A stretch of DNA of 64,000 bases from Camelus ferus (lineage: Eukaryota). The position numbers were made by a program, and so were the translations under genes. This document shows positions 1-64,000 of this stretch, in pieces. The notes under the pieces were generated by a model that searched no databases, had not been told where the DNA came from, and saw nothing but the letters and a program-made list of their open reading frames with translations. The stretch spans positions 12,464,001 through 12,528,000 of the forward strand of contig NC_045696.1 of the NCBI RefSeq assembly GCF_009834535.1. The letters are read 5' to 3'. The stretch's first letter is position 1, and every line of letters starts with the position of its first letter.

Positions 1-2234
1 AAGGCCACTGGAATCTGACAAATTTAAGTCTCTTGGCTGCTTTCTGCTTCCCACCTGTTTAACCTTACATCAGTTGCTTAACCTCCCTGAGTCTCACTGT
101 CTTCATTTGCAAAATGAGAGTCTTTGGGAGAATGTGAAAATACAGATTTACCAAAATGATCTAAGCCTTATAGGACTTCTTTCTCTCTAAGTTACAGTCA
201 AAAGTTTCATGAAATTTTTCCTGGTCATCCAAGTTGGAGCCAATTGTTCCTTGTCCATAAACTTAAGGAGGTTAATGGTCAATTTGCACTTATTTCACTC
301 CGCCTTATAGTACTTACATTCCTTCCCTCACCTCATTTGTGTATCACTCTTTTTGCCAATAAAATACAATTGGCATTTACTGATCACATACTGAAAGCCA
401 GGCTCTAAGTGCCTTGCTTGTATTATCAAGACTTCACACCAACCCGGGAGGTAGATTATCTTCAGCATCATTCTAGTTTTGCAGATGAACAAACGAGAAC
501 CCAGACAGGTTAGGTACAGAAATTATGTAAAATTACTATTGCAAGTTGCTAGGACACTCACTGGTAGCAGGTGACCTACAAAACTGATTTACTATGTGCA
601 TTAGCAGTTCTTTCCTTCTGGCATGAGTTAGTCACACTTCTTCTGCACAGGCTTTCAATTAAGGTTACTAACGGGTGTGTCCAGACCCATTAATTAATAA
701 TTTACTCTTATCCCCACTAAATGACATTTCCAACTATCTAAAAATGCCAGGGAGTATGGATTTTTTTTTATTTAGAAGAAAAAAAAATCTTTATTTGCAG
801 CCTAGCATCTCTTTACCTACTATGTAATGGGTATTCCAGAAACCCAAAATGCAAATTGCTCAGAAGCTTTTCTGAGTCCAAATAGATAAATAAATTGTCC
901 AAGTGTTGTTGACTATCTCAAGTCCCCTAGAGATGATTCATTTGCTTGTGGCAATTAGATATGGTCTACTTTGGTGTTCTCTGCACACAGGACATACACA
1001 GAGAGAGTTTTAATCAAAGGATAAAGAAACTGTGATGTTGCAAGACAATTTTCATGCCAGCCCCAGATGTAGCTGGCAAAAATGATCAGGACTATTAAAC
1101 AGAGGTGTTCTCTCTTCCATCCGAATGGACATCTGAGATTAATAGAAGCTTTTCAATAGCTGAAAGTTTACAGATTTCAAAATACAACCTCTCAGATCTT
1201 TGAAAGGAGGACTCAAGGATTACATAGCAAATACAATTCTCATATTGTAAAAAGAGACTCTACTTTCCTGAAGTCAAATTCAGACAAGGTAGACAAAATG
1301 TAAGAAGAATAATGTAAGACAAAATGTAAGACTTTGTAACCATGAAGGCCTATCAAGCTTCTTGTCCCACCCACTGCTTCATTCAGTGGGAAACTGCACC
1401 CTCACACCACATGGCCAGGCCAGGGAGCAACACTAGGGGGTTCCTTACATGTAGATGGCTTTTTTCTGTGACCCAGCACACCTGGTGGAGTCAAGGTAGC
1501 AGGGCTGAGAATCACAAGGTTTGTCATCCCACCCAGTAAGTGACCCGAGATAACTTGATTGACTTTTTTTTTCTCTTGGGGACAATGCAAACCAGAAATA
1601 CAAGAGGAAAGGCAGTCAATTGGTAGAAGGTGCAGAAGATGAAAAATATATGAAGAATGGGCAGTGTGGACACCATAATACAAAAGAAGCCATGGGTGAG
1701 AAAGAAGGAAAAGAGATAAATGGGGGGGGGGGAGCACAGAATACGGGAAATAAATGTAATGTCACTGCAACAAGGGGCGGGGGGGGTCGAGCATGTTGGA
1801 AGAGCACCAAGTTCCTGTGGCTGAAGACCCAAGATACCTTATCCATTAAAGGCACCACACCAGACACTCCCACTTCCGGAACTGGGGCAGTCACCACAAG
1901 GGCAGGCCCTACAGCTGTTCCTGGGTTGCCTTGAAACTGGCTGTGAAGCCGAATGCTGGCTTCTTTATCTCCATGTGACTCTTCACGTAAAAAGTTAAAT
2001 TAAAAACATTAAAAATGACTTGAGGTAATCTGAAAGAGTCATCTTTGCCCCTAAAAGAAATTGACACTTGTCTGCCTTCTTGGTATACCGAGCTAATTTC
2101 TTCTACGGTGACACAAAGGAGCACAATTATCGATGTCTATCACAACTGATTCACAAAGGAAAATGTTTCAGTAATTAGCATTTTAAAACTTGAAAAAAAA
2201 TGAGATGATTGTTTTATTACTTTTTTCCTCACTC

Positions 2235-3415
2235 AACTTTTTATTTTGAAAAATTTTTAAATTTCAGAAAAAAGGGCTTGTGCAATGAACAACATTTATT
2301 CCTCAACCAGATTCACCCATTGTTAAAATTCTGCAATATTGGAAAGTAAGTTTGAGACAATATAACATTTCACAGTAAATACTTTAGCAAGTATTCATAT
2401 TCATATATGATCTATATGAGATCATATAGATAAGGACATCCTTCTGCCCAACAACAATACCATTATTGCACCTAAGAACACAAGTAATATTATATATAAC
2501 AACTTTCTTCTTCTTTTGTTCTTTTTTTTTTAATCCAGGTTACAGTTGAGTCACATATTGAACGTGGTTGATCTGTCTCTTTTCATATGGGACAGTCACC
2601 CAAAGAGTCTTAACCAGTCATAAAATGTCCCACATTCTGAATGTGCCTTATTGATTCTTTTTGGAGTTATTTATCTTGCTCCTCTATTTCCTGTAATCAG
2701 GAAATTAGGTTTAGAGATTTGATTAAATGCAGGTAAACATTTTTTTGAAACAATACTTCACAGGTAAGGTTGTATACTCCATACTGCATTCCTTCAGGAG
2801 TCTTAATATCAAGTTATCTCACTAGTAATTATATTGAATTTGTTTGTTTTGAGGGGAGGTAATTAGATTGATTGACTGATTGATTTTTAGAGGAGGTACT
2901 GGGGATTGAACCCAGGACCTTGTGCATGATAAGCATGCTCTCTACCACTTGAGCTATACCATCCCCCTGAATTTAATCACTTGGTTAAATGTCAACATTG
3001 TCTACCATTATAGAGACACATATTTTTCTTTGCAATTGTGAGGTGATAGTTTAACACTGTGCCTCATGAATTTTTTACTCAACAGTTATGGGATGTTGGA
3101 TACTTACCGAATCAACTATTTCACTAATTTCTCCCTACGTTTGTTCACTAGAATATTGTCTTGATTAAAAAGTGTTTTTATTGCCCTCTCTTTCTTCTCT
3201 CTCTCTCTCATTATGCCTGTTTTAAAACACCAATGTATTGTACTCGCTGTCAGTCTTCTTTTTGTTGCTTTTTATTTTCCCCAAATAGGCCCCCTTTGAC
3301 GTGATCTCATTAGCCTTCAAGTTTTTTCTTGTTTTCTGGTATAAGAAGATGACCCAGGATTACCCTGAACTTGGCCCCAGACCGAAATCAGTAACTTCTC
3401 CATAGTTATTTTTAT
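2235..3415 (-). mobile_element. Ancient L1 3'-end fragment (L1MC/ME-like), interrupted by a SINE
   Basis: T-rich start and motifs such as 'accagattcacccattgttaa' and 'aaggacatccttctgcccaacaacaataccatta' resemble old L1 3' UTR; boundaries approximate. Confidence 0.55.
2842..2967 (-). mobile_element. tRNA-derived SINE (camelid Vic-1-like)
   Basis: Minus strand reads GGGGGATGGTATAGCTCAAGTGGTAGAG...GGTCCTGGGTTCAATCCCCAGTACCTCC (A and B boxes), then an A-rich tail with CTAATTACCTCCCC; flanked by 'tgaattt' at 2835-2841 and 2968-2974. Confidence 0.9.
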
Positions 3416-4574
3416 TCACCTTTAAAAATATCACTATTTTTATATTATCACTTTGGATTTCCTACCGACTGGAAGCAGCAGTATCATAACTGCTGATAGT
3501 ACCATGTTTCTACCATTTTTGGAGCAACTGCTAAATGCTGAGAGGTTTTCTCATAGTATCTTGTGTAATCCTTGCAGGTGAGATAACTAATATTTTATTC
3601 ATTTTACAAATTGAAAAATAGAGGCATAAGGAAATGAAGGAATTTGCTTAAGGTCACAGAATTATGCACAAATCTGAAGCCCACATTCTCTTTTTGACTT
3701 TGCCAAGCTGTTTTCTCAGAGATTTACAGACAGGAACTACCTTAGGGGTTGATCTGGTCTGAAAAGATTATATGTATAAACATTCAATGTCCAGTTATTG
3801 AGAAGGTGAAATGCTAAAACAATTAGACTTAAATTTTAATATCAAATTTCTAAAGTTCATAATAAACCATTTGCCCAAAGAGCTGAAGGCTCAGTATATT
3901 GTCCCCTCAGAACATGTATTCTTACTTGAAAATGGTAGTGCTTCAGGAATATGAAAAGAAGTTCATGTCAAAGGTGTCTAACCAGCATTCGATTTATATT
4001 GGAGTAAATGCATACTGGTAAGGAAAGTGTCTCACGCCTCATCTGAACTGAATAAGTGATACTTTCCAGCATAATTAAATAGAAGAGTTAAAAAATTAGA
4101 GAATAAATTACACTAGATCATTTTCTACAAGTGATTTCCAAAAACATAATCAATGACCACATTATCTTGATTGTGTTGTCATTTCTCAGGCATGAAAAAC
4201 CACCTCATATTCCTGTAATTAGGCGTATTTGCTTTAACCACCAAAGCCTTAATCTTTTGAAAGTCATGACCACAGCAACCACCTCGGGTCAATTTCTGCA
4301 TGTAGAGAACAGTATGACCATTCCAGAAACACAGAAACCAAAAACCCTTCCATGATGCTCATCATACAACTTGTCACTATATAGTTTCTGATATTCTTTA
4401 CAAGCCTGAGTGTTTTATGCTATATCTCTACATACAGCAAGTGCCTTGCACCTAATAGGTGCTTTAAGAACATTTATTAAATTATTAGAAAGCAGCAATT
4501 CAAGTACTCATCATAGTAGACAGAACATCCATATTGTATTACTTGATAAAGCCATTAATTAAACAAATGTTTAT

Positions 4575-4934
4575 CAAATGTCTGTGTCCCTCCAAAATTC
4601 ACATGTTGAAACTCTACGTCAGAATGTGTTGGTGTTAGGAGGAGGGGCTTTGGGGATGCAGTTAGGATTAGATGAGGTCCTGGAGCAGCACCCTCATGAA
4701 TGGGATGAGCACCCTTTTAAGAGCTCCAAGAAAGCTTGCTTCTCTCTGCCCTTTGGGGCTACAATGAGAAGCTGGCCGTCTGCATCCTGGAAGCGGCTCC
4801 TCACCAGAACCCAATCACGCTGGCATTCGGATCTTGGACTTTCAGCCTCCAGAACTGTGAGAAATAAATTTCTGTTGTTTACAAATCACTCCATCTGTGG
4901 TATTTGTTACAGCGGCCCGGATGGATTAAGATAC
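4575..4934 (+). mobile_element. MaLR solo LTR (MLT1-like)
   Basis: 'tgtgtccctccaaaattcacatgttgaa' ... 'cagcctccagaactgtgagaaataaatttctgttgttt' ... 'taagataca' are MLT1 hallmarks; explains ORF 4578-4946. Confidence 0.85.
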
Positions 4935-4954
4935 ACATATAAGTGAAATCACAC

Positions 4955-5247
4955 AGCAGAGCTTCAGTTATGCAACATAAATAAGTCTTAGAGATCTAAT
5001 GTACAGCAATGTGACTATAGTTAACAATAGTGTATTGTACACTTGAAATTTGTAAAGAGGATACGATCTTAAGTGTTCTCACCACAAAGAAAGAAAAGAA
5101 ATGGTGACTATGTGAGGTGAGAAATAGGCTAATTCATTTGACTGGGGTGATTATTTCACAATGTACAAGTATATCAAAACTTCAGGTTGTATGCCTTAAA
5201 TATGTGTACCTTCTACATGTCGATCAAACTTCAATAAAACTGAAAAA
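4955..5247 (+). mobile_element. L1 3' UTR fragment (L1MA-like)
   Basis: 'agagatctaatgtacagca..gtgactatagttaacaata..gtattgtacacttgaaatttg', ending in 'caataaaactgaaaaa'. Confidence 0.85.
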
Positions 5248-5499
5248 TTATACAAAATATTAATATTTTGGACTTTAAAATCATTGCATTCTACATTTTG
5301 TTTATACATAGTAATCCTGAAAGTAAACAATGGTGCATTGCATGCAGTTCTAACTATGCCTCTGGGTATCCACTGGGCATCTCTTGATCCTCCTATGCTA
5401 AATTTTTACTTTGAGTGGACAGTTACACCAACTACAGCTTGAAAAGGGCATAGGAATCAGGAGCAAGACAGCCCAGGATGACAGTCTCGGTCACATTAG

Positions 5500-6155
5500 A
5501 AGGCAAATTCCCTAAGTCAGAAAAGGATAATAGGAATCTTGGATGGGTGGTGAAGGAGAAGATAACAAATATCAGTTACAGCCGTGGAACTAGTCACAGG
5601 AAGAGAAATGACTAGAGCTCAGGCCACCAGACTGAAGGCTGGATGCAGTGGACTCCATGCAGTATATCTGAGCCACAGAGGAGTGGCCTTAGGGAACACC
5701 TAGCGCTCCTGCAGGATGCCTTGGATCCCTTTTCTGTGAGCCCCGCCTCCAACTTTGGTGCCTGTTTTCTCCCAATGGCTAGCACTTGGCACAGCTCTTT
5801 GAAGAACTGCCCTTAGGAGTTGCAGGCTTGCCTGCGGTCTTCCCAAGGACTGGGGAGTTTTCATCCCTTAGAAGCAGCCATTAGCTGATGATTAAGAAAG
5901 CTCCCTCCACCAAAAAAAACAGCAAGCCCAGCTCCCTGGCCTCCAGGAGAGACAAACTGAGGCTTAACCCACACACCAGACTTCCCTGCAGAATCAGGGA
6001 AACCTCTGCTCTCCTCCACAGCCCACTGGTTTGTCTCTATCCCTGTCCCACAGCTTCTCCTGCCCTTTTACTGAGTTCTCCTAGGAACACTCCCTAATAA
6101 ATTATTTGCCACCAAAACTTGTCTCAACGTCCACTTTGGGGGTACCCACTCTAAA
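5500..6155 (+). mobile_element. ERVL-class remnant (internal end plus LTR16-like LTR)
   Basis: Ends in 'gaacactccctaataaattatttgc...tgtctcaacgtccactttgggggtacccactctaa', typical of an LTR16-type 3' end; 5540-5610 resembles the end of an ERVL internal region. Confidence 0.55.
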
Positions 6156-7580
6156 TCACCCTTCTTGGTCTCACTTTCAGGCAGCCCCCTAGAGACCCCC
6201 TTTCTAATTCGATAGTGACATAGGCAACCCCCTAGTGACTTAGCAAATGCCAATATGGCTTTCCAGAATACAGCCCGCAGAGTTTCCTCTCTTCCAAAAT
6301 ACTTCTATACTGAGGAAATATATACGTGTGCTTGTGTGTATTTTAAATGGCAAGGGAAAATGAGATAAAACCTTTTAATCCTCTGGAATATTAATTGCTT
6401 TTGCTGAGAAGTGATCCCCTTTTCCCATTTCCTTCTTACCTGCATGACTCTGCAGCCTCAGGGCACTCTTTTGTTCCCTGAATGAGCTCATAATGCCACG
6501 ATATCACTCTCACTGAGTGTTTAGTTTCGGAGGCTCAGTTGGAGCCTGCACTTGCAAGAAAACGTACTTTCCCTCTTGGTTCAAAAATGGGGTGACGGCA
6601 GCACTGTCTTCACAGCAGGGCTGTGGATTTGATTTGATTCCACCAGGTGGAATCCAAGGGGCGTGTCTGCTGGCAGCCTGTCTGAGCTCGTCCACACAGC
6701 AACTTCCATTCACTCATGTGGTCCGGGCAAGCCGACTGCCACAGGGAGAGGCTGAATCCAGCCCTTAGAATTAAAGGATTCCATGGCTGGAAAGTCACAC
6801 AAGCCACCCAGTCCAAGCCCTCACTTTCTGATAAGGAAAGTCACGTGAGGTTTTGGTGCCAGGTCTGAGTTTAGGAACCAGGGTGTCCATACTCCCTGCC
6901 CACTTCGCTGCTGGAAGGGACTAGATTTTGTCTCTTTCCCTTGAAAGAGGCCCCTTCAAGTTTCTGCCCATGACGGTAGTAATTTTTACCACTCCCTCTA
7001 TGGGAAATCAGCTGGAGCTCTTCCAGATGAACCACAGTTTTGACTTCTCATTCAGCAAACGTCTACAGTGGGTGACGTTAGGCACATCCATTCTATACCA
7101 CGTGGACCAGCAAGTGATCTAGTATATGAAATGCTCAGAGGCTGGCAGCCATTGCTACCCAATGTCATAAAGTGGGAACTCACTGAATCTAAGGCATGGC
7201 AGTTACATGGCCAGTTATGCTCCTGCGACCTGTACTAATGGCAATGTTATTTTTTTTCCTTTTACTTTCAATAGAATATTGAAAGTTTCATTTAAAAGCA
7301 AATTTATAAACAGTAGACCACTTTGATGATTTTCCTTATTCCAAGTTCTAGAGCTCTCTTGAGTTGAGGTAGCCATTTTTATTAGTAATGAAAACAGTTA
7401 TTATTCATAGTTATGAAGTAAATAATAAATATTTATTTTTTATTTAAAAGGATTGAGTTGAAAGCGACATTATGAGATTTCAGTTTCAGCAGGATGTTAA
7501 ACAGAAGTAGGGTTAAAAAAAGGAAGTAAACTGAACTTCTGGTCATTATAATTAATGGAAGTTATAATTTATAAAGCACT

Positions 7581-8046
7581 CTGATGATTAATTTTATGTG
7601 GCAACTTGACTGGGCCACAGGTTGCTCAGATATTTGGTCAACTATTATTCTGAGTGTTTTTCTGAGGGTGTTTCTGGATGAGATTAATAGTTGAATTTGT
7701 AGACTGAGTAAAGGAGCCTTTCCTCCCCAGTGTGGGTGGGCCTGATCAATCAGTTGAAGGCCTGAGTAGGATAAAAGGGCTGACCTTTCCCCAAAAAAGG
7801 GGAACTCCTCCTGCCTGACTGCCTTCAGCTGAGATATCATTTTTTTCCTGCCATCAGACTCAAATTCAAATATTGGTTCTTCCTGGGTCTCCAGCTTGCA
7901 GATGACAGATCTCGGGACTTAGCTTCCAGGATCACACGAGCCAGTTCCACATAACAAATATATATGGAATTGGATATATGGGATATAAAGTTATAGGTAG
8001 ACTTATATATCTTATTGTTTCTCTTTCTCTGGAGAATCCAAACACA
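7581..8046 (+). mobile_element. ERVL solo LTR (MLT2-like)
   Basis: Starts 'tgatgattaattttatgtggcaacttgactgggccacagg', contains 'caatcagttgaaggcctgagtag', ends 'ctctggagaatccaaacaca'. Confidence 0.85.
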
Positions 8047-8049
8047 AGC

Positions 8050-8235
8050 ACCTTCGATGTGCCAAGAATTATTGTTAATTTCACAACAAAGCAATAGGAT
8101 ACATATTATTACCCTCATTTTGCCCATGAGAAAACAGAAACTATATAAGTTTTAATGACTTATCCCGAGACTTCACAGTAAAGAATATTTCCAGGGTTCA
8201 CACCCAGGTCTGTCTGCTGTCCAAGCCTGCACTCT
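8050..8235 (-). mobile_element. MIR fragment
   Basis: MIR core motifs 'tattattaccctcattttgcccatgagaaaacaga' and 'ttcacacccaggtctgtctg'. Confidence 0.7.
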
Positions 8236-11200
8236 GCATAAGAGTCTACCTCCCCGAAGCATCACACCCTTTCCTTTCCAGTTTTACACAGGTCTTCCTG
8301 AAATGCCTTTGTGCACATTCCTGCTTTGGTAGTACAGTGGAGTGGTCAGGGTTGAACGGTTTCTTTGACGCATTGGGACCACGATGTGCCTCAGGACTGT
8401 TGCTCCTGACTATGAATGTTTTTCATACAGGTTTGTGCACGTAACTCTTTTAAGAAAGGACTGCTGTCCTAAATCTGTCCTGACCACAAGATATGTCCTT
8501 GAATACATTCTTCCCACTGATTTTCAGGCATAGATCATGCAGATCGATATGTTGATGCACTGATGTTAACAAAAAGCATGCATAAATTTAAACATACAAG
8601 CCTCAGGTCTGCTCTCACTCATAGTCCCTCAGCATCTCCATGGAACCAAGTCAAGATTTCCATTTGAGAACCAAGAGCTTTGCAAAGGATCTCTGTTTGC
8701 ATGTGGTAGGGTGCTGGATGTTTTGTCAGACACAAGACTTTCCTGGGCTCAATCGTCCAGATATTAATGCTGAGTTTCAAATACAGTGTTAGCAGAAGAT
8801 GGACAGATTGTTTCACTGTGTAGCAGTTTCATTCTGGGGAACTCTTTGAAGCCAAGGAGACGGATGCCTGCAACAGACACAGAGTGCAAAGTGTGGTCAA
8901 GGATGGCACTCACGTGAGACTCTAGATATTTTCAACTTGGCTATTTTTAAGTTAAGTGTCTTCAAATATGTCAAAGATATTTGTTCTAATTAAGAATAAA
9001 GGCCACGACTGAGTTGGGATTTTTTTTTTAAGTAAGTCAATTTTTAAAAACAACTGAATACAGCTGGAAGATTTTGTTCAATTATGAAAACCACATTTTT
9101 CCATCCTCATAAATGGCTAATCCAAATTTCTCCGTGTTTAAATACCGTGATACATATATGCATATCTAAATATCTGATCGGTATCAGTGTGACTAAATGT
9201 ATGTATAATGTGTATGATTATGTATGAATATATGCATATCAAAACCAAGTTTGGGAAATGTTAATCCCAAGGTCAGTTTTACATGGAAAATTCCAAATAC
9301 TTCATTAATAAGTGCCATAACTAGAATGTTTTCATTCTGATGCCAAAACAGAGAAGCAGTAAAATTAGTTATGTTCTATTAAAGGTATTTGCAATATTTT
9401 AGACAAAGAAAATTGTCATCTTGACCTACTAGTGACTTTTCAAGTCTAATAAATTATCTTTGACCAACTTGTTAAAGCAAAATTTCCGTGAAAACACTCA
9501 CTTATACACACTCTTGTTTCAGGATTTAAAAAAAGAAGAAGAAAAGAAATTGCTTATTATCTTAGAAAGCAGTGTTGTTAAGTGACAATTGGAATATCCA
9601 GAAATTTACAAGTCTAGAAGGTGAACTTGGAGTTGTAAGAGACATACAAGACATAGTATTGCCATGTGGATAGCCATTCAAACCCCAAACATTGGGAATT
9701 CATTCTGACCAGAGTATTTAAGGCTGGGAAAAACTGTGTAGATCAAAGATAAAGGTGATGATGTTAGAAAAGGTGTTATATAAGACTGGAGAAAGTATGA
9801 CATTTTTATGGAACAGTGAGCAAACTTTGACTAGAATTCAGTGTCCCAAGAAACAAGTCAATGAGTAGTCAGTTTTTTAATATGATATGGTACAAGTGGT
9901 ACTTGAGAAAAACTAGGAAAAGTGATGTCATAATTATAAGCCAAAAAGAGGTCAGATGGAAGGTTTCTGACACTCAAGACTAGGCTGGCTTTACCTGGTG
10001 TATGCCAACGCAGGACTCTGCTCGTCTTCATTTTATTTATCATGTTAAACTCACTTCTTCTGTGTCTACTTTTACCATTAGACTGTAAACTTCATGGAGG
10101 CAGGAACTATTTCTCTCTTGTCACTGTAACCACTGTACCATCTAGTACACTGCTTGGCAGAATAGTATTTGCCTAATACACAACTTTGAGTAAGGGAATA
10201 AAGAAAGGAATGAAGCTGTTACTGAATACAAGCCTATGAAATAATGAAGATTTGAACTACAGTGTTAGTTCAAATAGAAGATTTCATAGACAAAAATACT
10301 GAAAAACTGAAAGTTAGGTTAATATGTTTTTATATAGAAAATGCACGGAGGACTGAGACAAAAATATTAACAGTTTGCATCTGGACAGAATTTAGGAATC
10401 CGCATAGTGCTCTTACAAATAACAGTTTTGAGCTACTCTGCCCCAGGTCTTTGGTCCCAATAGTCAAAATATGTTGATGTCAGGGACAAAATCAAAGACC
10501 TGAATTGCAGCACAGATTTAAAAGACACGATAAATCAGTTGTGGTCAAGTTGAATTTGAAAAGAAGGCAGACTATTGAAATGTATATGTGTAGTAGTCAC
10601 GTAAACATGGAACACTCAGGCAAAAGCACAGTCTAGAGAGATAAATTTATGATCTTTAAGCCATGAAAATCATAAGAAGCTTTCATGAAAATCAAATCAG
10701 TTTAATAAACATGTGTTCATTCTCTGATTATTAAAAATTCACTTTAAGATAGGTATCAATTGCACGTGTCAACTTGTATATTCAAGTAAACTAAAAACTC
10801 TTATTAGTCTCAAGGTTAATACCATTTTTAATTAAAAGACGTGAATTTAGAAATGGAAGCAATGTCCTCAAATCCAAGTAACAGTGCTCCTATGCTAATT
10901 CAGCTTGCTTACTAGTATCTACATTCCATTGTAAAGCATCATTATAAAATTGCACTTTCTTTAGAAAGGAAGAAATCCCTGACTTTCCTCCAGGGGACAA
11001 GTACAATGCAGTGTTTTCTTCACAGTGGAAACATTTTCATGAAAAACCAACAAAACTAATGCCTATTTCTCACACACATTCATTATGAAGCCCTTTTGAT
11101 ACATGTGAGCATGGAAGTAAAATTTGTACTCTCTCTCTCTCTCTCCACTTCTAGCTCTATCTCTTTCTTTCTCCAAGAATTGAATCTGGAATCATTATGC

Positions 11201-11701
11201 TGTGTCCAATGATGTCCACAACTTTCTAAGCAAGTCGCACAATTGACTCAGAAAAGATGTATCATGTACAGTTTATAAAATCAAAACTACTTAAGATGTC
11301 TATTCCTATCTATGACCTACAAACCTATCTATCCTTTAAACTATATTCAGATTCTCACAATCCGATTTTTTTATAGTTTCTATTACAGTGCTCTCACATG
11401 TTTTTCCAACTTTTAATGAAGGAGCTTATGTTTTGGTCAAGATTATTGCTTATAATTCACTTTTCTGGTTTTCAAACACAGGGAAAAATTATTGAAACCT
11501 GTTCATCAATCACTTTGCAGCTTAACAAAACCTTGAAATGAAAAGTTTTCCAGAAGCTTTTAGAGTGAAAGATATGATCAAATGGCTTAAGCCAAAGTCA
11601 CTTTTTTTTTTTAAGAAAAGCATGATAGGCAATTTGTAGAACAAAATGATGTATTTTTTTGGAAGAAAATGTCCTTAGATAAATTAGATTAGAGTGCCAT
11701 T

Positions 11702-12414
11702 TCATTGAAACACGAACCACTGGTATATGGAATTTAATAGATGCCATCTGACTTCAATCCCATCCAAGAAGTTGTTACTGGAAGCAGCATAAGCACACCC
11801 ACAGGGCACCCGGCACTGTGCCACAGCCATAGGTACAGAATTAGCTGAAACAGTAGCCTCTAAAGGTGGCATGAAAGCAGTTGTCTTTCGAGTTTTGAAA
11901 TACTCTTGGACAGTGTGGTCTTTCCATCCTACACAGAATTCCATTTTAGAGCCTTTGCTAACTCTTTCCTCACCTTCGGATGTTTCTCTGGAATATGTAG
12001 TTTCAGAAGGGCTCTTCTCGTCTACAGGGACAGATCTTACATGTGGGGCAGGCATGCCCACCCGAGCGTAAGGAGGTGGACCAATGATAATAATGAAGTC
12101 CTCTCCCCTTCCTCATTCAAAACTGGTTCTCCTGTTGGCTGGCTTCAGGTCCCACCCAGAGTGATTGAGTTCGGGTGATTCTTTGAAAAATCTGTAGGTC
12201 TTGACCCAGAATGGAGCAGGAGGATGCTGGGAAAGAAGAAGAGATGAAAATAGATTCTTCAGGATTTTACTAGAGTCATCTATCTCTTCCCTTGACCTCT
12301 CTTGCTCCTCCTCCTCTTCCATCTCTTCCTCCTCCCTCTCCCCTACCTCTTCCTCCTCTTCTTCTCCCTCCCTTTCCCTCTTTTCCTCTCCTGCTCTCTC
12401 TCTCTCCCTTAAAC
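11702..12414 (-). pseudogene. Candidate disabled large exon with Glu-rich start; identity unknown
   Basis: ORFs 12113-12322 and 11702-12061 are in the same frame, separated by one TGA (12113-12115); the frame is open up to a weak 'ttctaatctcgag|gt' acceptor at 12414; CpGs more frequent than in the flanks; frame length alone is not beyond chance. Confidence 0.35.
12290..12410 (+). repeat. CT-rich low-complexity tract (poly-Glu coding on minus strand)
   Basis: Near-pure pyrimidine run 'ctcctcctcctcttccatctcttcctcctccctctcc...'. Confidence 0.9.
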
Positions 12415-13977
12415 CTCGAGATTAGAATGCAGGACCAGTGAAGGGAAGTGATGAGTCATAGTGCTGGGGACCCTGAGCACTTCAGCATCAGCACCAAAGT
12501 GTCAGCAGAAGAACAGGAGTGGACTGAGCCATAAAGTGCTACTCATTACAACAAATGAGTGTCAGAAACAAATGATGTAGGGGGGTTTGTTGGCCTCTGT
12601 GTTTATTTCAAAACTAGGAGCAAGAGCATTTTTATTTGGTCCCTTGTTTGAATTTGGTACCAGAAGACCAAGAGTGAAGTCGCTAGAATTATGACCCACC
12701 TGATATGGAGTCTTATTCTGCCTTCTGCAAGGCTGGGATCTTATCCACTAATACATTATAACTAGGCTCAAAATGGAAAGGCTTAACAATTGTTCTAATG
12801 TCATTAATACTATCTGTTTTCTAGGAACTGGAGCAGTGATCTCCAAAGCATGGCACATAAGTGACAGGAGATACAAACTAACTCATTGAGACATGAGAAC
12901 ATGTAGGAAGTTATGTTGATTTTTATACTAAAAAGGAAAAAGTTAACTCAACAAATATTTGAAGTATAAATAATGGCATCTTCACTGGGTCCATATATCA
13001 GGTGCCACTCATCATGTTACATGTATGAAATCTCCAGAGGGGACATATCATGACAAATAGAAGCTGGCAGCAGAACCTTCACTCATTTGATCACTTCAGC
13101 TTATTATGATCCAGTGTATCTAGACGTAATTGCTCTAACACTCACAAAGTGGGAAGTAGCTTTAAAAGATTTGGGGGGATTGAAGACACCACTAACAACA
13201 CAAGCAACAAGGATATGGTAGCACTGACCCTCCTACTTTGGGGACAAACTGTTTCTCAACCACATCATGAAATTTTTTTAAAAAATGACAATTTTTATCA
13301 GATATGACAAGAAACCCTGCAACTGAAATAATTAAAATTTATTTGAAATAAGGATTTACATCCACCAGTACTGGTAATAAAATTGGCTTGAGTGTATTCA
13401 CTAAAGATAATATGAATGGAGCCATCACAACAAGCAAGACATTTAAAAATATTGTTTACTTAATCTTATCCACTTTAGTTTCTATTTTGTGTTATTTTAT
13501 ATGAAAGGATTTCCACCCATATTTTAGACTTGAGAAGAAATTAGGGGTCTTGTATGAAGTTATTATTTTATAATAATAATCTGTTAGATTTGTAAAAATT
13601 GTAGAGTTTTTTTTTATTTTATCATTTACAAAATTCTCTCTAAAACTTCTCAGATACGTGGCCATGCAGATTTTACATGAAAATTTTCTGTGCTGGACAT
13701 CCCTATTGTGGGACAGCTCAAAATTAAGAGAAAATTCCTTCTTTTAACGAATTAAATAGTGTGTTCTTATAATTTTTTTTTCTATTTCCCAGTCATTCAA
13801 ATACTTTTCAGGTTAAATATTACCTATTTCTCCTATAGCCTAATCCTTATGTCCTTTGATATTTGATTCTCATCTCCACATGGACTCCAGTTGCCTCTCT
13901 CCAAATCTAAGCACTCAAAAAACATCCTTCAGGAAGGTATCTAACCAGCATAGCAGGGAGTAAATAATTATTTTCCT

Positions 13978-14470
13978 TTTCATTTATTTCACAAATATTA
14001 AATAAGAAACTACCATGTGCCAAACACTCTTCAAGGCACTGAAGGTACAGGGATAACAAAATAGATAAACTCCTGTTCTTAGAGAGTTTAGACTCCAGTC
14101 AGGTGGCCATAGATAATTAGTAAAAAATTAAAAAGTAAAATACGACATGGACATAAGAGCCAGGCAAACAAGCACAGCAAGGAGATAGCACAGAGAGTGA
14201 CTTAGTGGCCAATTTGAATTGGGTCTGGAATAGCCTTGTTGAGGAAGATTACATTTATGGAAGATCTGGAAAAAGAACCTACCAGGCAGACACAGCTTGT
14301 GCAAAGGCCCTGTGGTAAGAATTAGTTTAGCCCTGAGGAACTGAAGCAAGGCAGGTAGGGCTGAAGTAGAGAGAAGAAGGGAGAAGAGTATAAAATGAGG
14401 CTGAAGAAGCAAACAGAGACCAAATAATAAAGGCCCTTGTATGTCACACTAAGAATCTGTAATTTTATGC
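13978..14470 (-). mobile_element. L2 fragment
   Basis: 'cattt..acaaatatt..ctaccatgtgccaaacact' and 'cagcttgtgcaaaggccctgtggtaaga' are L2 motifs. Confidence 0.75.
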
Positions 14471-15266
14471 TTTTTTTTAACTGAAGACTCTTAAAGGTGT
14501 CAAATAATTACCCAATCTCTCACTGCCCCTATTTCACATTCCATAACAATTTACTGCTGGGCTTCTAATCAGCCAACCACTGACATAAGTTCTAGGACAT
14601 GCCACCTCTAGTTACAATATTTCTTTCTCCTCTACCAAGCCTCTGACCACTGCCATGTGAGAAGACGCAAAAGTCATTCCTCATGATCCAAAGAATCTGC
14701 TTTTTGTCACTCTAGCAACCTATCATGTGGCACTTTCTTATTCAATGCCTGGACAAAATAATATTTCTAAAAGTCTCCAATTAAAATTGTAAACTCTTCC
14801 TGGAAAAGGCAAAATAAAAAAAGCTTAACCAATGTTTAATACTCTGTTATTTGGAATTCTTGAGTGTCTTAAATATAAAAATAAGAGGAAGAATGAAACC
14901 ATGTGGTATCAAAATTAGAATCGGGATTTAAATTTTATAATATGACTGGTGCAATGAACACATTAAAATGAGTTTTGCTTGAAATATCGCTCAAGAATTT
15001 CAAATCCCTCATAAGTCTCTCTCTCAGCCACTTCCCTTTTAAAAATAAAATGTTCAAGTTTTCATAACTTGCAACCCTATATCCACAAAAACAAAAAAGT
15101 TTTTTGCTTGAACTTCTTACAAAAGGAATTTGCTGGCCTATTTTCTTATAATTACTGTGCACTCATCTCTTGATTAATAGCTTATATGTTGATACATAAT
15201 TCGTAGCTGGTTTTATACTTCTAAATCATTGCCTATTATAAATAAAAGATTTGTGTCAAGACTCAC

Positions 15267-15389
15267 CTTGGAATCCTATTTTGAATTGATTATTAGAAAA
15301 GTTAGGTTCACTGGTTAAATAGCGGTGACTCACAAGTAAACCTCCTTTAACTGTATATTTTGGATTGATCTTCTTTTTCCCTAACATTA
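15267..15389 (-). other. Candidate internal exon, 123 nt, phase 1-1, open (xMLGKKKINPKYTVKGGLLVSHRYLTSEPNFSNNQFKIGFQ)
   Basis: Acceptor 'tttttccaacaatatcattttacacag|', strong donor 'CAAG|GTGAGT', length divisible by 3, no stop, joins in frame to the 12414 acceptor. Confidence 0.45.
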
Positions 15390-15673
15390 CTGTGTAAAAT
15401 GATATTGTTGGAAAAACAAGTTTTTATTCGGTCAGTGATCCTATAAACACTGTCCTATAACTCATCTTTGTACTTGCATGAGAACACGGCCTTCAAGTGG
15501 GTACTTCTACTTTTTGACTGTATGTTGGTACACATCTCACTCAAAGCTAGTGACCATTTTTAACGCATCAGTATAACAGTGGGAAATTAGACTTCAGTGC
15601 TTAAAATTTCTGTGCTTAAGTTTATACATAATAATAAACTAGCTTTCTGAAGGGATATTCCACGTACACTGGT

Positions 15674-16062
15674 TGTTATAAGCTGAAAAATTTGTGTAAA
15701 GTCCTAGCTCCTAGGATCTCAGAACGTGACTGATTTTAGACATAGTGACTTTACAGAGGTAATTGTGTTAAAACGAAGTCGTTAAGGTGGGCCCTGGTCC
15801 AATGCGACTGATATCTTTATGGGAGGAAATTTGGACGTAGACACATACAGAGGGAAAACAATGTGAAGACAGCCTTCTATAAGCCAAGAAAGAGAAGCCT
15901 GGAGCAGATCTTTTTCCCTCAGCCCTCACAAAGAACCAGCCTTGTCAACACCTTGATTTCAGATTCCTAGCCTCCAATACTTCCAGTGAGAAAATGCATT
16001 TCTGTTACTGAAGCCACCCAGTCCATGGTACCTGACTCTGGCAGTCTTAGCAAACCAATGCA
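15674..16062 (+). mobile_element. MaLR solo LTR (MLT1B/C-like)
   Basis: 'ctcagaacgtgact..ttt..tagtgactttacagaggtaatt', 'aagccaagaaagagaagcctgg', ending 'gcagtcttagcaaaccaatgca'. Confidence 0.85.
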
Positions 16063-17245
16063 CCAGTTTCAGGTAAGTCTGTGAAGACTAAAGGTAGCTC
16101 ATATAATTGTATGTATTATGAGAAGCCATTTTCTGACTACATTATCTTTAAAAGCCCATGAAGCAATTACCATAGATGGCATAAAAAGGTTGAAACAACA
16201 AATCAAAAGCAAAGTAAGTTTACTACCACTTTGTAAATTGACTTCACTATCACCAAATCACATGATACTGTAACAGCTGATTTGGGGGAAACATTCATTT
16301 TACTACCCATTAGGATTTCTCCGGATGATACTGACATAAACTAGAGAAAGAGCTCCCACTCTTTCCTACCCATTGGCTGCCCTTAAAAATCTTCTTTCTT
16401 TCCCTACTCTTTTATTATGCTTTATCTCAGAGTCCTTTAACACACTGTATGGACAGACTGTCTTCACTGCAAAAGGGCTGAATAGGAGAACTATTGATTC
16501 AGTGCCTTCCTTTCTTCCCCACTGTCAACAATAATTAATGTTCCTATTAAAGTAATATGGTTTTAATTCTGGTTTGGGTTGCTAAGGACCGAGGATAACA
16601 CGCAAATCAATAGAACATTAAGGAACTATGATTCCCACAAACCATAATCTGAGATAAACACCATATGTCTCAGTAAATCTAAGGAAATGTCTCTTAAAAT
16701 TCTAATGCCAACTTCCAGTGCCAAGCAAATGCCAGCAGTTTCAGACACATGAGCAAGGCAAAGCTAGGAGTCTGTGAAACTCAGAAAATGTTATGGTCTT
16801 ATCAGCAAACTATTTTAATTTATGTTTGTTAACTTTAGTAATTAAAATGTATGATCCTTCTTCCAAAAGGGAACAAACAATTACAAGTGTTCATTTTTAG
16901 TCTCTGTAAAACCAAAGAAAAAGTTACATTAGGATTTTATCCAGGATTTTAAAGAAAGTATGTTAAAGTAAACTACAGGAATTCTGAAATCCACGGTGAG
17001 GTAGCCTCTTCTGTTCAGTAAAATATCCCATCATCTTACCCATAAAATTTGCTGTTTGGCACAGTTCTAAATCACTTCTCTCTGTAAGACATAAGAAGTC
17101 ATATTCTTCCACTTCTGTCTAAAATAACAGATAAGAAAGCACGGATACTAAACACATATGTGAGGTGGTGCTGATATCCAAGGGGTACACCAGTCTAGTA
17201 AAAGAGGGGTGGCCACAGTGATTTCTTGGCAGTGACCATACTCAC

Positions 17246-17353
17246 AGACATGTATCTGATGCCATCACCAGTCCAAGACAATGGTCTGTTTTGTAGTAAA
17301 CTCCCAAGAAGTGACTATGATTATTTGGGATCTTGAGACTCCAAAGAAGGACT
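17246..17353 (-). other. Candidate internal exon, 108 nt
   Basis: Acceptor 'tccccagctctttctag|', donor 'tct|GTGAGT'; one TGA in the phase 1-1 frame, open in the phase 2-2 frame. Confidence 0.3.
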
Positions 17354-18329
17354 CTAGAAAGAGCTGGGGATACTACCAATTTCTGAAGCCAATGGGCGAG
17401 AGCCCCATGAGGACTGGGAACACCAGGAACCCAAGGCAGAAAGTCAGATATACCAACTGAATGAGCAAGATGGTATGGGCTGTCTGCACTGGGGCCCTCA
17501 CACTGACTCATGATTCACTGCGAATACACCAAGTGCCAGAGAGGCCAACTATGGACCACACACCAGGGGATGTATGGGCTTCTCCTGTACAAGCAGGATG
17601 AACCCACAGGTGCCAGGGATCAGCAGACCTGGGGAGGAAAGTCGTGGTCTAAATTTTTGTCTGGTAGGGGAATAGATAGATTTGTATTTACCGTAGTTTA
17701 GTTTATTAATTAAAATGGGCCTTAGCCTTTTAAAAAGCCACTTGCTAAGCCATGCAGCCAACTTACTAAAATCAAATGAAAAAGAGTGACATCTCCACTG
17801 AGCTCTGGCCATGCATCAGTAAAAAAAAATAGGAAGAAAGATTAGACTCAAAAACAAAAAGGTAACTTTTTTACAAAGATGTCTTGTCTCAAGAATAAGG
17901 TTTATTTCAGGAAAAGGATTATTCCAGAATCTTTCATAAAGAAAAAGTTGTTTATTCCTAAAGAGAGTGGTTCTTAACAGATACTTGTGGAACTCATATC
18001 AAAATAAGCCCAGCAATAAAAACATACTTTTGGAAGATTTTTTAAAATATTATAACATGTAGGAACCCTAAATATATTCCAGTCCAATCCATTTGTTTTG
18101 CTTATGAGAAAACTGAAGTTCAAAGAGATTCTTTCTATTACTTTGTCAAATAAATATCATTATACCATGGTTATTAAACTTTAAGAAGACTGAAAATATT
18201 ACATAAACTTTAAAGCACTGTACAAATACAGGGTATTATTATTATTACTATTTATAATTAGAAATAAAATTAAACAGCTTGAGAGTAGTCAAACTGAAAA
18301 AGCAACATGAAAGAATATTTAAGAATTTT

Positions 18330-19590
18330 CCACATCCAGCCAAGACAGAATAGTAGGGACCAATTTATCCTCCTACCTAAAACAATTTTACATACATAAA
18401 ACAATACATAAAACACATAAAACAACAGAAAAATACATAAAACAACAGTTTTTAAGAACTGGCTATCAGGCAATGAGAGATGAAAAATGAAATACAGCTG
18501 CCCCAGCTCCCCACCTTGAGAGATTGTTCTAGATCATGCCGCAGTGAGAAGGAACATAAGCAGAGACCAGCAGACTTCCTGAGTTGAGCACACAGAGATA
18601 AGAATCTGAGGAGACCAAGCAGCTAATTCATAATGACAAAGTGCGGGATGCAATTAACAGCAAATTAGATATTACAAGTGCAAAGATTAGTAAAGTTAAA
18701 AGCCATACCAATAGAAAGCATCAGCATGGAAGAGAAAAGAATCTCCCCAAAGTTAAAAAAGAACAGAGCATCAGTGAGCTGAGGGAAAACTTCAAGCAGC
18801 CTCATCCATGTGAAATTGGAAACCCAGAAAGAAAAGAGAGGGACAGGAAGATAGACAAAAATATTTAAAGTGCTAATGGCCAAGATTTTTTTCCATATTT
18901 GATGAAATCGATAAGCTGGTAGATCCAGAAAACTAAACAAACCTCATGCAAAAGAAACATGAAAAAACCTACACCAAATCATGTTATAACCACATTGCTC
19001 AAAACCAGTGATATCCAAAAAAATTTTGAAAAGAAATCAGAGGAAAAAAATATTACATATACAGGAACCAAAGTAAATATAATAGCAGATTTCTCTACAG
19101 AAATGAGAAGAGTGAACCAGAACATCTTCACAGTACTGAAAAAAAAAAGTCAACCTACACTTTCATATCTATCAAAAATATCTTTCAAAAATGACGACTA
19201 AATAAAGATGTGTTCAGACATGGAAAAGATAAATAATTCATAGGTAGCAGATCCACACAAAAAGAAATGGCTTCAGATAGACAGAAAATACCAGATGGAA
19301 ATATGAACTTACACAGAGGAATGGAGAGCACTGGAAGGGGAACTACACGTATCGTGTGATTTCATGTGTACAACATTCTAAGACAGGCAGAATTAACCTA
19401 CAATGACAGAAATTCGAGCAGCAATTGCTTGGGGCTGAGGGTGTAGGTGATGGACTGTTGAGGAGCACAAAGAGAATTTCCGGGGCTATGGAAGTGTTAC
19501 ATATGTTGGTGAGGATGGTGCTTACACAAGTATGTGAAAAAATGTGCGCATTTTATAGCATGTAAATTATACTTTGATAAAGTTCATTTT
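18330..19590 (+). mobile_element. Ancient L1 remnant (degenerate ORF1 region joined to a 3' UTR piece)
   Basis: ORFs 18641-18868 and 18959-19201 carry L1 ORF1p-like text (EQSISELRENFKQP; KKPTPNHVITTLLKT; IIADFSTE; KISFKN); 19350-19590 resembles an L1ME 3' end. Confidence 0.85.
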
Positions 19591-20284
19591 AAAGAAAGTA
19601 AAAATGTGCTTTGAACAAAGTATTTACAGCAGTAACTCTTACCCATGCTCCAACAAATACAGCTTCCCCAAGTTTTAGTGTCCTGATGTATAAAATGAAG
19701 CATCAGTGATTTGCAATCTCTCCATTTGAACAGTTTCAAACAGTTTCAAATGCTAAAATTAACTTAATTCAGGTATAAGTCATAAACTTCTGTACCTAGA
19801 ATTATCTGTGTACCTAGACGTATATATAAACACACACATATATATATACACATATGTATACAAAGAATATAAGAAGCTGCCTTTTTATCTGACATGCTAA
19901 CTTAAGTATTTACATTTTAAAATACAAACCAAGTTTTTATTTCATAATTTGAAGGCTGACATGGTGTTAATTGATCTCACAACCATTGTGAGTTAAGAAT
20001 TGCTTACTGATACTCCGTTATTATTAATAAGACCAATTTGGGGCCCTTTAGTGTTCTTATGAGACCGATGAGATCACAGTCTGCAGAGCAACCTTCCTGA
20101 ACAGTCCTGCTGCTTAGAAGAAGTGAGTATCATATAACACCACTGACTTTTTCAGAATCACAGGAAACATTTAGCACACTCCACCCTGGTACTTCGATGT
20201 TACGTGTGTTCACCACCATCACTAGTCTACTGAGTGTGCACTATTCATAGGACACCAGAATGAAATAAATCCTAGAACATCAAA

Positions 20285-20457
20285 GCAGTGATTCCCAGAC
20301 TTGCCTGTTTATTAAGACTCTCTCACCCCCTCCCACAACAGACCAAGTGAGTGGAACTCTCTGGAATGAAGGCCTGGGATCTGTGTATTTAAACACAGCC
20401 TTCCCTCACCGCACCCACACGCAGTGACTTTAAAGATCAGGCAAGTCTGGGAAACAG
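20285..20457. mobile_element. hAT-Charlie MER5-like element
   Basis: 'cagtgattcccagacttgcctg' ... 'caggcaagtctgggaaacag' form terminal inverted repeats. Confidence 0.7.
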
Positions 20458-21249
20458 AGGCAAATCATGAGGGATCACAGAATTTACCTGAGTCTCGAGG
20501 GATCACTCCTCAGAGACATTTGGCACATTTAGTGTGCTCAGATTTGGATTGTCCCTTTCTCTCAGTTCTCACTAGTAATTAGAGAGGAGAAGTTGGGTGG
20601 TAAAATTGTAATCAGACAGCCAGATTCTGGGGACAAGTGTGAGTGTCACCATAGTGCCATCTTGTGTTATAAGTAAGTGTACATGGGTCCACTATTGTCA
20701 AGTGACCACCTCCACATTGAACAGATATTTCAACCTGGGTCCTGAAAATCAAAATAAATCATGGGCATTTCTCACTCAAAATATCCATAATGTGAATTTC
20801 CAGAGCAAGGGTCCTAATGTAAGCAAACGTGCTGGTGGATATCAGGTGCGTACCTGATACCCAGGTACTAGAGCTATGCAGAGCAGCTACGAAAGTCACC
20901 TGCAGGTCGGGTGTTGGGTCCAGGAGGCAGCTCATTTAAAACCTTCTTAAAGAGTTAAAAACAAGTCTCAAACCTAATCCAGGAATAACTGTAGCTGTCA
21001 TCTCTAATTTGAGGGGCAGGCAATAATCTCATTTTCCAGCCCTCCTGTCAGTTAAAGGTTGTTCATCTTTCTGTAAATCAATGACCTACCAATACCCAGA
21101 TTTCCTGAGAGGCTGGAAGGCATATGAGTGAGCAGACAAACCAAGCAAGGCAGGAGTCAAAAGACAAACTTAGTCCACTAGTCCAGTGAGAATCAACACA
21201 GCTTAGTCTCCCCAAAATCACCCGTTCTCAGTTTTCTATGTCAGTTTAC

Positions 21250-21364
21250 CAGTGAATAAGGAAACAGGAAGTCACTAGAAAGTAATGAATCTCTCCAAAG
21301 AAAATACGTGTGCCACTCTGACCAGTGTCAGTGGGGTCAGAGCACAGAAGGAGTTTTAAATACT
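21250..21364 (-). other. Candidate exon, 115 nt
   Basis: Acceptor 'tttttcctacattggtttcag|', donor 'CTG|GTAAAC'; one open frame (YLKLLLCSDP...FLIH), the other two have stops. Confidence 0.25.
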
Positions 21365-23215
21365 CTGAAACCAATGTAGGAAAAATTTGACCACAATCCA
21401 AGCTCTCCTCTTCCTGGTTTACAGATGGATGTTTCAGAGGGGCCACCTGGTCCAGTCCCAGGAAAACTTCAAAAACATCATACCAGGAAATGTAGACAAT
21501 ATCCAAAGTATTATCTGTGGAATCAGCTGAGGCTTTTTTTTTTTTATTGTAAAAGTTCTGGAATTTTTTTAGTAAATGTGTTAGTAACATTTTTAAAATA
21601 TCTAAAACTGTTGAATTTTTCCTACTTCTGTAATTGTTAGTTAGTCAGTCAAAATTCTCTAATTCAATAATTTCCAAACCTAGCTGATTGCCAGATCTTT
21701 AAAAAAATACACATTCCAAGCTCCACCCTAATTTAGTGGTCTGGGGTGAGATCCAGGAATATGTGCAATAAAAATTCTTTTACTTGACAAAATTATAGCT
21801 GGCACTCGATTTGTTCAACACAAAAGTTGCAGAAATCAAAGAATCAGAAAAGATATGCCATGCGTACATCTTTAAGGTATAACAGTTTATATGAAACTAA
21901 AATATATAAACATATCCATTTGCCACACTTGTTACATAAATTTTTTTTCTCACATAGGTTTCCTTTTTGAAGAGTAAAGCCATCTCTCTTGCATATTTCA
22001 CACCCACAAGGCAAGGTGTACAATTTCTGGTTTTAGTTTCTTTGAAAGAGAGCAAGGATTCAGAGGCATTTGGAAAGAAATCTGAATGAGAAAGCCCTTA
22101 GACTGTTACAGTTTTTTCAATCACAGTTTCCTTGTCCACATACAATAATAAACAAACATTATCACTCTTTGAAGTCACACTATCAGTTTACATCATTTAC
22201 ACTGTGTCATTAGTAGGCTCTGGAAAGCATGTACATCAAATGGCACGTGCAGAAAGCTATGGAATACTTGAGAATGGACTGCAAGCTGAGAGCAGTCAGC
22301 TTGCTGTGGTCACTAGTCAAGATGTTTTACTGAAGTAAAAGAGAAAGTTTGTTAAACCAGAGTGAGGTGAATAAAGATTTATTAACAGACCCTACAATAT
22401 TTCTTTAGAGCTCTACACACAAGTGATTAGGACCTTTATCTAAGCTTGGGAAATGTTACCCTAAACCAAGGTGCTCTCAAACCTGAATGTACATTCACAT
22501 CCCCTGAGAATTTTTTTAAAAATGTAGGTTCTGGCTCTGTATGTCTGGGCTGGAGCCCAAGAATCTGAGTAGAAAAGCTCTAAAAGTGAGATTTTTATTA
22601 TATCACATGAAGTTCTCAATAAATAGCAAAAAAAAAAAATAGATTTGGACTGGCAGTAAAATTGTAGTTGAAAGTGGATATCCCTACATTCTAATCTAAT
22701 TTTTTAATCTTGTTAATAATATTAAATAACCTCTTTTAAACAGAATAGCTCATGAGCCAATCATTGTCAGTTACAGCGTAAAGATCTTTCGTTCTTTTCC
22801 CCCCAACTCTTGTGTGAACTCAAGTTTCTGTTCAGTAGAAGGAAGTTTTAGGGAGCAGTGGCAAAATTTATTTTCATTTTCTAGTGATGTCAACATAAGC
22901 AACTACTTCTCTTTTCCTGTCCCCATGGTGAAATAGAAATTGAACTCTCTGCTCTTGCAAGTTTGGGCTTACAGAGAAAGAAACTGTATTTATACAAAAC
23001 TTCATCAGGATACCGTCTTCTAACTCTCTCCCAATACTTGCTGTACAGTTTGGGTTTAGCTAATATAAAGCCAAAATCAGTGATTCCTTGGCAGTAAATC
23101 TCCCCTTGATGAATCATCCTAGGAAAGACAGTAGCAGAGTTTCACAGTGGGATGAGGGGGAAAAGTAGAAGCAGTTTTTTTCTGGCTGCAGGTCATTTAT
23201 TTCAATTGTCAGTAC

Positions 23216-23415
23216 CTTACAGAAGAACTCTTTAGTCAGAGTCCCGTTTCCTCCCTTTGAATGTCTCTGATGATGGTTGACACGTGATTGGGCCACTTCT
23301 GGCCCTCCGTGGCACTGCTCTAACACCCAACCAAACTCTCATCAGACACGCCGACACACTGGATGGGGTTACGGGGACTGGCATCTCCGTAGAAGGAGCA
23401 CTTGCTCCGTGTGGT
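23216..23415 (-). other. Candidate exon, 200 nt, CpG-enriched
   Basis: Long polypyrimidine acceptor 'ctctccctccctcacgcacgttccggcttgtttcctctcag|', donor 'AAG|GTACTG'; every frame has at least one stop. Confidence 0.3.
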
Positions 23416-24599
23416 CTGAGAGGAAACAAGCCGGAACGTGCGTGAGGGAGGGAGAGGCTAGTCTCTAAGAGGTTAGGAACGAAGCCCTTCATCATCAGTA
23501 AGCTTCCTGGCAGCGGGATGTGGTGTGTGTAACTGCAGAGCAGGTGAGCATAGCCAGGCTCTCCTTACAAGCCAGGTAGCTAGATGATCCATCTTTAAAG
23601 AAACACAATTTACTGTGGAAAATCCATATCCAAGACTTTATACTCCTCCTTGGGTGGAAGGTGTTACTCCAAAAGCACACAGAGCAACTCTTTTCAAGGA
23701 ACAGATGAAACGGAACAGGAAGGCTGCAAAAATGGGCTGGTTATGGTTAAATGCAGCAGGACAGTTGTACCCACATTCCTGTGTGTTTAAAAATTTCCAC
23801 GCATGAGAACTGTGAGGTTTTTTCTATCCAGAGATAAAGATTCTGCTTGCATTGGATCCTGCTGCTGAATCAGCAGTCCAGCTTTTAAATTTCGACTGCA
23901 CTATAATACGTAATAAAAGCTTCTTTGTGATCTCTTAACTGTGTCATTATCAGAACAGGGCTGTAATCTTTTAGAAGCCAGGCACCTTGTTGAGAATATG
24001 ATGGCATCCCTGGGCCATTTTCACAGGACACAAAAACAATCCTCTGCATACAACTTCCAATACAACTTCCAGAGGTTCATATGATGCCCTAAAGATTTTT
24101 TTTCCTGTATATGGCTACCAAGTTACTCATTCCCATTCTAATATGGTATGAATATTCCCTGAGCCTTTCCATAGAAAGGGATGTATACATATGCTCTGGA
24201 TAAGAAGTCCAGCAACTTCTATTCCACTCAGAGAACGGTCTGGAGTCAGCCCTCAACTCCAGGAAAGCGCTGGGGAGGTAACTGTGAAGTTCTGATAGCC
24301 TCCAGTTTCCTGTACTGGGGCCAGTGGAATGGGCTTCAGTTATCTAAGAAGTTTCATTTGGTGCCAAGGACAGTACCCATTGAATTGTTCAGTGTTTCCA
24401 CGTTCAGGAACTCCTTCTCTATGACCGCCTGTGGCGTCACTGCCATTCTGAATCATGCAAATGAGGATGTCATATCCTCTGACTCAGAATGCTTTATTTC
24501 ATTGAAAATTATTTTGAGAACTGCAAGCAGAGAGTTGGTCTTTGCTTGGATCTGACTTCCAAAATACATCACTTATCCTGTGCTCACAGGGATCCACCT

Positions 24600-24835
24600 G
24601 ATGCGGAGAAACTGGGAACTGTTCCGGTGGGGGCGGGGTGTGGGGATCCTCTGGATCAGAGTTTAGAAGCACAAGTATTTGCCGGCGGGGGCGGGGAAGA
24701 GCTCCTGTGCTGAGAGGCTGGGATCTACAGTCCTTGCCAAATTTGGTGCTGCTGCTAATAGTACATTTCCATGTATGTACTTTTCTCCCTATTTTCCCCA
24801 AGGAAAGGGCGAGTCAGGATATGCACGCATAGCAT
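24600..24835. promoter_or_regulatory. Small GC-rich, promoter/enhancer-like patch with two GC boxes
   Basis: GGGGCGGGG at about 24630-24638 and 24688-24696, with clustered CpGs in a CpG-poor window. Confidence 0.4.
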
Positions 24836-25029
24836 GCAGGACCGAAATAGCTTTGTTTAAGTAGTTCAGTAGCTATTCAGTGAAATGACTTGGCTTTGTC
24901 CATTTAGAACACCAGTATCTGTTCTGCAGTGGCCAGGCAGTGGCCCCCGGGTCAACTCTCTTTGTTCTCTTGTACTGTGTGCTGAAACCCTAGGCAGTAA
25001 GCATAGTGATTATGAAAGAAAGACAATAA

Positions 25030-25260
25030 AAATAAGATTTGAATCCCAAGGGGCCAGTTGTGTGACTAGCCAGCTATGTGACCTTAGGTGATACACTGAA
25101 CCTTTCTGAGCCTCAATTTTCTCAGCTACAAAGTGATGTGATAATGGTACTTATCTCAGAATTATTGTGAGGATTAAGTTAGTTAATACAGTGCACGTAA
25201 AGTTCCTAAATCAGTGTGTGGCATTTCTTAAGTACTGAGTGATGGTCAGCTGTTATGATT
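25030..25260 (+). mobile_element. MIR
   Basis: 'gctatgtgaccttaggtgatacactgaacctttctgagcctcaattttctc' and 'attgtgaggattaagttagttaata'. Confidence 0.85.
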
Positions 25261-25740
25261 ACATAAGTTATCCCTGAAGCATTTCTTTAACTCAGAGTTA
25301 AAGCCAGAAGAAATGTGTATTGGCTTTAGTTTGCAGAACAAAAGACCATATAGCATAGACTTTGGAGTCTGGTAGGTCATCATACTGGAAAATGCTGGAG
25401 TCAAGTCAGCCAAGTTGAAAAGTCCTCTCTTAGCTCAGTGACCTTGAGAGCAAGGCCCTCAACCAATAAGTAATCGCAACAGATTCTTCCTCTTGGGCTT
25501 TTCATGACACTTAGACAAAACAAAGCAGGTAAAGCACTTAGCCCATGAGGCGTAAGTGTGCAATTCATGTTGACCATCGTTATTGCTAAAAAGTAACACA
25601 AGCACAAATGGAGTCAAACTATAGAATATAGGCAGTAGACATCCATTCATTTTAAAACTATTGATATTGTATTTCCTCTGTGCCAAGTGTGATTCTTCAC
25701 ACTTTACTAAAAAAGAACTCACTTACTTAGGAGTTAGGAG

Positions 25741-25893
25741 GGAGGAGGGTATAGCTCCATGGTAAAGCATGTGCCTAGCATGCATAAGGTCCTGGGTTCA
25801 ATCCCTGGTACCTCCATCAAATACTTGATAAATTAATTAATTAATTAACAAACAAACCTAATTACTCCCCCCCCAAAAAAATTTTAAAAAATA
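25741..25893 (+). mobile_element. tRNA-derived SINE (Vic-1-like)
   Basis: 'ggagggtatagctccatggtaaagcatgtgcctagcatgcataaggtcctgggttcaatccctggtacctcc' plus tail with 'aacctaattactcccccccc'; 'taggag' on both flanks. Confidence 0.9.
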
Positions 25894-25951
25894 AGAAACC
25901 TAGGAGGACTATACTAACAACTCCAGGCGGCAGGTACCATTACCTCACCCT

Positions 25952-26104
25952 GTTTTATTTTATTTTTTTAACTTTTCTTTAAATTTATTTTGGGGGGGAG
26001 GTAATTAGGTTTTGTTTTTATTTACGTATTTTTAATAGAGGTACTGGGGAAAAAGCCCATGACCTTGTGCATGCTAAGTGTACCACTGAGCTATCTCGTC
26101 CCCC
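25952..26104 (-). mobile_element. tRNA-derived SINE (Vic-1-like) inserted in a MIR fragment
   Basis: 'ggggaggtaattaggttt...gaggtactgggga...gaccttgtgcatgctaag..taccactgagctat'; degenerate flanking repeat 'ccct(g/a)tttta'. Confidence 0.85.
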
Positions 26105-26229
26105 TTGCCCTATTTTAAATATGAGGAAACAGAGGCCATGCCATTACCCATTGCAGACTCACAATTCAATCCCCGGTTCCCAAAATAATGCTCTTCCAGT
26201 GCCGTCCAATAGTACTGTCCACAACAATG

Positions 26230-26408
26230 GAGCTGGTCTCTCTGAGGTGTCCAGTACTGGTACCACTGAGCACATGTGGCAGTTGAAGCCTTGATGTGGT
26301 GAATGTGCCTGAGATACAGAATGGTTTTATTTTGTGTAATTTTAATTAATCTAAGTTAATGTTAAACAGCCACCAGTGGCTGATGGTTGCCATATTGGAC
26401 AGCACAGC
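26230..26408. mobile_element. hAT-Charlie MER3-like element
   Basis: 'ttttattttgtgtaattttaattaat...aacagccaccagtggctgatggttgccatattggacagcacag'. Confidence 0.7.
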
Positions 26409-28529
26409 CTGGACCGCCATGTTGCTTTACTTTACTAGGTTGGTTCCACTAAAGAAACTAGCAGAGGCCCTTATCCACTGTTTTTGTTCCACATAAATAT
26501 ACACTGGTTGTAGTTCCTTCACTCAGGATCTTTATTCCTATTTTCTTTTTTTTTACAAAATGGACTTTTCTGATAACTAATTATCCTCAGGTAATGGAGA
26601 CACTGCCTCCAAAATACCCATTAATAATGTCTCATTGTTTAGCATTTCACCACTTGCTCTGAGAAGGGCTTCTTTTTTCACTTGCTCAATGCCAGATACT
26701 ATTCTTCAGCTATTCTTTGGACAGTTTTTTGCATGTGCCCGTCCCATTTTCTAAGTAGGACAGAACTTTTACTTCACTCTCTTTTGCAGAGCTAGCAATT
26801 TCCTGATTGGTGTCTGACTTGAAAATGGAGTACTGATGGACAGAAACTGACTGTGACTTTCTATGTAACACCTTGAAACTTGCCTTTCCTTTGATCTTCC
26901 AAATTATGTTCCCATTTTTACTTCTATTTCATAAAAGCAGCTTCCAGGAGCATGCCTGTCTGATTGCAAATGGCCAGTCCTCACCTCTTCAGCCTACACC
27001 TCTTTATCCCCACTGTTCTCATTTGTCAAGTGCAGCCTGGCCAGGTTCAGAGAGACTCAAGAAGAAAAAAAAAATCAAAAAGAGGAGGACACTTTTCTCT
27101 ATACATCTATACTGCAATGGAGACAGTTTCATTTGAATGACAATCTGTGCATCTTGCTGCCCAACTTCATTTTATCCATTGTTTTATTCAATTATCTGTG
27201 CTCTGTCCAACCAAGCATTGTCCCATTTGTAAGCAGAACAAAGGGTGAGACCATCACTTTTACCCAAATCCTTTGTATAGCATTGCTTGTAATTAGCATT
27301 TTCAAAACTGCATTTCCAAAATCACTCCTGGGGTCATTCTGCTTAGAAGCCACATGACAGAAACCCCACAAACTTGAAAACCTAAACAAATTTCTTAAAT
27401 ATGGCATAATGGTTATCGAGTGATTTCTCAAATGGAAGTCAGTGGCATCTCCAGGCATTCAGTCTGCGTTGCCGTGCTCAGAGTCCACAGAGCAGTTCAA
27501 GGGCTAATCTCCTGCTAAGTCATTTCCTCTCTTTGTTTTCAGATTGGATTTCCAAGCAGAATATTCATATCTTGTTCTGTGTATACACTGACTCAGCCTT
27601 GCCACAGTTTTGTGGACAAAGTGGGTATGTGTGCTGTGGGCTTATCTTGCTCTTTTTTATGATATTAGGGTGGTGGTTTTGAGAGATTTTCATTTCTCTT
27701 GTTTTCTCTGGATTCTCTCTTCTCTCCCACCTTCATTCCTATTGATGTGTTCATAGGTTATCACTTGCATGATTTTTGAGACATGATGAGTCAAGGGATT
27801 AACACATTATTTTGATACACAAATACTTTTTCATTGATATGATAGAGGGCACTTGCCTTGGCACTTAGCAAAAAGAAAAATAAATAAAATTTAATTTAAT
27901 TTAAAAGAAAATGGTACTCAGCGTGGTGCTTTCAAGAGTCCTGATAATTCTGTCATCATCAGTATCATACTTTTTGTCTGATTGCCCCAGATCTCCTTTC
28001 ATGCCAAACACTTCTCTCCTCTGCCTGAGGTTAGCAAAAGATTTTCAATAAAAACTTGCATTTGCAGCTCGTAAATGTTGGAAGCTGACAAGACTTCCTG
28101 CTGTGTGGGTTTGTATGGGTGGGTGGGAGTGAACCTTAAAACTGATTATAGAATTTATCTGGAAAGCTAAGCCAGATAAACTCTTCAATGACAATTTCAA
28201 AATTATGAAGAAGGAAGTTGCCAGTTTTACCCTCAAGTCTTTTAGTCCGAAGCATTTTGATGTAAGCATTATTGTTTATAATTATCGTGAGTGGTAAAAA
28301 AATCGTCTTTGTTCTTGTTCTAACTTGGTTTGTAGCAATACTATCCATATTCATTAGAAAGCAACACCTGGGGTAGGAGAGAAATAGAACTCAGAGACAT
28401 AGAAATAAGTCAATTAAAACCATGGATTTTGTTATTGATCTCTAGGAAGTAAAAAGTAGCCACAAATATTGAGTGCTATTTTCTGCCATGTATTATTTAT
28501 TTTTACATTCCTGAAACCTGGAACATGTG

Positions 28530-28950
28530 TTTATTCAACAGGCAGACAGCCTGCTAGGTAGTGGAAATACAGGAAAAATAAGATACAAATCTTGCCCTCA
28601 AGAAGCTCAGAGTTGACTTACAGGGTGTGAACATAAATATTTCTTTTAAAGTCTTCTGTGCAATGATAGAGATATGAATCAGAGAACACAGAGAGAAATC
28701 TAACCCATCAGGCTTCCTGAAGGAGGTGGAATCTGATCTGTGATTTGAAAGCTAAGTAGAAGGTAATGACAACACAGAAAGGAAGTGGAAGGAGAGCAAA
28801 GGAACATGAAGGAGGAGCATGGTGCACAAGGAGAATTAAAGCATTTCCCCATTGCTAGATGGGAAACTATAAAGTAGAAATTGATAAGAGATATGCCTAG
28901 AGAATTCAGAAAGGGGGACCAGATCTTCAGGGCCTTGTTTACAGCAGGTG
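28530..28950 (-). mobile_element. L2 fragment
   Basis: 'ttattcaaca...cttgccctcaagaagctcaga' and 'ggcttcctgaaggaggtgg'. Confidence 0.65.
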
Positions 28951-28977
28951 ATGGAAAGAATTTTAGGAAATTCCTTA

Positions 28978-29370
28978 AATTTTATTTTTTGTCAAATTCT
29001 CTTTCTGCATCTATTAAAGTGATCACGGGGCTATTGTTCTTCATTCTGTTAATGTGCTGTATCACATTTATCAGTTTGCATATGTTGAGCCATCCTTGTA
29101 TGCCAAGGTTAAATCCCACTTGTTCATGGTGTATGATTGTCTATAGGTAATGCTGGTTTCATAAAATGGATATGTGAAGTATTCCCTTCTCTTCAATTTT
29201 CTGGAAGAGTCTGCTTAGAATTGGTGTTAATTCTTCTTTAAATATTTGGTAGAATTTACCAGTGAAGCCGTCTAGTCCTGAGCTTTTCTTTGCTGGGATG
29301 CATTTGATTACTGATTTTACCTCCTAACTAGTTGTAGATCTGTACAGAGTTTCTATTTCTTCTTGATTTT
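28978..29370 (-). mobile_element. L1 ORF2 fragment
   Basis: 'ttctgcatctatt..tgatca', 'aatcccacttgttcatggtgtat' and 'tttggtagaatttaccagtgaagccgtctagtcctg' match antisense L1 ORF2. Confidence 0.85.
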
Positions 29371-29374
29371 AATA

Positions 29375-29690
29375 ATATCAGTTAGCTTGTGCTGTACAAC
29401 AAACTACCCTAAAACCTAGAGGTTTAGAAGAATGACTGTTGAGTTCATGACCCTAAGGGCAGTTCTTCTGGCCAAGCCAACTCAGCTGATTTTACCTGGC
29501 TCTCCCACGTCTCTGGGTCAGCTGGCAAGTTGGCTGGCAGCTAGATGATCCAGGATGACCTCACTCACATGATGGTTGGAGGCTGTCTGCACAGTTCCTT
29601 GGTTTTCCTCCATGTGGCCTTGCATCCACCAGCAGGCTAGCTTCAGTTCATCCACACAGTGGCCTCAGGGCAGCAAGAGGGAAAACTGCC
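29375..29690 (-). mobile_element. MaLR LTR fragment (MLT1)
   Basis: 'tatcagttagcttgtgctgtacaacaaactaccctaaaacctagagg' and 'ctccatgtggcct'. Confidence 0.65.
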
Positions 29691-30142
29691 AGGGCATTTG
29701 AGCCTGAAGCTCACATTATGGAAAATGACATGGCTATTTCAAAATTTTTCAGGTATCCAGAAATGTAACTGTTTATGAAATGATTTAGGGCTCAACAAAG
29801 GATTGAATCAACATGTGGACCCTGGAAACCATTGGAATGAAGTTAATGTAGAATCAAGGGCTGTCACCATCCAATGGAAACATTTTTACCCTAAATTTAA
29901 TTTCTGTATCTCAGAATTTTGCAGAAATCTACTACCTAGAAAGTCTTTTCCAATCACCACCATCCACAAGCGCCTAAGAGAGTTCCTAGGACATATCCTA
30001 TATGGGCTCAAAACAGATCTAATTGTCTCGGACATATTTGGCATTAATCGAATATTTCTTTTTCACCTGCCCCAGCTGCCTTCTGATTTAAGTAATAAGC
30101 TATCCTCTAATACGCTTGTCTTTTGTTCTGGGTACCTCCGTT

Positions 30143-30179
30143 TCTGCAGTCAAATGCTCTACCCCTGAGCTATACCTCC
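30143..30179 (-). pseudogene. Tailless 5'-half tRNA-Cys(GCA) retropseudogene
   Basis: Minus strand GGAGGTATAGCTCAGGGGTAGAGCATTTGACTGCAGA matches the first 37 nt of mammalian tRNA-Cys(GCA) as I recall it, with one mismatch; TSD tgggtacctcc(g/a)tttctg at 30129-30146 and 30180-30197. Confidence 0.9.
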
Positions 30180-33100
30180 TGGGTACCTCCATTTCTGATT
30201 AGCATTTCAGCTTCTGCCTGAAATCCCATCAGCTCTGCTGGAGATTATAACCGCTATCAGGAACAATCACAGTGCCAAATATACACAGTGTTCTGACACA
30301 GAGTGGGGGAGAACATATCTCTATTTCTTTGACATGCTCAAGTGGATACTAAAGGATTTATTCTTTACTTCTAAATATTAGACATTTTAGTGAAAATATT
30401 TGTGATAAAATGTGCTATGAAGAAGAAAAACTGATTTGTTTATACTATTAAGAAGAAAAACTTGTCTTATTATTTTCTTTTGCTTTCTTTTGTTTTTGCT
30501 TTTAGCATTTTTTTCTTTGTTTTTGCTGACGTAGACTTACAAATGAATAAAATGTTCTCCTTCTCTCATCTTCACCTCAGAAAGAAGATCCCATTCTGGG
30601 AGAGAGTATACATCTTGTATATTTCAGATCCACAAAGATAGAATAAGTCAGGAAGAGAAATAAAAAGTAATGTTTTGAACTGAAGAGAGGGAATTAACCA
30701 ATTTCTAGTGGTTTCTCTGTGTTAGAAGGAAGTCAGTGATGACTTTCCTCAAGGAATGGAAATTGTGTGCCCCCTCCCACACGTACTCAAGGAAAGCTGG
30801 TCCTCGAGAAAGGGCTAGATAAAGGCTAGAGGCCTGAACACTTAGAAGTCTTCCCACCCAGAGCACAGAGGCACCCACTTTTTAATGGAACAGGTGGCCT
30901 TAAACATGAGCATCTCAGAAAAGACAATGATGGACTGAAGGATCTTCACCCTAATCCTCTAGATTGAGAAAGCCCTTTGGCTGCTGTAAAGACCCTTGGG
31001 CAGGATAAACAATCACCAAGACATGACCAAATGGGAAAATCCTACAAACCCAGATGGATAGAAACTGAGACTGCTTTATTTCACTTAGAAAAACAAATGT
31101 GGTGGTTTTCACACACAAGTAAAATGAATTACACAACTTCTTTAGTTTTTATTATCAAGCATCTCTTTTCTCTCCCTAAGAACCAGGCAGTTAGCACTGG
31201 GCCAGAGATGAATCTAAAACCAAACAGCAAGCCATATTCAGAGCAAACACTTCCCTCATATAACCACTGCTTTGTTATCATGCCAAGCTTACATTCCTGG
31301 ATCTCTGTCCCTGAGGATAAATTCTCTCCCAGAACATTCAACAGTGTCTACTGCAAATAGACCTTTGGTGCATCTGCCACATCAGTTAGCCAAATGTGTC
31401 CAGATAGTTTCAAATCCCAGAGGTGGGTACACATGGGACTCAAGCCCTCATGTTGGGGATCGAAGGAAATGTAAAGTTGAAAAAGTCAGATCCCCTGACA
31501 TATGAGTAAACAAATCATCTTTAGGAGCTACACTAGAGTCCACCAAATGCTAAAACGAGCCCAGAATCATAGAGGATAAAAACCCTCTTCTGTGGAGGGT
31601 GTTTATCCCCTACACACTACTTGCTCACATCACACACGAATGGGGTCAGCAGGGGTTTCTGCTCCATACAGTCATTCAGGGATGCAGTCTTCTATCATCT
31701 TGTAGTAGCACCATCCTCCAAGGCTTCATACTTCTCTGCATTAAGCCAGTGATAGGGTGAAAGCCAACGATGGGACAAGAGCTTGGAAGACTACATGTGA
31801 GAAGATTCCATGCGCCAAGCCTTTAAGTTGTATGTAAGTTGTATGTAGCATTTACCTCCAAATTCCACTACTACAAATTCTAGCACATGCCCCTGCATAA
31901 CTGTTTTGCTCACTGCAAAGAAAGCTGAGAAATGCATGCCCAGGAATTAGTGGAAATTAATTTTGAGAGACATCTAGCCAGTCTCGAGTCTAAACCACAT
32001 GAATCATAGTTCTTTTTCCCTGCTTATGTTTCTCCATTCCCCTGGATCAGATGAGCTAATGACTGAGGAAATTGCAAAAGAAGTGTTAAATTATGACTAT
32101 ATTCCAACAGCCTAAACAATTTCTAAAAATCTTAATTTTTGTGTGTGAAAGTTAAATTCTAGAAATATTTAAGTGGACCAACTCCTTATTTTAATAACTA
32201 TTTTATAGTGACTCTCTAATTTATTCTGGTGGATAATGTAAAATGCTAAAAATCTGATTTTCAGTTCCTCAAAAAGGTACAAATACTGCCTTGCTCCATA
32301 ATTTTACTAACATGATGAGAGACTGGCGTTTTAATTCAAAAGCTTCTCCAGATTGAGGTCACTGCTATGGCCCTGGAGATTTGGCTTCAGGAAGCCAAAC
32401 CACAAATCTGAAGGCTGCTTGGTGAGATGGACTTGAAAGCACATAGCCTTGGGGTGGGAGTGTCCTCCATCACTGAGGCTACTGAGTCCCATCCTTTTGT
32501 GGAAGCCTGAGAAGTGAGTCTATGAGGCCAGACAGGTACTCTGCTCCCCCCTGGGGAGTGCTAGAGACAGGGCACACTTTCCTGCCAGGCTCCTTTTCCA
32601 ATATTCCATGCTGGAAGCCCCTGTTACAGACAACATGCACCCAAAAGGCTACACCGGAAAAATTAGTTTAGGGAAGGTCTCACATAAAACTTCTTTTTAT
32701 TAATATTCTGTGAATTCAGTTTCAATCAGCCTCCAATTTCTAATGAATTCCTTATTGCCTAAATATATTTGAATTCTTTCCATTTATCTCACTGTCTATT
32801 TTTGTCCAATACCCTGTTCAGTCAGAGGCTGCCTTACATGAGGGAAAAATAATCAAAAAAGTTTCAGAGACAGTTAAAAATGTTTAGGGATTTAGAAACA
32901 TTGACACCAATTTTGAAAGAAAAAGGATCAAAAGTCTTTTATGATATAGTCTCCTGAATTTCTACATAAAATCACCAGGCTGCCTTTTTTTTTTTTTTTT
33001 TTTTTTCTTTTTTTTACAACGCACATCGCTGGGCCCCACTATAGACCTACAAATTCAGACTTCATAGAGTCAGGAGAGAGAATTTTTAAACCAATTTCCA

Positions 33101-33567
33101 AGGTGATTCCAATTCACATTAAAGCTGAGAATAAAGGATAACTAAACTAAAGGATAATTGGGTCTCGATAAAAATACATTTATCTTTTCTCAAGAAAAAA
33201 ACATTCAATATATATTTATGGAGTTTTGCTGGCTGTCTATATCACTATAATATGGGTAGTATAAGGATGATTGTGAGGAAAAAGTTAAGTGCTCCCTACC
33301 CCATGCCTACCCCTCACCCCAGACAGATGTCCAGATAGATGGCCCATGAACAATGAGCAGGGTGATCCATCCAAGCCCATCCTGAAGGACACCAGGCCCT
33401 ATCTCCTCTTTCTTCATAGAAGACTAGAGAGAGGGAGAGAAGACAAGAGGAGGCTATTGCCTCTTTCTTAACCCCTCCCTGGGTTGTGGAGATGAGGGAG
33501 AAAAGAGAACACTGAACTTGTCCTTCCTCCCCCAAAGACTTTATCCAGGGGACTCTCTCTTAAGGTT

Positions 33568-34225
33568 TCAGTTATCTGTGACTGTATAACAAACTCAGTG
33601 GCTTAAAATAACAATATGTTATTTCCATGGTTCTAACAGTTGGATCGGTTCAGCTCAATAGCCTTACTTGGTACTTCTCAGGCAGTATCATTCAGGTAGC
33701 AGCTGGGTCTGGTGATCTCTGAAGGTTCACAGGCCAGGTGTGTGAAATAACTCACTCATATGGCTAGGAATTGATACAAAGTGTCAGCTTTAGGCTCAAT
33801 GGGACTGTGCTGGGATGAAATAGATAGCTCTATGGAATCAAAACACTCCACATTTCACATCCTTTTTGCCAGGGAACGTCCTATAACACAATAATTAGGT
33901 CTGACTTTGAGGCACTTGCATATGGCCTGTCCATATGACTTGGGCTTCTCACAGTATTGCTTAGGGTGTGGGAGATCTGAGAAGGACTGGTTGTCCAAGA
34001 GCAAGTATTCCGGGCAGAAGCTGCAAGATTTCTCATGAACTAGCACCCCTTCTAATTCATTCTACTGGTCAAGCAAGTCACTTAGGCCAGCCAAGATCCA
34101 AGAACATAGGAAATAGTCTTCTTTTCATGACGTGGGGGAGCGGTGAGATCGCACTGAAGAGGAACATGATAGGTGAGAGATGCCGTCTGTACCATCTGAT
34201 AGCAGCCATCTGTAGAAAATGCAAT
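33568..34225 (-). mobile_element. MaLR LTR (MLT1G/H-like)
   Basis: 'tcagttatctgtgactgtataacaaactcagtggcttaaaataacaa', 'gacttgggcttctcacagtat' and 'ttctactggtcaagcaagtcac'. Confidence 0.7.
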
Positions 34226-34781
34226 CCTCCATAGAAGGTGGCTCTGAAATATGGTATAGAGCTTGCTTCTATTTTTCCACCAAGCAGACTTGCAAGGGAA
34301 TGGAGACGGTAGCATGATTCTGGGGATGGGCTAGGGCAGACCCAAAAGGTGGTAAAGAACATAGCATTGGGGAAATTCCAAGAGGTCAACAACCCCAGTT
34401 CCCTGTGGTTCACTGTGCCTTGGCATTACAAAAGAAGAAACAAAGGCTGAGGGTATTCATTACCTTCCAAAATTCCCCAGGGATGAAGATCAGGGGGTGA
34501 GGGGGTGCAGAATCCCACACTGCACAGCTCCTACATGGAGTCAATAGACACCACAACTATATGCACACATACCCCATGCTGATGGCAAACATCAACACAA
34601 AAGACTTTCCATCAGTCCTTTCCCCTCAGGCAGGGGAGGCCCTGGGCATTGCCCAGAATGCACATAGGCATGCAGGGCAAGAATAAAGGGAGCAACTGAA
34701 AGAGAAAGATGGGTCCTCCCTTCTTCTCTACTAAGCTCCTTGAAGCGGGGCAGAAGATAGTTACAGAAGACAGTGATTCTT

Positions 34782-34858
34782 TGTTTTTTATTATTGAAGT
34801 ATAGTCAGTTTACAGTACTGTGTTAATTTCTGGTGTATAGCATAGTGACTCAGTTATT

Positions 34859-34896
<38 letters not shown>

Positions 34897-35562
34897 TATA
34901 TATATTTCCATATTCTTTTTCATTGTAGGCTATTACAAGATATTGAATATAGTTTCCTTTGCTGTACAGCAGGACCTTGCTGTTTATCTATTTTATATAT
35001 AGTAGTTAGTATCTGCAAATCCCAAACTCCCAATTTATCTTTCCACCTGCCTTTTCCCTCCAGTAACCACAAGTTTGTTTTTTATGACTTTGAGTCTGTT
35101 TCTGTTTTGTAAATAACTTCACTTGTCTCATTTTTTTAGATTCCACATATAAGTGATATATGGTATTTTTCTTTTTCTTTCTGGCTTACTTCACTTAGAA
35201 TGACAATCTCCAGGTCCATCCATGTTGCTGCAAATGGCATTATTTTATTCCTTTTTATAGCTGAATAGTATTATACACACACACACAGGTACACAGACAC
35301 GTACACGCACGTACTGTATCTTTTTTATCCAATCATCTGTTGATGGGCATTTAGGTTGCTTCTTGACTATTGTAAACAGTGCTATTATGAACATTGAGGT
35401 GCATGTATCTTTTTGAATTAGAGTTCCCTACAGATATATGCCCAAGATTGGGATTGCTGGATCATATGGTAAATCTATTTTCAATTTTTTAAGGAATCTC
35501 CATACTGTTTTCCATAAGGGCTGAACCAAACTACATTCCCACCAACAGTGTAGGATGTTTCC
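34782..35562 (-). mobile_element. 5'-truncated younger L1 with TSD
   Basis: Antisense L1 3' end ('ttttagattccacatataagtgata', 'ccatccatgttgctgcaaatggcatta'); 18-bp TSD cagaagac(a/g)gtgattctt at 34764-34781 and 35563-35580. Confidence 0.92.
34858..34905 (+). repeat. Compound (TA)n(CA)n(TA)n microsatellite inside L1
   Basis: Directly visible. Confidence 0.95.
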
Positions 35563-36669
35563 CAGAAGACGGTGATTCTTGAATATGAATGAATACGTGC
35601 TTCCATGAGACTCAGAGCTTAATAATCATTTTAGAATGCAAATCACTAATCAACAATGAATTTATCAGCATGGGCTGAGATATCTTAACAGTGTTTTATA
35701 TTTTCTCTTCTTCTCTGTACCTCCTCCCCACCTACCCCTTAAAGGCAAGGGGAAAGGGTTATGAACTTGAACAATTATGACAATAGCTTAAAAATAATCC
35801 ACTCCATGTTTGGGCACTATAAAAATGCTCAAGAGAATTTTCTGCATGTAAACACTTTTTTGAAATGAAGAATTTGAGTTACTCTCCTATAAGAAGGTCC
35901 TAAAAGTTAGACCTAATTGTTGTGTTAGAGGAGATTCCATGGCAAAAAAAGATGTGAAATGTGGAGTGCTTTGGTTCCATAGAGATATCTATTTCATCCC
36001 AGGAATAAACCTATGTTGTTATTTATAAATGTCTGCCCCTGCCATTAGTCTGTAAGCTCCCTCAGGGCAGGGCCACACTGATTGTATTTCCAGCATCCAA
36101 CATGGTACCTTAAATAGGAAGGTATTCAAAATTTGTTGAGTGAATGACTGAGTTGAGCTAATGAGCCAAAGAGACACAGAACTCTAGAGGTAGAAGAGAC
36201 TTCAAAGACCATTTAATTCAACCTTGATCTTTCAAATTACGATTCTGATGTCCACAGAGCTTGAAGAACCTGTTCACCATAATGGTGTATGTTGGTGGCA
36301 AGGCAAGGACTAGAAGACATGTCTCTTGTCTCCGAATCCAGAGATTTCCCAAGCAACTACATTTCCTTCTCCACACTGAGGTGAACCAGGAGAACTGGGT
36401 ACTAATCAGATGGGTTCAATCTGGTTGTATCTTCAAGCTTCAAATATCAACAATATTTCTTTGATTTTTCCCCTCTCACCTCAAAGTCATATAATTTAAC
36501 TAATTAAAGGAAAAGATTCATAAGTAGAGCATAATTTCCACAAAAGTTAAACCCAGCTAGCAGAAAGGAATGAAGGCAGAAAAGGGTTCTGGACCGACCT
36601 GATTTGGCAATAAGTATATAGTGTAACCAAAGCATCAAATCATATCACCTCACTGAAAAAGTACCTAAA

Positions 36670-37990
36670 TTCATGCATTCATTTAACAATATTTATTGGG
36701 CATCTACTATGTGACAAATGCTGTTTTAGGCAGTGAAGATTAGTGGCAAATAAGACAAGGTCCTTTCTTCAAGTACATTATGCTCCAGTTAGGGAATTAC
36801 TGAGAGTACTGAGTGACCTGGAGTACAGAAACATGATGCTTGGATATGGGATAACAGCTGGGGGACAATTTCCTTTGGAGTGGATGGTCAAGAAAATCTC
36901 TCTGAGGAGGTGCTATTTCATCTGGGCTCTAAACAACCAGAAGGATCTTGCCATGCTAAGCACTAAGGAAGTATTATTCCAGGCAAAGGAACAGCAAATA
37001 CAAAGACTTAGAGGAAGTATGATTTTGAGAGAAGTGAAGAGGGAAATCGAGGCAGAGGAAACAGCTGGAGAAAAAGAAATACAATAATGATAATAATATA
37101 TGTTTTAAGTATGAAAATACATGGCATGTTTGGAAGCAAGCAATTTTGACATGGCTGAAATAGGCTATGGGTGAGAATGAGACTAAAAAACAAGGCTGGG
37201 AAGCAAACACTTGAAAGTCTAGACTTTATTCTTCAGGTAATGGGGAATAAAGGGATGGAATGAATGAATGCAGAGACTGGATGGAAGTATAAAGAGACTA
37301 GAGGCAAGGAGTCCAGATAACAGATTTTAATCACCATGGTCCAGTTCATATTGGGAGGCAGAATTAACAGAGTAGCATTGGTCTTGGAAAAGGGGAGAGA
37401 GAATTAAGGGATATCTTGGGGATGGAATTGTCATATGTGTAGGGACCAATTACATTTAAGAGTTGACAAGAGTGAGGAGTCAGAAAACTTAATGGTTTCC
37501 AAACTGGACAATAGTGGAAGGGGAACAAGCGGCTAATATATGCAGTAGCAATTCTGTGAGATGAGTTCAGTTTAGGTCATACCTGGAGGGTCAGACATCT
37601 GTGGAATAGCCAAAGAGAGCTGGCTGGCTGGCTACTGAGAGATGAGGTCTGTTTTTGAGAAGGAAGGGGTGAAGATGCAGGTATGGAATTTGTAGGCATA
37701 TAAATGAGAGTTAAATCCATGGGAGTGGGTGAGGAAACTCAGAAGAGGAAGGGACTAAAGAAACAGAAGGTTGAGAAGAAGAGGGCAGGGAAAATGAGTA
37801 GAAGAGAACCTTAGGAAATGATTTCATTTAAGGTATGACAGAGCAAAAAGAGCCAGTGAAGGGTTCTAAAGAGTGATGTAGAGTGATAGGAGGGAAATCA
37901 GAAGAGAGTATTATGTGAGAATTAATTGGATGAGAAAAGAAGAGAATCAAAAATGTCAAAAATACTGTCAAGAGGAGAGTAGACCATAAT
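36670..37990 (-). mobile_element. Long L2 remnant
   Basis: 'cattcatttaacaatatttattgggcatctactatgtgac', 'tattccaggcaaaggaacagc' and 'gatgagttcagtttaggtcat'; purine-rich; explains ORF 36743-37087. Confidence 0.75.
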
Positions 37991-38589
37991 TGGAGTTATT
38001 ATAGTTATTTCTGTGGATTGACTAAATTCTATTCAGGAGGATAGTTAGAGCTACATTGCTGTTCTGAAAATAAATCTAAGTTGGGCCAAAGTGCATAGTT
38101 TCTTTCTCCAGTGAAAACTTTGCCCGCTGTCAAATACGATCACTTTTAAAATTAAGTAAGGACCAACTTCACAGTTAGAGGTATTCCTTTGCCTCCCCCT
38201 TTCCCTGATTTCATGCAAATTATGAATATAGAGTGTAGTAATTTAATAAGTCACTGTAATTTTGAACTTAGCTATAGTAGGCATCTACCAGAATGATTTA
38301 GAAGAAAAGCTATAAATATTCTGCTTATGTTGACTCGAATTCATAAGGGTTTTAGGGATATAAATGAAAGAGTAGTTTAGTAAAAATAGGGTACTTAGAA
38401 CAATATAGAACATCACATGCAAGTTTTATGTATACAATTGATACAAAGCAGTGTTATTTAACTTCTAGACATTGTCACTTGAAGGATCATCATCTATGAA
38501 TTTTTAATTGCACATTTCAGCCTGAGCTCAATCAAAATTAATACCTATCAAGACAATAGATTTCATTTTTGTCTGTAGAATATACTTAC

Positions 38590-38700
38590 CAAATTGATGT
38601 ACTATCTTGCATAGAGCATTACCATGAAGATCAACCATGCCCTTTCAAACACATCATTTTCCTTGGACTCTCCCGTAACGTCAATCACCTCAGAGGCTCT
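38590..38700 (-). other. Candidate exon, 111 nt, with ATG in good Kozak context (MVDLHGNALCKIVHQF)
   Basis: Acceptor 'ttttctatccctctgtaatgacattagcag|', consensus donor 'TTG|GTAAGT', 'gggcATGg'. Confidence 0.3.
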
Positions 38701-39939
38701 CTGCTAATGTCATTACAGAGGGATAGAAAATGAGGTCTGCCATGTTATTAACATGCTGTTATTTTGTGAAAGAGACAAATAGAACAGAAACTTAAAGACA
38801 AGAGGTAGGCGGGAATGGGAAGAAAAACATCAAAATGTGAAAATCAAGTAAGACAACTTGTTCAGATTCCAACACTCTACAACATACCACATTATACCTG
38901 TCTCATAAATTTTCCTTCAGCTTGGGGTAGAAAATTAAATTACCATGTTTCAGTGATTTAAGATCTTTGATTTTGATTTGAGTAACTGTGTTTATGCAGT
39001 TGCTTCACATTTTTTCCCAATAAGGTAAAGCTTCTTATTATTTTAAGAATTATTCACAGCACATTTTTGATCCTCTACAAACTTAAAATGCAAATAAAAT
39101 TTATTGATTTTATAAAAACATTAAAATGAACGTTAGGTAATTGACATAGATACTGTTGATTACCCACCCAACAACTCTTTCTACTTTCCTATCAGAACCA
39201 TGGTTTTATTCAGCATTCACCCTAACCTCTTCCCTGGAGAAATCCTAATTATCCTTGGCTAATGATGTGCCTATCAATGCCCAGGAAGGTGATATTGGTC
39301 CCAGGATGAGCCTATGACTGAAATTGATCCAATCAAACTGGAAAAGAAGATTTACACTCTCCATCTTTCCTCTGATAGACACAAACAAGGAACATAAAGT
39401 CTCAGTTGTCACAGAGGGCCATCTTGCTTCCCTGAGGAGAACCATTCTTAGAATCAAGAAAGGCAGAGCAGAATTACAGGGAAAAAGAAAAAAAAAACCT
39501 GAACTTTCAATGCCTCCATTGAGTTTATTATACCTGGAGCCCACTTAGCCTTTGAATTACTGAAAATGGAAGAAAATAAATGCCCTTTTTGTCTGTGTAT
39601 TTGAGTGGAGATTTTCTGCTATATACAGCGAAAAACATCTCAAGTAACTTAGTAATTTACCTAAACTCTTAAAAATAGCATTTCATATTCACTTTAGTCT
39701 TTCCTCACAATTTTAGGTGGCATATTTCTAATATGGTTGAGGGCACAGAGGCACACTAAGGTCAAATTATGTACCAAATGCAATCTACCCAAGTTAAAAT
39801 AAGAACTTCCAGGGCCTAACATACCAACAAAACATATTTTGTAGGATATGCCAATTCCTTATGGCACCAACTACATATTTTTAGTCTTTCAATCAATGAG
39901 ATTTAACATTCACAAACATCCCAAATTCCTCTGTTTTGT

Positions 39940-40512
39940 CACTTTCCTCTAATATCACCTTAATCCAAGTCATCATAGTCATCCCTCACCTGAATCCTTA
40001 CAATTATCTTCCAGCTGCTTCTATTGCTGCTCTCTCTAAAACTTGTACTTCCCACAGCAGCCAGAGTGAGTTTCCTAAAACATAAACCAAATCATATCAC
40101 TTATTCAACATCTTCCAATGTCTTTCACCACACTCAGAATAAAATCCAGTCACCTTAGCCTGGTCCACAAAGCCCTATGTGATCTGTCCCCTCCACACTC
40201 CTTGGACCCAGATCCAATGACTCTCTTCCTTGCTCACTAGACTCTAGCTACACTGGACTTCTTTTTTGCACCTCAAACACACCACCCTTGTATCCAAATT
40301 AAGGGTCTGTGCCCTAGATATTCAGCCCTCTTAGGAAGTTTAAATCCCTAATCTTTTCATGACTAGTATCTTTTTAAATTCAGATCTTGTTTTAAATGAA
40401 GCATCCTCAAGGGGCCTCCCTCAATCACGCAAGCTAAAATAGTCCCTCAACCAACTGTTTATCACTTTTGCATAACCTTCCTTACCATTAGACAATTCTC
40501 TTGTTTGTTTAT
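39940..40512 (+). mobile_element. L2 fragment
   Basis: 'ccacagcagccagagtgagtttcctaaaacataaaccaaatcatatcact' and 'aaagccctatgtgatctg'. Confidence 0.8.
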
Positions 40513-43461
40513 TGCTCCATTTGTCCAAAGAAATCAATAAGTGAAAGCAATCCTGCTTCAGTAGATATCTGAGGCCCTTGGTAAATGCACTTCTTTATGT
40601 TTAGTTCAGGCATATGATAATGAGTTTGGAATATCCAAATGTCATTGAACTCAGTCTAATGCATGTACTATTAGCAGAGTAAGATATCAATGAAAAATTG
40701 TATGAATCCAATGATCATTAGAAAATATGTTTAGTTCCATGATTAGCAAAAAAAAAAAAAAAATCCAAATGAGTTTGTCCCTTGGTGTCATCAGCTTTAG
40801 GTCAGAAAAGACCAGTAAGATAGGACAGGTCCAGACATTGACCTATATTGAAACTGTGTTCACTGATTGGAATTGTTGTTGACCAATGAACGGTATTTGA
40901 AAATTAATAACAAAATGATGTCGTAAGTATGGAGTGAGCAGAAGGTAGAGCAACTGTGAAGAGAAAGATCAGATGAAACTCCAGAAAACATGTGGTTTTA
41001 TGTTATAGAAGATTGCAGTGATCTCACTGTCTTGCTCTAAGGCAATCAGAACAGGTCCTTATAATGCAAGAGGACTGAGTTAGCTATGTATCACAATCAA
41101 TATCCTTATAAGCCATTAATTTAATCATTTTAAAAGCAGCCAAATATTTTGTGCAAGTAGGGATCATTTCTGCCTTCAGACATCTGAAAAGAGGTGTGTC
41201 CACTAACCGCCTCCATGGTTATCTCCAGCAGTTTCTTTCTCTGCTTAGTTACTCACTTTGGAAGGGATGAAGACTTAATATTAGCCTCAGACAAATGAGG
41301 ATCTTTTTAATTATGGAATATGCACAAAAGTTAGAGATCAATGAAGCTGTTTTTTTCACCCCAGGTCAAGGAAAGCATAGGAATTGATTCTGAGAAGATA
41401 TTCTCTCAAGGAGAACTTATCAGGACCAACTTCCATCTATTTAGAAAGAAAAAAGTATTATTGACTTTTAACATACTTTTCTTAACTTTCCATTTTCCTG
41501 GAATCCCAGGGCTGCCCAAACCAAAACCTTTGTACAGGTTCAGAATTATTGGAACAAGTAAACAAAATCTGCTTGCAATTCATAATTTTAGTATAAAGGG
41601 CCCAATTTTGGAAAAGTGGTTCTAAACATTAGATTAATAGGTTAGATGTTCTTTGCAACAGGATTATTGTAGGTTTCTGAAAACACAAGTTTGGCAGCCT
41701 AGAATTCCTGATGCCAAGGATATGAAATGCTGAATATAAAAGCCAATTTCCAACTGCTTACTTCATTATCTGCTTGGCTCATGTACGTAGAAGATATGAA
41801 CTTGCTGAAAACATTGTCTTTTACTCTCATCACTCAACTCATGCTGCTTGAATACCCATCTTTAGAGTTTGTTGAATTCACCTGGAAGCTAATTCACTTT
41901 GAATTCAAATATATGCCAAAGAATTTCAATCAGCAGACATACTACAGAAAAATTACAGGTGTTCCTAAGGCACATTGTGGGCTTAATATGTCTTAGAAAT
42001 ATCTCTTTTTTTTTCTATTGAATTATTGTGTCAAAATGTTCTACATTAGGAAATACCCAGGTTCCTTGCCTTCCTCTATTTGTCTTCTCTATTTTTCACC
42101 AATTTCAGTGAGTACAATAAACTTTTCATTTGGAATCTGTTTTTGACAAACCAGCACAGGGAGAAAAATGAACGAATAAAAACTATTTGGCTAGATGCAA
42201 TTGCTTGTAACCATGATAGTGCCTAAATGCACAAAAATGTGCTATAAATAAGAGAAAAGTGAATCTGACCCTAAGTTTTTTTTTTTTTAATAATCCATTT
42301 GGATTCACTGAAGAGGGTAGGGAACATGTTTTCTTTTCCAAATCCATCTCAACTGAATTAAAAATTCTTCAAGGACAGGCAGCAGCTCAGACCAGTGGAT
42401 AGAACAGTGGAGATTTGAAAAAAAGATCAGAATAGTAGCCCAGGTATTTAAATCACCTTGTGACCTCTGCCAGGACTTCTTCTCTCTAGGCCTCAAGTTC
42501 CCATCTGAAAGATAAGGAGAATATTTGCTAGACGAGGTTGTGATGTGAATTGAAAATCTAAGCATCTGATCCATAGTAAGTTTTCAACAAGTATTAGCTC
42601 CCCATGAGCTGTAAAACCCAGCTCAGGGTTTTACATAGTAGATATTCAATAGATGTTTCCTGAACAAGATAAAACTGTAAACTATATCCATACTATGAAA
42701 TATCTATTATTATATAAAGAATAATTACCATTAGTGAAAGTTTTTGCAACTTCAGATTCTTCTAAACTGTAGATTGCTTCCAATTTCTCATTTGTACTTA
42801 CCCTATCTTCCTACTCACCCCTAAATCAAAATGGAAAATTAGTGCATAATTACTACCTATTGAAATGTATGAAAATTTACATTTTATATACCCATCTGGG
42901 TTTAATCAGGTAGACAAAGTCAACAACAGCATTATGGAAAAATAGACGGAATATAGAAATTAGGATTCCACAAATATAGAAAGATGCAGTATTGAAGGTT
43001 TTAGAAGATAGTGGCTGGAGCATCTCTCAGCTAGAGAGGGGAATAAGCCATGTATCCCTAGGAAGTTTGAGAAGCTGACACAACCATGAATCTGAACGAA
43101 GGTCCAACCATGGACCTTGTGGAGAGGTCTGAAAACCATTCCCTCTGCCACAACCTAGAGAAATCACGATCTGGGAAAGTCCAAAAAAAGTGCCAGAACC
43201 ACTAAGTGGAAGTTTATGGAGAGGTCTCGACACTAGCTGCATCTAGCCATCAGGACCTTCCCAGGATAAAACCTTCTATTTCATGTCCACCTGCCAAATC
43301 TCACTCAAGTTCCTCTCGTGGCAAATTCTAACTTAGCCCCACACAGGGAATGGAATCTAAGGGAAATGCTCATTGCCTTCAAAGGGGCTGTTGGTGATGG
43401 TGCCAAGTAAAAACAACCAACCCAGCACAGTCGATGCAATACTTTTGTTAACTCATTAACT

Positions 43462-43894
43462 CAGCATCCATCCTATTACTATAACCATCTTAAACCTCCC
43501 AGTGAAGACAATGACGTCATGCTTCCACCTAAACTAACGCAACTATCCTTCATACAGCCAATGACATGCTAGTCATTCAACAGAAGAAAAGACAGACAAA
43601 AGGTCCATATGACTCCCAATTCTTTACAATACAAAGCAAGATAAGTCCATTGTCCAGAGGCAATGTGAAACAAGGACTTCAGTGTAAGAAAGACCCAGGT
43701 GAAAATCCTGGCTCTCCTACTGGACCATTGTGTGACCTCTGATAAGTTATGTATCTCTCAGAGCCTTAACTTCTCCAACTGAAAAATTAGAAACCCTATC
43801 TTCTAAGATAGGTATTAGCAACATGAAATGCCTCACTCATAAAAAGTGCTCAGCAAGTCTTAACTTTTATAAATATTTATTTTAAGTGGCATGG
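43462..43894 (+). repeat. Source copy of a 433-bp exact direct repeat
   Basis: Identical on line-by-line comparison to 52292-52724 (offset 8830); includes a MIR fragment at about 43670-43865. Confidence 0.97.
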
Positions 43895-45143
43895 ATAAGT
43901 AAACATTTCTTGCTGATGACCTTTCCTGATGCTCAACAGCAAATTAAATTGTTTTCATATCCAAGTATGTATATGGTTGTATACTGCATAAACTTTCTAA
44001 AAGAAACGTTTGATGAAATTTTCAAAATTAAATCATCAATTTCTTGTTCCTGCTTCAGTAGTCGAAATATAAAGATACAGAAGAGTGTGATTAAACAGTA
44101 AAGAGTTGGCAGCAAAATGTAAGAAAAGGAAAGGCTAAAGATCTGAATTGTATACAGATTGCAAGATCAGCTCCTGAATAATAGGAAATTAATTGTTTAC
44201 TCAAAAAGGCAGCAGTCCTGTTGTATCTAAATTACGCCAGGGGTGACTTCAGAGAGGAATCAGCTTTCCCTACTACAAAGATCTAACCCATAGGTTTGTA
44301 ACTCAATGCTCTAACTTCATGGTCAGAGGAGGAAAGTCTCAACTCAATTATCCTACCAGAAAACACAAATTTGTTGACACTGGCAGGCTACAATACCCTG
44401 AAAATTTTAAGTGGAGAAAAAGACCAAAAAAAAAATCTGTGGGAGTCAGAATACTTGAGATGTATCTCTTCATAACTTGGATGGTTATTCTTTTATTTGG
44501 ACAAAGCATACTGAAGGTTTTTCAATGTTTGTATTGCAACTCATCCATACTTATGATATAATATCCAAAAGGCAGCCAGAAATCCCCACTTTTAAGGCTG
44601 CCAACCACAAAAAATTACTTAGCACAACAATGATCTTTCTTAACCATAAATGACGTTATCTTAGGCCAAACTTCCTAGATAGACTTGGATTGAAACTGTT
44701 TTGTACCCTAGGGCTATTGGGGGTGTAACATGCAAATTGAGAGAGGGGTGAAGTCAAACACAAAATGTAAGTGAATTAACTCTTCAAACACCTCAAATTT
44801 TTAATAGAATGGGACATGGACTTTTTGAACTGTAGGTCTCTGAAATTAAACAGCATTTCTTGCTATGTGTGCAAAAATCCTAGAAAGTGTAAGAGACTTA
44901 AAACAATGTTTATGATTCCAAAAAATCAAGGTTCCAAAAATATGGGTTGTGTAGACAAATTTTAAATAATCTCAGAAAAGAATTTCGCTCTAACAGTAAA
45001 ATAACAGTACTCATGGAAGAAAAATTACATTAGAGTCAAGTTACTCAAAACCCAAACACTTTGAAAACAAAGTCTCTCCTACAGGAACCCTTTCATTTTG
45101 GAACACTTCTAATGGCTGCAAACTTGTCCATCCACAGAGAAGG

Positions 45144-45178
<35 letters not shown>

Positions 45179-45210
45179 TACACACACATACATACACACA
45201 TACATACATA
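45144..45210 (+). repeat. (TA)n(CA)n/(TACA)n microsatellite
   Basis: Directly visible; source of the HTHTHT and VCVCV ORFs. Confidence 0.95.
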
Positions 45211-46399
45211 CTTCCCATTGTTTTTAATTTTACTTCCCAGGAAACTGGAAAAAAATATTTTTCTATTTGATAAGAATACCCAAAATGACTCCATGTCTTC
45301 TTTTCTCTAAGCTTAATGTGTACAATATTTCTTAATATTATTTAGGTTTCAAATCCCTTCTTTATTCTGTGTGACTTTCCTTGAAAAGATTTCAGTTTAT
45401 CAGTATCACCTTTTAAAGGTGGCATCCAAATGAAGTGTGATGAAAGAGGTGAGATCTGGTTATAGGCTCTTACCTGTCACCTCCTTGTCTCTGTGGCTTG
45501 CCTATCTACCAATGAAACCTACGGTCGAATTAGGTTTTAAGCAGACCTATTACATCATTGACTTGTCATGAGGTCATTATTAACCCAAAAAAAAAAAAAA
45601 CCCTCAGTCTTTTTCAGAGAAATATAATGTTAAGGAACATCTTGTCTCTTCTGTATTTGTTCCGTTGATGTTGAAATCATTGTAACAATTTACTTTAATC
45701 CTATTACATTTCATACTGTTAAACCTGGTCCTTTATTTCAACCTGATTCATGATCTTGATTCTGTCATCCAGTAAATTCGCTAAAACTTTCAAAGTCTGT
45801 GTTAACTCTGTGTTTCCTGAGCACACCCACAATGTTGAAAGCATAGTCTCAGACACTTACTGCACGTGACCAGACTCTCTGGCATTCAGAGATACTAATT
45901 ACTTTTCATAGATGCAACTTAGCATTCAAAGATTCACAAATTCTCCTAAATATATTACCATCCTGACCACATTTTCCTTCTTTGTCCACAAAGATATTAT
46001 CTCTGTACCATAAAAGGCTGGTATATTTTCCCCATCAATCAACCCAGAAGCTTTATTGAACAAAGAAATTAGGGAAATCTGAAAGGCCTTGTTTTAAGTG
46101 CGTTCATAATCACTTGCAGCAAGCAATTCTGGTTTTGCAAAGGGCTCAAAAGATATCTTTTAATTAATCTGAGTATTTTGTCCCAAATTGATAATCCAGC
46201 TCATCAATCCATAGTGTTCAAAATATTTGTTTTTATTTCAGGATATTCATACCTATTTTGGCAGCATTGCTCATTTCTAGGTTTTTAGCACCTCTATCAT
46301 TGCCCAAGACATTTCACAAAATGCCAAAAGAAGTTGGAATATAAAAAACCTTAGTAATGGTGCAATATATTATTAGATTTTGTTAGTGACTATATTGTC

Positions 46400-47280
46400 T
46401 AGGACTTTTGGACATTTGTTAATGTAAAATTGTACTGTAGTTTTTCTTCCTTTGGCTGGTTTGGTAGCAAGGTCTAGAGAACTTCCATGAAATGAGATTG
46501 GGTATTGCTGCTCCTTTACTATTTTTGGAATGATTTGTGAATGACTATCACTAAGTCTTTTTAAAATATTTGACAGAATAGAGAACCCATGTGGGTCTGA
46601 ACCCTTTGAAGGGAGGAAAATATAATTATGAATCAATTATTTAATAGTTAAAAGACTATTCTTTTTTTTTTTTTTTTACTTTTTTAGTATCAGTTTTAGG
46701 AAATTATTTTTTCTAAAAAATGGGTCTATTTCATCTAAATTCTGAAATTTACTGGTCTTGAAATTTTCAAAATATTTTCTTATTGCCTTTCTATTGTCTG
46801 CTGGATGTATAGTAATATTTTCTTCTTATATGATATTTATTATTCATTTTCTCTATTTTTTTTCTAATTAATCTCCTGAGGAATTTACCAACTTTTTTAG
46901 TCTTGTCACAAAAACTAAATCTTGACTTTGTCTTCTCTATTATATTTGCTCTGTGGTTAATTTCTCTTATTATCTGTTTTTTAAATTTCAACCATCTTTA
47001 TATTTTACTTGCTCTTCTCTTTCTAACTTCTTGAGATGGATGCTTAACTTACTAATCTTCCTATTTCCTTCTTTTCTAAAGCATTTAATTAAGTCTCTGC
47101 ATAGCCCTCCAAGTACTACTTTACTAATAACCTTCCACTGAGATACGAAATGTTTTATTAGAATTTCACTATCATATCATTCTTTCTCAAATTTTTGATG
47201 GCTTTTCTATTTTTTATTGATTTTTAAGTTAATTGCATGATGATCAGGGAATCTCTCTGTACTTTTCAATCTTTCTTGAG
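46400..47280 (-). mobile_element. Ancient L1 ORF2 remnant
   Basis: T-rich; minus ORF 46791-46991 (IEKTKSRFSFCDKTKKVGKFLRRLIRKK) resembles the L1 ORF2p segment after the endonuclease. Confidence 0.75.
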
Positions 47281-47384
47281 AAGAGCTCACCCTGAGTCTC
47301 TTCCACCTCATTTCCTGGTTCTAAGGAAGGTCTTCTATTTGTTTCTCCCCTACTTTGAAGACCCCTCATTTCTCTAGCTTAACA

Positions 47385-47595
47385 CTGCCCAAAAGAACTT
47401 TCTGTGATGACAGAAATGTTCTACACCTGCACTGTCCATTACAGCAACCAGTAGCCTCATGGGGCTATTGGACACTTGAAATGTGCCTAATGTAACTGAC
47501 AAACTGATTTTTTAATTTTATTTATTACTAATTAATTAAATTTCCATTTAAATAATCAAGGTGACCAGTGGTTACCACATTGGGCAGCACAGCTC
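47385..47595. mobile_element. hAT-Charlie MER3-like element
   Basis: 'agaactttctgtgatgacagaaatgttctacacctgcactgtcca' ... 'gttaccacattgggcagcacag'. Confidence 0.8.
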
Positions 47596-48596
47596 TAATC
47601 AACTTTTTCTCTGTCTGTCAGTCAGGATCCAGGCAGGCAGGTGTTATCTGAACAGAGAGAAAGTAGCATAAATAATTGTTACTAGATATAAATTTGTGAA
47701 GTAGAGAAAAAAGAGAACTTTAAGGAATCACAAAAGTGGCAACTGCAGGAAGTGGCTACCATTCCCTAGAGCTGAGGGAACAAAAGAAAGACCCCAGAAT
47801 ATATAAACTTAGAAATTTGAAGGAGAGGCCCCCATGAGCTGGGACTTAGACCCATGAAGAAGGAATAGGGGTGGGCAGAAGGTGGGGGTCACACAATGAA
47901 TCTTGTTTGACAATTGTGGGAAAAGCTTCTGCCATGTCATGAAGGAACTGCTGCTGCAAAGGTGAAGGAGTGTTGCTAGGATGATGGTCACAGGAACTTC
48001 AAGCAAACAGGAAGCCCGCAGGAACCAACAAGAAGCAGCAAGCCTCCTCAGGCTCCTCCAGCCTTGCAATCTCTCTTGCACCCCTTGCTGGCAGAGCCTA
48101 ACAGGACAAGCAAAAGGTGGCTTGCAGCGTCCAGGTCCCAACATCACCAAGCAGTTTCCTAGCAGAGTCAAAACTAGCACACTCTCCTATTTGCTTCTCC
48201 CTTCTCCCCCTTGTCTCTTACTTTCCCCAAGCCCAATCTTACGTGGTCTTTGGGAGAAAAAGCAAATCAGCAAACATGCATCTGAGAACCTTTCAGTACT
48301 AAGACCAATCAACAGTTTCTTAAATCTTTTTTTCAATTCCAGTGAGAAATAGAGGAGAGAAATTCATTCTCAATGGATGAGAGAGGAAAGACGAGAACCC
48401 ACGAAGAACAATCTGATTTAAAGATTGCCATATTTTAAACACTTTTTGTAAAGATATTGGTAGAGAGAAGTTTTCTACCTATAAAAGAGAAGCAGCAAGT
48501 GCAGTAATTGGGAGCTGACACCTTTGGTGTTGTGAAGTAGTAGCAATTGGTCAGGACCCTAGAGTGCACATGCCCATCCAAAGAGGGAAATAGGTG

Positions 48597-48768
48597 TGGG
48601 AGGGTGTGGCTCAAGTGTTAGAGTGCATGCTTACCATACACATGGTCCTTGGTTCGATCCCTAGTTCCTCCTCTAAAAAAAATAAATAAATAAGTAAACT
48701 TAATTAGCACAAGTTTATTTTAAATTTTTAAAATTAAAATCAAAAAAAAAAAAAAAAAAAAAAAAAAA
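48597..48768 (+). mobile_element. tRNA-derived SINE (Vic-1-like) with long poly-A
   Basis: 'ggggagggtgtggctcaagtgttagagtgcatgctta...ggttcgatccctagttcctcctct' followed by an A-rich tail and a pure A run. Confidence 0.9.
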
Positions 48769-50829
48769 AGGACAGTGGCTGCCCCACCAGCCGCAGACTG
48801 CAGTGTGGTAATGAGTCCAGTTCCCAGATGGCCTAATTTTCTGAGATGCCAAAAATCTGGATTTTTATGTGAAAGCTTCCAATTTCAAAATGTTGGCTCA
48901 AAAAAGTTTTAAACATTGTATAAGCCAAATGAAACACTGAGATGGGCCAAATCTAGCCTGTGGCCATGGTTTGGGACTTCTGCAGTGCAGCATGCAGACG
49001 AAAGGGGATCTGCGGGAACACCGAGACCTCAAGTATCACATCACATGGCCCATAAGAAAGAACAGCCTAGTTCAACATCGTGTGATAACCTGAATTTTAC
49101 TGCAATGTTGGCTTCTTATCTTAGGCTTTCTTTTTTTCTTTCTTTTGTTTCCTTTTCTTTGTTTCTCTTTTTGATTGTTGTCGTTGATGACGTTAAGACA
49201 AAGTCAACTTAACCTAGCATGGTCGGTCATTAAGATAATCACTTACTTCAGTGTGGAGTTAATTTAAAATGAGCACTTTAGGAGAAATAAATCAAATATA
49301 TAATTATAATTCTGAGGTTTTGGAATTGACTTCAAAAGAGTTGGCACCTCTTAAGTTTCACCGTGAGAGCAATAGTCAGTCACTGGAATATCTGGTAGGG
49401 TATGTACACTGGAGACAAATTGAAATAAACACCAACATATGTACATATATACACATATGCTGTTGTACATATAATATAATCATATATTAAATTCCATCGT
49501 CTTTGGCAGAAATTTCTGTACAGCTCTATTACAAAATAATAAAGTATATTGCAAAATAAAATGTGTAGACACTAAAACTGGAATTAAAAGTTTTGCAATA
49601 TTTGTCACTTTTCAGTAGGTTCTTTGATGGTTGATTCTTCATTTTTTTGGGTATCATAAAATCTTTTTTTCCCATATGGAAGTTTTATACATATTCCTAA
49701 GCCACATGGAGTAGACACTTTGACTTGTATGCAAAAGATTTGTGGCCTTTGCAAAGCCATTATAATTTCTCTTGTGGTGCAGATGAAGCCATAAATAAAT
49801 ATATGTATAAATAGTGTCATATGTTTCTGAGTATCTTACTTGCTCTTACTCATCAGAAGTAAATCACTACATAGGCCCACATTTTGAAGGAGCTAAAGCT
49901 AAAGGATGAAACTGTGGGTTTCATCAAATATAATATTTCTCTTCCTTTCCTACTTCCATTCAATTCGAACAAGTACTCTACCTACATTAACTACCATCAA
50001 CTATACCTGCACTGAAGTTTAAATTTATTAAAGAGGGATATTAGAGAGTATTGAAAGCATGATCTTTTTTCCTCTTAAAATCTGTCTTTTTTTATTTATG
50101 TAATCTAAAAAGAAGTTAATCACTCTGTTAGCAATCTAGCAGACTGTATCTGCAGATCTTCATCTTATGTTCTACATTTGCAGCGTGTCCTTCATGCCTA
50201 AGTCTCTAATAATACTCATTCCATAGGCTTAAATGCTCAGAAAGGAAAATGAAGTAAGCCTGTAGATTATAACAGCATTTACTAACATTGAATGTGAGAT
50301 TTTGATACCCCAAAAGGATAACTTCTTTTTATATTGATTTTATATTTACTTCGGTTTTTAAAATTAATATTTACTTATTAGAATAAATGTATAAACTTAA
50401 TTCCTTCCTAAACTTTTAGATTCAATATACAAAGCTTATTATTCCATTTATAACTCCAAAAATTATTAATGGTCATTTTTAAAGAGACTGTGATTAATTT
50501 ACAAGTACATGTAAAAATTTAGTTATTTAAGTTTCTTTAAATATTTCTTGATTGCATTTATATATTTAGGTACTTAATTGTCCAGTTTACCCGCCCCCCA
50601 AAAAAAAGAAAATTTTGCAAACCTTTAAGTAATTCTTCTGTAGGTAATAAGTTAAACATATAAATATGATAGACATCAAGTTCTCTTAAATTTTCAATAT
50701 TATTCATAAACATCAATCTTTGACCTTAAAATAACAGGTCCAAATTAATTATGTAGATTTTACATTTTGAATTAGAATTCCTTAAAGAAGTTGTGATGTG
50801 TATGTGTGTATATATATATATGTGGTGTA

Positions 50830-51068
50830 TGTATATATAACGAAATGTTATTTGGCTATAAAAAAAAAACAAGAAAATCCTGTAATTTGTGACTTTGATG
50901 GACCTTGAAGGCATTATGATGAGTGAGATAAGTCAGAAAAAGACAAATACTATATGATCTTACTTATATGGAGTCTAAAAAACAAAAAAACATCAAACTC
51001 ATGGAAAAAAGAGAACAGATTTGTGGTGACCAGAGGCCAAGGGCAGGAGAGGGAGTGGGGAACTGGAG
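50830..51068 (+). mobile_element. L1 3' fragment
   Basis: 'atggaccttgaaggcattatgatgagtgagataagtcagaaaagacaaatactatatgatcttacttatatggagtctaaaaa'. Confidence 0.85.
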
Positions 51069-51499
51069 TGATTAGATATTTACCCAAATATTATTCTAGA
51101 TGTTTCTATGAGGATGTTTTAGGTGAGATTAAATCAGTGGACTTTGCATAAAGAAGATTGTTCTCCAAGTGTGAGTGAGCTTTATTCAATCAGTTGAAAG
51201 CCTGAATAAACCAAAAGACTGGGTCTCTGCCTCACCCCAACCCCAAAAAGAAAGAACTTCTCCATCAGATAGCTTACAGGCTTTGTAACATCAACTCTTC
51301 CTGATTCTACTTTACACACTGCCTTTGAACTCAAAATGAAACATTGGCTCTACAGGGTCACTAGCCTGCTGGCCCATCCTGCAGATTTTAGACTTGCCAG
51401 CCTCCATAATCATAAGATCCAATCCCTTGTAGTAAATCTCTTTCTCTATATATGCACATCCTAATGGTCCTGGTTTTCTGGAGAACTCTGACCAATACA
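51069..51499 (+). mobile_element. ERVL LTR (MLT2-like), 5' clipped
   Basis: 'caatcagttgaaagcctgaata', 'gcctgctggcccatcctgcagatttt', ending 'tctggagaactctgaccaataca'. Confidence 0.85.
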
Positions 51500-51711
51500 T
51501 CCCTGTTGTTCTCCAATGTCCCTGGATCTTTGAGTTTGTTTCCATTTGTCTGAGCTTTGACTGGAAACAGATTGGAAATCAACTTCTTACTCTGTCTCCC
51601 ACCTATCCTTTTTTTTATATATTTCGTATGTATGATTTTGGTGAGAAAATTTTAGAAAGTATTTTCTGTGTTTAACTGTTATAGTTTTGATTATTTAAGG
51701 AAATCATTCAA

Positions 51712-53385
51712 TTTTTTTAATTGAAGTATAGTTGATTTGCAATGCTGTGTTAGTTTCAGGTATACAGCAAAGTGATTCAATTATACATATACATATGCAT
51801 ATATATATTCTTTTTCAGATTCTTTTCCATTATAGGTTATTGCAAGTTATTGAATTACCTGTGCTATAAAGTAGGTCATTGTTGTCCATCTATTTTAAAT
51901 ATAGTAGCATGTATATGTTAATCACCAACTCTCAATTTATCCCTCCCCCCTGCTTCTTTCCCCTTTGGTAACCATAGTTTGTTTTCTATGTCTGTGAGTC
52001 TCTTTCTGGTTTGTAAATAAATTCATTTGTATCATTTTTTTTAGATTCTACATATAAGCAATATTATATGATATTTGTCTTTCTCTGTCTGACTTATTTC
52101 ACTTAATATGATCATCTTTAGGTCCATCCATGTTGCTGCAAATGGTATTATTTCATTCTTTTTTATGGCTGAGTAGTATTCCATTATATATTTTTTATAT
52201 ATATATCTTACATTTTCTTTATACATTCATCTGTCAATGGACATCTAGATTGCTTTCATGTGTTGACTATTGTAAATAGTGCTGCTATGAACAGCATCCA
52301 TCCTATTACTATAACCATCTTAAACCTCCCAGTGAAGACAATGACGTCATGCTTCCACCTAAACTAACGCAACTATCCTTCATACAGCCAATGACATGCT
52401 AGTCATTCAACAGAAGAAAAGACAGACAAAAGGTCCATATGACTCCCAATTCTTTACAATACAAAGCAAGATAAGTCCATTGTCCAGAGGCAATGTGAAA
52501 CAAGGACTTCAGTGTAAGAAAGACCCAGGTGAAAATCCTGGCTCTCCTACTGGACCATTGTGTGACCTCTGATAAGTTATGTATCTCTCAGAGCCTTAAC
52601 TTCTCCAACTGAAAAATTAGAAACCCTATCTTCTAAGATAGGTATTAGCAACATGAAATGCCTCACTCATAAAAAGTGCTCAGCAAGTCTTAACTTTTAT
52701 AAATATTTATTTTAAGTGGCATGGGGTGCATGTATCTTTTCAAATTAGAGTTTTCTCTGGACATATGCCCAGGAGTGGGATTGCTGGATCATATGGTAAC
52801 TCTATTTTTAGTTTTTTAAGGAACATTCATATTGTCCTCCATAGTGGCTGCACCAGTTTTCATTTTCACCAACAGTGTAGGAGGGTTCCTTTTTCTCCAC
52901 ACCTTCTCCAGCATTTATTATTTGTAGGCTTTTTAATGATAGTCATTCTCATTGGTGTGGAGTGATACCTCATTGTAGTTTTGATTTGCATTTTTCAAAT
53001 AATTAGTGATGTTGAGCATCTTTTCATGTGCCTGTTGGCCATCCATATGTCTTCTTCAGAAAAATGTCTATATAGGCCTTCTGCCCATTGTTTGATTTTT
53101 TTTTTTTACATTAAGCCATATAAGCTGTTTATATATTTTGGAATATATTAATCCCTTGTCAGTCTCATCATTTGCACATGTTTTCTCCCATTCCATAGGT
53201 TGTCTTTTTGTTTTGTTTATGATTTCCTTTGCTGTGCAAAAGCTTTTAAGTTTAATTAGGTCACATTTACTTATTTTTGCTTTTATTCCCATTACTCTTG
53301 GAGATGGATCAAAAATTATATTGCTGTAATTTATGTCAGAGACTGTTCTCCCTATGTTTTCCTCTGGAAGTTTTAGAGTATCCAG
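51712..53385 (-). mobile_element. 5'-truncated younger L1 (ORF2 C-terminus plus 3' UTR), split by a 433-bp insertion
   Basis: Minus ORFs 53068-53292 (DLIKLKSFCTAKEIINKTKRQPMEWEK) and 52041-52226 (MEYYSAIKKNEIIPFAATWMDL) are L1 ORF2p; same family as 34782-35562. Confidence 0.93.
52292..52724 (+). repeat. Inserted copy of the 433-bp exact direct repeat
   Basis: Identical to 43462-43894; interrupts L1 between 'gctatgaaca' and 'tggggtgcatgtatc'. Confidence 0.97.
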
Positions 53386-54629
53386 TGTTCAAATAATGTT
53401 TATTATGCTCTTAATACCAGAAAAAGAGTTGAGGTTGCTAATATATGTCTTTGGAGAACCTGACACACATAAAATCATCCTCTTCTAGGGATATTGCCTT
53501 CTTACAAAGAGTAAGTGTGATGGGTAAATAGATATAGGAACAATTTTGTAGATCAAGCTACCGTTTAACCGCTTATTGAATAGACGTGAAGTGACAAGAT
53601 CAACTAGAGGAAATAGTTAAGAACCTGTCCTCTACTAAACCATTAAATGAAGCAGAAGCCATTATGTCCCAAAGATTTAGAATAAATTTGCCCAGGTTGG
53701 AACAAAAAGTTAAAAGGGCAGTAAAAATCAGAGCAGCTTCTCTTTAGGAATGAGCGCTCTCTTGCTATATTTAAATCCTGTTTAACCATTCATCTCAGAA
53801 TGTGTATTCAGGAGAGACTATAGTTATGAGTACTTAACCAATCAATTGAGCTTGCTATGTAGGAAATAGATTGAGAGCTAAATCCATTTCAGAGATGTTC
53901 ATATTATGAAAATAAATAGGAAAATAACTAATTTTATGCAGTAATTTAAGGGTTTTAAAAAATTCTTTCTTCAAAGAGAAGTGATGAAGTGTGGAGGCCA
54001 GAAAACAGAATTTGGAATCATAAAAATCTGTCTCTGCTGTTGTGCTATCATATAGCTATGTGATTTTGTTAAGATTCAACCTCTTTGCCCATAAAAGAAG
54101 ATCATAATTTCTCTGCAAGTTTTTTATTAGAAGTAAAGCTAATATCTGTAAAATGCCTCTGTGTAGGCCCTAAATAAATACATGCTATTATTTTACACAA
54201 TTTTTTAAATTGTGACTTTACCCGGTGCAAGTTGCATCTCATTGCCATGAACTCATGGAATATGTAAAAATGTGTTGTTTCATTGGATTTTTATTCTAAT
54301 GAAGTGCTTTGCTAGAAATTGTAGAATCTGCCTTCAGGTTTCTGGGTCAAACTGAAAGGAAAAGCCATAATTTCTGTCCTCTGTTGAGAGAATTAGAAAG
54401 TGGAAACAGAAATATTTTAGACCAAAATGGTGAGGGGAGAGGAAAAGAGAGGGAGTAAAAAACAAATATTGCAAAAGATAGTCGTTCTCTGAAGGATGTC
54501 TTGTACACACATTTTACTGCAGAGATGTGGAATCTTTCTGTTCTAGGTGAAATTGGGCAATTTGCTTTTGCAAGAGGAGCATTAATATTGTTTCAAATAA
54601 AGAGGGGTAAGATGTGTTGACAACTTATT

Positions 54630-54850
54630 CTAGAGACAATAGGGTTGTCAAGAGAACAGCTTCTCCAGCCAGACTTCCCAGTGCTACATTGTCTAGCTAT
54701 GTGGCCAGTGTGAGCCCAGATCTTCACCCACATAATGAGGATAATAATAGTCCCTACCTCACAGAGTTGTTGGGAGAATTGAATGAAATAATATATGGGA
54801 AGTACTTAGGTGAGCACCTGGCATGTACTAACATTTATTATTAGTTGTAT
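54630..54850 (+). mobile_element. MIR
   Basis: 'aatgaggataataatagtccctacctcacagagttgttgggagaattgaatga'. Confidence 0.8.
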
Positions 54851-55174
54851 TATTGCTGATGAAACAAAGAGCAAAAGAAGCAATACCCCCTACTCTACCT
54901 AGGAAAAGCACATTGAGGCCCTAAGGGAGGAAACTCAGAATCAAGACCCTCCCTGAGAGTGTTATAGATCCTGACTAAATCTCTTTATAAGCCAAGTTTC
55001 TCCTTCTCTAGCATTTTCATGTAGCTTAAGTCAAAATAAAACAAACTATGAAGAAAGCCTCAAATCAGTCTTCAAAAGGTATCTAGAAATCTGAGAGTAG
55101 TATGTGAAAAGGAATTCAAGCCTTGTTTTCACCCTAGTTTGATATTTGCCTTGTTTGCCTCATTTAGTTAATGG

Positions 55175-55615
55175 CTGTATTTGTTAGCTTTTGCTGCAGT
55201 AATGATGTATAAGAAACAATTCCAAATCTCATTGGCTTAAACAATTAAAAGTTATTTTTCACACATGAGTCTGTGAGGCAGCTACAGTGACTATGTTCCA
55301 GGCTGTGCATCTGGTCCCCTCATTCTGGGTTGTGCAACATCCCTCACAGGCCGATGCGCTCATAGCTACCTGGGATAAGTTCTCATGGCAGAGGGCAAGA
55401 AATAAAGCCTAACAACATAAACAAACTTTTAAACAACTTTATACAAAGTTAAAATCTTACTTGAACAGGAAGTATGTCATTCCATTGGCCAAATCAATAT
55501 TATAACCACATCTCAAAACTTTGGAACCACATCCAAAAACTCTGGAACAGTGAAGTAATCGCCTCTGGTGCAAAGAGTGTGGTATTTGCTGAACACTAAT
55601 GAAATCTATCACACT
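55175..55615 (-). mobile_element. MaLR LTR (MLT1I/J-like)
   Basis: 'tgtatttgttagcttttgctgcagtaatgatgtataagaaacaattccaaatctcattggcttaa' and 'cattccattggccaaatcaa'. Confidence 0.65.
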
Positions 55616-57455
55616 TGACATACTGTTAGGGTCCTATCAAGTCTAAGACCCAGGCTGACCATGTCAATTGATTGACCTTTTTCTGTGATGTGAATCTCAA
55701 AAGTCAAAGTGCATCAAAATCACCAAGGGACTTATTAAAAATATAAGTGATTTGGCTCTCCCACAGTGATTCTGATTTGATAAATTTGAAAGCCAGACTC
55801 AAGTTCTGTATGGTGACCAACCTCACCAGCAATCGCGTCATACACCAAAGTTTGAGAATCATTGGGAAAGTTATACCTGGAGATCAGAGCAAGTCACGAT
55901 TGGGAGCAATTGCCTCCCTCTTATGTCTTGTTGCCCCAGTGGAGAAGGGAAGATAACACAGTGACAACATTCCCACTTGCAGAAAAAAATAAAAGAGACT
56001 GAGTTGGGATTTCTGATGGATTCAACTACTGGCTCCCAATTCTTTTTCCCCACCTCTGCCACTGGACTTTGCTGTTCCTTCTGCTGAATTTTACCACCTT
56101 GTTGATGCAGGACTTAGGCACATGACCCACTTTGGGCAGTGATATAAGATAACAGAGCATCAGTTCCAAGTTTAAGGCATGTTCTTCCTTTGCCCATCTG
56201 ATTTTCATCTTGAGAAGAGCATCCCCCAATAGCTGCTACCTCTCCATACTGGGCCCCAGAATTAACACTCATTGACAGGCAAGAATCCAAGCCCATCTGA
56301 ACCCAAAGTGAATCAGAGCTGCCTAGTCAAAACCAATCAGATCAACCAACCTCCACCTGAAAATTGTATGAGTGCAAGAAAAAATGATTGCTATTTGAGC
56401 CTACATGTGTTGAGGTGGTTTTTCACTCAGCAAAAGTTAATTCACACAGGGTTTAAGAGTCATTTTCTGAGACTACTTCTCTCCTCCCCATTCCGATATC
56501 ATTTGTGTAACAGTAGTGAGAACTCATGTTCTCTACCTTGAAATGAAGCTCAGGCTGTAAGCCAAATATTTTTTTTTCTCAAAACATGAAGAATATATAG
56601 AACTAGGAAACATTTTCATATGAATTCATGCTGTCATTGATTTGAATATACGTGAAGAAGAAAACACATGAATGTAGAAGGCAGAAATAAGAGGGGAAAA
56701 AAAGGAATATTCAGGTCATACAACAGCACCACTCCTTTTTTTTTTTCAAAATAGAAACAGATTGTTGTACAGAATCCAGCAATTCTGGTGGAAATACTCT
56801 GCAATGGAAGCATGTTTTCCATTAACTTAAATACTGTGTTAACCTCAATCAAAAATACATTTTCTTAAACTGAATACGAAATTTATAGTCTCGAAAAACA
56901 GTGCCTGCCATTTAAATGTGCAAAGACTCTGATGCAAATGACTCCATCCCATGTGATTTTAAAAAATTACTTTGTTAAAATGAAATAAAAACCTAAAGCA
57001 GCATGTATTCCCCCACCCAACCAAGCACTTCAACCATGGGGGATAACTTTTAAAGCTCCCAAGTGTACTTTCTTTTCTTGCTGCTATCTCCTATCTTTGG
57101 GACTTAAGCATATGATTTCTCTCTATTCAATAAAACTACTCATAAAAAAACTTTTCAAATATAGACAGACTCTATCATTCCAAGATTCATGGAGGCAGAC
57201 ATTATGTGAGGGTGATTTTTCTTCTAAGCTAGTGAGCCCAAGAAGTGGGATGGGAGATCTGCCATGTTAGAAAGTGATGTAACCAGTTGTAGTTTGTATC
57301 TGAGCTTCTCTCTGGACCTTTGGGACTTGGGGGAGCACCTTGCTGTGAAGGAGGGAGATGCATCATGGTATGGACCAAGGTGGAGCCTTTGTGGAGAGAC
57401 TCAGGCCTCAGGAGCTGCAGTCAAGTAGGGTCTTGATGGTGATTCATATACTTCT

Positions 57456-57495
57456 CCTGTGTTTCACCTTTGCCCTGTGTTTCACCTTTGCCCTG
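57456..57495 (+). repeat. 18-bp tandem duplication (cctgtgtttcacctttgc, two copies plus cctg)
   Basis: Directly visible; perfect copies. Confidence 0.9.
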
Positions 57496-57814
57496 GGAGG
57501 GGCCTGACAGAATGTGGGAACTATCATCACATCTTGAAAGAAATGAGAACAGGCAGTGGAGGGAGGGAAACAGAGGGCTGGGGGAAGGAAGAATAAAGGT
57601 CCAAATAGATCCTGCCTGAAAACTCAAGGCAAAAAGTGAGCGCTAATTATGAGGAGAAGGTGGCAGGGTAATTATAGCACCTTTTCTCCCTTTGCAGGCA
57701 AACTCTTTCTCTGGCTACTGGAAAAGGAAGAGTTCCCTGTAGGCGGCCAGCCCTGGTGGTTAACAAAGACCAAATCTATATTCATTCTGTATAATAGCAA
57801 CAATTTATGGGGTT

Positions 57815-57941
57815 GGGGGAGGATATAGTTCAATGGTAGAGTATGTGCCTAGCATGCACGAGGTTGTGGGTTCAATCCCCGGTAATAAATAAATAGATAA
57901 ACCTAATTACCTTCCCCCCAAAAAATATTAAAGGAAAAAAA
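57815..57941 (+). mobile_element. tRNA-derived SINE (Vic-1-like)
   Basis: 'ggggaggatatagttcaatggtagagtatgtgcctagcatgcacgagg..tgggttcaatcccc' plus 'aaacctaattaccttccccc' tail. Confidence 0.9.
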
Positions 57942-59394
57942 AATTTACAGTATTGGATGAAGTTATTTCCCAACCTGGAAGACTGGTGATCAGTGCCACC
58001 TAAATGACCAATAGGAAGATAGAAGGTAAATTACCTACTGTTTACAACGTCCTTAGAAGAGTCAGAGTGCTTAACGCTATCTCCCAAAAGGGTAAGTTTG
58101 GAACAGCAATGACAGGGACATCGTCATTCTGTAAATCTCCTTTATGCCTTTAGTCACTAGGACACTTGGTTTCTTTCATTACATTTGATGGTTGCTTCCA
58201 CAACCATAAACATAGTCCTCTGAATCATTTCCACTCTCTGAAGATATTGATTTTAATGTCACACATTAATTCTGCTTTCATACTAATATTCATAATTTAA
58301 TTTGTGAACTCGTTAAGCCAATAAGCCAATATATGGTCTTTTCTGTCATTTCATTGGGAAGCAGAAAATTGCTCAAGTCTGTGACTTATTCCTTCCACAA
58401 TGGACCATGACAACTATAGGTCCATCAATCACACGAGCACTCACATTCATTTTTTAAGGTGTACATTGTTTTCCAAACAGCAGAGCACAAACATTAGAGT
58501 AGTCACTCTCACAAAGCAAACTCCCAAGATAGGAGTAGAAGCTCAAATTATTGCCATTCATATTATGAGTACGTTTTAAATATTTTTCTAGCTCTTGTTT
58601 ACTCTTTACAACAAATTTTAAATAATTTGGAACTTCCTCTTGTTGAGTCCTGTCCTCCACACCGAGTCTTCCTCTGATTCTCTCCCACTGTCCACCCCAC
58701 TGAAATTAACAATTGTCCCATGTACCAATCTACAGGAGATGCTACAAATTAGTGAGGCACTAAATTTCTACTAGAAATTTCAGAAGGTGGAGAAAACAGC
58801 ATTTATCGTAACATCTTCCAAGGAAGAACTGCATCTGTTTAGTAAAACTTTTTAAGTCATTTGCAGACAAGAAGACTCTAGGTAAGTCCTAGAATTGGAC
58901 ATAGGTGCTTGTTCAGCAGCCCCCCGCCCCAGCAGGTGCAGGCCTCCTGCTTGATAGAGGGGGACAGCGAGTCTGGGGCCGGAGCTGAATCCCCCTTACA
59001 GCACAGTAGAGAGTGGACTCTGCCACAAGGTAGATGTCCTCTTCTGTCCTTCCGCAGGCAGTACTCAGCCCCTCCTCTAAAATAAATACAGGGCAAATAT
59101 TTAAAGATGACTGGTGTAGAGTGCCACGTTAGCAGGCTGCCCTGGGCACCCATATGGCTCAAGGCACCCGAATGCCTTGGTTTTCTTCCTCTCCTTGGCT
59201 CTTGCTCTCTCTTTCCATCTCTCCCTGTTTGTTTTAATTAAAGAAATTAAAACCCAAAGCTTTCTTTACAGATGTGTGCTAAGTCTCAGCTGTTCCCTTA
59301 ACCTCACATTGCCTGATTCAACTGAGCAAAAAAGCTATCTCCTTTATAACTAGTTGACTCTAGCTTTCTTATTCCTCCTTCCACACACTAGAGG

Positions 59395-59497
59395 CAAAAA
59401 AAGAGAAGAAGAAGGAAGAGGAGGAGGAGAGGAACAAAAGGAAAAAGAACAAGGAGGAGGGAAGGAAGTAGAGGAGGAGGTAGAAGGGAAAAAAGAA
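59395..59497 (+). repeat. GA-rich low-complexity tract
   Basis: Near-pure purine run 'gagaagaagaaggaagaggaggaggag...'. Confidence 0.9.
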
Positions 59498-61192
59498 AGT
59501 TTGCCTAGGTGTTTTACCTATCATTAAAGTCAGATCCTTCATTACTATTTTCTCCAATCAAAACTTTGTCTAACACTATTTCTCTCAAGTTGTTTGTTGT
59601 AAATGGATTCATAACTACTTTCTCCCTCTAAAAATGAATTTAAGATACATTAGTACCCTCAGTATCAGTCCTAACTCAAACACTTAGCTCAAATACAAAT
59701 GAGTCATATCCGTTTTTTAAAAAATGAGTAAGTGAAAAATATATGAAAATGCTCACAGGTCTCTTGCATTATGATTGCTAATATCTTTCAAGACTTGAAG
59801 AGAAAATATTCATTAGATCTAAGCCCTCAGATAGGTTGGCTTATAACTCTGGTCAACGACCTCTGATATGCAGGATTCACAGGAGCTTAACTCATTCAGA
59901 AGTAAGAGAACAGAATGATTCTCCAAGTAAGACTGTCTGGTCCCTCGAGAGATGAACAAGAGGGTCACTCTACCATCAGGTTCCTTGTTTATCCACCTGC
60001 ATTTTTTTTTTTTTGGTTATTTTTATCTCCAGATTTTAGCACTTGAGAATTCTTTACCAGACCTAGCAACTCTGAAGGATTCAGTAATGACACAGGGCCC
60101 TGGGAGCTGGAATGCACTGAGAAATTATAGGAAGCTTGCACTTGGTGTGTGACTTTAGCGCATTTACCAAGTGCTTCAAAACAACTGGCTGCTCCTCCAT
60201 GTCTACCACACGTAAGAAGGTAGAACAGGTGGTTACTCAGTTTTATAGACAAAGTTCACAGAAGTTAACTAGTAAACTTTTACTGCCATAACTGCCAATA
60301 TATTTCTTTAAATGTGAAGTTCCAGCTGGAAAACTGATAGATCCCAACTTGGTAGATGCACAAGTTACATCAAGCAGACTGTAGTTTGACTCATCTTGCT
60401 TCAGTGTCCATCTTTTGGAAAACCCATGATTTATTCAACTGTTTTTAAGTGCCTTGAATATGCAAAGTGACTGCCAAAAAGATTGCCAGTGGTGGGGGCA
60501 GGGTATCCATCATTGACAATGGACAGAGGGCAAGCTGAACACTAATACTACAAAATAGAAACAGACGTGATATATTTCAACCCCACTCTGGACATGACTT
60601 CAAGACTATAAGGGTTGATGATACATTTTAAAGTAAGTAGGTATAATTTCCTCCTCCCCATCTTGGGATCAATTTGGGGTTTATTTATGGCTTGCTTGCC
60701 AACTAATAAGGTGGATTATCAGGGATGGATAATCTAGTTGGAAGCTGGGAAAGGCACAAACTTTGGACATAAGTCCATCCTTGGGGACTGAGAGCAGAAA
60801 ACTGAAAACTCATCTTAGTTTCTGTGGTATTAGAGCATGTGTTTTTAACTTACAGCCAGAGAGAATTTTCCTCACCTGCAGAGAGAAGAATAAAAATAAT
60901 CCAGAATGTTACATCTCTGTTAGCAATTCCTTGCAGGGCCTGGAGCTGCTGCAGGAAGTTTCTCATTTGCAAGACTGAGGTCCCTTATTTTCCAAAGCCA
61001 GCTCCTCCTGCAGGGGCAAATGGGCTCTGCACTGCCTCCTGGAACTCACTCCAACACAAAATGGGATGTTATAAGGCACCTCGTGTGCTTAAGCCAATTC
61101 CAGCACGTGAGATTTCAGAGTCTGGGCCAAAGCTGCAGCAACAGATGAAAGAGAGGGGTCAGGGAGGTAGACTCTGAAACAAACTGACCTGG

Positions 61193-61581
61193 TGCGTTAG
61201 TTGTCTAGAGCTGCTATAACAAAGTACCACAGATTGCATGGCTTCAATGATGGAAATGCATTGTCTCACAGTTCTGGAGGCTGAAAGTCCAAGATCAAGG
61301 TGTCAGCAGGGTTGGTTTCTTCTGAGCCTCTCTTCTTGACTTGTAAATTGCTGCCTTCTCCATGCGTCTTCATATGGTCTTCCCTCTGTAACTATCTGTG
61401 TCCTAATCTCCTTTTCTGTAAGAACATCAGTCATATGGGATTAGGGCCCACCCTATACAGACCTCACTTTAACTCAATTACCCCTTTAAAGACCCTATCT
61501 TCAAAATAGTTACATTCTGAGGTACCAAGTGTTAGGACTTCAACATATGAATTTTAGGAAAACACAGTTCAGCCCATAACA
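61193..61581 (-). mobile_element. MaLR solo LTR (MLT1-like)
   Basis: 'gctgctataacaaagtaccacaga', 'tctcacagttctggaggctgaaagtccaagatcaaggtgtcagcagg', ending 'cacagttcagcccataaca'. Confidence 0.88.
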
Positions 61582-64000
61582 CCTGGAATCTCCACTTGAC
61601 CACTAACTCACCTGCACTCTAAGTCCCCAGGTCACCTTCTCTCTTTACTGAAATGACCAGGTGCCTGTGGATCTGGTTCAGCTCTACAAGGAATGGTGAT
61701 GGACACCTGGCCAGTCATGACCCTTTGTGTCTCAAAAGCAAGGGAACGAGGTTGAAGGACAGCAAAATTAATTACTTCCCAGGAAGTCACAAAGAGCTAT
61801 AGCAGCAACTCCCACTTTTTAGCAAAAGGCTGTGCTAAAGGGAAGAAGGAAAAAAATATACTAAGGGAGCAGAAGATTTAAGAACCCACTGACTCTCAAA
61901 ATTAGATATTGCCTATAGTTGCAAACTTAACAAAGCCAATTTGGTCCTGCACGCTTAGATTCTTGGCTGCCAAAGAAGGTTGAGACAGCAAGAGTTTACT
62001 ACTCTCCCACACCTGGTTGCAAGATTTAAAGGAAAACAAATCTCAGTCCAAATTCCATCATGCAGACAGACATTTATTGGCAAATATTTATCAACAAGTG
62101 AGTGTGAAACAGTTTACATAACTTGTTCTACACGCTGCATGAAGCCCTTTTAGTGGTCATGGTAGGAAAAGTTCACCTGAAGCAGACTCAGCAAGATTTC
62201 AAAGGCAGGATTCCATGCTGAGAAGGCACCATGAGGTCAAAAGTCCTCCTCAACCAAAGTCTGGACTAAGAACCAATTAGGGAATCAAACGATGACTATC
62301 ATCCCAAAAAGACTAGTGCAGACCTCCATGCAGTCTTATACCCTGTTCAAAAGAGCGGAAGCCAATCCATATGTTCAAAATATGTTTCATTTCATCCATG
62401 AGAGCTAAAGCCTATTTCCAACTTCCATCATGCTGATGAACACACACAAGATTCAGCAATGGAAACCCAAATTTGGAGTCAATGTGCTAATTCATAAAGC
62501 ATCCATGGCTAATCAGGAGGATATAGAACAGAAAGGGAAAGGAGTGTAGAAGCTGCTTCTGGGGTAGGTTTGCTCTCACACAACACCACCTGCCACCATG
62601 GAGATCCTGCCAACAGTGTAACTGATCACCAGAAAGTTAAAGGCTAACTAACTGGCTCATCCCAAATGTCAAGGATTGTAAGCACTTTACAGCAATTACA
62701 GAGATTGTAACACCTGTTAATATAAATTTAAGCCATAGCAACCGAGAATGCACTGCACTGGGGATAGGCTCCCGGGTCTGATTTCAGGGCTGCCACGTTG
62801 GATGCACCATCTCTTTGGGCTTCATTTTCCTCCTGTAGAAAATAAAGGGATTGAGAGATCAAATTTCTCAGATTTGTTCTACAGGATCTTAGGGTTTTAT
62901 GGAGGAGCTCCAGGAATTCTACAAACTCGTGACTCACATTTTAATGTAGTTTAACCGTTTGTAAGGTTTTTTTTTTTAAGAAAGGAAGCAAAAAAAATGC
63001 TAGGTGCACACAAACATGTACACACCCACCAAAACTGAACAGAGTAGAAACTAGTGCTACCAGAAATAACTTGTTTTTATTCAGATCTTAGAATAAAGTT
63101 TTCTCTAATCAAATCTGTAAATGATATATGAATATATTGTATACATGTGATTGAGGAGATAAGTTGCAACTCAACATTTTTTTTAATTTAAAACTTTGCA
63201 TTTTAATGCATGTAAAAGTACATGAGGAACGACATGACTGCAGGACACTCAGTTAGATGCCAGGAGAGACTTGATGATGGAGGTTCTCACCAAGGTGTAA
63301 CTGGCAGTTATGCAAGAGAACATGAGTGCCTAACACTTTGTCATTTATTGTAAGTTCTAGATAAAGTTTGACTTTTTATTAATTATAGAGTGATTGATTA
63401 AAAGTCTTGCGGTCTTCTTAGATCACTTTTTCTTTTCCCCAGGTAATAAGAATAAATTCCTCCAAAGCCAAAAGTGGATACACATCACCAGTTAAAAAAT
63501 AAATTTTCAAGGAAAATTTGTTGATGGCTATGACGAGTTGATGATGCTCAAGTTAACAGTCCACCTGTCCAATTATCATCAGCTAAGGTCGATTTCCATC
63601 ACAGCAGCATCTCTCAAATTCACACAATGCAACTTGAAGACAGTAAAGTGTGATGGTGCATGGTCCAGGTCTTCAATGGATTTTGCAAAAAAATTTTGAA
63701 TCCTAGCATGCTCCAGTGTAAATCTGAAACAAAATACAGTGAGCATACAACATGAGTCCCAGATTTTTTTAAGAGTAATTGAACAGTCAATTTATAGGAA
63801 AACATATGCAAACAATATTTAAATCTAACAATCAAAGTGCATTAACATTTGTATTCATAAGCTGCTCTACTGCAAATCAGAGAGAAACTATTAGAAAAAT
63901 CTTATTATACCCTAGAATGTAGGCATGGTAATGATGGGGACTTTGCTTAACTAAACTGCTTACCTCCAGCAGCTAGAATAGTGCTTGACACACAGTGGGT

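Follow-up and report, generated by a model that had tools for sequence, protein, structure and literature searches.

What might explain why a 433-nt block of non-coding DNA in Camelus ferus occurs twice, letter for letter, once in single-copy surroundings and once in the middle of a decayed L1 fragment 8.83 kb downstream? Both copies lie in the window, by which we mean the whole 64,000-nt stretch of DNA that was analysed (C1:12464001-12528000, in an assembly of 2.09 Gb and 2043 contigs). A first-pass annotation, made from the letters of the window, had read the downstream copy as a break-repair capture, produced by a template switch to a nearby locus.

Extent, copy number and direction of the repeat

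Direct comparison of the two copies gives 433 identical nucleotides out of 433 on the same strand, with a start-to-start spacing of 8830 nt and the donor upstream (Table 1). The identity stops there, the adjacent bases being mismatched at both ends, and the exact 433-bp match in the same orientation that the first-pass annotation had described is thereby reproduced without extension on either side. The repeat-family listing of the window also pairs the two copies, as family D1 (300 nt at 100%). A 20-mer scan, from which low-complexity repeats were dropped and in which words occurring at least six times were skipped, found five exact repeats of at least 20 nt in the 64-kb window, with lengths of 433, 33, 26, 24 and 20 nt. 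Because the next longest exact repeat measures only 33 nt, the 433-nt block is far beyond chance, as judged against a background rate of exact local duplicates that is estimated from this window alone. A genome-wide search for further copies, which the first-pass annotation had suggested, returned two candidates, both of them scored and both matching at 100% over positions 1-433 of the block, that is, exactly two places in 2.09 Gb. Within the window a sensitive BLAST search with the block gave no match beyond the two copies, and did not confirm the MIR fragment that the first-pass annotation had named as part of the donor. A 32-nt word of the block had zero matches in one scan of metagenome contigs.

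The surroundings of the two copies indicate the direction of copying. When the block is removed, the flanks of the downstream copy form one colinear L1, whose alignment with a sister L1 in the window crosses the junction and covers 685 columns with 76.5% identity, and the left-flank alignments to nine L1 relatives end at 52289-52294. That the block splits an L1, and that a sister L1 in the window is uninterrupted, had both been claimed beforehand; the flanks are colinear with the sister and with the nine relatives, and the sister reads ATGAA-CATTGA-GGTGCATG at the homologous site. The surroundings of the upstream copy (43000-44400) match, in the whole assembly, only themselves and the insert. 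Since the L1 flanks are colinear and the donor surroundings are single-copy, the upstream copy is the donor and the downstream copy is derived from it. About 428 nt of the inserted copy are unambiguously new, its terminal CA and TGG being equally assignable to the target.

Table 1. Positions of the repeat pair, the L1 sequences and the junction overlaps, in window coordinates
Feature	Position	Strand	Remarks
Inserted copy	52292..52724	+	Exact identity to donor; interrupts colinear L1
Donor (template)	43462..43894	+	Single-copy non-coding DNA, intact
Target L1, left part (decayed 3' fragment)	51711..52291	+	74-87% to nine L1 relatives; colinear with sister L1
Target L1, right part (same fragment)	52725..53389	+	84-86% to nine relatives
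Sister L1 in the window (reference only, outside the event)	34893..35562	+	Uninterrupted at homologous site
Left microhomology CA, common to donor and inferred L1 target	52292..52293	+	36/38 L1 copies; alignments of 6/9 relatives reach 52293-52294
Right microhomology TGG	52722..52724	+	29/38 L1 copies; right alignments of 8/9 relatives begin at 52722

Other small features lie in and around the two copies. An exact 8-nt tandem duplication (TTAACTCA twice, at 43448-43463) ends at the left boundary of the donor, and the CA that closes the second TTAACTCA unit is also the beginning of the copied block. In the 11.5 kb that were scanned, TRF found three two-copy arrays of 7-8 nt, a density at which such closeness would arise by chance in about 1-2% of cases, and the duplication may be a coincidence or may mark a slippage-prone spot. 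The block carries an 8-nt palindrome, TGACGTCA, at 52342-52349 and 43512-43519, which has been duplicated by the insertion. We take this palindrome to be the consensus cAMP-response element; one such 8-mer is expected by chance per 64 kb, and there is no other hint of a regulatory role. Between donor and target are a period-4 microsatellite at 45146-45211 (TRF units ACAC and ATAC) and a run of 28 A at 48742-48769, which are ordinary features of repeat-rich non-coding DNA. Elsewhere in the window, a tRNA-like dispersed repeat (family D4; 25741-25810 and 57815-57884, 84% alike) has the look of one of this genome's ordinary SINE families, and an inverted pair of 63 nt (4800-4862 and 61264-61326, 83% alike, sharing an exact core of 33 nt and separated by 56 kb) most likely consists of two copies from one old family of dispersed repeats.

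The junctions and the site before insertion

At the left junction GCTATGAA is followed directly by CAGCATCC, and at the right junction GGCATGG is followed directly by GGTGCATG. The interrupted L1 runs from GCTGCTATGAA into the block, which begins with CAGCATCC and ends with GGCATGG, and resumes at GGTGCATG. What stood between these two L1 halves can be estimated from other copies of the element. We surveyed the site in 38 fetched L1 loci, 36 of which matched, two of them twice, to give 38 rows (L006 and L012 were without a match). In every one of the 38 rows the spacer from ATGAA to GGTGCATG is exactly 6 nt long. It is most often CATTGG (24 rows), followed by CATTGA (seven rows) and CACTGG (two rows), with TGTTGG, CAGTGG, CATTCA, CATTAG and CGTTGG in one row each. 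The 6-mer starts with CA in 36 rows and ends with TGG in 29; nine rows lack the terminal TGG, and the sister L1 in the window has CATTGA.

The same CA and TGG are native to the donor. The block's own ends therefore supply five of the six expected L1 bases, and one T has been lost; in five of the nine relatives (L005, L007, L009, L010 and L011) the left and the right alignment are separated by a single skipped subject base. The right end can also be read as CATGG against the L1 CATTGG if one gap is allowed. For a randomly pasted segment we calculate about 6 x 4^-5 as the chance of a total of 5 nt of identity with the target, which amounts to a few in a thousand. Measured against the other L1 copies, from which the pre-insertion site is reconstructed, CA and TGG appear to be real microhomologies of 2 and 3 nt, accompanied by a 1-nt microdeletion. 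The first-pass annotation had given the junction text, the shared bases (CA at the left junction, TGG at the right one) and a target loss of at most about 1 nt. Its text is correct at both ends, the shared bases agree with most of the 38 L1 copies and of the nine aligned relatives, and the loss comes to the single T that is missing relative to those 38 copies.

Mobile elements, recombination and assembly

Could the second copy be the work of a mobile element, or a retrocopy made by the L1 machinery, of the class 1 TSIP or processed-pseudogene type? The surroundings are rich in repeats, and the block contains one reverse-strand AATAAA (TTTATT at 52706), both of which would suit such an origin. 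The expected marks are absent where they were looked for. The best target-site duplication (TSD) at the flanks of the insert is 2 nt long and offset, with none of at least 5 nt; the terminal 60 nt of either end hold no poly(A) or poly(T), the longest A run being 5 and the longest T run 4; neither AATAAA nor ATTAAA occurs on the plus strand of the block; and the insertion site, between ATGAA and CATTGG, has no TTTT/A-like site for the L1 endonuclease. A comparison for terminal inverted repeats reached a local score of only 9 over 40 nt. The block is present in 2 copies in 2.09 Gb, and its donor is embedded in single-copy DNA. L1-mediated retrocopying was rejected for want of a TSD of at least 5 nt, a poly(A) tail and a TTTT/A site, and a DNA transposon, Helitron or other mobile element was rejected on the copy number and the lack of inverted ends and of a TSD. 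Non-allelic homologous recombination was likewise rejected: donor and target flanks are without extended homology, the best local score being 9 over 60 nt in any pairing or orientation. With these marks absent, only two copies present and the flanks non-homologous, retrotransposition, mobile elements and homologous recombination are excluded as explanations, and we consider an origin as a mobile element or L1-mediated retrocopy hardly credible. That the insert has no poly-A, TSD or transposon end, and that it did not arise by retrotransposition, had been asserted beforehand; each of these features was searched for and is absent, and the defining features of retrotransposition that were tested all fail.

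A retrocopy of a small RNA was also rejected, no Rfam family reaching threshold and no tRNA being found at the donor or block. The top Rfam match over this sequence, to mir-316, reaches 21.7 bits (E 0.1) where the cut-off stands at 80, lies mostly outside the block and is at chance level. A Pfam scan of the 128 ORFs of at least 70 amino acids in the window gave zero matches above the curated cut-off and three weak sub-threshold ones, and the region looks non-coding.

An error of assembly or sequencing would mean that the second copy is absent from the animal's DNA, having entered the assembly through a wrong gap fill or through a consensus built on a chimeric molecule. Perfect identity is what such an artefactual copy would display, and the locus is without a second contig in the assembly that could serve for comparison: no alternative contig was found, and apart from itself the right flank is matched at 85% at best. 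Against an artefact, the window contains zero N and hence nothing that points to a filled gap. The L1 is resumed within one base, with overlaps of 2 and 3 nt, and this 5-nt overlap is the one calculated above to arise under random pasting only a few times in a thousand. A mis-join in an assembly graph depends on shared words of great length; a ligation chimera does not come back to its starting point, nor does it have microhomology at both ends. Public reads were compared at the level of words: 24 DNA runs from 11 studies, carrying three organism labels or unlabelled, contain between 0.52 and 0.79 of the sampled words of 52000-53000, figures that are word shares only and do not represent mapped reads. 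The best run stands at 0.79 and five runs from four studies at 0.74, the best falling about 6 of 114 words above these. This gap is close to the contribution of the junctions, both of which together are spanned by about seven sampled words, but two private SNPs would give an equal gap, and the shares are given no weight here. Taking both sides together, we regard an artefact as improbable; should the copy prove to be one, it would point to a fault in the assembly.

Copying, age and relation to published insertions

Very probably, the second copy belongs to the general class of templated insertions. More specifically, we think it probable, with some room for doubt, that it is a single young DNA-templated insertion, a dispersed direct duplication in which microhomology primed the copying of a template close by while a break was repaired or a fork restarted. 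The inserted sequence has its counterpart at another place in this genome, where the donor has been retained, both places being in the assembly. The insert carries the features of such an event at its junctions, namely microhomology and microdeletion, as judged from other L1 copies, and it has no TSD, poly(A) or endonuclease motif. Both junctions are known from this one assembly, and they are the scar of error-prone repair or replication provided that there is no assembly error. The break-repair capture from a nearby locus proposed by the first-pass annotation fits the microhomologies, the 1-nt loss, the colinear L1 and the retained donor, and every testable part of that earlier reading agreed with our results.

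The event could have begun with a break, or with a collapsed or stalled fork, in the old L1 fragment between ...ATGAACA and TTGGGGTG.... A free 3' end terminating in CA would then have paired with the CA at 43462-43463, the template being 8.83 kb upstream, on that same DNA molecule, its sister chromatid or its homologue, and about 430 nt would have been accurately copied in the same orientation. On release of the new strand, its TGG would have annealed to the TGG across the break, one T would have been trimmed, and the gap would have been filled and sealed. A mirror path, with synthesis from the other end, would give an identical product. In that product the donor is unchanged and non-coding DNA has gained a net 427 nt, a gain that is neutral and has no indicated function. 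We infer this order of steps from the product, and equally the choice among SDSA-like synthesis, a fork template switch, capture of a free fragment and an RNA template; primed synthesis, free-fragment capture, a cDNA patch and a fork switch are inseparable by sequence alone.

The fidelity of the copy may bear on the enzyme. Because there are zero copying errors in 433 nt, an accurate, processive polymerase, as in D-loop or BIR-type synthesis, is weakly favoured over polymerase theta. [quoted passage not shown] Two successive microhomology searches flanking a copied stretch are what TMEJ would share with the present insert; its templates lie near the breakpoints, unlike the 433 nt copied here from 8830 nt away (as characterized in the cited part of PMC11724358). 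In the same portion of that work, a GDBr survey of the human pangenome counts 56222 complex substitutions in human assemblies, 6205 of which bear this templated signature with two microhomologies (PMC11724358). Polymerase theta end joining with templated insertion was rejected as the source of this insert: the microhomology feature is present, and the short, adjacent template is not.

A different source of the same DNA would be a free fragment of about 430 nt, either a displaced or over-replicated flap or an excised piece later re-synthesised, that NHEJ or alternative end joining ligated into a double-strand break within the L1, with the terminal matches of 2-3 nt used for alignment. The anatomy expected of primed synthesis would be expected here as well, and end joining also yields microhomologies of 2 and 3 nt. 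Local and distant insertions at breaks in yeast range from a few nucleotides to more than 1 megabase, with 0-20 nt of microhomology, a range within which 2 and 3 nt fall, and NHEJ capture of displaced fragments is a model put forward in the sections of the yeast work cited here (PMC11724301). Against capture, the captured fragment must have been an extra copy because the donor is intact, and microhomology at both ends somewhat exceeds what blunt capture needs. We give free-fragment capture a small but appreciable probability.

The patch might also have been templated by RNA, in the strict class 2 manner, if an unspliced transcript running through the donor had been reverse-transcribed and the cDNA had patched a break lying 8.8 kb downstream within the donor's own transcription unit. 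Donor and insert have the same orientation on one strand, as this would require. Class 2 TSIPs are likewise without TSD or poly(A) and have microdeletion and microhomology, and the experimental inserts are, in the parts of the study referred to here, enriched in transcribed sequence and reduced by reverse-transcriptase inhibitors (PMC5110952). Against an RNA template, the window has no gene signal (0 of 128 ORFs above the Pfam cut-off) and no RNA family at threshold; most donors of the published TSIs come from other chromosomes, and closeness in cis is the bias to be expected of DNA template switching. An RNA-templated patch is, in our judgement, distinctly improbable. A very recent, still polymorphic germline event patched from the nascent transcript of its own transcription unit is a slimmer prospect again, which we mention as speculation. 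If true, it would be RNA-templated break repair in cis in the mammalian germline, and a natural case in which DNA- and RNA-templated patching could be separated with population and RNA data.

The age of the DNA-templated insertion that we favour is constrained by the identity of the two copies. Zero differences in 433 nt place a 95% upper bound of about 0.7% on their divergence. Mammalian neutral rates are 1-2.2 x 10^-9 per site per year. From the zero differences and these rates, the insertion is younger than about 1.6-3.5 million years, absent gene conversion; the event is recent and need not be polymorphic. Gene conversion could act on direct repeats of 433 nt separated by 8.8 kb, and an older insertion or duplication could have been kept identical by it, in which case the identity would be no proof of youth. 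Against this, there are zero mismatches and the identity reaches the last base at both ends, and conversion tracts rarely span the whole of a short homology together with its edges. We judge it very improbable that an older copy has been homogenized in this way; gene conversion would in any case alter only the dating, because it leaves the origin of the copy unexplained.

How does a young DNA-templated insertion of this size compare with known systems? It is a fresh example of a kind of mutation that is well described in print, one to which class 2 templated-sequence insertions and MMBIR/FoSTeS patches also belong; we take MMBIR and FoSTeS here as names for microhomology-mediated template switching. 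In the class 2 TSIPs of Onozawa and Aplan, as in the present case, a non-repeat genomic sequence is copied to a new place, the donor is intact, TSD, poly(A) and an L1-endonuclease site are lacking, and the junctions have microdeletion and microhomology; the experimental inserts are given, in the part of the report cited, as 73-414 bp with a median of 191, so that 433 nt is within reach (PMC5110952). That part describes their donors as "distant", in most cases on a different chromosome, and argues for a passage through RNA (PMC5110952), unlike the cis donor here, which lies 8.83 kb away in the same orientation and carries no hint of RNA. Polymorphism is part of the name of that class, whereas the present insert is known from one assembly.

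MMBIR/FoSTeS template switching resembles the present insertion in its nearby template and in both switches occurring at short microhomology, here 2 and 3 nt. Germline MMB-TI events, in the pages of the study drawn on here, have 2-12 nt of microhomology at 80% of 103 junctions and are inherited germline variants without larger rearrangement (PMC8421209). The MMB-TI detector is described there as built for inverted copies, with templates within 100 bp and a length of at most one read, in contrast to the direct copy of 433 nt from 8.8 kb away (PMC8421209). A cluster of extra mutations or a second template, as in MMBIR/FoSTeS, is not seen here. The "bridges" of templated insertions in the PCAWG classification of structural variants in cancer are small templates (<1 kb) that return to the host chromosome with a gap (PMC7025897). 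The present insert has the form of a bridge or local jump, with two junctions, one template of less than 1 kb, a return with a small gap (1 nt) and a gain in template copy number; the bridges are, going by the same extract, somatic events in tumours, usually of lower resolution and often inter-chromosomal (PMC7025897). The camel insertion is presumably germline, since it is fixed in a genome assembly.

In itself the insertion has little importance: it is a patch in a dead L1, with no detectable gene or RNA family nearby and no functional hint. It is, in addition, a very clean natural specimen of its kind: one template, base-resolved junctions, a target that can be reconstructed from L1, zero copying errors and a donor in cis. 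In size and distance (433 nt, 8.8 kb) it falls between the short local patches (PMC8421209) and the inter-chromosomal donors (PMC5110952) that the published catalogues, in the portions cited, mostly cover. If it is polymorphic, it would provide a simple presence/absence marker and a data point on how breaks are mended in the mammalian germline.
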